Shown: positions 1-64,000 of the stretch, piece by piece
How positions within the stretch are numbered: position 1 is the first letter of the stretch
How the letters are laid out: each line of letters opens with the position of its first letter
DNA from: Octopus vulgaris
Lineage: Eukaryota
Length of the DNA: 64,000 nt
NCBI GenBank assembly: GCA_951406725.2
Contig: OX597835.1
Location: 33,232,001-33,296,000, forward strand
Direction of reading: 5' to 3'
Translations under genes and position numbers: made by a program
The notes under the pieces: model-generated
The model's input: the letters and a program-made list of their open reading frames with translations, nothing else
Databases searched by the model: none
What the model was told of the DNA's origin: nothing

Positions 1-1077
1 ATAGCTCTACATAGGTCTACAGAAATTCCTACTTCATAAGCAAGGAAATCTGATACAAATTACCACAAAACACGAACAAAACAAAAAAAAACTGTTTTCA
101 CTTTTTAAGGAAGCTGAAAAATACTAAAAAGAAATCATAGTACCTAACAACTATGAAGAAACAACAAAAGCTATAAAACAACTTAAATCCAAACTAAACC
201 TGGAACAGCGACGGATTATGGTAAAACATGGCAATTATTGGATTAAACTAAACAGAAAAGAAATAGACAAAGCAAAATCCCAACAATGGCTGTGAAGCTC
301 AGGACTCAACGTAGAGCCTGAAGGATTTCTAACGGCAGCATGAGATCAAAGCCTTCCCAGCAGAAATCACTACAATCATGTAATGAAAAGAAATACAAGT
401 AACTGCAGAATATGTGGAGATGGGGAAGAATCAATAAATAATCTTGCTTGTGGCTGCCCAGTCCTGAATAAGAAAGAATATATTCAAAGACACGACTGAG
501 TTCGAACCTATATACACTGGATGCTATGCCAACACTATTGAATAACAACAGAAAAAAGATGGTATAGGCACACACCTGAAAAGGTCACAAAAAATGAGAA
601 AGCAACTATACTCTTCGGATATGCCAGTACACACAGATAAAGAAATTAAGGCCAATAGACCGGATATAGTTGTCAGATATATCTCGAACAGATGCATCAG
701 TGTCAACGGATGATGACGTTTCTCTAAAAGAAACGGAAAAAACTTTCAAAATACAAAGATATTTTAAAAGAGGTAACTCGAATATGGGGGTCTAAAAGCA
801 GAAGCAATTCCTATCATAACAGGCGCGTTATGTATGATAAAGTATATTCAGACAAATACATAACAAAAGCACCAGGACTTACAAGCATACATCACATACA
901 GAAAATAATACAACCAGGCACTGTACACACCCTACATACAACACTTTCAAGGCAGTAAAAATAAGAGCATCAAACAACACCATTGCACATATCCGAATTC
1001 ATCCGGCCGTTCTTGAGATATCAACCAAGCAAACAAGCACGACTGAAAACTATACCTCCGTCTTAGCGAAGGTGGAG
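1..1077 (+). mobile_element. Decayed 3' part of an R4/Dong-type non-LTR retrotransposon (CCHC knuckle + restriction-like endonuclease), ending in (TAA)n
   Basis: Manual translation across stops/frameshifts gives EGFLTAA-DQSLP, CRICGDGEES, CPVLNKKEYIQRHD, WYRHTPEKVT, DMPVHTDKEIKANRPDIVV and AIPIITGAL, which are RLE-clade C-terminal motifs. (TAA)n follows directly. Homologous to 57144-58745 (-). Confidence 0.85.
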
Positions 1078-1112
1078 GTAATAATAATAATAATAATGAT
1101 AATAATAATAAC

Positions 1113-1165
<53 letters not shown>
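1078..1165. repeat. (TAA)n microsatellite
   Basis: Directly visible. Confidence 0.95.
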
Positions 1166-1167
<2 letters not shown>

Positions 1168-1721
1168 GCCCTGATGCAGTACCAGGCAGTGGCTCTCATG
1201 GCTTCTGATCTTAACTGATTGGAAGTGTTATCATGTACATTGTTCTGTCTTGGTATAAAAGATGGGCTACAGCAAATATTCTGTTCAATACCACAGATTT
1301 GCTTGTCAGTTGTTTGACCTTAACCAGTTGACCATGTCCCTTAGTGGCTGACGATATGTGCATCTCTGATCACGAGCAGAAGTAGTGGGGGAGCATCATA
1401 GCCATGTGTTGAGAGGGATTCTTTGGGGTTTGAATAATTCACCTCTGGAGATTGGGGTGGTTTTTTCAACATCCTTAAACAACCCTTATTCAGGGACCGT
1501 TTGAGCGGGATGGGCTACTCAACCTGAAGGAAATTCTAACTGGGCCCCACCTGCAAGGTCATGTGCAGTTTATCCTGATATGAGATCACCATGTCGCGCA
1601 CATATGGTTGTGATGCATGTGCCTGGTGTGCCCTTATCAGACGGGTAGTCATGATGGGTATACTGGGCTTCGTATATTTTACCCCAGTGTCACTTTGACG
1701 GCATGAACTGCTCTTTCACTC
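1166..1721 (+). mobile_element. 556-bp non-coding interspersed element embedded in (TAA)n, copy 1
   Basis: Near-identical reverse-complement copies at 56496-57051 and 58770-59319; TAA repeats on both sides. Confidence 0.85.
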
Positions 1722-2278
1722 AATAATAATAATAATAATAATATGAATAATATAATAGATATGTGGATGTCCGCTTTGTAGTTGATAAATGCATCGCCGG
1801 TGTACAAGGAGACAATTCGCACATATGTGTGCGTATGTGTGTGTGTATATATATATGTACGTGTGTGTGTGTGTGTGTGTTATATTATACTGTATTATGT
1901 TATATATACAGAGAGATAGAGAAAGATAGAAATGGTATGAATTCGAAAACGAATAGAGTTAGAAACAAGATTTAATGAAGAAGTAAATATTCGCAACATC
2001 TATGTTAGATATGTTAAATTTAGCAGAAATTTTCTTATACATTAATGAAGAGAAGAACTATTTTCGCTCGAGAATGTCTTGAAATGAGCCACAGAACACA
2101 AGGCATCCACAGTGAAATATAAGCTAATGGATGAACGAAAACGAAAGAATATTAAGCTATTTCTAACATGCATGGAAATTGATCTCCGGTGTGATAAATG
2201 TTTCGGAAACTTAGTATTGACATCTTTGAACAAATTAGTTACTGTGTAATTTCCAAAAAGACATATTTCTCCCCGCCA

Positions 2279-2365
<87 letters not shown>

Positions 2366-2380
2366 TCTCTCCTTCTCTCT
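2279..2380. repeat. (CT)n microsatellite
   Basis: Directly visible. Confidence 0.95.
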
Positions 2381-2682
2381 GTGGTTTGAAATTTCCCAAC
2401 GACGTCATTGAATTAAATAGTTACTCAGGGAATATTAAATAAATTCGTTGCATCCGCGCGCACACATACACTCACAGAGGCAATTACATACATTTCTCAA
2501 TTATATATACATATGTGTGTGTTTGTGTATGGTAACATGTATGTATGGTTATACGTGTGAGTGTATATATATATGTATACATACATATTGTTATAGTTTT
2601 ACGACCTTCCGTATGTATTCACATTAATCTACCTCTTTCTCTAACTCTTTCTTAAACACTTTCTCTCCCCCCTTCTCTTCTT

Positions 2683-2820
2683 GTATGTATATATATATAT
2701 ATATATACAGATAGATAGATAGATATATAGATATACATATACATATAGATAGATAGATATAGACTGATAGATATAGATAGATATAGATAAATAGATATAG
2801 ATAGATAGGGATAGATAGAA

Positions 2821-2907
<87 letters not shown>

Positions 2908-3000
2908 GATTGATATAGGTAGATAGATAGATACATATATACATGCATGCATACATACATACATACATACATACTTACATACATACATACACACATATAT
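2683..3000. repeat. Compound (TA)n/(GATA)n/(CATA)n microsatellite
   Basis: Directly visible. Confidence 0.95.
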
Positions 3001-3412
3001 GAATATCGAGAAAACATGTACATAGAGGTATGCAGATTTCTATGCACATGTATATACACATTGCATATATGTATATATATATATCTATGTGAACATGTAT
3101 AGATATAATATATGTGTTTGCGTGCGTGCGTATGTGTGTTTATATAAGTATATATATGTGCACACGTACACCACATTTGCTAATTTGCAATCAATACTTT
3201 GACATACATTAAACATACTTGAAACGCAGTATATTAAATTTGTCTCTGTTTTCAACCAATAAAATTACAGAGAATCGTATAAGTGGTCATGGAAAGTAGT
3301 CACATGTTTAATACACCTTTTGCAGGTTGAGTGGCAATTGCTGCAGAATAAACTCCAACCAAATTTTCAACAAACTTGAACAAACATTAAGTAGAAATAT
3401 CGTTCATTTCTC

Positions 3413-3419
3413 ATATATA

Positions 3420-3482
<63 letters not shown>

Positions 3483-3519
3483 TATATTTACATATATATA
3501 TATGTATATATATACACAC

Positions 3520-3552
<33 letters not shown>

Positions 3553-3633
3553 TATATATATATGTATATAGATATAGATATACATACACATATATATATA
3601 TATATACATACATATATATAGATATATATATAC

Positions 3634-3682
<49 letters not shown>

Positions 3683-3812
3683 TATATATATGCATATATA
3701 TACATACATATATATATACATATATATGCATATATATATATTCACATATATATATATGCATATATATATATATACATATGTATATATGTACACACACACA
3801 TATATATATATA
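3413..3812. repeat. (TA)n-rich microsatellite
   Basis: Directly visible. Confidence 0.95.
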
Positions 3813-4166
3813 TGATTTACGCATACATAAGCAAGTTTATATGTATATGCCGGTATATATATGTTTAGTGTATTTAATTCGCATATTGACTTCATTCTAT
3901 CAACGAATTTTGGAGACGAATATTAAATGGAAGTTCTGCAATTAGCGTAGTGTGAAAAGAATAGATACACAATATATAGGCATTTACCTAAATACATATA
4001 TAATCGAGTGTTTGTATAAAGTCAACATTACGCTCCACCACCGCTCATGTTTCTTTGAGATATTCAGAAATTCAATATTTCTAATTACGGTGACCAGTGA
4101 ATCGATTTCACTGTAAATAGATATATTTTTCGAAGGCTTGGCAAGCATCACCGCTAGCGGGGACAC

Positions 4167-4221
4167 GCAACCCTGGACTGATGACAGGCAAGACCCAGAA
4201 ACATGCATGTCTTCAGGTTGC
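4167..4221 (+). ncRNA. Type I hammerhead ribozyme motif
   Basis: gcaaccctgga CTGATGA caggcaagaccca GAAAC atgcat GTC ttcaggttgc: conserved core, GTC cleavage triplet, palindromic stem III (acatgcatgt), stem I gcaacc(c)tgga/ttcaggttgc; stem II imperfect. Confidence 0.7.
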
Positions 4222-4624
4222 TAGTCCTAGCTGGTGGGGGTGCTTGCCTCCCCTTTGCAAATATAAGGACACAGGAAATGTGTCAAAGCCGACAGGAAGC
4301 GTCGATGCTTCCTAGGGTTATATATCGGTGGTGTAATTCCCTTTACGGGACTGTCACGTTATGTTGACTTCATACAACCACTCTATCGCTCCACCACCGC
4401 TCTTGACTCGTTGAGACATTTAGAAATTCAATAATTCTAACATATATAATCGTATATTCATATAATCGTAGACACACACATACAGACAGACAGTCATTTA
4501 ACTATGGCCATGGTGGATCACCTGCTGTAGTCAAAGAAATCGACCACACAGACTCGTTCTTGGTAAGACTGTTACTTATTCAATCGGACGTTTTTGCCGA
4601 ACCGCTATGTTTCGACGATGCAAG

Positions 4625-4789
4625 CGCGGCTGTATGTTAAGAAGCCTGCTTCCCTACCACGTGGTTTTAGGTTCAGTGTTACTGCGTTGCACCTTAGGCA
4701 AGTGTCTCTTGCCATAGCCTCACGGTGATCAGAAACTTTTCAGTGAATTTGGTAGATGGAAGCTTAAAGCAGACCCTCATTTATATACG

Positions 4790-4828
<39 letters not shown>

Positions 4829-5124
4829 ATCACGCGACCGACCAGGTTATCAGATGTTGTTACACATCGCTGGTCACAATGCGCTTCGCATTGTTTTAGT
4901 CTTCAAATGACGCCACTCCGCTGGCTAAGCGAGCAGGCAAACAGAAGAAAGAGTGAGAGAAAGTTGTGGCGAAATAGTACAGCAGGGATCGCCACCACCC
5001 CCTGCCGGAGTCTCGTAGAGCTTTAGGTGTTTTCGCTCAATAAACACACACAATGCCCGGTCTGGGAATCGAAACCGCGAGTCCGCTGCCCTAACCACTG
5101 GGCCATTGCGCCTCCACATGTATG

Positions 5125-5156
<32 letters not shown>

Positions 5157-5365
5157 CCCCCGCCATCGCTTGATAACCGATGCTGGTGTGTTTATGTCAC
5201 CGTAACTTAGCGGTTCGGCAAAATACACTGATAGAATAAATGCTTTAACGAATAGGCTTGCAATGAATAAGTTTTGGGGTTGATATCTCCGATTATGAGC
5301 TTTTAAGTCGATGCTCCACCATGGCCGCAGTCAAATGATTAAAACAAGTACAGGAATAAAAGAAC
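4625..5365 (+). mobile_element. Degenerate tRNA-headed SINE family A, interrupted at its internal microsatellite by a family C SINE
   Basis: 5' half at 4625-4795 and 3' half at 5150-5365 match the intact copy at 19455-19875. Confidence 0.7.
4829..5119 (-). mobile_element. tRNA-headed SINE family C
   Basis: Minus strand starts gtggaggcgcaatggcccagtggttagggc...gtttcgattcc (A/B-box like); second copy at 45086-45388. Confidence 0.85.
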
Positions 5366-5407
5366 AGGAATTGAAAAATGCCCGCTGCATGTATATATGT
5401 ATATATC

Positions 5408-5438
<31 letters not shown>

Positions 5439-6575
5439 ATTTGTTACCCCTAACAGCTTGACAACTGGTGCTGGTGTGTTTACATATATGCAAATATATA
5501 TGTATTACATACGTATGTGACCGGCTCGGGATGGCATCATTCGAAAACTAAGGATTACACAAAGCGCATTGTGACTAGTGATGTATATAACAGCGTCCGT
5601 AAGTGTAGCCGATGACGTGATCACGAAGTGTGTGTATGTATATTCTCTTTGTTTCTAGTTCAGAGTACATTGCGACTGGCCACCTACTTGGTAGCAAGGT
5701 TGTGAAGGAAGGTGTCTTGTTTTAACCATAGTTCTTTAAATCTTAAGGTCTTGCGCAGGGTTTTATAGTCCCAGATATCGTGATCAATTGTAGTGCACGA
5801 ATTACGGATTCGCAATTCCTCCCCGAGGTCCCAAGTCTACCATACTTTGCTCCAGACGGGCATATATGTTTGTATGTATGTATGTATATATGTACGTTTG
5901 TATATATGCATTCATTTATATAGGTTTCTGTATGTGCGTGTCTCATCGTTTCACAACCGATGGTGATTTTTATTATGTATCAAGATAGTCCGATAGAAAA
6001 TGAACCAGATTTAAAGACAAAGCACTTTAAGACAGAAAATATGATATGAAAATCAATACAGATGGAAATAATTGGGGAGTAGTTTTATGTTTTACAAATG
6101 TATTGATTTGTTCCAGCAAATACAAAGAATATTACACGATTTTATATCTTCATTTAATACTAAATATATTCTTTTAATATGCTTTTCTACAGTTTCCTTC
6201 TACCAAATCCACTCACAAGGCTTTGGTCGGCGAGAGGCTATAGTATAAGTTACTTGCCCAAGGTCACACGCAATGGGACTGAACCCGGAACCATGTGGTT
6301 TGTAAGCAAGCTACTTACGACACATGTGCTTTTTATTTTCGAAATTTTGAAATAGCATCGCGTGTGGTTTAATCGTGAATTGATTCTATTTTTTTCATCT
6401 TTTCTTGTCCCCTTTAAGCAGTCATCCAAAATATTGGTGACTCTCATTAGTGTCTAGTGTAAGCATGGCTGTGTGGGTAAAATGATTGCTGTGCAAACCC
6501 TTAGTTTCGGGTTCAGTACCACCTCGTGGCAGATGGGGAAGTGTCTTCTATTATAGCACCGGGCTAACCAATGCA

Positions 6576-6988
6576 TTTACTTTTTACTTGTTTCAGTCAT
6601 TTGACTTTGGTCATGCTGGAGCACCGCCTTTTGTCGAGCAAATCGACCATAGGACCTATTCTTTGTAAGCCTAGTACTTATTATATCGGTCTCTTTTGCC
6701 GAACCGCTAATTTACAGGGACGTAAACACGCCAGCATCGGTTGTCAAGGGATGTTGGGGGGAAAAACACAGACACACAAAGACACACACGCACATATATA
6801 TACATATACATATACATATTTATATACGGCGGGCTTCTTTCAGTTTCCGTCTACCGAATCCACGCACAAGGCTTTGGTCGGCCCAAGATTATAGTAAAAG
6901 ACACTTGCCCAAGGTGCCACGCCGTGGGAATGAACCCGGAACCATGTGGTTGGTAATCAAGCTACTTACCACACAGCCACTCCTGCGC
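6576..6988 (-). mobile_element. SINE family A, near full length (partial copies at 6181-6325 (-), 6465-6570 (+), 7571-7700 (+))
   Basis: Reverse complement of 19455-19875. Confidence 0.85.
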
Positions 6989-8089
6989 ATTGCTAATGAA
7001 TTCAATCGAAGGAAACTGTGGGGTAGCCCATTATATATGTGTGTTTGTTTTTTTTGTGCATCTCCTGCCACCGCCACCGAGTACTGGAGTTAGTTTTGTC
7101 GACAAGGTTTCCCCAGCATCTCTTCAGTCCAATGACTTAAAACAAGGAAAAGATAAATGAAAGAAGTCCTACTCTACATGCTGTAAAGAAAACAATTCTC
7201 AGCTGTTTCCGTTGTCTAGTCTAGACTTTCGCAGACGTCAGATGTAAACAGGTTCACTACGCACACAGCGATATCAAGCTGAAATTTGATGCTTTTGTTG
7301 TTGTTTCTTTTAAAATTTCTCTCATAAAGTGAGTTATTAAGCATATATTTCCTTCATCACCTTTCATACTATGTTAACAATAACAATCTTAATTTTATCT
7401 TTTATCTGTTCACTTCTTTAACTTTCATTTATTTGAGCATGCAAGACACCACCTTGAAAAATTTAGTTATATAGGCAGATATAATCGTAGCAATGGATCT
7501 GGTCATCCATGAAGAAAACTAGACGAAAACAGCTATTGTGAACCTTAAAAAAAACTCATTTGTGTTTTATAGGCGTAGGAGTGGCTGTGTGGTTACCAAC
7601 TACATGGTTCTAGGTTCAGTCTCACTGCGTGGAACCTTGGGCAAATGTCTTCTACTATAGCCTCGGGCCGACCAAAGACTTGTGAATGGATTTAGTAGAC
7701 TCATAATACACACATCAGGACTAAATGACACACTGCATTTTATCCAAGAGGTGAAGGAATCGATGAATTCGTAAGCTCATGTGGGCGAGAGCTCAGAGCC
7801 AGAAATATGTACATCTGTTACATATCAGATATCATTTCAAAAATGTTTTAATATGTTTACATATTTTGTGTTCGTATCTATAGCATAAAAAACTTGTTAA
7901 TCTTTTGGTATGCCGTCTATTTATGTCTATTTAGTTGGTTTTCAAAGAACATGTTCTTTATCAGTCTAAAAGAATTCTTGAAGATAAGGAATACGTACTC
8001 ACACACACAAGCACGCACGCATATGCACATAAACACACACACAAGCACGCTCGCATATGCACAGACAGAAATACAAACCTACAAAGAAA

Positions 8090-8476
<387 letters not shown>

Positions 8477-8761
8477 GCACAGAATTTGTAATTGAAATGA
8501 AACAGATTTTGTTAGGAATATCAAAGAAACGATAATGCATTTTAAGATGCAAGTGGAAAGAAATGAATATAAATGTACGGAATATTAGTAAAATTTCCTC
8601 GATTTCGAACTGACAATGAGCTGTGAAATAATCAGTGACGTATGAAAAACAGTTCAACTGTTATGAGATTAGCAGTTATGTGATGCGCATATGCTGCAAT
8701 GAACTGTTTGGCAGCATAAAACTACCTAAATGGAAATATTCGTCAATATTCATCATTTGGA

Positions 8762-8975
8762 AGGCAACGAGCTGGCAAAAGCGTCAGCACGCCGGGCAAT
8801 GAACTTAGCGGTATCTCGTCCGTCTTTACGTTCTGAGTTCAAATTCCGCTGAGGTCGACTTTGCCTTTTACTCTTTTGGGGTCGATGAAGTAAATACAAG
8901 TCGATCACAGGAATCAATGTAATCAACCTTACTCCTTCCTGAATTTGCTACACTTGTGCCAAAATTTGTAGCCAT
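8762..8975 (+). mobile_element. tRNA-headed SINE family B
   Basis: ggcaacgagctggc...gttctgagttcaaattcc...; matches 25120-25355. Confidence 0.8.
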
Positions 8976-9243
8976 TATAATTGTCACTAAACATGACTAG
9001 AGTGTTAGAAGAACCTAAATTGCTAGAAATAAGAGCTAAAAAGCTCTAGTGTTGTAGTTAAAGCACATAATTGTACACATATATTCTGACAGGGGCTATA
9101 ATCGCCCGAAAACACCGATTGAGAATTCCTTATATTGACCGCTATATATGGCCAAAGAAGAAAAATGGACAGCTTAAACTCTCTTACACGCGTTTTCATA
9201 ACGTAGTCATTTTTTTCAGTAATGCATAAACTTACAAGGTATT

Positions 9244-9296
9244 ACGTAACATTGCGCTGTTTCACAAAACACGCCGTTTCATCAGGCAACGCTACG
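9244..9296 (-). ncRNA. Degenerate hammerhead-like motif
   Basis: Minus strand: acgtagcgttgc CTGATGA aacggcgtgttttgt GAAAC agc gcaatgttacgt; 12-bp stem I encloses the core, but the NUH triplet is not canonical. Confidence 0.45.
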
Positions 9297-9364
9297 TTTT
9301 TTAGTAGCAAATAAATATAGCAAAATTTTAGCGCTATCAATTCTTGGACCTAAATATATTCTTT

Positions 9365-9560
9365 TCGACTCTAGGCACAAGGCCAGAAATTTTGAGGGAG
9401 GGGTTAGATCGACCCCAGTACGCAACTGGTATTTAATTTATCGACCCGAAATGATGAAAGCAGAGTCGACCATGGCGGAATTTGAACTCAGAACGTAAAG
9501 ATAGACGAAATACTGCTAAGCATTTCGCCCAGCATGCTAACGTTCTGCCAGCTCGCCTCC
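9365..9560 (-). mobile_element. SINE family B
   Basis: Reverse complement of the family B consensus. Confidence 0.8.
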
Positions 9561-10120
9561 TTAATATATTGTACACTCTGTAATATGTGTATCGCCCCGT
9601 TGCTGCATGCATTGACTCACAGAATGATTAATATCATTATAAAAGGGTTTATCATTGCACTGACATCCAGATTGACTGGTTGATTGATTTAGGAGTATCC
9701 AAATATTTTTCCAGAAGACACGCTTGGCCTGCTACATGTGGAGCGCTCCGAAATTAATTGCCAGGATCACTTAGATCTTCTCTCTTTAATAATGTTTGTG
9801 TATGTGTGTGAATGTGCGCTCGCGCGTTAATGTATATATAGTGCGTGTTATACACAATATTTCATCATATTCATGTGTGCAATGTATATGTTATACATGA
9901 CACCTCATCATCATGTGTGTGTGTGATTTGTATGTGTATAATACATGTTGTACTTTACACTTCCCACACGTACATGCACACACAACCACACACTCCATCA
10001 CGCGCACATTCACATACATGTATGCCTGTGTGTTTGTATACATATGTGCGTGTTTGTGTACGTACATACATACATGCACATATATACATACATATACACA
10101 TTTATGTATATATATATATA

Positions 10121-10367
10121 TACCGGAGTAAACACATAAATGTGAAACAAGGTGGAAAAAAGAGTACTCAAATACCAGTGGTAGAGTAATATGCTTTATT
10201 TTAAGCAGCAGAAAATTCAACAAAATCTGTTACTCTGAGTTTCTCGTTGCCGTTCATCAGACAGTTTTTGCTGTTCATCAGACAATTCTAGCAAAAACTG
10301 TCTGATGAACAGCAACGAGAAACTCAGAGTAACAGATTTTGTTGAATTTTCTGCTGCTTAAAATAAA

Positions 10368-10373
<6 letters not shown>
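10121..10373. mobile_element. Penelope-like pseudo-LTR remnant: ~84-bp inverted repeat (10189-10272/10290-10373) with a hammerhead core in each arm
   Basis: Near-perfect palindrome; plus strand ctgt CTGATGA acagcaacga GAAAC tcaga GTA acag at 10298-10335, mirrored on the minus strand; (TA)n on both sides. Confidence 0.7.
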
Positions 10374-10424
<51 letters not shown>

Positions 10425-10428
<4 letters not shown>

Positions 10429-10620
10429 ATCCAAACATGAAAGCACAAACAAACACAACAACGCGAGGACGTAGAACAAATATAGTATTATTGGACGCTC
10501 AGAAAAGAAAGAAAGAAGGAGGCCTAAACGTTTCGAGCGGAGCTCTTCGTCGGAAACATAGGAGAAGGAAAGATCCAGAGAAGGGAAGACAGAGGAAAAA
10601 AATAGCCAACGGTACACCAT
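10425..10620 (-). mobile_element. Short element in (TA)n with a minimal hammerhead core (Penelope-like, second family)
   Basis: Minus strand gtttc-CGACGA agagc tcc gctc GAAAC GTT; homologous copy at 14384-14537, related motif at 12768-12803. Confidence 0.6.
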
Positions 10621-11499
10621 ATATATATATATACGCATATATATGTACTAAACAAGAAAATTAAGTGAGCTTTGTATGGATCTGCAACCTACAACAATTG
10701 CCAAATAAATATGCCTCAAATCACCCCATATATATATATTAATTCCTTATACTTTCCGGCAGATTAAAACAAAAATATTCTAATAGCGTTTGTATTTCGT
10801 CATTGGAGATCAACATCTATTTTCAGGCAAATATATGTTCATAACACTCTTGATTCATTATAATTAGGAGAGTTCAGAACATCCGATGTTTCGACTTTGT
10901 TTTGTCTCCTCAGTCAAAGTTACACCGCTCACCAATGAATCTCACAAGGCCTCTTTGGCTCTTGTTTATACATTTAGCAAGTATAATTATGAGTCCGAAA
11001 AAAAAAATAAACACAGAACGGTTATGGTTGGAAAGTCTTATTATAATCTAGGGCAACGTACACACTAATATAAGATTATCAAAAAGCCACACGTGGCTAG
11101 TCAGTTGATGCTGGAGTATGTAATATGGCTTCTAGTATAAAATGCGAAAGCCAGATCTAAAAGCGTTAGCTATAGGTTTGGCCGACAGCGCTGCAGACAT
11201 TGCGATTGGAACGCAAATGACCAGAGGCTACATGAGAACAACAATAACAACAACCACAACAACAAAACATCATGGTGGACTTCGAGTAGTAGTAGTCAAC
11301 TATTAAATGTCCTCCTCGAAATATCACTGAATCAATTTTATGGGAATTTTTTGTCATTCTCTTTATATAGTTTTTATAGATTCCAATATCTAAACAAAAC
11401 GAAACAAAACACAGTGAAACAATGAGTTAAGAAAGAAACATCTGTCTGGGATATGTATGCTTTTTGTATGAAGTAAAACAGACATTTACAAACATACAA

Positions 11500-11562
11500 T
11501 ATATAAACACACACACACACAAAGACACATCAACACACACACACACACAAAGGACACACTGA

Positions 11563-11619
<57 letters not shown>

Positions 11620-11807
11620 GAATATATACATATAAACATATATACATATATATATATACATAGATATTAGATATTTAGATACCATATATATTTCTATGTA
11701 TAACCTTTATATAAAACAAATATATATGTAATACACACATACAGACAGAGGGACAGATACACAGACAGACACACACACATGTATCTATACATATATACGT
11801 ATATACA

Positions 11808-11842
<35 letters not shown>

Positions 11843-11898
11843 ATCATATACACAGACACACACATATATATATGCATGAAGTTGTACGTGAGTATGTT

Positions 11899-11957
<59 letters not shown>

Positions 11958-12115
11958 GTACATACATATATGCGTATATATATACACATGTGTATATATG
12001 TATATATATATGCATGTATGTATGTACGTACACACATACGCACATACAAATATATATATATACACACACACACATCTATACACACGCACACACACATATC
12101 TATATATGTGTGTGA
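11500..12115. repeat. Compound (CA)n/(TA)n microsatellite field
   Basis: Directly visible. Confidence 0.9.
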
Positions 12116-12716
12116 ATGTGCAAGCGTGTGTATTCGGAACAAAACAACAATATACAGGAATGGAGCGATGTTTGTTAACCAAGCAGCAGTCTTCGTCTTA
12201 ATAGACTATTGCTTATTTTATAGTTGTAATCGATTCTAATGTGAAAACGAAATAAATGTAACAGGAAAAATGTAAACAAACAAACGAGACAACACAATAT
12301 ATATAAACTATAGTCATTTCTAAAAGAAAAACTAAAGATTTACTGAATTGTAAAAGCAACAAATTCTAATTGCTGGTGAAATCCTAGTAATTGCTAAAAT
12401 ATATAAATAAATGAGATTTGGACAAATAGGAAGATGTCTCATTTGGAAAAGTAAAAGAAAATACTTGAAGAACTTGAAGAACAGAATAATTGCTTGGAAC
12501 TGTACGGGTGCAGGCTCGGCTGTGTAGGTAAGAATCTCGCTTTGACACCGTGTCGTTACGAGTTCATTGTATGCACCCTGGACAAGTGTCTGCTACCGTA
12601 GCGTGCGGGACGAACAATACTCTGAGTGAATTTCGTTGACAAAAAGTGTCCAGGAGACGATTGTGCGTGTATATAAATAGAGATATACACATATTTGCAT
12701 ATATACATATATGATA

Positions 12717-12890
12717 GATCGCTAGCCACTACACATTATTTTCTCTCCTTGTTTCTCTCTGTCTTCCTTTCTGTGGAAGAGCGAAGGCTCGAAACTTTAA
12801 AGACTTTTTCACTTCCGAGCGTCACACTAATATATCTGTTTGCTGTCTACACTACCTGTCTTCGTCTTTTGTTTTTTTCTGAATTCTCCC
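12717..12890 (+). mobile_element. Short element with a degenerate hammerhead core (Penelope-like)
   Basis: cttt CTGTGGA agagc gaag gctc GAAAC ttt aaag at 12767-12802; TA-rich sequence on both sides. Confidence 0.45.
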
Positions 12891-13409
12891 TGTATATATA
12901 TATATAAATATATACATATAAAAGTAAATAAATGGCACAACGAAGCACCGATATTTACTGGAAAATAGCGAACGTAATAAATACGAGGCTAATGTATAGC
13001 TTCACTGCGTATGTACTAGTAAAGATGCGTGTGTGCAACAAACATGAAAAAAATTGTCTTACCTCTAGGAAGAACATCTGAAAAATGAAAACCTAGAAAC
13101 GGATAATGCAGTACCGGTTTATATGTATAATTTTACATACATATATATATATGTATGTATGTATGTATATATATATATATACATATTCAAAATTTGAATT
13201 AGACGGATAATACCATACTAAATTCTGGTGCCTTTAACCTAAGTACCATATTCAATTGAACCTATATATATATATTTCGCTTAGGCATTGCGAGACAACC
13301 TGGTGTAGAACTTGATATACGTAAGGTCTAGAAAAAATGTCAGATGAGTATAGAGCGGTAATAAGAACAAAGATATGCCACCGACAAAAATCGAAGATTA
13401 TGTCATGAA

Positions 13410-14368
13410 CTATATATATATATATATATAAACGGCAGTTTGTCTGTCTGTGTGTCTGTCAGGTTGTACCCTCACCCTGACCACGACTTTCAACCGACTC
13501 TGATGAAACTTGACACACACATAGCCCAATGTCATAATTCAAAACTAACGCAGCGGAAATTTTGAAATATTCCCCCAGTTCTGAAAAAATTTGATAAATT
13601 CGACATGGGGTCGAGAATCAGAAACACAAACCACAGACTGTCTAGGGGACGCAACTCGACCTTTTTAACTCTCAACTCCATCAATATCCTGCTACTTGAA
13701 GCTATTCCTGGTGATGTCCACGTCTACAAATCTATTGATAGGACAGCAGACCCCTCCGAGCTTGCCGATTATCCTGTTGAATTCCTGAATTCACTTGAAC
13801 CGCCAGGCCTGCCGCCACACATCCTGAAGTTAAAAGTCGGTGCGCCCATTATGCTCATCAGGAATTTGGTTTCACCTAAACAATACAACGGCACACGTCT
13901 GGTTGTGAAACATTTGCCACCAGATTTAATAACGGCCACAATACTTACCAGTTGTGGGAAGGGAGAGGACGTCTTCATTCCACGCATGCACCTTCAACCG
14001 TCGGACGCTGACCTACCAATCCACTTCAGGCGTTCTCAGTTTCATATTAATCTCTGCTTCGCAATGGCCATCAATAAATCCCAAGGCCAAACGTTACAAG
14101 TCGCTGAGTTACAGTTGGGCGAACAGTGCTTCGCCCACGGTCAACTCTACGTGGGCTGTTCACGCGTTGGGAGGCGCAATGATGTTTTCATGTTTTCCCC
14201 CAAAGGGACAGCTAGGAACATCGTATACACAGAAGTATTCGAGTGAAGAGAAGACATTGCAACCTACACATGCGCCTTCCTTCTCTAGAGGAAAAGGACT
14301 GGATTGGGATTAATCGTTGCCTACTAGGGGCTCTTACATACCCGGGCAACGCCGAGCTATGCTGCTAG
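13410..14368 (+). mobile_element. Internally deleted Helitron
   Basis: 5' (ta)n-aacggcagtttgtctgtctgt; PIF1 helicase fragment inside; 3' GC-rich hairpin-like cccgggcaacgccgag followed by CTAG|T at 14365-14369. Confidence 0.85.
13605..14246 (+). CDS. Helitron Rep-Hel C-terminal PIF1-family helicase fragment (213 aa, N-terminally truncated)
   Basis: Motifs [74 protein letters not shown]. Confidence 0.9.
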   Translation: [213 protein letters not shown]

Positions 14369-14383
14369 TATATATATATATAA

Positions 14384-14534
14384 AGTTAATCGAAACATGA
14401 AAACACAAAGGGAAAACATAGCAATGCGAGGTCGTGGAACAAGTATAGTATTACTGGACGTTCAGGAAAGAAGAAGAGGAGTGCTTAACTTTTCGAGCGG
14501 AGCTCTTTGTCAGAAACATAGGAAAAGGAAAGAT

Positions 14535-14537
<3 letters not shown>
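14384..14537 (-). mobile_element. Second copy of the 10425-10620 hammerhead-bearing element
   Basis: gttaatcgaaacatgaaaacacaaa... aligns with 10425; minus-strand core CTGACAA agagctccgctc GAAA. Confidence 0.6.
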
Positions 14538-14572
<35 letters not shown>

Positions 14573-14939
14573 GGGTGGGGTCGAGAGGTTAGGGATTGCG
14601 TTCACGATTGAGTGGTTGCAATTTATCTTCCCATTCTGGACGGAGCGTTGTGTTCTTCAGAAAAAGCACTTCATCTCATGTTGCCCAGTGACCAATTCGA
14701 CACGTCGACTGCTGACGCGTAGTACACCGTGCACATTTTCGGTCAACGTTGATTTGAAGGAGCGAGTGCGATTACATATGTGGTGCGAACATTTTATCAC
14801 TATAAACAAATCATTTGTGCAAGTCGTTCGGCAACAACAGAATACGGATTCGCTGTTTTAGACGGAACTGTCCATCGTATATACATATATATGTGTGTGT
14901 GTGTATGTGTGTGTGCGCGTGCGCGTGTGTTTGTGTGTA

Positions 14940-15154
14940 TTCTTTAATTCTTTTACTTGTTTCAGTCATTTGACTGCGGCCATGCTGGAGCACCGCCTTA
15001 AGTTGAACAAATCGACCCCAGAATTTATTCTTTTTAAGCCTAGTACATAATCTGTCCGTCCATTTTGCCGAACCGCTAAGTGACGCGGACGGAAGCACTC
15101 CAGCATCAGTTTTCAAGCGATGTTGGGGGGACAAACATATACACACATGCATGC

Positions 15155-15189
<35 letters not shown>

Positions 15190-15340
15190 TCACGACGGGC
15201 TTGTTTCCGTTTCCGTCTACCAAATCCACTCACAAGCTTTGGTCGGTTCGAGGCCAGAGTAGAAGAAACATGCCCAAGTTGCCACGCAGTGATACTGAAC
15301 CCGGAACCATTTGGTTGGTTAGCAAGCTACTCCTGCCCCT
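14940..15340 (-). mobile_element. SINE family A
   Basis: Reverse complement of the family A consensus. Confidence 0.85.
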
Positions 15341-15580
<240 letters not shown>

Positions 15581-15974
15581 AGGAAGATAGGTGGATGTCT
15601 GTGTGTATATGTGTGTGTGTTCATGTGTCTGTGTTTGTCCCGAATGCACCGCTTGAAAACCGATGTTTTCTGTTTTACCTCGCTGTAACCTAGCAGTTCG
15701 GTAAAGAGCACCAATAAATTAAGTGCCAGACTGTTTCAAAAATATAATGCAAAATATAAAAAAAATAATTCTAGCATTGATATGTTTGACTAAAATACGG
15801 CGTGTGGTGCCCCAGCATGACCACAGTTCAATATTTAGAACATGTAAAAGATAAGAAAAAAGCGAAAACATTTTAAAACACGAAGAAAAATGATAACTGC
15901 AAACGGATATAGCTCAAACCTTTTGAAAATGCGATAGCTTAATGTACATTTGATACACATAAATAACGGTTTCA

Positions 15975-16180
15975 GACTTTGGCACAACGCCAGCAATTTT
16001 GGGGGAGGAGTAATTCGATTGCATCGACGCCATTGCTCAACTGGTACATATTTTAGTGATCCTGAAAGTATGAAAGTGAAGTCGACCTCCGCCGAATTTG
16101 AACTCAGAAGGTAAAGACGGACGAAATGCCGCTAAGCATTTCGCTCGGCGTAGTAACGTTTCTCTATACTCGCCGCCCTA
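15975..16180 (-). mobile_element. SINE family B
   Basis: Reverse complement of the family B consensus. Confidence 0.75.
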
Positions 16181-16256
16181 AATTCACAGATATTAATGCC
16201 TGTGTATATATTTATTTACACACATCCTCAGACACACACATATTAATGCAGGTGTG

Positions 16257-16293
<37 letters not shown>

Positions 16294-16557
16294 CAATTAA
16301 GGACAACTACTTAATAAGGAAAACTTAACAAGAAATTGTCAGGTAGATAGCGTAAGAACCTCATAAGAGAAAAAATTTCGAAAATAATTATTTCTTATTG
16401 AACATATTAATTTATATATAGAGGGCATTATATACATGCCAGAAGGCATTATACATACATGCCAAACGCTAAGAGGGACAATTAGTCATTTCTACCAAAA
16501 ATATTACTAATCCCACCGAATGCAATTTTTCAAAGTAAGACATTTAAAAAATATATA

Positions 16558-16603
16558 GACCTGTATCACAGTGATTTCATACTTACGTACTCATCAGCAG
16601 GCC
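16558..16603 (-). ncRNA. Type I hammerhead ribozyme motif
   Basis: Minus strand: ggcctg CTGATGA gtac-gtaa-gtat GAA atcac-t-gtgat A caggtc; stems I, II (GNRA loop) and III all pair; triplet AUA. Confidence 0.75.
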
Positions 16604-17812
16604 TGAATGCATTATAAATAAACAACGACCCTGCCCCGCTTAAGTCGATCAGCTAACTGTTCAACATTCAACGAAGCACATGGGTGAGTTTACATATATT
16701 ACATCCTGTCAAATGGCAAACTTTTACGAAATGCATTTCGGGAGAGGAAAAGTTATATATATATATATAAATATAGCAGGCTTCCCCACATTTTCTGTCA
16801 ATGAGATTCAGTATATCAAGGCAATGGTCGTATCGGACCTATTCTAAAAAGACACTTGCTCAAGGTGCCGCGTGTTTGGACCGTATCCGAAACCACTTAG
16901 TCGTAAACAGATCTTCATTACCACACGTCTATACTTCTTTTTGTTTCTTTTTTGTTTTTCCTTTTTCTACTCATGATCAAAGAACAGAATTATCTGAAGT
17001 GATTCATCATTTGCTTATGTATTTTTTTTCCTTTTTTCTTTTCACCTGTTTCGGGTAACGTATGTTAGTCACGAACACACAACACTGTTGGTCAGAGGAT
17101 ATCAATCATCCATACATTAGCCTTGTTATCCGATATCCATCAGTAGCTGCCATCACCTTAGCTTAATAAACATAAATATAGAATTAGGAATTCTCTCCAC
17201 AGACGATCGCAGCTAACGGAGACGTTAGAATATTGGTATTTTGCGTTTGTCTCCCGGCAAATTACGTGCGAAAGGAAAATGCTTTGTTTACTTATTACCT
17301 CATGGGTATTGCATTGTGGGAAATTCCACAAACTGCAGTGCTGCCCTCAACTCAACATCCTATTGTGGACATAATAGTCCAGGCTGGTATTTAAATGACC
17401 TTAGTACATGTTTTTAAGTCTGGTTCTTTCTATCTCGGTCGATTTTGCCGAAATCTAGTTACGGGAATGCAAACAAACCAACACTAATTTCGAAGTTGTG
17501 CTGAGGAGAAACACAAGCATGACGACACACAATAACATATATATCACATACGCACACACACTTACACACACACACACACACACACACACGTAAGAATGTA
17601 AGCACACACACACGCACAACTGAACATTTAAGACGGGCTTCCGCACCGTTTCCGTTTACCACATTCACTCAGTTGCCATTGCTCGCCTGGGACTGTAGCA
17701 AAACATGCTTTACTCAAGGTGATGTACAGCGGGATTGAACCCAAAACCACGTTGTGCTAAGATCCAGATCAGATTCTAGCTGTAGCCATCACTTTTGTTC
17801 CCCGTCATGTTT

Positions 17813-18360
17813 TCTGTGTGTGTGTGTGTGTATGTGTGTGTGCGTGCATGTGTGTATGTGCATGTGCGTGTATGTGTGTATGTGTGTGCGCGTGCATGTG
17901 TGTATGTGAGTGCACATGTGTGTATGTGTGTGTGCGTGCATGTGTATATGTGTGTGCGTGCATGTGTGTATGTGTGTGTGCGTGCATGTGTATGTGTGTG
18001 TTCATGCATGTGTGTATGTGTGTGTGTGCGTGCATGTGTACATGTGTGTGCGTGCGTGTATGTGTGTATGCGTGCATGTGTGTATGTGCGTGCATATGTG
18101 TGTACGTACATGTGTGTATGTGTGTGTGCGTGCATGTGTATGTGTGTGTGTGCATGTGTGTGTGTGTGTTCATGCATGTGTGTATGTGTGTATGTGTGTG
18201 CGTGCGTGTATGTGTATATGTGTGTGTGTAAGTGCATATGTGTATATGCGTGCATATGTGTGTACGTACATGTGTATATGTGTGTGCCTGCATGTGTGCA
18301 TGTGTGCGTGCGTGCATGTGTGCATGTGTGTGTGCATGCATGTGTGTACGCGTGTGTACA
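17813..18360. repeat. Compound (TG)n/CATG/CGTG microsatellite-minisatellite
   Basis: Directly visible. Confidence 0.9.
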
Positions 18361-19262
18361 GAGCGAGACAGCCAGAGAGACAGTCAATAATTGAGTGTTT
18401 CATGTATATATACATATAGAAAGTGAGAGGGGTAGAGGAATGAGTGTTTAAATTTCGATAATGTAATACAGCTTTTATTTTTATCAATTTCGCTATTCTT
18501 ATTGAAACCGCCGCCTGGCTCCGCAGGCTAATTGTCCAATGCCGCCCAACTGGACATAATAAATAATAAAATGATGCCTCCTATATATATTTTGAACTTT
18601 AGGATCTATTAATTTTCGTTTTATATTTTGATAAATCGACTTTTATCTTAACAGAATTTATGGGTGAATTCATGAAGACAAAGAGGTCAAAATAATGCCA
18701 AGAAATTTTGTACTACAACAATACTTATCTTTAGTGAAGTCACTAAAACATTACAGAGAGCATTTGAACTTTTAAAGATTTTCTTCACACAAATCAAATT
18801 AATATAAAGAAAACGAAATTTAATCCCATTATGTGTGTATCACAATGTTACAGGGATTGGATAATTTTATTGTTCGTACAGTAAGCTACAAAATTCTTAC
18901 ATTGTCTCGATTTCTTGTGATTCTCACCGCCTCATTGTCCTAGCAGACAAAATGGAAAAAGCGTTGCCCTCGATGAAGTGCTGAATCAGCCACTTTGACC
19001 CACGACAGACTCATTGCATGATCATGATTATATACATTTGGTCTATATGCATGCTCTCGACACACACATGAGGTGATAAGAATTAATCTGGAATCACAAA
19101 TTCATTACATAAGTTGATTGCTTTTCAAATGAGGATATCTGAGGAAGTAAATGTTCAATAATGCTATTACACACGTCGCATATATTGTATAACTTTATAA
19201 TGTGGGATGGAATAAACAACGTTCGTTTCTGGAAACATTCTGTTCAACTCAATTTTCCCTCA

Positions 19263-19295
<33 letters not shown>

Positions 19296-19454
19296 TTCTG
19301 TCTGTCTGTTTTCAGATTATTGTTGCAGTGGCGGGAAAAAGGATCTTTCCACATTTAAGTTCCAGATAGCTACCATGTGTAAAAGCGCTTCACGTTACAA
19401 AATGCCCGCACAATTTTATATCACTATTCGGCGAAGATTATATATATATTTATA

Positions 19455-19875
19455 GGTGCAGGAGTGGCTGTGTGGTAAGTAGCTTGCTTACCAACCACAT
19501 GGTTCCGGGTTCAGTACCATTGCGTGGCACCTTGGGCAACTGTCTTCCACTATAGCCTCGGGCCGACGAAAGCCTTGTGAGTGGATTTGTTAGACGGAAA
19601 CTGAAAGAAGCCCGTCGTATATATGTTTACATATATATATATATATATGTGTGTGCGTGTATGTTTGTGTGTCTGTGTTTGTCCCCCTAGCATTGCTTGA
19701 CAACCGATGCTGGTGTGTTTATGTCCCCGTCACTTAGCGGTTCGGCAAAATATACCGATAGAATAAGTACTGGGCTTACAAAGAATAAGTTCCGGGGTCG
19801 AGTTGCTCGACTAAAGGCGGTGCTCCAGCATGGCCGCAGTCAAATGACTGAAACAAGTAAAAGAGTAAAAGAGTA
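19455..19875 (+). mobile_element. SINE family A, full length (tRNA-like head, internal TA/TG microsatellite, (GTAAAAGA)n tail)
   Basis: A-box-like tggctgtgtggt, B-box-like gggttcagtacc; many copies in the window. Confidence 0.9.
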
Positions 19876-19909
19876 TATATATGTATATATATATATATAT
19901 AGAAGCGTT

Positions 19910-20110
19910 TCTCTTACATGTTTCAGTCATTTGATTGCGGCCATGCTGGAGCACCGCCTTTACTCGAACAAATCAATCCCAGGACCTATTCTTTGAAAGA
20001 CTGGTACTTATATTGGTCTCTTTTGTCTAAACTTCGAAATTACAGACATGTAAACACGCCAACATCGGATGTCAAGCAATGCTAGGGGGACAAACACAGA
20101 CCCACAAATA
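19910..20110 (-). mobile_element. SINE family A 3' half, tail-to-tail with the preceding copy
   Basis: Reverse complement of 19670-19860. Confidence 0.8.
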
Positions 20111-20115
20111 CCATA

Positions 20116-20206
<91 letters not shown>

Positions 20207-20379
20207 GTAATACATGTCCTTGGAGTAGTAATTGTACGCGGTTGAAGAAGGCTATTGACATACAAATTACATCAATTATGCATTGATATAAACCGTCTAA
20301 TAAAAGCCAGAAACATATGTACCGCTAAATCCTTTGCATCATGTTTTTATTTTGATAAATATATATATATATATGCATA

Positions 20380-21020
20380 CTAGCTGAAGAGCGCGTCGTT
20401 GCTAGACACTTTTTACAATAGAATGTCTTATATAAATCTTTATTTATTCCATATCAGAGTAAGCCTTCCCCAAGGACATCTTAAACAGGACAGATTTGTG
20501 CAATTTCCTGCCAAAATTCTTCGTTGTGGTATTTTTTTCATTTTAGATTACTTACATGTCTGTTAGACCCTTTCACATAACTTTATTCATTAAAACTTCA
20601 GAAGTTCTTACAAATTCAGTCACATCGTAATGCTTTGCTTTCGTTTGTTTTATAAAAATTCCTTCCGCTAACGATTTTACTTTCATTTCGTGATAGACAG
20701 CTACCATGCAGAAAATGCCAGTTTCCAAATCCTGTTTTCTGATTATATAAAATTGATTAAACTTTAAACCACAGTAACATTTTTTTTCTGCAAATTTTCA
20801 GGAACAAATAAATAAGAAAATCGGATTTAAGGTGGAAACTTATTTGAGTAAACCAAATTTGTAAATTTTGTCGTAATTTGAGAATCTCACAATATGTGAC
20901 AGCAAAAGGGAAGCCCTACAAAAGTAGAGAGATAGGCAGTTATTGGACGTAACACACACAAATGAAAACGTACACACAAATAAAATGCTGTATAGTACAT
21001 ATATGTATTATTTGCGCATG

Positions 21021-21089
<69 letters not shown>

Positions 21090-21542
21090 ATGTATGCATG
21101 TGGGGGTTTTCATTGCGATTGACAGCCGAAAAGCCATCTAATCCCTCTCTTCTTCAAGCTACGTATTCCTCACACCCCACTTTCTGGGTGTGTGCGTGTG
21201 TGAAAGTACGTAGGCAACGTCGCATGTATATGACATCTGTAATAACGTTACTATCCCATTGCCACCGCTGTTCTTGCTTTGACTGATATAAGTCACCTTC
21301 TCTCAGTTACTACCTTACCCTGAGACTAATACTATATGCAACCTTCGCATTTCATCATATAATTCGCCCAACGCCCCTGGGGGACACATCATACACTTTT
21401 ATTGAAATCTAATTTGTCTATTATTGAACTGGATGTTAGTGCAACATGCATGGAACGTTTCGTGAATATTGCTTCACTGGTTTAGGCACTAAGGTGGTAA
21501 CACACAGACAGACAGATCAAAATTGCTATTTACACATATAGG
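20380..21542 (-). mobile_element. Non-autonomous Helitron-like element
   Basis: Minus strand begins ctatatgtgtaaatagcaattttgatctgtctgtctgt and ends gcaacgacgcgctcttcagCTAG|T, the same terminal pattern as 13410-14368; no ORF. Confidence 0.55.
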
Positions 21543-21547
21543 TATAC

Positions 21548-21700
21548 CACGGGCTTCTTTCAGTTTCCCTCTACTAAATCCATTCAGTAGGCTTTGGTCG
21601 GCCCCAGTTTATAGCAGAAGACACTTGTCCCAGGTGCCACGCAGTGGGACTGAACCCGGAATCATGTGGTTGGAAAGGAAGCGTCTTACCACACAGTAAC
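21548..21700 (-). mobile_element. SINE family A 5' half
   Basis: Matches family A. Confidence 0.75.
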
Positions 21701-22035
21701 TCATTAAGGAAGTCTACAATGAAGAGGATAACTGAAAATACCAATAAAAAATCGAGTACTCCTATAGACAGAAACGTGCCCTGCAACTCCTGGAGAGAAT
21801 CCACGACTGTGTTTCTGATTTTCTAAAGCTGTTTTCACAAGTATTCTGCTGGTTTTGTCTTGTTCTTAATAATATATTACTTCTATTTACCCAGGAATAT
21901 ACCCGGTGTTTCTACACCAATGCCAGTTTAGTTTCCCACAGTGTTCCAGTTAGAGAGTGCAGATAACCAGGATTTCGGGTTGAAAGCAGGTTTTGAAATG
22001 CATCGATTTGCCTACCCAACCAGGACTTAGATTAC

Positions 22036-22622
22036 ATGTGTGTGTATTAGCGTACACATGTGTGTATATGAGCGTACGCATGTGTATGTGCATGAGCATA
22101 CGCGCGTGTGTGTACTAGCGCACGCGTGTGTGTGTGTGTATGTACGTACGCGTGTGTGTTGCGTGAGTGTATGAGCGCACGCGTGTGTGTGTATGGGTGC
22201 AGGCATGTGTGTGTGTGACCGCAAGCATGTGTGCATATCAGCGCAAGCGTGTGTGTGTATGAGCGCACGCATGTGTGTGTATGAGTGCACGCATGTGTGT
22301 GTATGAGCGCACGCATGTGTGTGTATATGAGCGCACGCATGTGTGTGTATGAGCGCAAGCATGTGTGTGTATGAGCGCAAGCATGTGTGCGTATGAGCGC
22401 AAACATGTGTATGAGCGCACACATGTGTGTGTGTATTACCGTGTGTATAGGTTCATGCGTGTGTGTATTAGCGCACACATGTGTGTGTATAAGTTCATGC
22501 GTGTGTAAGTATAAGCACATGCGTGTGTAAGTATAAGCGCAAGCATGTGTGTGTATGAGCGCAAGCATGTGTGCATGTATTAGCCCTCGCTTGTGTATGT
22601 AGTATGTGTGTGCATGAGTGTG
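22036..22622. repeat. ~20-22-bp minisatellite (gagcgcacgcatgtgtgtgtat)n
   Basis: Directly visible. Confidence 0.9.
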
Positions 22623-23221
22623 TAAGGAGTACATTCTCTAAAATGTCTTTGAAATTTTAATAATGTAGGATACGAAAGCAAATAGGATTTGAGATTTTTG
22701 GAGCTTTGTTTCCTTTATCTACCAGTACGAAACATCTCTTAACGTCTACCAGTTTCGCTCTAGGGGGACATGGCTTTACGTGGGAAGTTTACCATATTTC
22801 GAGGCAATATTAACCACAATGATTTCGAAATGCACTGAAGGAGAAAATTTCATTAATCGGGAAATGAAAGGAAACTATCAGAGAAGGCCAACAAGAGACA
22901 AAACAGGCAATTTCGTCAAGTGAGTGAAATTGTCCTATGGCTTTATGGTATCAACGTGATCTTCTTATGAATCAAATTTGATCTTATCAGATTTAGAATT
23001 ACGTAAATTGAATCAAGTGCTGTGAAGTGATTCGCCGCAGGCTACAAAAGAACGTATGACAAGCATTAGGAATCTGGGATGTGTAGGCTGTAAGATCGAA
23101 CTATGAACAGTCTAGCTAGCAAACGTATCTTGTAAAATGCGCCGCTTTTATTATGTAAGTATATATATATATAGATACACACGCACACATTATCTTGTAA
23201 AATCAAATCCACCGCTTTTAT

Positions 23222-23300
<79 letters not shown>

Positions 23301-23351
23301 ATACACACGCACACACATTCACGCGCACACACATACATACACGCACTTATA

Positions 23352-24220
23352 TACAGGTTGCGGTGAATAAAATGTCGTCTAAATTACGCAAAAATGAAAA
23401 TAATACTGACATCTCATTTTAACAGATATATTTACCAAAATTACATAAAAATATCTTGAAATACTAAAGAGTAAATTTATTCAATAAAATCCCCATTGGC
23501 TTCAACCACGGCCTCTAGGGAACTTCGGAATCTCCTCCAACTCTTCTGGATGGTCTCCTTGTTTAAGTTGGTAAATGCTGCCATAATCCTTGCCTTAGGT
23601 TTATCTTTGGTGTTACAAGGGGTTTTATTGGTCTCTCGCTCAACTGCGTTGGTGGTTCCTTGTTTAAGTTGGTAAATGCTGCCATAATCCTTGCCTTAGG
23701 TTTATCTTTGGTGTTACAAGGGGTTTTATTGGTCTCTCGCTCAACTGCGCCCCACACAATAAGCAAGGGTGTTGAAGTCTGGGGAGTTAGGTGGCCAGAT
23801 TTTAGGGATGATGTGGTCGCAGAAATTGTCTGACAACCATGATTGGGTTCTCCTGCTTGTGAGGCATGGTGAAGAGTTCTATTGCCAGACATAGGGTCTT
23901 CCTGCAGCCACCCTCTTCACCCAGCGCAGCATTACCTCATCTGGACACTTGATGTAGGCCTCCGTGTTGAGTCTAAAGCCACATAAAGAGATGAACGGAG
24001 GCATAATGTAACAATCTTTAGTGATCTCTCCAAACACCATGATGTTGAATGGATGTTTGATTTTTATCACTCTCGGTACATATCCTCAGATTGACACCCA
24101 AACACTCTGGCAGGGTGAATTGCGTCACGGTGGTGCTTTTATCACACATGGTTTCCAATTGACCCTACTATACTGTGTAGTCGTCAAAATCAGAAGCAAT
24201 GTGCAGGCGCGAAATTAAAA
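23352..24220 (-). mobile_element. Tc1/mariner (maT/DD37D-like) transposase pseudogene with one terminal repeat
   Basis: Fragments IMVFGEITKD, IKCPDEVMLRWVKRVAAGRPYVWQ, WPPNSPDFNP, VWGAVERETNK, EAVVEANGDFIE; TA|CAGG terminus at 23352. Confidence 0.85.
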
Positions 24221-24444
24221 ATACAAATGTATCTATCCATAAATTATTTACCTACCTAAAAATGTATTTCTATATATCTACCTATCCGAACCTGTAGATG
24301 CATCGAAAACTATGTGAATGTGTCTTTTATGAGCTTCATTGGTGACAATATGCACACGCACATACGCACGCACATACATACGCACATGCATACATTCGCA
24401 CATACATACACGCGCACAAACACGCAGACTCATACATTACATGT

Positions 24445-24641
24445 ATTACATACATACATACATTACATATATACATATATTACATACATATACATACATA
24501 CATACATACATACATACATACATACATACATACAAACATACATACATACACATACATACATACATACATACAAACATACATAAATACATACATACATACA
24601 TACATACATACATACATACATACATACATACATACATACAT
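24445..24641. repeat. (CATA)n microsatellite
   Basis: Directly visible. Confidence 0.95.
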
Positions 24642-25119
24642 TTCAGGCCACATGATTTACAATATCATACCTTTTTCCCCCTGGCTGAAAAGTTGAAACT
24701 TGCGTAATTAAAAAAAAATGTTTATTGCATTCTGGGAATGGCGTTGAGATAGAGCAACTCTGATATCCATCAGGGAAACATTATATCACTCTGTTTAGTA
24801 TATTTGTTTGACAATAATAATTGAGTCATAAAAGAAACCAAGAAAGGAAGAAAACGACTATTAGCTAGACATAAGTGTGTAAACAGATAACAATAATAGC
24901 TCTGTTCAATGCTAATAAATTCTTGCAGTTTCGCACGTGAATATCTGATCGCCGCTGTTTCCGCCATCGGAGGATACCTCCTCTGCGTAAGTGATTCAAC
25001 GGTTTACCGATGGATGAGGACTTTGAGTTACTGCAATGTTTCAACCGTGTTATCTAATCAGATGGGGGACAGGAATACATAGAGATACATGGATGTATAA
25101 CGTTGGTATACAAAGAATA

Positions 25120-25355
25120 AGGCGACGAGCTGGTAGAACCGTTAGCACGCCGAGCGAAATGCTTAGCGGTATTTCGTCTGCCGTTACGTTCTGAGTTCAA
25201 ATTCCGCCGAGGTTGACTTTGCCTTTCATCCTTTTGGGGTCGATAAATTAAGTACCAGTTACGCACTGGGGTCGATGTAATCGACTTAATACCTATGTCT
25301 GTCTTTGTTTGCCCCCTCTGTGTTTAGCCCCTTGTGGGTAATAAAGAAATAGGTA
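25120..25355 (+). mobile_element. SINE family B, full length, with tail ...gccccttgtgggtaataaagaaatagg
   Basis: A/B-box-like head; many copies in the window. Confidence 0.9.
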
Positions 25356-25402
25356 TACAAAGAATCTGCTTCGTTCGAAGCATCACCAGATAGGGTCACT
25401 GT

Positions 25403-25819
25403 TTACTCTTTTACTTGTTTCAGTCATTTGATTATGGCTATGCTAGAGCATTGCCTTTAGTCGAACAAATTGACCCCAGTATTTATTCTTTATAAGCGTA
25501 GTACTTATTTTATCAGTCTCTTTTGCCGAACCGCTAAGTTACGGGGACGTAAACACACCAGCATCTGTTGTCAGGCGATGTTGGGGGGACAAACACAGAC
25601 ACACAAACAAATACACACACATACATATTCATACATACATACATATATAAATATATATATACGACGGGCTTCTTTCAGTTTCCGTCTACCAAATCCACTC
25701 ACAAAGCTTTGGTCAGCCCGAGGCTATAGTAGAAGACACTTACCTAAGGTGCCACGCAGTGGGACTGAACTCGGAACCATGTGGTTGTTAAGCAATGTAC
25801 TTACCACACAGACACTCCT
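25403..25819 (-). mobile_element. SINE family A, full length
   Basis: Reverse complement of 19455-19875. Confidence 0.9.
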
Positions 25820-25869
25820 TTGGAAAAGCCGGATACCAAATTGTACACCATTATAGGGTAAGTGAAATG

Positions 25870-27500
25870 CTAAATAAACAATTCTAAAGTACCTTCACCT
25901 CTCCATTGGGAAACATGCAAATAATCAAACCTGAAGAGGTTTTCAGCACAGCAGGTCCATATGGGAAAGAGGCAGCAATCGATTACATAGAAAGGAAAGA
26001 CGAGGAAGCTGCAATATCGGTCATTGATGTGATAAACTCAAACTCAGCAGCGGGCCCAGATTGATTTCCGGCTGTTCTTCTAAAAGTTTGCAAGAAAGCT
26101 GTAACAAAGCTACAGCAGATACGTTTTCAGAGCTGCCTTGCATGTGAAAAACTTCCCAAATTAATAAAAGAAAGTATCATATGTTCTGTTAATGAAGGAG
26201 GAAGCAGAGCGGATGCTAAAAATTACTGTCTTATCTCTCTGATTTCACATGCTAACAAGGTCATAGAACGTATTATCAGAAAGATGTTGATCCAGTTCCT
26301 GGAAGAAAATAACTTGCTCGCAAATACAGAGAGCTGCTACCGCATTACAACTGAGTTCTGAAACAGCAATACAATGATGACAATTTCAAGCAATCCATTA
26401 TCGGCCCACGAACAGACTACAATTGCAATACACAAAACCAGGGCGCAGTTCAACCCCAGAGTCAGGGACGGTTCGTGGATGGGAATCTGCGTGAGTAATG
26501 ATGCAACATACCATGTGTATACTACCAGGATGGAGACATTGTGCAGAGAAGTAGCTAGATGGATTATGAGATTATTCAGAACCAGAAAAATAGATAGCAT
26601 GCTGTTCTTGTGGAGAACGTTTGTCCTTAGTCGTCTGGACTACTGCTGCCCAATTATGGTTACTAGAGGGTGTCAAACTTGTGGCGGAACTTGAGGCAAT
26701 TCAGCGTCACTACACAAAGATGACTGACTGGATGAAACGGTTGAGTTACTACAAGAGGCTAAGAGAATGGAATTCTGCTCCCTAAAGAGAAGGCGTGAAA
26801 ACAATACATATGGCATCGTGGTAGTCATATGGAAGATCCTGGAAGGTCTAGCTCCCAATTTTGGAATTGAAAGCTATACCAACTACCGAACTGGACGGTA
26901 CTGCGTAATACCAAATATCCCGCCTTCTCTATTTCGAATAAGTACGACGCCGTGGTGATCTCATCTCGCTCACAACATCATAAGCGGAAAGTGCAACCTC
27001 TCAAAAGAGCTGTTCTTCACTCCTGCTCCAGAGCGTGGGCTGCGGGGTCACTCCGAAAAGCTCTATCTACGACGATTTCATCTCAATCGAAGGAGAGGGG
27101 CTTTCTCCGTCCGGGTTGCGGATCCGTGGATTAAGCCGCCGGCCGAGATAGTGAAGATGCCGACGATTGCTCGGTTCAAAGTCTCTCTTGACCAGAATTG
27201 GTCTGAACTCTTTGTATGACCACCCTCCCTGTACATAACTCCCTGTCCCCCTACATGGCGTTGCTTTTGCTTTTTGAGCCAATAAAAATTGAATTGAATA
27301 GTGTAACAACTTCGGTTTCGCGGGTCTATAACTATTCAACATTCTGCCAATAACCTTAGAAATTTGCGAGATGTAGATGTGGAGGTCTGGACAAATATCT
27401 GAATTACCCGAGGAGCCCCCAAAGGGCGTTTGGACAAATTTGTATGTAAAATCACGCCAGGAAGCACAAAGAAGAGCGGCACCATCCAACACGCATCTTC
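25870..27500 (+). mobile_element. Decayed CR1-group LINE ORF2 (RT N-terminal part and C-terminal region), internally deleted and interrupted
   Basis: Fragments SAAGPD-FPAVLLK, NYCLISLISHANKVIERII, WRTFVLSRLDYCCP, SLKRRRE, WKILEGLAPN, LFNILP. Confidence 0.8.
26957..27299 (+). mobile_element. 5'-truncated 3' end of a second CR1-type LINE nested in the first
   Basis: DLILAHNIISG...GLRGHSEKLYLRRFHLNRRRGAFSVRVADPW...FKVSLD stop, then 3' UTR, AATAAA and (ATTGA)2 tail. Confidence 0.8.
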
Positions 27501-28260
27501 ACCGAGAAACAGTACCAAAAGGAAATCCAAACACACTGAAAGGCAGTGCTCCAGCATGGTCTCAGCCTTTAGCTGTAACCAATAATTGATATAAGATAAC
27601 GGATATATATGTTCATAGTTATTTATACTCACACACCCATTCATATATACGCATGAGCAGAGATAACAACGGACACAGATAAGAATATATGAGAGAGAAT
27701 GTGATAAATAATTGCATAGATCCACTTAGCGGTAAATAGATATTTGTAATTCGTCCCTGGACAGTAATACCCATAATGAGGGAATCCAGTCCTTTGTAGC
27801 CGTCTATGTATCAAGATCGTTGATAAGTTTTATCAATGAGAGGAATATGACACTAACGATATTCACTTAATTTGGTTTGGAACGGAAACGACGCGGAAAA
27901 AAGCATTTTTATATATGTTCAGCAACGTTTTAACTGCGCCACATACGATCAAAAACATTTATTACATAAGTTTTCTCTGGTTCTTTTCGTAATGTGTGGG
28001 GTCATACTTTGATGTATCTACTACACAGAAGCACATGCAATCAGTTCTGCAATAGTGGCCATCGTTTATGCCGGTTGCGGTGAGTGGGTAACTGATTGCA
28101 ATGAAATTTCTGATCGATGTTAATTCATGCACGTATGTTGTATGATGTTCAACTTTACAGAAATAGACAAACATAAACACACATGCACACGCGAACATAT
28201 GAATACTAAGAATTACATATAGAGCCATATCCATACATGCATATATAATCTTTATATATG

Positions 28261-28315
<55 letters not shown>

Positions 28316-29427
28316 TGTATAAATGAGTAAATACCAAATGCATATATGGTATGCATGTGCTTGTATATATTTATATATATATATAGCCAAAGAAACAGAT
28401 TTCAGCTCAAACCACCAGTAATTTTCCTTGTTTTTAGTCCCCTACTATTCTACTATCATCGTAGGATAAATTTATACAAATTTATATACAGCCTGGAGAA
28501 ACAAATATAAACTGAATATAAATATAAATCCAAGATTAGTTCTAAAACTAGACCCGTAGCTACAATTACTTTCTCTCGATTTGTATTAAACCCACCAATC
28601 ATTCTGATTTGTACTAAATACACTGGACTCTCTCACACACACACACCCAGATATAGCCACGCATTATCGACACAAACTTTTCAATGGTGCATTCACGATT
28701 ATACTTCAAATCAATAACTGAGGTTCAGTGCATTATTCTAAAATGCCACTGGGTAGAAAACGAAATCAGTGCACTGATAAGCGCTTGGTACATTTACCAT
28801 AACGGTCACAGTCCTTTTACAGATCTGCAAAACAGATTGAAAACAATATAAAAGAAATCACAGCATTGTTTCACACTTTACACACGCACATGGTAACACT
28901 GGAAGCATGCTTGTCAAGAGACGTAGCGTGCAAACTAACCCAATGCTCTCAGGTCCGGGGTCACTTCAACGACCTGTTGGCCAGCAACAAACAACGTACT
29001 CATAGATATCGCTATCTGACCTAATTCCATCCAACACTACCATGGCAAGCCAGGAGTCACTATCGCAACAGCAGCCTGCTACTGCTACTACATTGGAAGC
29101 ACCTTGTTTGGCACCATTATCTGAAGTCCACCCACCGCTACTGTCCCAAGTCAATTTCCACTGCCGTTACAGCAACAACAACAACAGTCTGCTACTGCTA
29201 CTTCAAGAGGACCACTGACCAATGAGCCAGCCAATATAGAAAAGCCTCTAATATGCTCACGTATTATTTTTTATTGAATGATTCATTATTTAATTAATTA
29301 TCGATGTGATGGCCATTCGTCTTGTTTCATACCCTCACCCAATCGTAGAATCTCAGACTTATTGTCTTGCTTTTATGGTCATTTGGATTTAAAGGGGACA
29401 TAAAGGGTTCTGTCAAATAAGTAAATA

Positions 29428-29840
29428 GGAGCAGGAGTGGCCGTGTGGTAAGTAGCTTTCTTACCAACCCCATGGTTCCGGGTTCAGTCCCACTGCATGG
29501 TACCTTGGGTATGTGCCTTCTACTATAGCCTCGGGCCGACCAAAGCCTTGTGTGTGGATTTGGTAGACGGAAACTGAAAGAGGCCCGTCGTATACATGTA
29601 TATGTATGTATATATATATGTGTGTATATGTGTATGTTTGTGTGTCTGTGTTTGTCTCCCCAACATCACTTGGCAACCGGTGTTGGTGTGTTTACGTATC
29701 CGTAACTTCACGGTTCGGCAAAATAGACCAATAGAATAAGTACTAGGCTTACAAAGAATAAGTTCTGGGGTCGATTTGCTCGACTAAAAAAGGTGGTGCT
29801 CCAGCATGGACACAGTCAAATGATTGAAACAAGTAAAAGG
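29428..29840 (+). mobile_element. SINE family A, full length
   Basis: Matches 19455-19875. Confidence 0.9.
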
Positions 29841-30506
29841 ATATATAAATAACTGGGTGACCTTAGCCCGAAAACCGCTGCTTGAAAGAAATTAAAGGCT
29901 AAAAGAAATTATCTGTCTTAGTTGTAGGGGTGAGATGCTTCACTGTCTGATTCCCTCATCCCCATCCTCTAAACTCCTTCATCGCTATAAATCTTCGTTA
30001 CCCTACTACCCACGCATGACATCGCGTATTCTCCTATAATACTACCAAACTGAACTAACAAATTTATTCTGTGACCAGCAAGGGTTTTAGAATCATGAAG
30101 ATGGAGTCCCATTCACTTTCGAATGTTTTTGAATATTGTGATTCGTGCATTCACCTGATGAAAATGACTTTTTCTAATGATGCAATGTCTCCATTAATCA
30201 AAATTTAGTTGGACACAACATCTATCTGTTTTCACTTATCCATACACGCATACACACACATATATACACGACATGCTTCCACAAATTTTCCTTGTAACTG
30301 ATTAAGTCCCAAAACATTGATCAGTTCGGGGTTCTATTAGAAATCAGTTACACATGGTACCACGGGACTGTACCCGAAAACACGTGCTTGTAAAGCGAAC
30401 CCGAAAGTACGTGATTTTTAACCATTCAGCCATGTTTGCACGTAGCCATGTTTGCATGTAGTCTAAACTCATACCAGTATGAGCTAGTATTTTAGTTATT
30501 ATTATT

Positions 30507-30947
30507 CTATGTTTGACTTTTGCTTTACATTTGCACAAGCTGGCTCCAAGTATCACCCAGAGACCTCAAGAGACAACAACTTGGAAGTTGATGCTGGTAT
30601 CATGCCTAGGGTGCCAGATATTTGGTTTTGTACTTAGTGAATACCTAAAAAACATACGAAAATTATGTTTGTTTTTAAAACTTGAGATTACAAAGAATGT
30701 ATTTTGCGTAGGATATGAGCAGTTCCCATGAGCACTATCTTTTGAATATCTGCCATTTTTGGGTTTCCTGGTATCTGAGTTAGGTAGCCATCAGCCCCTT
30801 TCGCTATCATTCCCAGGGCACCTATGACAATAGGTATTGTTTTAGTTTTCCGGTTCCACATTTTGCTGATTTCTATTTCAAGATCTTTATATTTGCTCAG
30901 CTTTTGGTAGGTCTTGACAGATACGTTTATATCGATTGGGACAGCCA
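30507..30947 (-). mobile_element. 5'-truncated R4/Dong-type element in (TAA)n
   Basis: ORF 30688-30948 has KLSKYKDLEIEISKMW-KTIPIVIGALG-QKIVLMGTAHILRK (RLE C-terminus); TAA repeats at both junctions. Confidence 0.85.
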
Positions 30948-30953
30948 TTATTA

Positions 30954-31038
<85 letters not shown>

Positions 31039-31859
31039 ATTTATTACTATTTACCAGAAATATATGTGTTTTTCTCTTTCTCTGCTTATGCATATATATA
31101 TGTACGTTTGAAACTAAATAAATGCGAATCGAAATCGTAAGAAAAGAGACGTTTTCGAAATAGATGTGTATAAAATCAGACATTCTAATTTCGATTCACA
31201 AGAGAAATATATAAACATACAATAAAATTATATTGCGTCAAAGACAATGTGATACCAAGTATTATGTAAAGTTGCTACCATTGCTACTATCACTAAGATA
31301 ACAGCATGTGATTATTGCATTGTCTTAAGTCGTATATAAATGAATAGATATTAATTGTTGTACTGTTAGTTTTCGATCATTTTCTTCTGAACCAATTGGT
31401 AGCCATACGTTATTTTGAATGATATAATGCTTATTTAATTGCCTAAATGATCTCGCTACTTGACAGAATTTGTCTACGATGGTAACTATCTTTATTGAAA
31501 CATTACTATAATATTATAGCATTAACGATTAAAATCAGACATAATGATGCTATTGTGTACTATATCCTCAATAAAATTGATAATCTATGTTATATTGGAT
31601 TTTTGTGAACAATAATATCTCATTGGTTCTCAGTCACCAATTATGCATCTCTCGTTGGTTTACAGCAACTGGTATGGCAGCTACGATACTACGAGTGATT
31701 ATTTGTTTAATGCGGTACTAATGGGGATTACGATTGAAAATAGGAAGATTTAGGATAGAATTGGAAAAGATAACATATGAGAATTAGGAGCAAATGTAAC
31801 AGTTAGTGGACATAACTTCTTATCAATTTTATTTAAATTAAAACAGAAAAAGTAGACAT

Positions 31860-32180
31860 CCTCACTTTCCTCGTCAAATGATAGAAATATCTTACTCTCA
31901 AAATTGGCAAATGTTGGAATCCGTGGAAAACTTCTACACAGGATTGAGCATTTCCTGGCGAATAGAACACAACATGTTATGGTCGATGGAGACCACTGAA
32001 GCCCAGAAAAAACACCAGTGGTGTCCCTTGGGGGACTGTCTTGGTCCCTCTCCTCTCTTTGTAATCTACATAAACGACCTTTCCAGTGTCATAGAACATT
32101 GCAAAGTAAAAACTATTTTCTGATGGTACTGAGCTCCAGGAAGAAGAGACCTAACTCAACTCCAGTCTGATCTATATTGA
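31860..32180 (+). mobile_element. CR1-type reverse transcriptase fragment (pseudogene)
   Basis: LANVGIRGKLLHRIEHFLANRTQHVMVDG...SGVPLGTVLGP..LFVIYINDL..LQSDL. Confidence 0.75.
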
Positions 32181-32282
32181 AGAAATTGATGAGGACTTGA
32201 CCGGATAGGAATATGCCTCTGTTCAAATCTTTCAGACGGATCCACACAATCTCTTTTGCCACAGCCACTAAGCAGAGAAATA

Positions 32283-32495
32283 TATGTCTTCCTTCTCTAC
32301 TAAGGGATGGTAATACAGTTCTATATTTAAGAGATGCGGAATTATTTACATTATTTACATTTGACGGATATTGTCCTCATCTTGTTTCTTGTTAACACGT
32401 TTCGGCTGATATACCCTCCAGCCTACATCAGGTGACTTGGGGAAATTTAGAACCTGGATTCTCATTCCTAAGGTATTTTTCGAAGTTATTATTAT
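32283..32495 (-). mobile_element. Short element with a degenerate hammerhead core (Penelope-like)
   Basis: Minus strand cac CTGATGT a ggctg-gagggtatat-cagcc GAAAC GTG at 32393-32434; 5-bp stem II intact, core carries substitutions. Confidence 0.5.
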
Positions 32496-34658
32496 ATATG
32501 CCATGAAACCTGGAAAACGATCAGCATGAATCGAAAAGGTTACTCAATTTATTTTTTTTATTATATCTTGGTCGATAACACCAATCCGAGCACTTGACTG
32601 TTACTTTATTTTATCGATAACGAAACGATGAAACTGGAAGTTGTCTCAGACTAGATTTGAACTTAAAATGTAGAGATACCGTTAAGCCTTTTCTCCAACG
32701 TCATAACGATTCTGCGATATTGTCTGTCACCTTAGCTTCATTACTGGAGCATGAGAATTTCAGATATTAATCAGCTTCACAGAATGATACCCATTCCAAA
32801 CTGAAAAATTGTTTCTGTTATTCTATATTAATGATGCTTACTTAGGCAATTTTCGCTGCTGTATCCATAGTTTTTCAATTAATATATCATGGTGAATATG
32901 AAGTTTTAATACGTTGACTCACCTTGAACGTTCTACATGGAGTCATCGAAGTTTTTCTCAGTTGAAGTTGTGTATTATATATGGAACTTGAAAGAATCCA
33001 ATATCGAACTTCTAATAAAAGATGTTTCATTAGATTTGTTGCTGAAGCTAAAATTATACAAACATCGCAAGGACATCAAAGAATTCTCGAATGATATTAA
33101 AGAAACTTGAAATATCCAAAGATTATGATCGATACGAAATTATCTCTTCTTTAATAATGTAAGATAAATGATGCGTAACATATTGTTACTTGTAGAGTAA
33201 CTACTGGCGTTCTTGTTGATGCTTAACTCTAAGCCAACCTTCACTGTACAGAGCTATGAACAATGACATTCCAACCGTGACCATCCTCTTTTAATGTGCG
33301 ATGTACGACTACATTATCGTAGATGTCCGTTTCTGATTGGAAAATATAAGATATAAATCTAGGAAAATTTGGCTGCTATTTCAAGCAGGTATGGTAACTA
33401 TCTTTACGTATGTTAAATTACACTTTGGGTAGATGTGATGTTGTGTCTTCATGCCTTTTCTGAAAGTGTTATATGCGCTATATCAACGAAAATACAAGAC
33501 AAATTGCAGCCTAGTTTTATGAGGTGTTCATTAATCGCAAGTAGCGCATAATCAAGCATACCTATCATTGGAGACGTTCCAGCCGTGACCATCCATTTTT
33601 CGTCCTAATTACTGTGTATATAGAGTCCATGGTTTAATGAATCTAAGACTGGTACTTATGTTATCGACCCCCAAAATCTGAAGACGCAGTAGACTTCAGT
33701 GTGTTTCGAGCGCACAACATCAAGGAGCATTATTACAGATTAAAAAGTGTAAGTGGAAATATGTGTTGCTGCCAGCCGATTACGATTCGAAAACAGAAAA
33801 TTACTGGTACCTTATAAACTCTCAATATTCACTGACTAAATTTACAGATGACTAAAAATATTTGAATCTGTTTCAAGAAAGAAACTAAGTTATGCAATCT
33901 ATTTTATTCGACATAACGGACGAAATCTGCCAACTTTTATCTTCTTTCAAGTATTCTAGAGTTAGAAACATCAACAGAGTTTTACATAAAAATAACGCAG
34001 TAAATAGATATTTATACTGACCAAAATTCCGCCAGATTTGGCATTGCATTTCATTCTCTTGGAATCGATAAAACACACACACATTGTATATATATGTGTA
34101 TATATATAATCGAATTACATCTCAAAAAATGTTGGCCTCGTGCCAAAATTTGAAACACTTATTTAACTGATCAACCAACCGCATCAATCAATCAATCTCG
34201 AGCGAATATGAGTTGATTGCATATACCATGTTGTCGCTAATTGTCTTAGGTGCCTATTTATTCGCAAATAGATATGGATATTTTCATGGCGTCCCCACAG
34301 TTGAGCTAGTTGTAGAACATCGAGGTTGTGACAGCTTCATGGAGAGGAATGTAATCACCAACTGGGCAATGTAGAGTGAAAATAGAGAAATTGCTACGTA
34401 CAAACCGGTGCAGGAATTAGATCCACCATTTTATGTTAAGGAAGATTTAAACTAAGGAAGTGAATGTACGTATTAGCAATGCAAATTATTTAATCAAATG
34501 ATTTACTGATCTTTCTACCGTCTTTTATGTAATACATTAATTAAATCGATATGAATGAAGCTAAAACTTTAATTAATTGCTTGTAATTATTCATTCGTAA
34601 AACTGGAGACACTACGTTATGATCGTCGCGAAATAAGGCAAAATTTGAACTAAGAACA

Positions 34659-34870
34659 TGCAGGGTCGGTTGAAAGGTTCACACAGCCCAGGATACTCTC
34701 ATGGAATGTGACCAAATAAGGTTTATTTTTCAACATAGTCCCCCAAATCACATGGGATCCACACACTTTTCCCATTGGTGTTGCTGTGCTTGAGTCCCAT
34801 TAATGAAACTTTCCTCCTGTGTCCAAACGTTCATCAACAGCAAATAAAGGTATCACAAGGAATATGAACT
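34659..34870 (-). mobile_element. Mariner-type transposon 3' remnant
   Basis: Minus strand HQWEKCV...GDYVEK stop; TIR-like cagggtcggttgaaaggttc. Confidence 0.55.
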
Positions 34871-35688
34871 ACCGATTCCGCCATCCACTCAAATTTATAA
34901 AACGTTGATTAAAACGATATCAAGTAAAAAGATTCTTTAATTAACATAGCTTGTTAAATAACAGACAGAGAGGCAGACAGGCAACATTTTATTTACCAAA
35001 ACCAATACATTAATAACTGAGTCAGCAGAAAGTTTCTGATAAAATTTAAAATAGAAGCCATATAACCAGAAAGGTATTCTTTAGATGAAATTGGCTTAAA
35101 ATACTTTAAAAAACGGCGAGATTTTCATCAGTTTACAGTCGCGTTTTAGCTTTTCTTTCCAGTGTTATGAGCAAACCAAGGAAGATATAGCGAGTAGACT
35201 GCTTGATGGTTATCAAAAATGTTATTTATGTATCTGTACGTTTTTCTTTTCAATTGTCAGTTCAAAAATATCAATCTTCAATTTAATGCTTTTTTTTGCT
35301 TTTTGCTTTTTGAATAACAAACCAAACTCTAAATAAAACAACGTGCTTTGAGAACTGTTTTTGTTTTTTCCTTTTTAAATATTATTTCCAGAACTGCCAT
35401 CTTGACTTTGGATAATTATAATATCATTTTTTGCTGCTTTTTTGTCGTTTGGTGTGTGTGTGTGTATTTTCATGTAATTTGTATACATACAGATGCGTAC
35501 ATATATCATTTCCATGTGAATGCGTGAAGGTGACGTAAAGTCTGATTACGATGATCAGCAAAACTGATCTCGGTAGATGAGCTACCACGAAATGATGTAA
35601 GACCTCCGGGTAACGCACACACTCACACATACACACACTCACACATACACACACTCACACATACACACACTCTTACACACACACACAC

Positions 35689-35753
<65 letters not shown>

Positions 35754-35799
35754 GACACACATACACATACCTGTATAGAAATATGCACAAGCATTCATT

Positions 35800-35856
<57 letters not shown>

Positions 35857-36609
35857 TTCAAATGTATGTGTTTCAAATGTATGTGTACGTACGTATGCGC
35901 TTGGATAAAAAAAGATTTAAAAGGAAATGTATAAAAGAAAATCCAAACTAGTATAAGAGATCTAAAGTTCTGTGTAAGTGTAAAGTAATACTCAAATTAG
36001 CAATAAATCTGGGAACATAGCATAAATGGAACATGGTTATTTTAAGTGTCATGAACTGATAAAATCAGTAGAGCATCTGAGAAATTGCCATACTATATTT
36101 AATTCCATCTCTTTACTTTCTCATTTCAAATCACACGAGCATCAACTTTATTGTTCATCCGTCCGGGACCAAAATAAAATTTAGATGAATAATGTAATAC
36201 AATACCATTGTTGTGAGGCGGCGAGCTGGCAGAAACGTTAGCACGCCGGGCGAAATGCGTAGCCGTATTTCCTCAGACGTTACGTTCTGATTCTGTGTGT
36301 ATGTGTATGTATATATGTATACACCCATTATGTCCTGCTAAATTACATTGTCGTGACACTGTCGTAATACTATGTAACACTATCATGCATCTTGTCACCA
36401 TAATATACAGCTTCTACACTGGCACACATTATCTCAACCCAGAATACATCAAGGTATACTCACACACAAATATACATATTGACATTGGTACTACGGTTAG
36501 GTACCTATACACAGAAATTGAACTGAACATTAGCCGCATCCGCATAGAGTTTTCCAGTTTGAGTAGAACTACAAGTTGTGATAATATTGTCCCTCCTTTT
36601 GTATATATA

Positions 36610-36840
36610 TTTCTTTACTACTCACAAGGGGCTAAACACAGAGGGGACAAAAAAGGACGGACAAACGGATTAAGTCGATTACATCGACCCAGTGCGTAAC
36701 TGATACTTAATTTATCGACCCCGAAAGGATGAAAGGCAAAGTCGACCTCGGCGAAATTTGAACCCAGAACGTAGCGGCAGACGAAATACAGCTACGCACT
36801 CCGCCCGGCGTGCTAACGTTTCTGCCAGCTCGTCGCCTTC
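36610..36840 (-). mobile_element. SINE family B, full length (5' fragment on + at 36217-36292)
   Basis: Reverse complement of 25120-25355. Confidence 0.9.
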
Positions 36841-36994
36841 CTCCTTTTGTATATAATTAATATACAGACATAGAAATCATCAAGAGTTTTCCTGGCGCCA
36901 CACACTCGTAAGACTAGTTTTCTGGAGCTTGTGATGTACACGTGTCACACCCGTCCCCCGCTAGACATAACAACAGTCCGTAGTAGATTAACCA

Positions 36995-37137
36995 ATTTTT
37001 GCCAGCTGAGTGGACTAGAGCATGGTGGAATGATGTATTTTGCTCAAGAACACAACACATCGCCCGGTTAAGGAATCGAAACCACAATCTTACGATCATG
37101 AATCCACCCCCCTAATAACTGAGCCACGCGCCTCCAC
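36995..37137 (-). mobile_element. tRNA-headed SINE family D (head + conserved cttgagcaa...ccactcagctgg body)
   Basis: Related segments at 39895-40200 (+), 47985-48312 (-), 52582-52730 (+). Confidence 0.7.
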
Positions 37138-37896
37138 TATGCATCTAAGGGATCAAGAAAACATTTCCCCTGGACAGGGCGCTATTCCTTTGTAAGATTA
37201 CTCACTCTTTCACAGCTTACTGGACTACAGAAACGTAAAACAACCACTACACCCCAATCACTACACAACGAGCCTCCACATTATACAGACATAAGTTGAT
37301 TACGTTGTCTAATTAATATGTAAATATATAATTCTAAGTCTTGTCTAATTGCCTTTAATTTAATAATTATTTATTTTATACAAATATACATTATCTCGAC
37401 GTATTAGTTCTATTCAAACTGAAAAGTTGTGTCACCCTTTCAGCATCTAATTAATATATCGTCCTGTAGTTGATTACATTGTGCACTACTTAATATGTAA
37501 ATTAATAATTGAATGTCTTGTCTAATTACCATGAAATTATATAATTGTTGCACGTGAGTGTGTGTGTGTGTGTGTACACGTGTGGGTGGGTTTGCGTGTA
37601 TGTGTGTATGGTATTGTGTATGTCTAGTGTATGGTGCACGTGTATATACACCTTCAGTTATAGCCGTATGTACATAACGGAATGTCCTCGAAGGTCACAC
37701 TGCTACTACTACCACTACTACTAGTAGTTATAGTAGTAGAGTAGCAGTAGGGATGGTGTGTGAATATGTATGTGTATATAATTGTTTTTCATGTATGCTT
37801 GTATTTTTGTATATCTCTCTCCCATCTCTCCTTGTATCTCTCCATCTCTCTCTATTGATAGACACATATACATACATACACATACATACACATATA

Positions 37897-37936
<40 letters not shown>

Positions 37937-37946
37937 TATCTACAGG

Positions 37947-37979
<33 letters not shown>

Positions 37980-38317
37980 TTATGTGTGTGTGTGTGTGTG
38001 TAGTATCAGCATGCCAACAGTGCGACTCGGAAGGATTGTCTCGTCTAATTACCACTTAATTACATAATTAGTTAAATTGGCTAATTAAAATTAGTATACA
38101 TTGTCTCAGCAACACAGTGTTTCTGAAGGACGGTGCTAAAATCACCCCCTTCCCGACCATAACCCTGTTTTAACTAAACTTATAAGTGTAAAACTCTACA
38201 TAATACATTGTCACATAATCGTTGTTTATAATTTACTAACCCGAATATTTAACTGGTACACATTGTATTTTTTTTATATAGCATTCATATTATAAATTTG
38301 TCTTGCAAGATAACTGA

Positions 38318-38740
38318 TGTGAAACCGTCTGTTAAAACAGATATTGTTGTATTTCGGGTTGGTCATTGCTATTTTTTAACCAAATAAACACACGCACTAT
38401 ATATTCGTTCTCCACCCGTTTCCTACTGTTCGTATTCTAACTTGTACATTGCCCAGAAATCTTTCATCACATGTATGTGACCTCATCATTGACACTTTCC
38501 GTTCTTTTGAGAGAATAGACTAAGCGGAGCAAGAGCACACACATAGAGGGAAAGTGTCGCTGAAGAGGTCATAGGTGTGTTACGAAAGATTTCTGGACAA
38601 TGGACATACATTAGAATAAGGACAATAGTAAACGGGTGAGGAATAAATATATAGTGCGTGTGTTTATTTGGCAAAAAAAAATACACGACCATCCCGAAAT
38701 ACAACAAAATCCGTTTCAACACGCGATTTCAGATCAGGTA
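38318..38740. repeat. Diverged ~180-bp inverted repeat (38318-38500/38548-38740) with hammerhead-like cores
   Basis: Arms align as reverse complements; cores CTGAAGA ggtcata..GAAAgatttc tggaca (+) and aTGATGA ggtcacat-ac-atgtgat GAAAgatttc tgggca (-). Confidence 0.6.
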
Positions 38741-38974
38741 TTTTGCAACACACAAAAAAAATGTCTATCTCGAAAAACAATATTCATATTATTGTTGTGT
38801 TGAATGTTTTATTTACATTGTATGTCATAGGGTTCAACGCGATTGTCATGTGATTCGTGGTCCTTAATATAGCTATGAATTAAGTGTAGTAGAGACTTGA
38901 GTATTCTGCCGAACCAGTCCTCTACATAGCGCTGGATGACTTTGTTGTCTATGTTTAATATTGAGCTCGAATAC

Positions 38975-39190
38975 GGTGGCGAGCTGGCAGAACCGTTAGA
39001 ACGCTGGGCAAGATGATTATCAACGTCTCGTTCGTATTTAAGCTCAGAGTTCAAACTGTGCCGGGGCCGACTTTGCAATTTATCTTTTCCAGGTAGATAA
39101 AATAAATACCAGTTGAGCACACTGACGTCCATGTAATCGTCTTATCCGCTTCTACCGAAATTGCTGGCCTTGTACCAAACTTTCAAACTG
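38975..39190 (+). mobile_element. SINE family B, diverged
   Basis: Matches family B. Confidence 0.7.
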
Positions 39191-39894
39191 ATATTGGGCT
39201 TCTGCTTTCACTGATATGTTATAGCTGCAGTAGGATTTGATCCAGAAACGGTGACTGGCAACTTTAAAATATCTTTTATTTACTTGCACGCTTTTCTCTT
39301 CACTTGACTCCATTTTTCAGGAAATTAAACAGTTTAGGTTATTCAGAAATTTGCGAAGAGAAACATCTCGGAATGGCCAATGGCACTTTTAATAAAATAG
39401 ACAAATACAAGTATACCAAATATCATACATTCATCATAATATCTTAATTTATCTCATGAATCTAAAATTCTCCAAATTTAATATGCCATTAAGGAGAAGA
39501 ACGAGCTTATCCTCCGGAGATAATAGAACAGTCGCGGACACGAGTGTCTGTTTCAATAGCCGCCATTAGTACACTGTTATATGGTATGTGATATACCTGT
39601 ATTTCCAATGTTGTGCAAATACATGCCCCCGTCCACTTCGAGCTTTTGTCTTTATGTCATTTTCGTTTGAATAATGTGTTCACCTCCTTTTAGTATTGGG
39701 CTAAGTCCTTTGGCTTTCGTATGCGGAGTCGGAAACGTGTCATGTTGTTGTTGGTCCTGACTCAGAAACACCTGAACGCTTATGCTCTTATCTCCAGACA
39801 AAAGGTTGTTTTTTTCTTATATGACATGTCAATTTTGGAGGAATTCTTCAACTTTGAAATAATTTCCCTTTCTCAAATGTAACTAGTCTAAATT

Positions 39895-40200
39895 ATCGGT
39901 TAGGGTAATCGGCTCACGGTCTTAAGGTCGTGAGTTCGATTCCGGCAGTGCGTTGTGTCCTTGAGCAACACATTTTATTTCACCTTTCTCCAGTCTACTC
40001 AGCTGGCAAAAATGAGTTGTACTTATAATTCAAAGGGCCAGACTTGGCACATTCATATTCACGTTGAGTCTCCCCGAGAACTATGTTAAGGGTACATGTG
40101 TCTGTGGATTACTCAGCCATTTGCACGTTAATTTCACGAGTAGACATTTCTGTTGATCGGATCAACTGGAACCATCGTCGTCGTAACCGACGGAGCACCA
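39895..40200 (+). mobile_element. SINE family D
   Basis: B-box gagttcgattcc followed by the family D body. Confidence 0.7.
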
Positions 40201-40219
40201 GTACAAATCATGCTTTCAA

Positions 40220-40585
40220 AAGTCGTTAGAACCTCAGACAAAACGCTTTGCTGTATTTCTTCCAAATCAACATTTCGCGTTCAAATTTCCCCACGTATGA
40301 CTATTTCTTTATTACGCACAAGGGGAAATATGGGACGCTTACTGCACCTAGGTTTCCCAAGCGGTCACCCATCTAAGTACTAACTAGGCTCGATGTTGCT
40401 TAACTTCGATGATCGGAAGAGAACCGGTGCTTTCAACGTGATATGGCCGTAAACTCTTCCACGTATGGACTTTACCTTTCATCTTTTCGAGATGTCGATA
40501 AAATATGTACCAGTTGAGCACAGGAGCCGATGTACTTGACTTAACTTCTTCCCTTACAATTACTGGCTGTGTGCCAAAACTGGAA
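40220..40585 (+). mobile_element. Old SINE family B copy interrupted by the 5S insertion
   Basis: ttcaaatttccccacgtatg | gactttacctttcatc is continuous with the family B consensus once 40300-40467 is removed. Confidence 0.65.
40335..40454 (-). pseudogene. Full-length (120 nt) 5S rRNA retrocopy fused to a SINE-B-type 3' tail
   Basis: Minus strand gtttacggccatatcacgttgaaagcaccggttctcttccgatcatcgaagttaagcaacatcgagcctagttagtacttagatgggtgaccgcttgggaaacctaggtgcagtaagcgt is an animal 5S rRNA with box A and box C; single copy, no oligo-T terminator. Confidence 0.92.
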
Positions 40586-41377
40586 AGAATTACGATATAT
40601 CTTCTAAAGGCGGAGATAACTTTTATAAATCAATCATTTATGTCGTATGGTTTGTAATATACTTGTATTTGTTTAAGTTACTCAGGTCAACTTTCAGATG
40701 TTTATGGCACTCCCCCACCACCGTTCTCACTACGATTATAATACAAATTACTTCTTTTTAGCAAGTTTTCAATCTGTTTTTTTAATTTATTTGTGTATTT
40801 ATATAGCGTCTGGCAAGTATTTATTACCTATCGTTTTTTCTGGTGATTTGTTTCAATTTTTTTATTGTTCTTTATTTTGTTATGTCTCATTGTAAAGTTT
40901 GCCATTCTGGTGTATTTATATTTATATTTTATTTTTATATTTGCTTTGTTTTGTTATTGAGATAAAATCTTGGGCATTTTTGATTTCATGATTTAAATAG
41001 ATTTTTTTTTTTTCACGATTTTGCTTACATGATTTATCGGCATATTTTTTTATGAACTAAAAACAAAAACTCAGACACAGAAGAAAAATAGAAACAGAGA
41101 GAAACAAACAGACAGAGAGAGGGGGGGGAGAAAGACGGAAATGGAGGGAGAGAAAGAAATAAAGGTAGAGAGGGAGAGACAATGAAGAGAGCTTTTATTT
41201 TTTTTACAATGTCATTAGAGGTCTTTGTGAAGTGAAAAAACATATTTCAACCATGTACTGAAATCGCGCGCATCGTCGAGGCTTCTCATTCCGCTTCGTA
41301 ACACTCTCTCGCATAACACTATTAGTAGGTATAATGTGTGGAAGGTTCTATACACGAGCAAGATTAAAACAGTTTCT

Positions 41378-41799
41378 GGATCATTTCTGTTTGAACGGCA
41401 GTTTTTCTAGCGGTGTCATATGAAATTGTCACCCATAATTATGACCCTAGTATCGATCTATTGCATTTCAATCTGTTTTAGTGTTAGGGTTAGGGTTAGG
41501 AGTGGGGGGAGGGTATCTTCTTTTCTTCATAAATGTAAATAAACCCAATCTGTTTCTTAAACGAGGGACATATTCATACGACACAGAATGTTTTTTTTAC
41601 CTCAATAGACGTAATTGATTGGTTGAAATTGCAGAAATTGAAGAAAAAAACAACAAATATCTTACAAACTATAGAATTTTCTCAATAAAGCCAAGGGACA
41701 AAGATGTGTTATAAATACATTCTACCAGTATACGAAGTTTAAAATTTTTTGGTTACCTAGAAATTATGTTAAAAACTGCCGTTCAAACCGAAAAGATCC
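41378..41799 (+). mobile_element. MITE with ~29-bp TIRs, GG termini and internal (TTAGGG)n, copy 1
   Basis: ggatcatttctgtttgaacggcagttttt ... aaaaactgccgttcaaaccgaaaagatcc; agtttct repeated on both flanks. Confidence 0.85.
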
Positions 41800-41979
41800 T
41801 AGTTTCTGGTTGTTAATTATCAGAAGCCCATTCAATATATTCGAGAATGGAATGAATGACAACTCTAACTTACCATAGTAATATGTCCTTTAAATTTATT
41901 CGTATTTATATGAATTCGATATCATTTGCTAGGTATATGGCTTTAGGACCGAAAGCTCTTCACAGTACTGAGGGTCTTT

Positions 41980-42835
41980 TTGTAATAACTATGCTTCTTC
42001 CGAAAAACCTTAGCGGCAAACTGAATTGAAACTCCTACAAACATCTACAATTGATCTCGTAACTTAGAAGAGTCTCTTACAAGGTCCATCGTACAATTGA
42101 ATGGTTGTTACAGCAAGTAGGTAAAGGACGGCAACTTCTGAACAGTGAAAAAGCAAAAACTCATCCATTGTGACCAAATTTTAAGAAGCAGAAGCATGGA
42201 AAATATTATGATGAAAAGAATAGTAGAGAATAGTAGATCAAGAAAGGTGGCGAGCTGGCGGAAACGTTAGCACGCCGGACGAAATGCTTTGCGGTATTTC
42301 GTCTGCCGTTATGTTCTGAGTTCAAATTCCGCCGAGGTCGACTTTGCCCTTCATCCTTTCGGGGTTGATGAATTAAGTACCAGTTACGCACTGGGGTCGA
42401 TGTAATCGATTTAATCCCCTTATATGTCCTTGTTTGTCCCCTCTATGTTTAGCCCCTTGTGGGCAATAAAGAAATAAGAAACGTTAGCACACTCGGCGAA
42501 ATGCTTACTGGTATTTCGTCTGTCTTTATGTTCTGTGTTCAAATTCCGCTGAGGTTGACTTTGCCTTTCAGACTTTCGGGGTCGATAAGTTAAGTACCAG
42601 TTGTGTATTGGAATCGATCTAATTGACTGGAACCCTCCCCCAAAATTTCGAGCGTTGTGCCTAGAGTAGAAAAGAATAGTAGATCAAGAGGCAGGCAAAA
42701 AACGCAATGGCCGGACAATATCAAAAGCTGGTTGGACAAGAGTAGCAAGGCAGCTGGAGAACTCGCGCTTAATCGGAGACATCCGTTGTCGCGTCATCAA
42801 TGCAATGCACCCGTACGACATACAACAATGACGAC
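41980..42835 (+). mobile_element. Decayed RTE-type LINE 3' end, interrupted by a SINE B dimer
   Basis: QILRSRSMENIMM...SRSRGRQKTQWPDNIKSW resembles the RTE C-terminal GR-x-x-x-W-x-D motif. Confidence 0.6.
42244..42673 (+). mobile_element. Head-to-tail SINE family B dimer with a 16-bp target-site duplication
   Basis: gaatagtagatcaaga flanks both sides. Confidence 0.85.
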
Positions 42836-43029
42836 TACCCAGGCATGTAAACCTTCGACAGCACAATGCTGGTTGTCGAAACACGTTACTATCAAGTGTT
42901 CGTGACAAAAACCAGTAACCATCAGCAATACAGTGACTGTAGGTAAGACATGTAACCATCAACAGTATAGCGTCCCTAGTCACGATATGCAAACATGAAA
43001 GTTAAGACATGTTTCCATGAATATTTATT

Positions 43030-43442
43030 TATTGCCCACAGGGGCTAAACATAGAGGGGACAGTCGATTACATCAATCACAGTGCGTAACTAGTACTTAT
43101 TTAATCGATCCCGAAAGGATGAAAGAGAAAGCCGACCTCGGCGGAATTTGAACTCAGAACGTAACGTCAGACGAAAGCATTTCACCCGACGTGCTAACGA
43201 TTCTGCCAGCACGCCACCCTTAAAAATATATTCTTTTCTGCCCTAGGCATAAGGCCAGAAATTTTTGGGGAGGGGGCCAGTCGATTAGATCGACTCCCGC
43301 ACGCAACTGGAACTCAATTTATCGACCCCAAAAGATGAAAGGCAAAATCGACCTCGGCAGAATTTGAACACAGAACGTAAAGACAGACGAAATACTACTA
43401 AGCATTTCGCTGGGCGTGCCAAAGTTTCTGCAGCTCCCTGCC
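43030..43442 (-). mobile_element. Two adjacent SINE family B copies
   Basis: Reverse complement of family B. Confidence 0.8.
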
Positions 43443-44139
43443 TTATGTTACCATCATTATTGTAGTTTCTCTGGTCAAGACATGTAACCATCAAAATTTG
43501 AGTCTGTTGTCAAGACGTGTAACATTTAACAGTAGTCTCGGAGCCATGTCAGTCAACCTCAAACGCTGCACTGTCTATAATCAAACAATCTTAACTCCGA
43601 CTGTCAATACACGTAACCACCAAGGGTACAGTCTAATTGTCGTCGACAATTTTCTATAACTGTAATAAATTACCAACATTTCATTATATGGCATTAATCA
43701 CCGTTAATCAGAGTACAACGTATAGTGTAAGGCCAATGGTTTTAGGCCATGACATAAATTAACAATACGGCTCTATCAATTGTTTAGTGTCAATCTCCTC
43801 AGATACTTGGGAAAACAGACACCGGATATTTAAACGTAATGAAATACAAGGTAAAGACGGTGCTGCGGCACACTAGTGTTCCACGAGACGATTCTAGGTG
43901 TGCCACTGTATAACCTGAATAATTTTCCCCTATACTTTTAGTTATGTTTTTAGTTCAGATGTTCTGCTGAATTTTGAAATGAATATGTGTACCGCAAGTG
44001 ATAAATGGTTGCGGAGCACTGCTTCAACTCGACTTACAATTCATCGTAGGTTATATCAGACACTCTTATAAATTCCTGTTCAGAATTATACTAAATATAT
44101 AGAAATTGTACACGAAATTATTCTTTCTGCTTGTATTAG

Positions 44140-44590
44140 ACAACTAGCAGGCAGAATCGGCAGCAGGCCGGACAAAAATGCATAGCGGAACGGCATTTTT
44201 TCCGGATACATTACGATTCCAGTTTATATTTCGCTGAAGATGACTTTACCGTTCATCGCTTCTGAGTCGATAAAATTAAAACCCTTGGATCATCGTAATC
44301 GATTCTTACACCTGTCCCCACATTTTAGACCTTATACCTAGAGGAGAAAGAAATATCGTTAGTGTCTCGAAATGAGGCGGTGAGCTGGTAGAATAGTTAG
44401 CACTCCGGGCAAAATATTTTGCGGTGTTTCGTCTATCTCCACGTTCTGGGTTCAAGATCCATCGAAGTCGACTTTGGTTTTTATCCTCTCGGGGGTTGAT
44501 AAATTAAGTACCAGTTATACATTGGGGTTGATGTAATCGACTAGAAATTCTTCCCCAAAATTCCTAACCTTCGTCAAACTTTGAAACCAT
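44140..44590 (+). mobile_element. Two diverged SINE family B copies
   Basis: Match family B. Confidence 0.65.
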
Positions 44591-45085
44591 TATCAGCTTC
44601 TGTACATAATTTTGATTACGGAATCTCAAATACTATACTGTCACTGTTATCCCAGGTTAGAGATGGTTGATCAGACAGACTTATGATTCAATGGACTTTA
44701 GATATAACCATTCTGTTATTCCCATGGCCGAAGGGTGTTTGGCTATACGCTGAAGAATGTGAACGAATTTTGAAGGTGATTTGTGGAAATATGAGGAAGA
44801 TGTGCTAGTTGCATTTAACAGGGTAAACAGACGCGTTGTTGTTCCATTTCGCTGGTTTGGAAAAACATAATCGTTGACTGTACTATGACTGTTTCTTGGG
44901 TTTAAAAAATGGTAAGGAAAATCCCAACTTCTAAACAAGTGGACTCCATTCACCGGGCCACAGGTCAGTACCGGGCTACACAGAAAGAATAAGTTTTAAA
45001 AAATTATATTCCTATTTCATTGAATATCGCACACTGCAAGTTTATTTTTTTTTGCATTATATTTGAATGATATATGTATTATATA

Positions 45086-45388
45086 TCACCGTGACCGAGT
45101 AGGCTATCAGATGTTGCTACACATCGCTAATCACAATGCGCTTTGCATTGTTTTAGCCTGAAAGTGACGCCACCCCGCTGGCTAAGCGAGCAGGCCAACA
45201 GAAGAAAGAGTGAGAGAAAGTTGTGGTGAAAGAGTACAGCAGGGATCGCCACCTACCCCTGCCGGAGATCGTGGCGCTTTTAGGTGTTTTCGGTCAATAA
45301 ACACTCACAACGCCCGGTCTGGGAATTGAAACTACGATCCTACAAACACGAGTCCGCTGCCCTAACCACTGGACTATTGCGCTTACAC
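45086..45388 (-). mobile_element. SINE family C
   Basis: Matches 4829-5119. Confidence 0.85.
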
Positions 45389-45601
45389 GTATTACAGATG
45401 TAATATTTAAATTGTATATCATGCATCATATTTTGTTATGCGAGTATTTAACCGATCCGAAGAAAATTGTCTTGCATGAAACCTGTCTGTGTTGCCCCCC
45501 GGCCCCAACAGGTTTGGTGACCAGCTCTAAACCTTCTTCATGGATTTTATGCCACAACAAAAGGAAACGTTATTAAATACCTTTGTTTTTTTAAAAGTAT
45601 G

Positions 45602-46027
45602 GGATCTTTTCAGTTTGAACGGCAGTTTGTAACATAATTTCTAGGTAACTAAGACATTTTAAACTTCGTATACTGGTAGAATGTGTTTATAAAACATCTT
45701 TTTCTCTTGGCTTTATTTAAAAAATTCTATAGTTTGTAAGATATTTGTTGTTTTTTTTCTTCATTTTCTGCAATTTCAACCAATCAATGACGTGTATTGA
45801 GGTTATAAACATTCCGTGCCGTATGAATATGTCCCTCGTTTAAGAAACAGATTGGGTTTATTTACATTTGTGAAGAAAAAAAGATATCCTTCCCCCCACC
45901 CCTAACCCTAACCCTAACTAACCCTAAAACAGATTGAAATGCAATAGATCGATACTAGGGTCATAATTATGGGTGACAATTTCATATGACAGCGCTAGAA
46001 AAAACTGCTGTTCAAGCCGAAAGATCT
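45602..46027 (-). mobile_element. MITE copy 2, inverted relative to copy 1
   Basis: Reverse complement of 41378-41799; (CCCTAA)n inside; aagtatg repeated on both flanks. Confidence 0.85.
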
Positions 46028-46657
46028 GAAGTATGTAGCATTGAATGTGTCATTTATTCAGTCGTGTACTTATGACGTATTCCAACAAATTTTCTTAAAG
46101 AAATTTTCTAAAGTTTTCCTGAATCACACTGCAGCAGGTCCATACATAGCAAATTCATCACCATATAGCTTCAAGAAAAGACAAATTCAGCAAACATCTG
46201 AGGTTTTTTTTTTTTTAAACTAAAGTAAAAAGAAATAAAATATATAAAAACAAAGTTAAAATAAATATTTTACTGATTCCACTCACATCTTATTCAAATT
46301 CCAAGATTATATTATTTTTGCTCAGAGGCACTTATAGGGAAATTTACAGATGTTATTACCAAGAGTGTAGTACAAGATAATTAAGAAATCTTTCTTCAGA
46401 GGACGAGACATCGATAATCATAAAGATTTTATCTTGCCCCGGGCTAGTTCTTTCATTTGATGTTCTTCCCTTTCTGCTCTTCCAATATTTTTTTTCAATA
46501 ATTATAATTACTTTTTCTCTCATTAGAAAATACATCAAACGTCACAATTAGTTAAACTTGATGATATTATGTCATTTGGTCACGTTCTTCACATGTTAAG
46601 TTCCTATATGTCCGCTGTTGACTGAACCTTTTAGCTTTTACGTACCGATGAAATCAG

Positions 46658-47380
46658 AAGCTATCAAATTGGAAGTTCGAATAAATATATTTATTACATT
46701 TCTGTTTGAGCTCCGATTTTGAGCCTGAGCCTATTTGACACAAGCCTCCACATTTTGTAAGTGGGGCGAGTGTTTTAAATCGACCCTGATGTAAGAAACA
46801 AAGGCGGTGTGTCGACAGAATCGTTATACCCATGAAATGAGAAGTAGTCAAATTGAAGGTTTAGATAAATATATTTATTACGTATCAGTTTGATTTCTTG
46901 TTTCGAGCCCGTTTCTTAAATTGGCAACGAGCCTACATATTTTGTAAGTGGGATCGAATCTTTTAAACAGACCCTAGTTTAATAGACAAAAGTGGCGTGA
47001 CGACAGAATCGTTATACCGGCGAAATCGGAAGTAATAAATTGAATGTATGAATAAATATATTTATTAGGCCTCCGTTTGATCTCTAGTTTTGAGCCTATT
47101 ACTTATATTGACACAAGCCTCCATATTTTTTGTGTGGGGTTGAGTCTCTTAAACAAACCTTAGTATAAGAAGCCGAGGCGGCGAGTTGGCAGAATCGTTA
47201 GAACATCGTATAAAATGCTAAGCGACATTTCTTCTGGATCTTTATGTTCTGAGATCAAAACACGCCAACGGCAAAATTTTATTTACGTGGAATCGAGGTT
47301 GATAAAATAAATATAGTGCTCGTCATCTACTGGGGATGATGTGATTAACTTATCCCTCCCCTCAAAAATTACTGGTTCCG
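46658..47380 (+). repeat. Three diverged ~185-bp tandem units, each ending in a SINE B head; the third continues as a SINE B (47176-47380)
   Basis: Units start near 46658, 46840 and 47029 and share ataaatatatttatta and cagaatcgtta. Confidence 0.75.
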
Positions 47381-47984
47381 AACTCTACAATGCACCAGTG
47401 TCCGGTTCACTAATATGCCATTGAAGCCGGATTGTAGTCCTTGTGAGTCCGAGAGGGCAAGCAAACGAAAATTACTTGAAACAACAACCGGTATTTTAAC
47501 AGGCAGCCTATCATAAATTGATTGGGCTCCCCATGCTGTCTAGAACATTATCTCCAGCAGGACTATGAAAATATAAGAACAAAAAGCTATAACAGTAAAT
47601 TATGTCAGGTACTTTTAATTCAACGCCCCACCGTTTCAGTCATCCACCAACCTAATTTCACTAATAAAACTTCTTACGTTTGATACAATCATAATTTATG
47701 AGGAAGTGGTAAAGAGCCGTCATATATACGGTCATATACCCTAATATGATAGGAACTTATCCTATAATGTCCTGGGTATTGCTTTAAAGTGCATTTGGTA
47801 GGAGGGCCCTGACTCCGGAGTTTCAGGGATCTTCGAGGAATGTCGGACAACCACTTAGCTACTGTTATTCTCAAGTCTACTCTGACCCTGAGCAATAGCG
47901 CCTACCAGGAGCCCAGATCTGAATTAGTACGTCATGCTATAGAATTGCCTCGAAGTTCACCCACAGCTACCCCAGCCGATCACC

Positions 47985-48312
47985 TAAGGACCCCCTTTGG
48001 TCACGAATGACTATGGGATTGCACCTAGCAAGCTTCCCTCCGAGGTACAAGTCCGGGCAAAGTTGTTTATGGAAGACCAGCAATCAGCCATGCATACCAG
48101 ACTCCCCTCTCCACATCACCGATGTTATCCAAGGGAAAGGTAAAGACCGATACGGCTTATTCCCCGTAACGTCGCAACTTATTTCTACAGCTGAGTGAAC
48201 TGGAGTAACGTGAAATAAAGTGTCTTCCTCAAGAACACGACACACAACCCGGTCCGGAAATCGAACTCACTACATCATAATTGTGAACCCAACGCTCTAA
48301 CTACTGAGCCAT
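47985..48312 (-). mobile_element. SINE family D variant with a longer, probably LINE-derived tail
   Basis: tRNA-like head near 48312, family D body, GC-richer tail. Confidence 0.6.
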
Positions 48313-48864
48313 GCTCACCCAAGAGAAGGCAACTCCTCTATACAAATCCTCCATTCTGATGACTGGAATTGTGGCTTTTATAGTACCAAACCATTACAAG
48401 TTTGAAGGACGAGAACGTTCAACTGGCTCAGCACAAACCATGCTCACTATACAGAAATGCCCATTGTGGGGTTTGCTCAGCTTTCTTTCGTAAACCCTCA
48501 ATCGCTGCAGCGACGAAAAAGTCGTCATCACTTATTCTCTAATATTCCGGTAAGATTTGAAACCATAATCTAGGTTTTAACAACATACAATTTACAAATC
48601 CACAAATTCTGCTAAACTGCGCTTCTACATTTTGTTACGCATTTAAATTGTAAAAAAAAAGTATATTGGAAAATAACAAAACTAATAAAAAAATTCATCA
48701 CAATCTGAATATTTTCGTTGTACTTTAGTTTTTCTTTCTTTCCTTCTTTCCCCCTCTCTCTACCAACTGTCCTTCACTCTCTCCCCCTTTCCCTCACTTT
48801 CACTTTTCTTTTATCTCCCCCTCACTCATACACTACATATATGTACGTGTTTGTGTTCGTACAT

Positions 48865-49566
48865 ATGCATGTATGTATGTATGTATGTATGTATGTATGT
48901 ATGTATGTATGTACGTATGTATGCGTGTATGAATGTGTGTGTGTATGTATGTATGTACGTATGTATGCCTGTATGTATGTGTGTGTGTATGTATGTATGT
49001 ATGTATGTATGTATGTATGTATGTATGTATGCATGTATGTATGTGTGTATGTATGTATGTATGTATGTATGTATGTATGTATGCATGTATGTATGTATGT
49101 ATGTATGCATGTATGTATGTATGTATGTGTGTATGTATGCATGTATGTATGTATGTATGTATGTATGTAAGTATGTATGTATGCATGTATGTATGTGTGT
49201 GTGTATGTATGTATGTATGTATGTATGTATGTGTATGTATGTATGTATGTATGCATGTATGTGTGTGTGTATGTATATATGTATGTATGCATGTATGCAT
49301 GTATGTATGTATGTATGTGTGTGTATGTATGTATGCATGAATGTATGTATGTATATGTATGTATGTATGTATGCATGTATGTATGTATGTATGTATGCAT
49401 GTATGTATGTGTGTATGTATGTATGTATGTATGTATGTGTGTATGTGTGTGTGTGTATGTATGCATGCATGTATGTATGTGTATATGTATGTATGTATGT
49501 ATGTGTGTGTATGTATGTATGCATGCATGTATGTATGCATGTATGTATGTGTGTGTGTGTGTATGT
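48865..49566. repeat. (TATG)n microsatellite
   Basis: Directly visible. Confidence 0.95.
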
Positions 49567-49749
49567 GGCAGAAGATTTAAGAAATTGCTTCGCATCGGTA
49601 GTTTCTTGATGTGAACCTATCTGATGAAACGTTTCAATTGTAAGCGCCATTCTGCCAATAAAAATGTACTATAGTTCACTCACTATTATTAACTTTCATT
49701 CCCGCTTTCTATATCGACCCATCCATTCATCCATCCATCCATCCAAAAC

Positions 49750-49821
<72 letters not shown>

Positions 49822-49846
49822 ATGTCCATCTGTCTATTTATCTATC

Positions 49847-49877
<31 letters not shown>

Positions 49878-49896
49878 CTATATCTGTCTATCTATG

Positions 49897-49933
<37 letters not shown>

Positions 49934-49954
49934 ATATATATATATATATATCTA

Positions 49955-50013
<59 letters not shown>

Positions 50014-50070
50014 ATATATATATATATATATATATCTATTTATCTATCTATCTATCTATCCATCTATCTA
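49750..50070. repeat. (TATC)n/(TA)n microsatellite
   Basis: Directly visible. Confidence 0.95.
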
Positions 50071-50271
50071 TTATCTGTGTACGAATATATGTGTGTTTGT
50101 ATATGTGTGTGCATCTGTGTGGGCGCGTGGGCACGCGTATGAATGTGATCGCTCCTGTGTGTGCACACCCGTGCGTATGTGCGCGTGTGTCAGTTGTAGG
50201 GGTTCGAAGGAGTAGAAGGAAGCCAGTGTCTGCTGCACAGTGGAATGCTGTCAGAGTAAAGAGAACTAAAA

Positions 50272-50334
<63 letters not shown>

Positions 50335-51088
50335 TACATTCTTGCCCTCTACTTTCCTTTCTCTCTTATACACACACACATTCACGCATTTACAAAATAC
50401 CACCTCGTTAAGAAAAACACAGCCAAAACAACTAAACAAAAGGCATAAATGTCAGTTAAAACCCACAATTAAATCAACAATGAAAAGCAAACGGAAAAAC
50501 ACTCAGAGAACAAGTGTGCAAAAATATCAAAAGAAACTGGAAAATCAACAACTACAAGAAACGGAAAAACGACATTAGAAAAAAAACAACAACAAAAACA
50601 CCATCACCACCAGCAACAACAACAACAATAACAACAATGGCATCAACATTTACATAAAACCTCATTTTATAAACTTCACGTTTTTAAGCAAAAACAACGT
50701 TGAGGTTGATAATGTTCCTAACGAAATAAAACAGAACATACTAATAGGAAGCTTTTGAAGCATCAGAAAATAAACTTCTGTTCAAAATGCCGCTAGAAGT
50801 CTATTTTATCCTTACAAAAGGTTTTCCTTCGGGCAGAGAATTTTTCCTGTGATGAAGCAGAGAAGAACTTTTTGTAGGGCTTCGTTCTAGGAAGCCCTTC
50901 CTGTTAATAAGAACAGGTTCTGTTTTATCTCAATTGCTGGACCTGGTCCATCGAAGCTGTCTACGTTCAACCCTGAGCATCTCTTTACCAGAACAGAATG
51001 GGAAATGTAGAAGTTACGAGAAGACAATGCATGGGAAGTTTGTAGGATATGGTGAAGACGCGGTGGATATGATTTGCTAGTCGCGTGC

Positions 51089-51646
51089 TTCGATTACTGC
51101 AAGGGAGACAGGGTACCATCGCGATCGAGTGGACTCCGGAAGGAGGAAAGGGATCGGGTGGTAAACCAGGGAAGACATGACACAGCTCTTTCTGAGGGAT
51201 ATTATAGCGTTGATAGCCTGAGTGGAGCTAGGAGGAAGATGAGCAAATGGGCTGTCTGGAGAAGGCTTCCTGCCCCATGTGCTGACAGCGCTGGAGGGTT
51301 TAAGAGCTAAGAGAGTATATTCTTCAATGCTTCTGAACAGAGTTGTACAACGCTTCTGAACCACTTCGATTACTGCACGGGAGACAGGACACCATCGCGA
51401 TCGAGTGGACTCCGGGAGGAGGAAAATGATCGGATGGTAAACCAGGGAAGACGTGACACAGCTCTTTCTGAGGGATATTATAGCGTTGATAGTTGGCCTG
51501 ATTGGAGCTAGGAGGAAGATGAGCAAATGGGCTGTCTGGAGAAGGCTTCCTGCCCCATGTGCTGACAGCGCTGGAGGGTTTAAGAGCTAAGAGAGTATAT
51601 TCTTCAATGCTTCTGAACAGAGTTGTACAACGTTTTTGAACCACTT
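51089..51646. repeat. Tandem duplication of a ~276-280-bp GC-richer unit
   Basis: ttcgattactgca...gttgtacaacg..tgaaccac occurs twice, at 51089 and 51365. Confidence 0.9.
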
Positions 51647-52069
51647 CATAATTCTCGACCATATTATACAGCATATCTCCACAAGGATGTACAACGTTTC
51701 TCAATCAAATTATAGATTTCTCGACAAGATTATGCAACAATTTTTGACCAGGTTATACAACCCTTCTTGGCCAGGTTATACAAAGTGATACTCTAAGTTT
51801 CTCAACCCAACATAGTTGTACTCGCATTTCGTTTTACAGCCGTAGGTGCTTTGAGTCATCTTACTTCTCAAATCGCGTGTTTAGCGGCAGACATTTTTTT
51901 TCTGCGTGGTTACATACGCTTTCCAGACGACCACAAACTGTGTGTATACTTAGCTGTTACATGAGGATTGCAGTCCTTGTTCAAGGGAAGATCAAAATTT
52001 AGAGCGTGTAAACTGTTTCCACCTGCAATATCAGGCGCTCAAGAATTCTAACAGCCGGAAAATGGAGCC

Positions 52070-52190
52070 GGTATACCATTCTAAAGAGGATCTATTATGG
52101 TACATTCTAAATGGATCTATGGTACATTCCAAAGAGCGTCTATTATGGTACAATTTAAAGAGGATTTATGTTATATTCTTAAGAGGACCA
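52070..52190. repeat. ~23-26-bp minisatellite (tacattctaaagaggatctattatgg)
   Basis: 4-5 diverged units visible. Confidence 0.75.
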
Positions 52191-52947
52191 GTGTGAAAGA
52201 ACCACAATGATCTCGGAAGGATAGTGAACATCATATAAGTGTAACGGACCATATCACCCAGGAGGATTTTAAATTTATAATTTAACCATTTTATCTCTCA
52301 CTTGATTCAGTAACTTGTCTGCGCCATGCTGGGGCACCACTGAGAAGGGTTTAGCCGAGCTAATCAGCAGCCCCATTTTTTCAGTCTAGTACGTAAAATA
52401 TCTTTTGCCGACCCACAAAATTACGTGGACGTGCACAAACCAACACTGGTTGCCAAGCGATGGTGAGGGATAAACAAACAAAAACACCAAACACAACTAA
52501 GTACATATAAATATACATGCACATCTATATACATATGTACACACTCGTATACACATACGCACATACACATTTGTAAATACAGAGGCGCGTGGCGTCGTAG
52601 TTAGGGACGTTGCTCTCATAGTCGTAAGATTGAGGTTTCGATTCCAGGACTGAGTGATTCATTTTTGCTGTTGAACAAAACCAATTCGTTTTATCTTGCT
52701 TCAGTTCACTCAGCAGACAGAAATGAATATTCCGGCGACAGACCGCCAATGGGGAGTATATATACCACAAATTCGGCAAACCGGTCTTGTGAGCCTTTGG
52801 TTCAAGGGAGACATTCGATATATATATGGATATACATACAGGCGCATACAAATATATACAAATATATACATATGGGTGTGTATGTGTGTGTGTGTATGTG
52901 TGTACATGTGTATGTTGGTATGTACGTAAGCATGTATATATCTTTTA

Positions 52948-53500
52948 TGTCAGGTCACTTTCGAGTGCTACCGGTAACATGTAATCCAGTACAACCTGTT
53001 GCATGGTCGGGTCGTCGGCGACTAAACCGGCGACCCCACCAAGCTTGCTTGGTGAGGAGTGTGTTTACTGGACACCCTGCGGGATGAAAAACAAAACCCG
53101 TCAAAGGGCGGAGGAACTCTTGAGAGTTAACGGCCATCCAATAAATGTCTTAAGGCTGTATCATGCGCGGGGACATAGAAATAATCGGACTGAATACCCG
53201 ATCGCGCGGTTAAACCATTGGGAGTGAAGGACTCCTAGCCTTTGTTAGGAAATCCTTCTAGGAGAAGGTAACTCAGGTAACTGGGATAAGTCCGACATAA
53301 AACCAGCGGCTCAGTGGTTACCGATGATGTTGACCTGTTCTTCTTTTCGGATTATGGCTGCTGTTGCTTAGTGAGTGGGATTGACTCAGTGCACAGCTTT
53401 TCCTCACTTTAAAAAAGTATTCTTGCATAGGCATTGCACAATAACAACATTGATTAAGCTTCGTGCAATGGCCATACTCGATAACGAGGGGGCAGCCACC
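52948..53500 (+). mobile_element. ~550-bp GC-richer non-coding insert resembling a LINE (RTE-type) UTR-derived element
   Basis: Sharp compositional boundaries against TA/TG repeats; aggagaaggtaactc...aaaacc motif recalls RTE 5' UTRs; single copy in the window. Confidence 0.4.
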
Positions 53501-54227
53501 ATATATCTTTTATATAGCTGAATCATTTGACCGCGACCATGATGAATCATCACCTTCAGTATCACATACCAATATCGTTGTCCATCGGGCTTTTCCTTTC
53601 TTGAACCATTGTACTTACCCTACTTTGTTTTAGAAGTATATCTTAGCAATGCGTCGGCCTTTTTGGCAAATCAAAGAAACACTTTTCATCTGTTTAATAA
53701 AATGTGATTTATTAATATTATTATTATTATCATCATTATTATTTTCATTAATATTATTATTATTATTTTCTAATAATTTCTTTGCACTACTCTTGATATT
53801 TATATTCAATTTATTGCTACTGACATTTGCAACAATATTTTACTAAAACGTATTTAAAATATGGGCAATATTAATGATGATGATGATGATAATACAAAGA
53901 ACAAAATTGAAACAACAACAACAGCAACAACAATACAGAAGGCACATCAAAAAGTACTTTTATGTGTAATAATGCGATGAACCAATATATTATAATGTTT
54001 GTCTTTATTTCGGCTGAAGTTTTCTTTTAAGGTGAATCATCACCGCCTCGCCCATCCCCACCTGATGCACATCTATTGAAGAATTTGCTGAATTTGTTGA
54101 TCAATAGATTTGAAGAGAGAAAGAGAGAGGAAAGGAGAGAGCAAAAGGCAGACAGACGGACAAAGAGTTGTAGAGGTTTAATGAGAAGCAGCAAATAGTC
54201 GTAGAAATGGAGAAAGGCATTGTAATG

Positions 54228-54756
<529 letters not shown>

Positions 54757-54948
54757 CAAAGGAAGAGAAATACGGTGAGAGGGAGATGTGCGTAGGTTTA
54801 ATGAGCATTAGAGGCGCGAAATAAATGTATCAATGTTGAAAGGTTTTATAAGTAAATGATTTGGTATGTAAATGTATGCACATGTATTTATGAATATATA
54901 TAAGGCGTATACCTCTGTACCTATATGTAAAAACACACACACAACAAT

Positions 54949-54998
<50 letters not shown>

Positions 54999-55471
54999 TT
55001 GCGTATTTAGAAAGAGAGAGTGTAAGTGAGAAAGACAACACAGAGAGAGCGTCATTAAAACTGTTTGAATAGCTTTACTGTGACAACAAAATATGTTTGT
55101 TGAAAGGCCACCAAACCAAACACGCACATACTTACCTACACATATGTAAATACCTCTGAGCATGTATATATATATATATACTCTATATGCAATAAAACAC
55201 GCGTACTCATATAAGTGACTTTATTTATGTACAATCACATACAAACATGTTTCGTGTAGTATAAATCATATTTTGTTTGCGAAATCGATTTCCATATCAA
55301 TTTATCTACCTGTACTATCTGTATTATATGCAGAGCTATCACAATACGTATAGATATAATATTGGCTCAATATATGCATATACAGTCGATATATTGTTTC
55401 TAGCGCAATATTTCCTACAATGGAATATGAGAACAACAATAGCAACATTTTTTAAAATTATTATTATTATT

Positions 55472-56205
55472 TTTTATTTATTTATTTTTTTCTTATACAC
55501 ATTTCATAGTATACAATATGGTAAGGTTAATTGAAGGTATTGTGTCTACCGGGGTTTTATACTGTTTGTCAAATCATATGAAGGACCTCAGACAGACAGT
55601 ACTTTTACGCAATATTCGTGCAGTTCCAAGTAATGCCGTCTTTTGCAATACACCTAGATTGTAGGGTATTTCTAAAGTTAAGGGTATTTTTCAGACTGAG
55701 TGGTATTGAACCCAGGTTCTCCGATGGTAATTACGATAACGTTTATATTTAACTCTCTCAATTCTCAGGTTTCCATATTTATCAACCTTTTGTCTGTCTT
55801 TCATCATATGTTGATCTCCTGGCACTGACACATCAATTATTCGACACTCTTGTTTGTCTCTTCCGAAGGTAAGCATATCCGGCTTTCGGCGCTCTAATAC
55901 CTTGTCTGTATGGAAGTCAAAATCCCAGAGGATTTTTGCCCACCTCTTTTCGTCCATTACCTTTTCCGGTGTATGTTGATACCAAGCACCCGTAACCACA
56001 TATCCATACTTACAGTAGTAGCCAGTGAAGGTTTTGTACTACCCTATCGTGTCTACGCTTGTACTCTTTCTGCGCAGGACTTTCCCAAGCAGTAAAATCT
56101 GAATCACGTTTTCGACCCTCTTCCTGCATATTCTGCAGAGGTCTTTGCACCTGTGTGGTAAATATTTTTTCACTGAGTTAGTATTCAATGCCTGGTCCTG
56201 GGCAG
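55472..56205 (-). mobile_element. R4/Dong-type 3' fragment
   Basis: AAQDQALNTN, CRICRK, WYQHTPEKV, KILWDFDFHTDKVLERRKPDM, CRIIDVSVPGD, LQKTALLGTARILRK. Confidence 0.85.
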
Positions 56206-56319
56206 CAATATTTGCTGTAGCTCATCGTTTATACCAAGACAAAACAATGCACATTATAACACTTCCAATCAGTTAAGATCAGAAGTCATGAAAGCCATTG
56301 CTTGGTACTGCATCAAGGC
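56202..56319 (-). mobile_element. Partial copy (first ~120 bp) of the 556-bp TAA element, followed by a SINE B fragment (56320-56465, +)
   Basis: Matches 56935-57050. Confidence 0.75.
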
Positions 56320-56495
56320 TACGTTCTGAGTTCAAATTCCGCCGACGTCGACTGTCTTTCATCATTTTGGTATCGATAAAATAAATAGCAGTTGAGTACT
56401 GGGGTCGATGCAGTCGACTTACCCCATCCCCCAAATTGCTATCCTTATGCGAAAGTTTGAAATTATGATTATTATTATTATTTATTATTATTATT

Positions 56496-57049
56496 GAGTG
56501 AGAGAGCAGTGCATGCCATCAAAGTGACACTGGGGTAAAATATACGAAGCCCAGTATACCCATCATGACTACCCGTCTGATAAGGGTACACTAGGCACAT
56601 GCATCACAACCATATGTGCGCGACATGGTGATCTCATATCAAAATAAACAGCACATGACCTTGCAGGTGGGGCCCAGTTAGAATTTTCTTCAGGTCGAGT
56701 AACCCATCCCACTCAAAAGGTCCCTGAATAAGGCTTGTTTAAGGATGTTGAACGAAACACCCATGTTTCCAGAGGTGAATTATTCAAACCCCAAAGAATC
56801 CCTCTCAACACATGACTATGATGCTCCCCCACTACTTCTGCTCGTGATCAGAGATGCACATATCGTCAGCCACTAAGGGACATGCTCAAATGGTTAAAGT
56901 CAAACAACTGACAAGCAAAGCTGTGGTATTGAGCAGAATATTTGCTGTAGCCCATCTTTTATACCAAGACATAACAACGTACATGATAACACTTCCAATC
57001 AGTTAAGATCAGAAGCCATGAGAGCCACTGCCTGGTACTGCATCAGGGC

Positions 57050-57051
<2 letters not shown>
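56496..57051 (-). mobile_element. 556-bp TAA-embedded element, copy 2
   Basis: Reverse complement of 1166-1721; (TAT)n on both sides. Confidence 0.9.
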
Positions 57052-57143
<92 letters not shown>

Positions 57144-57146
<3 letters not shown>

Positions 57147-58745
57147 TAGTTTAATTTTTATCTCGTGCTTTCACTGTACTACCGAGCGCAGCACTCTGTG
57201 CTTTGAATACGTGCTGTGGTTTGATTTGGTGTAATTTTCACTGTATTGAAAGTGCTTTACGTAGGATGTGCGCGGTGCCTAAATAGTGCTATTTTCTGTA
57301 TGTTATATATACTTTCTGTATGTTATATATACTTGTAAGTCCGGAATGTTTTCTTTTATCACACCAAATGCACCCACTATAATTGGAACTTTCTTTTTTA
57401 GGGTCCGCATTCGAGTTACCTCTATTTCCAGATCTTTGTATTTTGAAGGTTACTCTGTTTCTTTTAGAGGAACGTTGGTATTGATACATCGATTAGAAAG
57501 CACTTTTTCTTGGTGATCTCTGACAACTATATCCGGCTTATTAGCCTCCATTTCTCTGCGTGTATTGGCATATCTCAGAGAATAGTTGCTTCCTCATTTA
57601 CTGTGACCTTTTCTTGGGTGTGTCTTTACCATCTTTTTTTCTGTTGTCATTCCATAGTGTTGGCATAGCTTACACTGTTTATAGATTCCAACTCTGCCTT
57701 GTTGGAATATATTCCTTCTTAGATAGGGCTGGGAAGTCAGAAAAAATATTATTTATTGTTTATTGTCCCTCACTACATATTCTGCAATTACTTGTATTTC
57801 TTTTCATTACATGATTTTAGTGATTTCTGGTGGGAAGGCTTTGATCTTGTGCTGCCGTTAGAAATCCTTCAGGCTCTACTTTGAGTCCTGAGCTTCTCAG
57901 CCATTGTTGGGATTTTGCTTTATTTCTTTTCTGTTTAGTTTTATCCAATATTTGATATGAAGGGGCTTTTCTGCTATTATTTTATCAATCTGTTGCTGTT
58001 CCAGTTTTTGGTTTGAATTTCATTTGTCTTACAGATTTTCTTCTTTTTTTTTTCTTTTCCGTCATAGTCGTTAGGTTCTATGATTTCCTTTTTTGCATTT
58101 GTCAGCTTCCTTAAAGACTAAAAACAGTTTGTTTTGTTCGTGTTTTGTGACTATCCGTATTAGTTTTCTTTGCTTCTGAAGTAAGTATAACTCTAATCCT
58201 ATGGTGATTATTTTGTAATAGTTTTCTAGCTGTATCAAACCTATACCACTATCAATACGTTATATGTAAATCATTCTATGTCAGATTTTGGGTTGTGCTT
58301 CCTGAATTGTCATTATATTTTTTGCCTTCCTGTCTATTTTGATTAGTTCATTTAGATTCAAGTTAAGAATATTGTAGCTGTAACTTATAACTGGGATTGC
58401 TAGAGTGTTGATACCTATTATCTTGTTTTTAGCATTGAGCTTTGTTTTCAGTATTAATCTAACTCGTCTACAGTATACCTTTCTCATCTTCTTTCATTTT
58501 TGAGTTTTGTATCTAGTTCATTGATTCCTAAGTATTTGTATGTCTGATTTTGGTCCATTTTTTCTTATCTAGTGTGGTATTGTTACTCTTAACTAGTTTT
58601 CCTCTTTGACACATTTTTCTAAGCCAAATTTCATGTTTATTTCTTTCGTAAATGTACTGCCTGTAGTAATGTTTCCAGCAGTTTTTTTTATCATTTATCA
58701 TTTGCAGCATACAGTTTTAAATCAAACATATACAAGACACAGTTG
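57144..58745 (-). mobile_element. R4/Dong-type element 3' part (end of RT through RLE), same family as 1-1077
   Basis: LYMFDLKLYA (RT YMDD region), RVRLILKTKLNAKNKIIGINTLAIPVISYS, and nucleotide match to 1-960; (TAT)n on both sides. Confidence 0.85.
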
Positions 58746-58769
58746 ATTATTATTATTATTATTATTATT

Positions 58770-59319
58770 GAGTGAGCGAGCAGAGCATGCCATCGAAGTG
58801 ACACTGGGGTAAAATATACGAAGCCCAGTATACCCATCATGACTACCCGTCTGATAAGGGTACACTAGGCACATGCATCACAACCAGATGTGCGCGACAT
58901 GGTGATCTCATATCAAGATAAACAGCACATGACCTTGCAGGTGGAGCCCAGTTAGAATTTTCTTCAGATCGAGTAACCCATCCCGCTCAAAAGGTCCCTG
59001 AATAAGGCTTGTTTAAGGATGTTGAACGAAACACCCATGTTTCCAGAGGTGAATTATTCAAACCCCAAAGAATCCTTCTCAACACATGGCTATGATGCTC
59101 CCCCACTACTTCTGCTCGTGATCAGAGATGCACATATCGTCAGCCACTAAGGGACATGCTCAACTGGTTAAGGTCAAACAACTGACAAGCAAATCTGTGG
59201 TATTGAGCAGAATATTTGCTGTAGCCCATCTTTTATACCAAAACAAAACAATGTACATGATAACACTTCCAATCAGTTAAGATCAGAAGCCATGAGAGCC
59301 ACTGCCTGGTACTGCATCA
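58770..59319 (-). mobile_element. 556-bp TAA-embedded element, copy 3
   Basis: Near-identical to copy 2. Confidence 0.9.
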
Positions 59320-59323
59320 ATTA

Positions 59324-59355
<32 letters not shown>

Positions 59356-59405
59356 CATTATTATTATTATCATTATTATTATCATTATTATTATTATTAT
59401 CATCA

Positions 59406-59447
<42 letters not shown>

Positions 59448-59465
59448 GTATTATTATTATCATCA

Positions 59466-59522
<57 letters not shown>

Positions 59523-59558
59523 GTAGTAGTAGTAGTATTATTAGTATTATTATTATCA

Positions 59559-59595
<37 letters not shown>

Positions 59596-59733
59596 CATTA
59601 TTATTATTATTATTATCATCATTATTATTATTATTATTGTTATTATTATTATTATTATTAATATTATTATAATTATTATTATTATCATTATTATTATTAT
59701 CATTATTATTATTATCATTATTATTATTATTAT
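59320..59733. repeat. Long (TAT)n/(CAT)n/(TAG)n microsatellite
   Basis: Directly visible. Confidence 0.95.
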
Positions 59734-60665
59734 ATGAGAACTCACAGCTTATTATGCTGAGTATGATGGAAAGTGTCAGCTGTCCACAGCCAGCAGACTA
59801 AGGTGACACTTGTTTACTGGTCATGCTTCATGAAACCTGCAAATAATTCTTGCAGTTCCAAACAATGCTGATTTATTTTTGTCGGTGTGCTATCTTCACC
59901 CTTGCGCCGATTATTTTCAACCATGTTGGTAGTTGTGTGCTGATACTTCCAAGTGCACAAATAACTATTGGTATCCCGTCTACTCTCTTCATTGTCCACA
60001 ACCTTCATATTTCCCACTTTAAATCGTCGTAGTTGTTTATTTTTTCTTCTTTCATATTGATCCTGCTATCACCGGAGCATGCTATGTCGATTATCATACA
60101 TGTTCTTTCCTTTTTTTTACCACAACAATGTCAGCTTACCTATTTCTGGTCAGGTGATTACACTGGATTTTGCAGTTCTCATTTTCGGTGACTCCTTCTG
60201 AGGCTTGTTCATACCACGTCTTTGCTTTTTTGTGGGCCGCGATTTCCGCAGAGATCCCAATGGATTCTTCTTGCCACGTTGTCATAGCGTTGTTTGTACT
60301 CGCGCTTGCCAATTTCGGGCATTCGATAACGATGTGCCATACCTTTTCACCCCTCTCCCCACACCTTCTGCATTACTGTAATCCTATGGTGATTATTTTG
60401 AAATAGTTTTCTAGCCGTATCAGGCCTCTCTACCACCTTTAATATACTGTATATATAACCTTTTGATGACATATTTTGTGTGGTGCATCCTGAATCCTGT
60501 AATTATTTTCCTTGCTCTCCTATCTATTTTGATTAGTAGTTTGCTATTGGTAGTGTTGTCAATAGTGCACTTCATATAATTAGTCCTTAAAGCTTGTTCC
60601 TTAGCTGCGCATATGAGTGCTTCTGTCCATTTCAGGTCACTCCTTCTCATCCATAGCTACTGGTC
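59734..60665 (-). mobile_element. R4/Dong-type 3' fragment of another family, with a ~170-bp insert from the 57144-58745 family
   Basis: [45 protein letters not shown]; 60380-60545 matches 58195-58348. Confidence 0.75.
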
Positions 60666-60690
60666 CTCAGAATGAAATGACAAGATATAT

Positions 60691-60748
<58 letters not shown>

Positions 60749-60839
60749 TACAGATATATATACATATATACACACATATATATGTGTGTGTATGTATATA
60801 TATGTATATATATATATACACATATATATATATAAAGTA

Positions 60840-62345
60840 TACACAGTATACAATATAACAAAGAAAAGAATTATACATAGTATACAACAGCAAAACGAAG
60901 GAAAGGACAAAAATGCTGGGGTGGTACGTGTGGGCTCCTAAGGATAATCGAGATCTCTCTGAATACCAAAGGCAAATGCTTTCAAATTCCTGTTATCTGA
61001 CTCATTGGTCAGTACTTAGAACGGTACCATTCACTGTTACCATTTTTGTGACTTTCATCCACCTTTCAGTAAACTCACTCGCGGACGGCATTTCCCTCTC
61101 CATTCTTACTTCGTTTTTCAAGTGAAATTTGAAAATGTCGATGATGGTTATACCAAAGATGAACGCCTGTGTACTCATGCTTTTGAATCTCGTCCACCGG
61201 ACAATCTTTTTCTTCGCAACCGAACGACGCCATCTTCCTGTCCAAGTGCTCATCCGCAAACCCACCGACTTGTCGGCGTAGATTTTTGGACCCTGCAACC
61301 GACTTATATAGTTTTAGAATTTTGCTGTCTCCAACTAGGAAGCATTTGACGTGAATTCGTCTGTGTAGGCCGACACTGCCTTCTATGTGCCAGTTCGAAA
61401 GTTAGGCCCCTCGAGTGTTCCGTCGTATGCAGCAGTCGATCCAGAGTGAGTAGGTATAGAAGAGGCGAGAGAAGGCAACCCTGCTGACCGAGAATGCGAT
61501 GTGAAACGGTTCCGATAGGTGGCCGTTAACTTTAAGCACCGATGGCTGACGCTATCCAATGCTTTGGATTGATCCAAATTGATCAGAGCCCCACTGAAAC
61601 AAGCTTTAGTCCCATCTCTCTATGATGTATCGTATAATGTGGCGTTTCTCGTGTATAGACCTATTCGGAATTGTACAAATTTGCGCTTCACCAACCAGAC
61701 TACTGACGTGAAGTGCCAACCTTTTCACTAACAGTGGCTAAAACCTTACACTATGTTTAGGAAAGTTATGGGCCGAAAATTTCCTATCACGTCCCCTCTG
61801 TCCTTTCACAGCAGCGTCACTACACCCCTATTAAGAGCATGAGAAATTCTCCTGTTGTGCTACCAGTGGCAGAAGATATTTGTCAAGAGGCCGCCAAACA
61901 AATCTATAGAATTCATAGGTCAGACTATCGAAACCAGGCAATTTTCGACTTGCGCAATCACTCATCGCTCTCTGTATCTTAATTGTCGTTAAAGGCTTTT
62001 TCACAACTTCACGTCTGCTACTAAGAGCCGCAGCAGACCGTCCTGCTACGAAATGAGGTCGCCTACCATCGTCACCCTTTCAGAAAAGCCGTGCAAAATT
62101 CTGCTAGAAAGCCGCATGCATCTGTTCGGAACTGAGGAGCATGTGCCTGCCCCGATCCATTCAAAACCTGTTTCGTGGATTTGGTGTCACATCGCCTCTC
62201 TACCATTCGTGCTTTTGTTCTTTCGTGTTTGAACGCACATACCCTAGCTCTGACAAAGCAGCCTTCGGGTTTCGCCTAAAAAAGAAAAAAAATGGCCAAA
62301 GGCCATTTTCGCTGCTAGCACGTCCGTCACAATGATTTTTCTAAT
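60840..62345 (-). mobile_element. Decayed Tx1/L1-type LINE with its 3' end abutting (TA)n
   Basis: ALINLDQSKALDSVSHR (RT), RPITFLN, and C-terminal VRMERE...FTERW. Confidence 0.65.
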
Positions 62346-63247
62346 CGCCTCTTTTAGTTTGCTAATAATAACTGTTGAAATATAGCCAGTTTCAGCAATG
62401 TCGTCGAAATCACTAATAGTTACCCTCACGATTAATTATCATAATTAGTAAGCAGTCATCTGTCATCGACGTCATCATCATTATTATTAATGATCATCGT
62501 CATCACCATTATTATCGTCATTAATATTTTCAGTACAACCATTGTCTCATCATGACTAAATTGAATCAACTTAAGCACCAAAAGCTGAAGTGGTAACAAC
62601 AGCTCTTCCGCTATCAATAACAACATCAACCACGACAACAGCATGAACAACAATAACAGGAAATAATAACAGAAAAAATTAAAATTTTTCAAAGTGTTCA
62701 AAAACAGTTTTTAAACTATAATTATAAAGAACAAGTGCACGGCCCGTTGTTTTATGCGAGAACAAAGTATATATTCGTTTTTATCTGCATTTGTTCCTAT
62801 ATACATTGTTCAAGACAAATCACAGACAGGAAATTTTGGCAATCAAACAATATCTGAGTTTACATTTTTTTTTTTGCGAATTTGACATTTTAAGAATGGG
62901 GATGGCTATGAGGTTCTTTTGTACCCGTTCTTCATTCATAGCAAAATCTTATAAAATTTATTTTTAAATATCTGTGGGAAAATAATAATTCAAGTATGGT
63001 CAGTGACTGTGAGTTGACAAGGTTACATGTGTATTGGGTGAGAGATCGAGCTAATAGCGATAGAGCGATAGATACATAGAGCAATAAATAGATAGAGCAT
63101 TAAATAGATAGAGTGATAGATAGATCGATAGATAGATAGAGTGATAGATAGATAGATCGATCGATAGATAGACGGAAAGAGGTGATGTATCGATGGATAG
63201 ATGGATACACAGGCAGATAGTTTGATAAATAAATGGTTATATAGATA

Positions 63248-63458
63248 CCTATTTCTTTATTACCCTCAAGGGGCTAAACATAGAGGGGAAAAACAGGGAC
63301 AGACATAGGTATTAAGTCGATTACATCGACCCCAGTGCGTAACTGGTACCTTATTTATCGACCCAGAAAGGATGAAAGGCAAAGTCAACCTCGGTGCAAT
63401 TTGAACTCACAACGTAACGGCAGCCGGAATACCGCTGAGCATTTCGCCCGACGTGCTA
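63248..63458 (-). mobile_element. SINE family B, 5'-truncated, with a long target-site duplication
   Basis: atggttatatagatacct flanks both sides (63233-63250 and 63460-63477). Confidence 0.85.
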
Positions 63459-64000
63459 TATGGTTATATAGATACCTTGATAGATAGATACATAGCACTT
63501 CTTATGGTAAAAATTGCAACATATTACAATTTATCAGAGAAAAAAAATATTTATTCGAAAGTTCTATTATGAGAAATATAAAGAACTGAGATTCATCAAT
63601 TTTTCGCCTCTCGTTACAAATTTACATGACGTAGATTGCAGAAAAGAAAAGCGAGGTGAGAGGTCACAGTAAAAAAAGTAAAGCAGTGACAGAACGCTGC
63701 ACCTGCGCCGATGATTTTTCATTGTCTTATTACACGTTCTTTGAAAGCTGAAGTGGGCAGTGCCAGCGAGTCGTCTAAGCAACATACATATATACATACA
63801 TACATACAAACATACATACATACATACATACATGCATACATACATACATGCATACATACATGTGATTAGTAGCTACCCTAAAATGTCACGGTGCTACCTC
63901 CCTATGCAGCACGATGTTGTTGCTAAAACAATTTACAATGCCATCCACAAAAATGACACCAGAACTAAATACAAAATCCCTATGTTATTGAATACATTCA

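Follow-up and report, generated by a model that had tools for sequence, protein, structure and literature searches.

The insert described here is a single-copy retrocopy in the Octopus vulgaris genome that joins a full-length 5S rRNA to the last 24 bases of a SINE, with both parts inside one target-site duplication. It was probably made by a LINE reverse transcriptase that jumped from the SINE tail onto the oligo-U end of a 5S RNA. By our estimate, the locus is one of several hundred separate SINE or LINE insertions headed by 5S, U6, or 7SL. The insert lies in a 64,000-nucleotide stretch of contig OX597835.1 (positions 33,232,001 to 33,296,000), hereafter the window, whose coordinates are used unless a contig or locus is named. 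SINE families A, B, and D and the tails carry working labels, and the tRNA origin of these families was judged by eye or taken from the first-pass annotation.

Read along the minus strand, the insert is bracketed by an exact 9-bp repeat, with one copy on its 5′ side (40459–40467) and the other on its 3′ side (40291–40299). This 9-mer was the longest flanking repeat, in agreement with the target-site duplication called by the first-pass annotation. Four extra bases (40455–40458) precede 5S base 1. They differ from the upstream flank of array genes and are probably a non-templated addition. The 5S copy (40336–40454) was the sole match to Rfam RF00001 in the window and spanned model positions 1–120 with a score of 100.9 bits, confirming a full-length minus-strand 5S rRNA of 119 nt rather than the 120 nt first proposed. 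It is followed by a 10-nt linker (40326–40335) and then by the terminal 24 nt of either SINE family B or its partner LINE (40302–40325), which has one mismatch against positions 25328–25351. This family B 3′ end occurred five times in the window and never in 100 shuffles. The first-pass annotation had assigned the entire tail to family B and reported no oligo-T terminator. The SINE assignment held for the 24 nt but not for the linker, which resembles 5S gene trailers when compared with these and with the U6 3′ end. Likewise, there is no run of four T, but the three T that end the linker are a terminator remnant. The ordinary 3′ spacer of a 5S gene, offered as an alternative source of the tail, could thus account for the trailer-like linker but not for the SINE-derived sequence beyond it. 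As in chimeras of the U6/L1 type, a complete small RNA lies 5′ of the retroposon part and in the same orientation.

The insert interrupts an older SINE on the opposite strand, whose 5′ part (40214–40290) and 3′ part (40468–40595) rejoined as one plus-strand element when the insert was removed in silico. This element had been called SINE B. It does share its head and core with family B (full-length reference copy at 25117–25352, plus strand), but its 3′ end is closer to that of a sister family (local score 201 versus 189). Contigs from run X2 spanned both focal junctions with 0 and 1 differences, and one contig from run X5 spanned the 5′ junction, so the insertion is not an assembly artifact. 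Among the joints listed for runs X2, X4, X5, X7, and X11 (15 of 141 in one listing), no empty allele was seen, although such contigs lose rare variants. ARAGORN detected no tRNA anywhere in the window, and an open frame at 13566–14246 (plus strand) with a Pif1 helicase 2B domain is probably a Helitron fragment.

Compared with 105 array copies, the focal 5S departs from the majority letter at bases 2, 37, 46, 102, and 112, while base 39 is polymorphic within the array. None of these differences falls in the internal promoter region, which we take to be about bases 50–97. Past the 5S end, four T in a row are first met after 94 bases; transcription reading through to that point could, in principle, yield an RNA of about 213 nt that takes in the tail. 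We considered and rejected the possibility that the unit is a genuine 5S gene, because it has neither the upstream element nor the long T-run terminator found in the genes on contigs C4 and C5. Upstream signals are reportedly needed by 5S promoters (PMC3272025), so the absence of this element suggests that the focal copy is probably silent.

We searched the 2.80-Gb genome (227 contigs) with exact patterns, which can overlook older mutated copies. Two patterns covering the focal junction each returned one match genome-wide, and a looser pattern that paired any 5S end with the bare family B tail returned three loci with three different junctions. The first-pass annotation had proposed either an undescribed minimal 5S-headed SINE family or a one-off chimera. 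A single-copy junction does not support the former, and it is what the latter predicts. For such SINEs, SINEBase asks for an identity to 5S rRNA of 60% or more across 60 nt or more, and for 100 or more interspersed copies of one element (PMC3531059). The full-length Rfam match places the focal unit within the identity requirement, while one locus with the focal junction falls far from the copy number. By that definition, these chimeras are RNA pseudogene chimeras and not a SINE family. An amplified family of 5S plus SINE A was also rejected. The SINE A subfamily in question has 5,778 exact copies, and about 10 of 32 loose matches had a 5S-type trailer, with varied junctions by eye.

Dispersed 5S copies of the same layout were common. 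Searched genome-wide, an exact pattern covering 15 bases of the 5S end matched 306 times in forward and 519 times in reverse orientation, the reverse matches being repeated about 2.3-fold by a variable gap in the pattern (75 rows representing 32 loci). From these we estimate about 530 5S-end loci, roughly 400 of them outside arrays. Among the matches listed (100 rows), a retroposon directly followed the trailer in 52 of 57 loci inspected by eye. Matches sharing the focal allele at base 112 (last pattern position not C) numbered 63 and comprised four genes and 59 dispersed copies, the latter classified by script. Retroposon motifs directly followed the trailer in 56 of the 59. Their partners were 28 short tails, nine LINE-type 3′ ends, eight SINE A, six SINE B, three SINE D, and two B tails, such that full-length SINEs from three families made up 17 of the 56. 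Two of the three copies left without a motif-assigned partner showed partial partner sequence by eye. The copies were also largely complete at their 5′ ends, beginning within the first 12 bases of 5S in 56 of 59 cases, and a G preceded base 1 in 14 of the 21 copies complete to that base. Only two pairs shared a junction.

The same partners were found behind two other RNAs. For U6 and 7SL, the top-scoring matches rather than random samples were examined, giving 30 U6 loci (from 48 matches) and 25 7SL loci. Partners shared with 5S followed U6 in 22 of the 30 loci; five others were array genes and three had no partner, so that 22 of 25 U6 loci outside the array had a retroposon partner. Fourteen 7SL loci belonged to an array on C5 and one was a further gene, while 10 of the 11 others carried the same partners by eye. 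The U6 array (C1:139,423,000–139,429,000; L095–L099) contains at least five copies and the 7SL array (C5:143,067,000–143,116,000; L210–L222, L233) at least 14.

No LINE sharing the family B tail was found among the 30 of 150 reverse-transcriptase matches examined. The 5S at L176, a further copy, runs into a disrupted LINE-like reading frame, which terminates 1.6 kb on in one of the common tails and so supports identification of that tail as a LINE 3′ end; tblastn comparison of the frame with sampled reverse transcriptases gave no match. At L189, the short-tail match falls past the end of the LINE at that locus. The commonest short tail has one fixed start, alike in solo and chimeric copies. 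A tail of about 50 nt, resembling two hairpins, also occurs solo at L081:8869, L092:589, L108:888, and L109, where it begins at the fixed 5′ position that it also has in chimeras; we found neither a parent element for it nor a matching Rfam family.

Several loci showed more elaborate arrangements. The partner at L014 and L046 is an endonuclease-type frame (Pfam PF03372), and at L046:1791–2863 (C1) the 5S and its trailer precede the 5′ region of a LINE-like element with the endonuclease domain. At L045:3701–5200 (C25), two 5S copies lie head to tail, each with an array-type trailer, followed by an open frame of 429 codons. This frame had no Pfam match but looks Penelope-like by eye from a sequence motif; the locus is possibly a double capture by another element class. 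Family B often forms partial head-to-tail tandems (L004, L006, L012, L016, L021, and L172). The arrangement at L021 suggests that older copies receive new ones at a single internal site, complementary to the family's own 3′ end.

The trailers connect dispersed copies with 5S genes. The main array on C4 (C4:35,207,000–35,335,000; L034–L044, L083, L084) gave 128 matches in the 120 kb examined and nine more in the next 30 kb. Its units are tandem and about 506 bp mid-array, with mixed orientation and differing trailers at both ends. A decayed cluster on C5 (16,409,000–16,500,000; L068–L077) has copies of two classes, 12 in all over 160 kb. The trailer of one class is seen on many dispersed chimeras, which indicates that those chimeras record a formerly active 5S variant. 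At both sites the genes are preceded by a conserved upstream element and followed by short trailers, specific to the gene, and by long T runs. The dispersed copies do without the upstream element and retain gene-like trailers that end within or before the T run, and the letters at 5S bases 61, 102, 112, and 119 co-vary with trailer type. These features are what would be expected for copies of primary 5S transcripts. By eye, nine of the 56 linkers in the focal-allele set had four or more T. Two loci, L133 and L158, have an A-rich linker in place of the gene trailer and possibly derive from oligo-adenylated 5S RNA.

A single change separates the focal linker from the trailer carried by L015 and by other 5S chimeras, and the most likely source of the linker is the 3′ trailer of a 5S gene's primary transcript. 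As the linker is equally one change from the U6 3′ end, this origin is likely rather than certain. No source gene of this trailer type was found in the array stretches examined on C4 and C5, and this one trailer class may even come from a dispersed 5S chimera acting as a secondary source.

The SINE portions of the chimeras were compared with solo copies, and the starting bases are the same in both. In a family B tree of 16 chimeric and 14 solo rows, chimeric and solo labels were unclustered, with 14 label changes compared with 14.3 after shuffling. The family A tree contained 26 chimeric and 23 solo rows. Here the largest trailer class required 10 changes and formed a single clade in 0 of 200 bootstraps, and a solo copy was the nearest neighbor in 13 of 19 cases. 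This class was mildly clustered, as 5 of 500 shuffles gave values as low, which fits shared age and is also compatible with a little amplification. Branch support in the trees is low (two and one starred branches). Taken with the differing junctions, these comparisons suggest that each chimera locus arose as an independent event.

A duplication enclosing the whole unit was recognized at L012, L015, L021, L026, L158, L160, and L167, and at U6 loci L094 and L100. Such clear cases involved family B partners and a few others, and were rare outside family B. Among 53 loci with a located partner end, eight passed the duplication score (four of them AT-repeat-like), compared with a mean of 2.7 and a maximum of 6 after shuffling; these genome-wide statistics are weak because many insertions sit in AT repeats.

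In the pathway we favor for the focal unit, a LINE reverse transcriptase would start on the family B 3′ end, jump end-to-end onto a primary 5S transcript at its oligo-U 3′ terminus, copy the 5S through to base 1, and add a few untemplated bases. The same jump could be made onto oligo-U-ended polymerase III RNAs in general, including 5S, U6, and 7SL. For the R2 enzyme, jumping depends on untemplated nucleotides, chiefly A (PMC8857657); these could base-pair with U ends. The same source reports that A overhangs of at least three bases are non-productive and that jumping is perhaps unneeded in vivo, and these points count against a jumping explanation. So does the focal partner, which as a 24-nt fragment could have borne a 5′-OH. 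Such an end would suit the main rival, in which 5S RNA was ligated to a fragment of SINE RNA before reverse transcription, as demonstrated for human U6/L1 with RtcB (PMC6789731). Many partners, the focal one included, are indeed 5′-shortened pieces, and the fixed start of the commonest short tail resembles that of a cleavage product. Ligation nevertheless seems unlikely to us. The 17 full-length SINEs among 56 partners start where solo copies start, and short tails at six loci had no Rfam match to a known ribozyme family. Primary polymerase III transcripts bear a 5′ triphosphate, and neither 7SL nor 5S precursors are known to carry cyclic-phosphate 3′ ends. RtcB requires a cyclic-phosphate 3′ end and a 5′-OH, is blocked by a 5′ triphosphate, and, in the text available, 5S precursors are not known to end in cyclic phosphate (PMC6789731). 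With full-length SINE partners, these end requirements make ligation a poor fit.

Three further explanations carry less weight. A double switch, in which the enzyme left the SINE tail for the U6 3′ end and then entered 5S through a short shared stretch, would make the linker U6-derived. Over the final five bases of 5S plus the linker, 14 of 15 positions agree with the U6 3′ end, and U6 is captured in this same genome. We nevertheless consider this improbable, given that the linker is equally close to the trailer on other 5S chimeras such as L015, that the focal letters at bases 102, 112, and 119 are those accompanying the L015-type trailer class, and that one change per 10 nt is consistent with the 3–4% divergence of the focal copy. 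Two sequential events, in which a SINE tail was inserted at the T-rich end of a solo 5S retrocopy, would explain why many chimeras have no clean whole-unit duplication. This is very improbable for the focal unit, whose two parts share one duplication, and the required precursors are nearly absent, as only three of 59 dispersed 5S copies had no motif partner and two of these were the partial cases noted above. It is just as improbable that the focal unit belongs to, or founded, a self-propagating minimal SINE (SINE3) family with a 5S head. The unchanged internal promoter region and the predicted tail-containing read-through RNA would favor this reading, as would an automated Octopus vulgaris annotation that includes four undescribed SINE/5S families covering 9.8 Mb (PMC13282606). 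Against it, the focal copy has no counterpart of the upstream element conserved in true genes, its tail is changed at a position kept in at least 45 of 48 family B tails, and the three loci of the same layout all differ. For the focal junction itself, the single locus refutes the reading within the sensitivity of exact-pattern searches. A jump onto a 5S transcript thus remains our preferred account of the focal unit. Its extension is more tentative, and we would place it slightly short of an even chance: that in this lineage SINE-mobilizing reverse transcriptases routinely end insertions by jumping to oligo-U polymerase III RNAs, and have thereby produced hundreds of independent 5S, U6, and 7SL proto-SINEs.

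Related chimeras are known in vertebrates. U6 is joined to L1 in human, to L2 and Mon-1 in platypus, and to L1, L2, RTE, and AnolisSINE2 in Anolis (Doucet et al. 2015, PMC4476161). As in octopus, these comprise a polymerase III RNA placed 5′ and in sense, followed by a retroposon 3′ part in one insertion, and are independent events; partners likewise include several LINE clades and SINEs, and the oligo-U end was the proposed cause. The vertebrate cases involve U6 or U6atac, number in the tens per non-mammalian genome, and are 5′-truncated in platypus. The octopus set differs in featuring 5S (an estimated 400 loci, mostly full-length and with gene trailers), 7SL as well, and many full-length SINE partners. 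Human 5S rRNA/LINE-1 chimeras (Cell Genomics 2026, PMC13174262) similarly combine 5S and a retroelement 3′ part in one target duplication. However, the 27 human cases are typically antisense and truncated and were attributed to twin priming, whereas the octopus chimeras are sense, full-length, and trailer-bearing.

The octopus chimeras also resemble established SINEs. SINE3, AmnSINE1 (via PMC4824008), and HaSE3 of Helicoverpa (PMC3272025) carry a 5S head on a tRNA-type SINE body or tail, and the proposed origin of such SINEs is a switch of template in which copying passes from SINE RNA to 5S RNA (PMC4824008, PMC4758252, PMC4494074, PMC3272025). Those families are amplified with one shared junction, whereas almost every octopus junction is unique and no sign of amplification was seen. 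The octopus chimeras look like the raw starting events. Hagfish SINE1-1_EBu, mobilized by RTE, has a 7SL head on a SINE (PMC7245038). It is amplified and has an internal 7SL deletion, while the octopus 7SL chimeras are near-whole and have varied partners.

Besides SINE/5S, the tables of the 2026 Octopus vulgaris repeat annotation list U and U-L1 classes, and its main text, as available, contains no occurrence of 'chimer', 'rRNA', or 'snRNA' (PMC13282606). The 9.8 Mb assigned to SINE/5S far exceeds our chimera estimate, implying either that the consensuses also mask solo SINEs and arrays or that a diverged 5S family was missed. In the open literature, we found no cephalopod description of 5S, U6, or 7SL chimeras, and no description of sense, full-length, trailer-bearing 5S chimeras at the octopus scale. 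U6 chimeras of this kind are already known.

By itself, the focal locus is an ordinary, probably dead retrocopy. Its interest lies in the set to which it belongs. The origin of SINE heads by switching onto 5S or 7SL RNA is usually inferred from finished families; the octopus genome instead offers intermediates by the hundred that have not been amplified, open to counting and to inspection of their junctions. The dispute between RNA ligation and enzyme jumping also gains a test case, namely 5S and 7SL heads on full-length SINEs, for which ligation is a poor fit. In practice, such chimeras can lead automated pipelines to report false 5S- or U6-SINE families. If routine jumping is correct, end-to-end template jumping in vivo, and with it the step from which SINE3 and SINE1 families arise, would be recorded across the octopus genome, and the captured trailers would preserve 5S gene variants that are now extinct.
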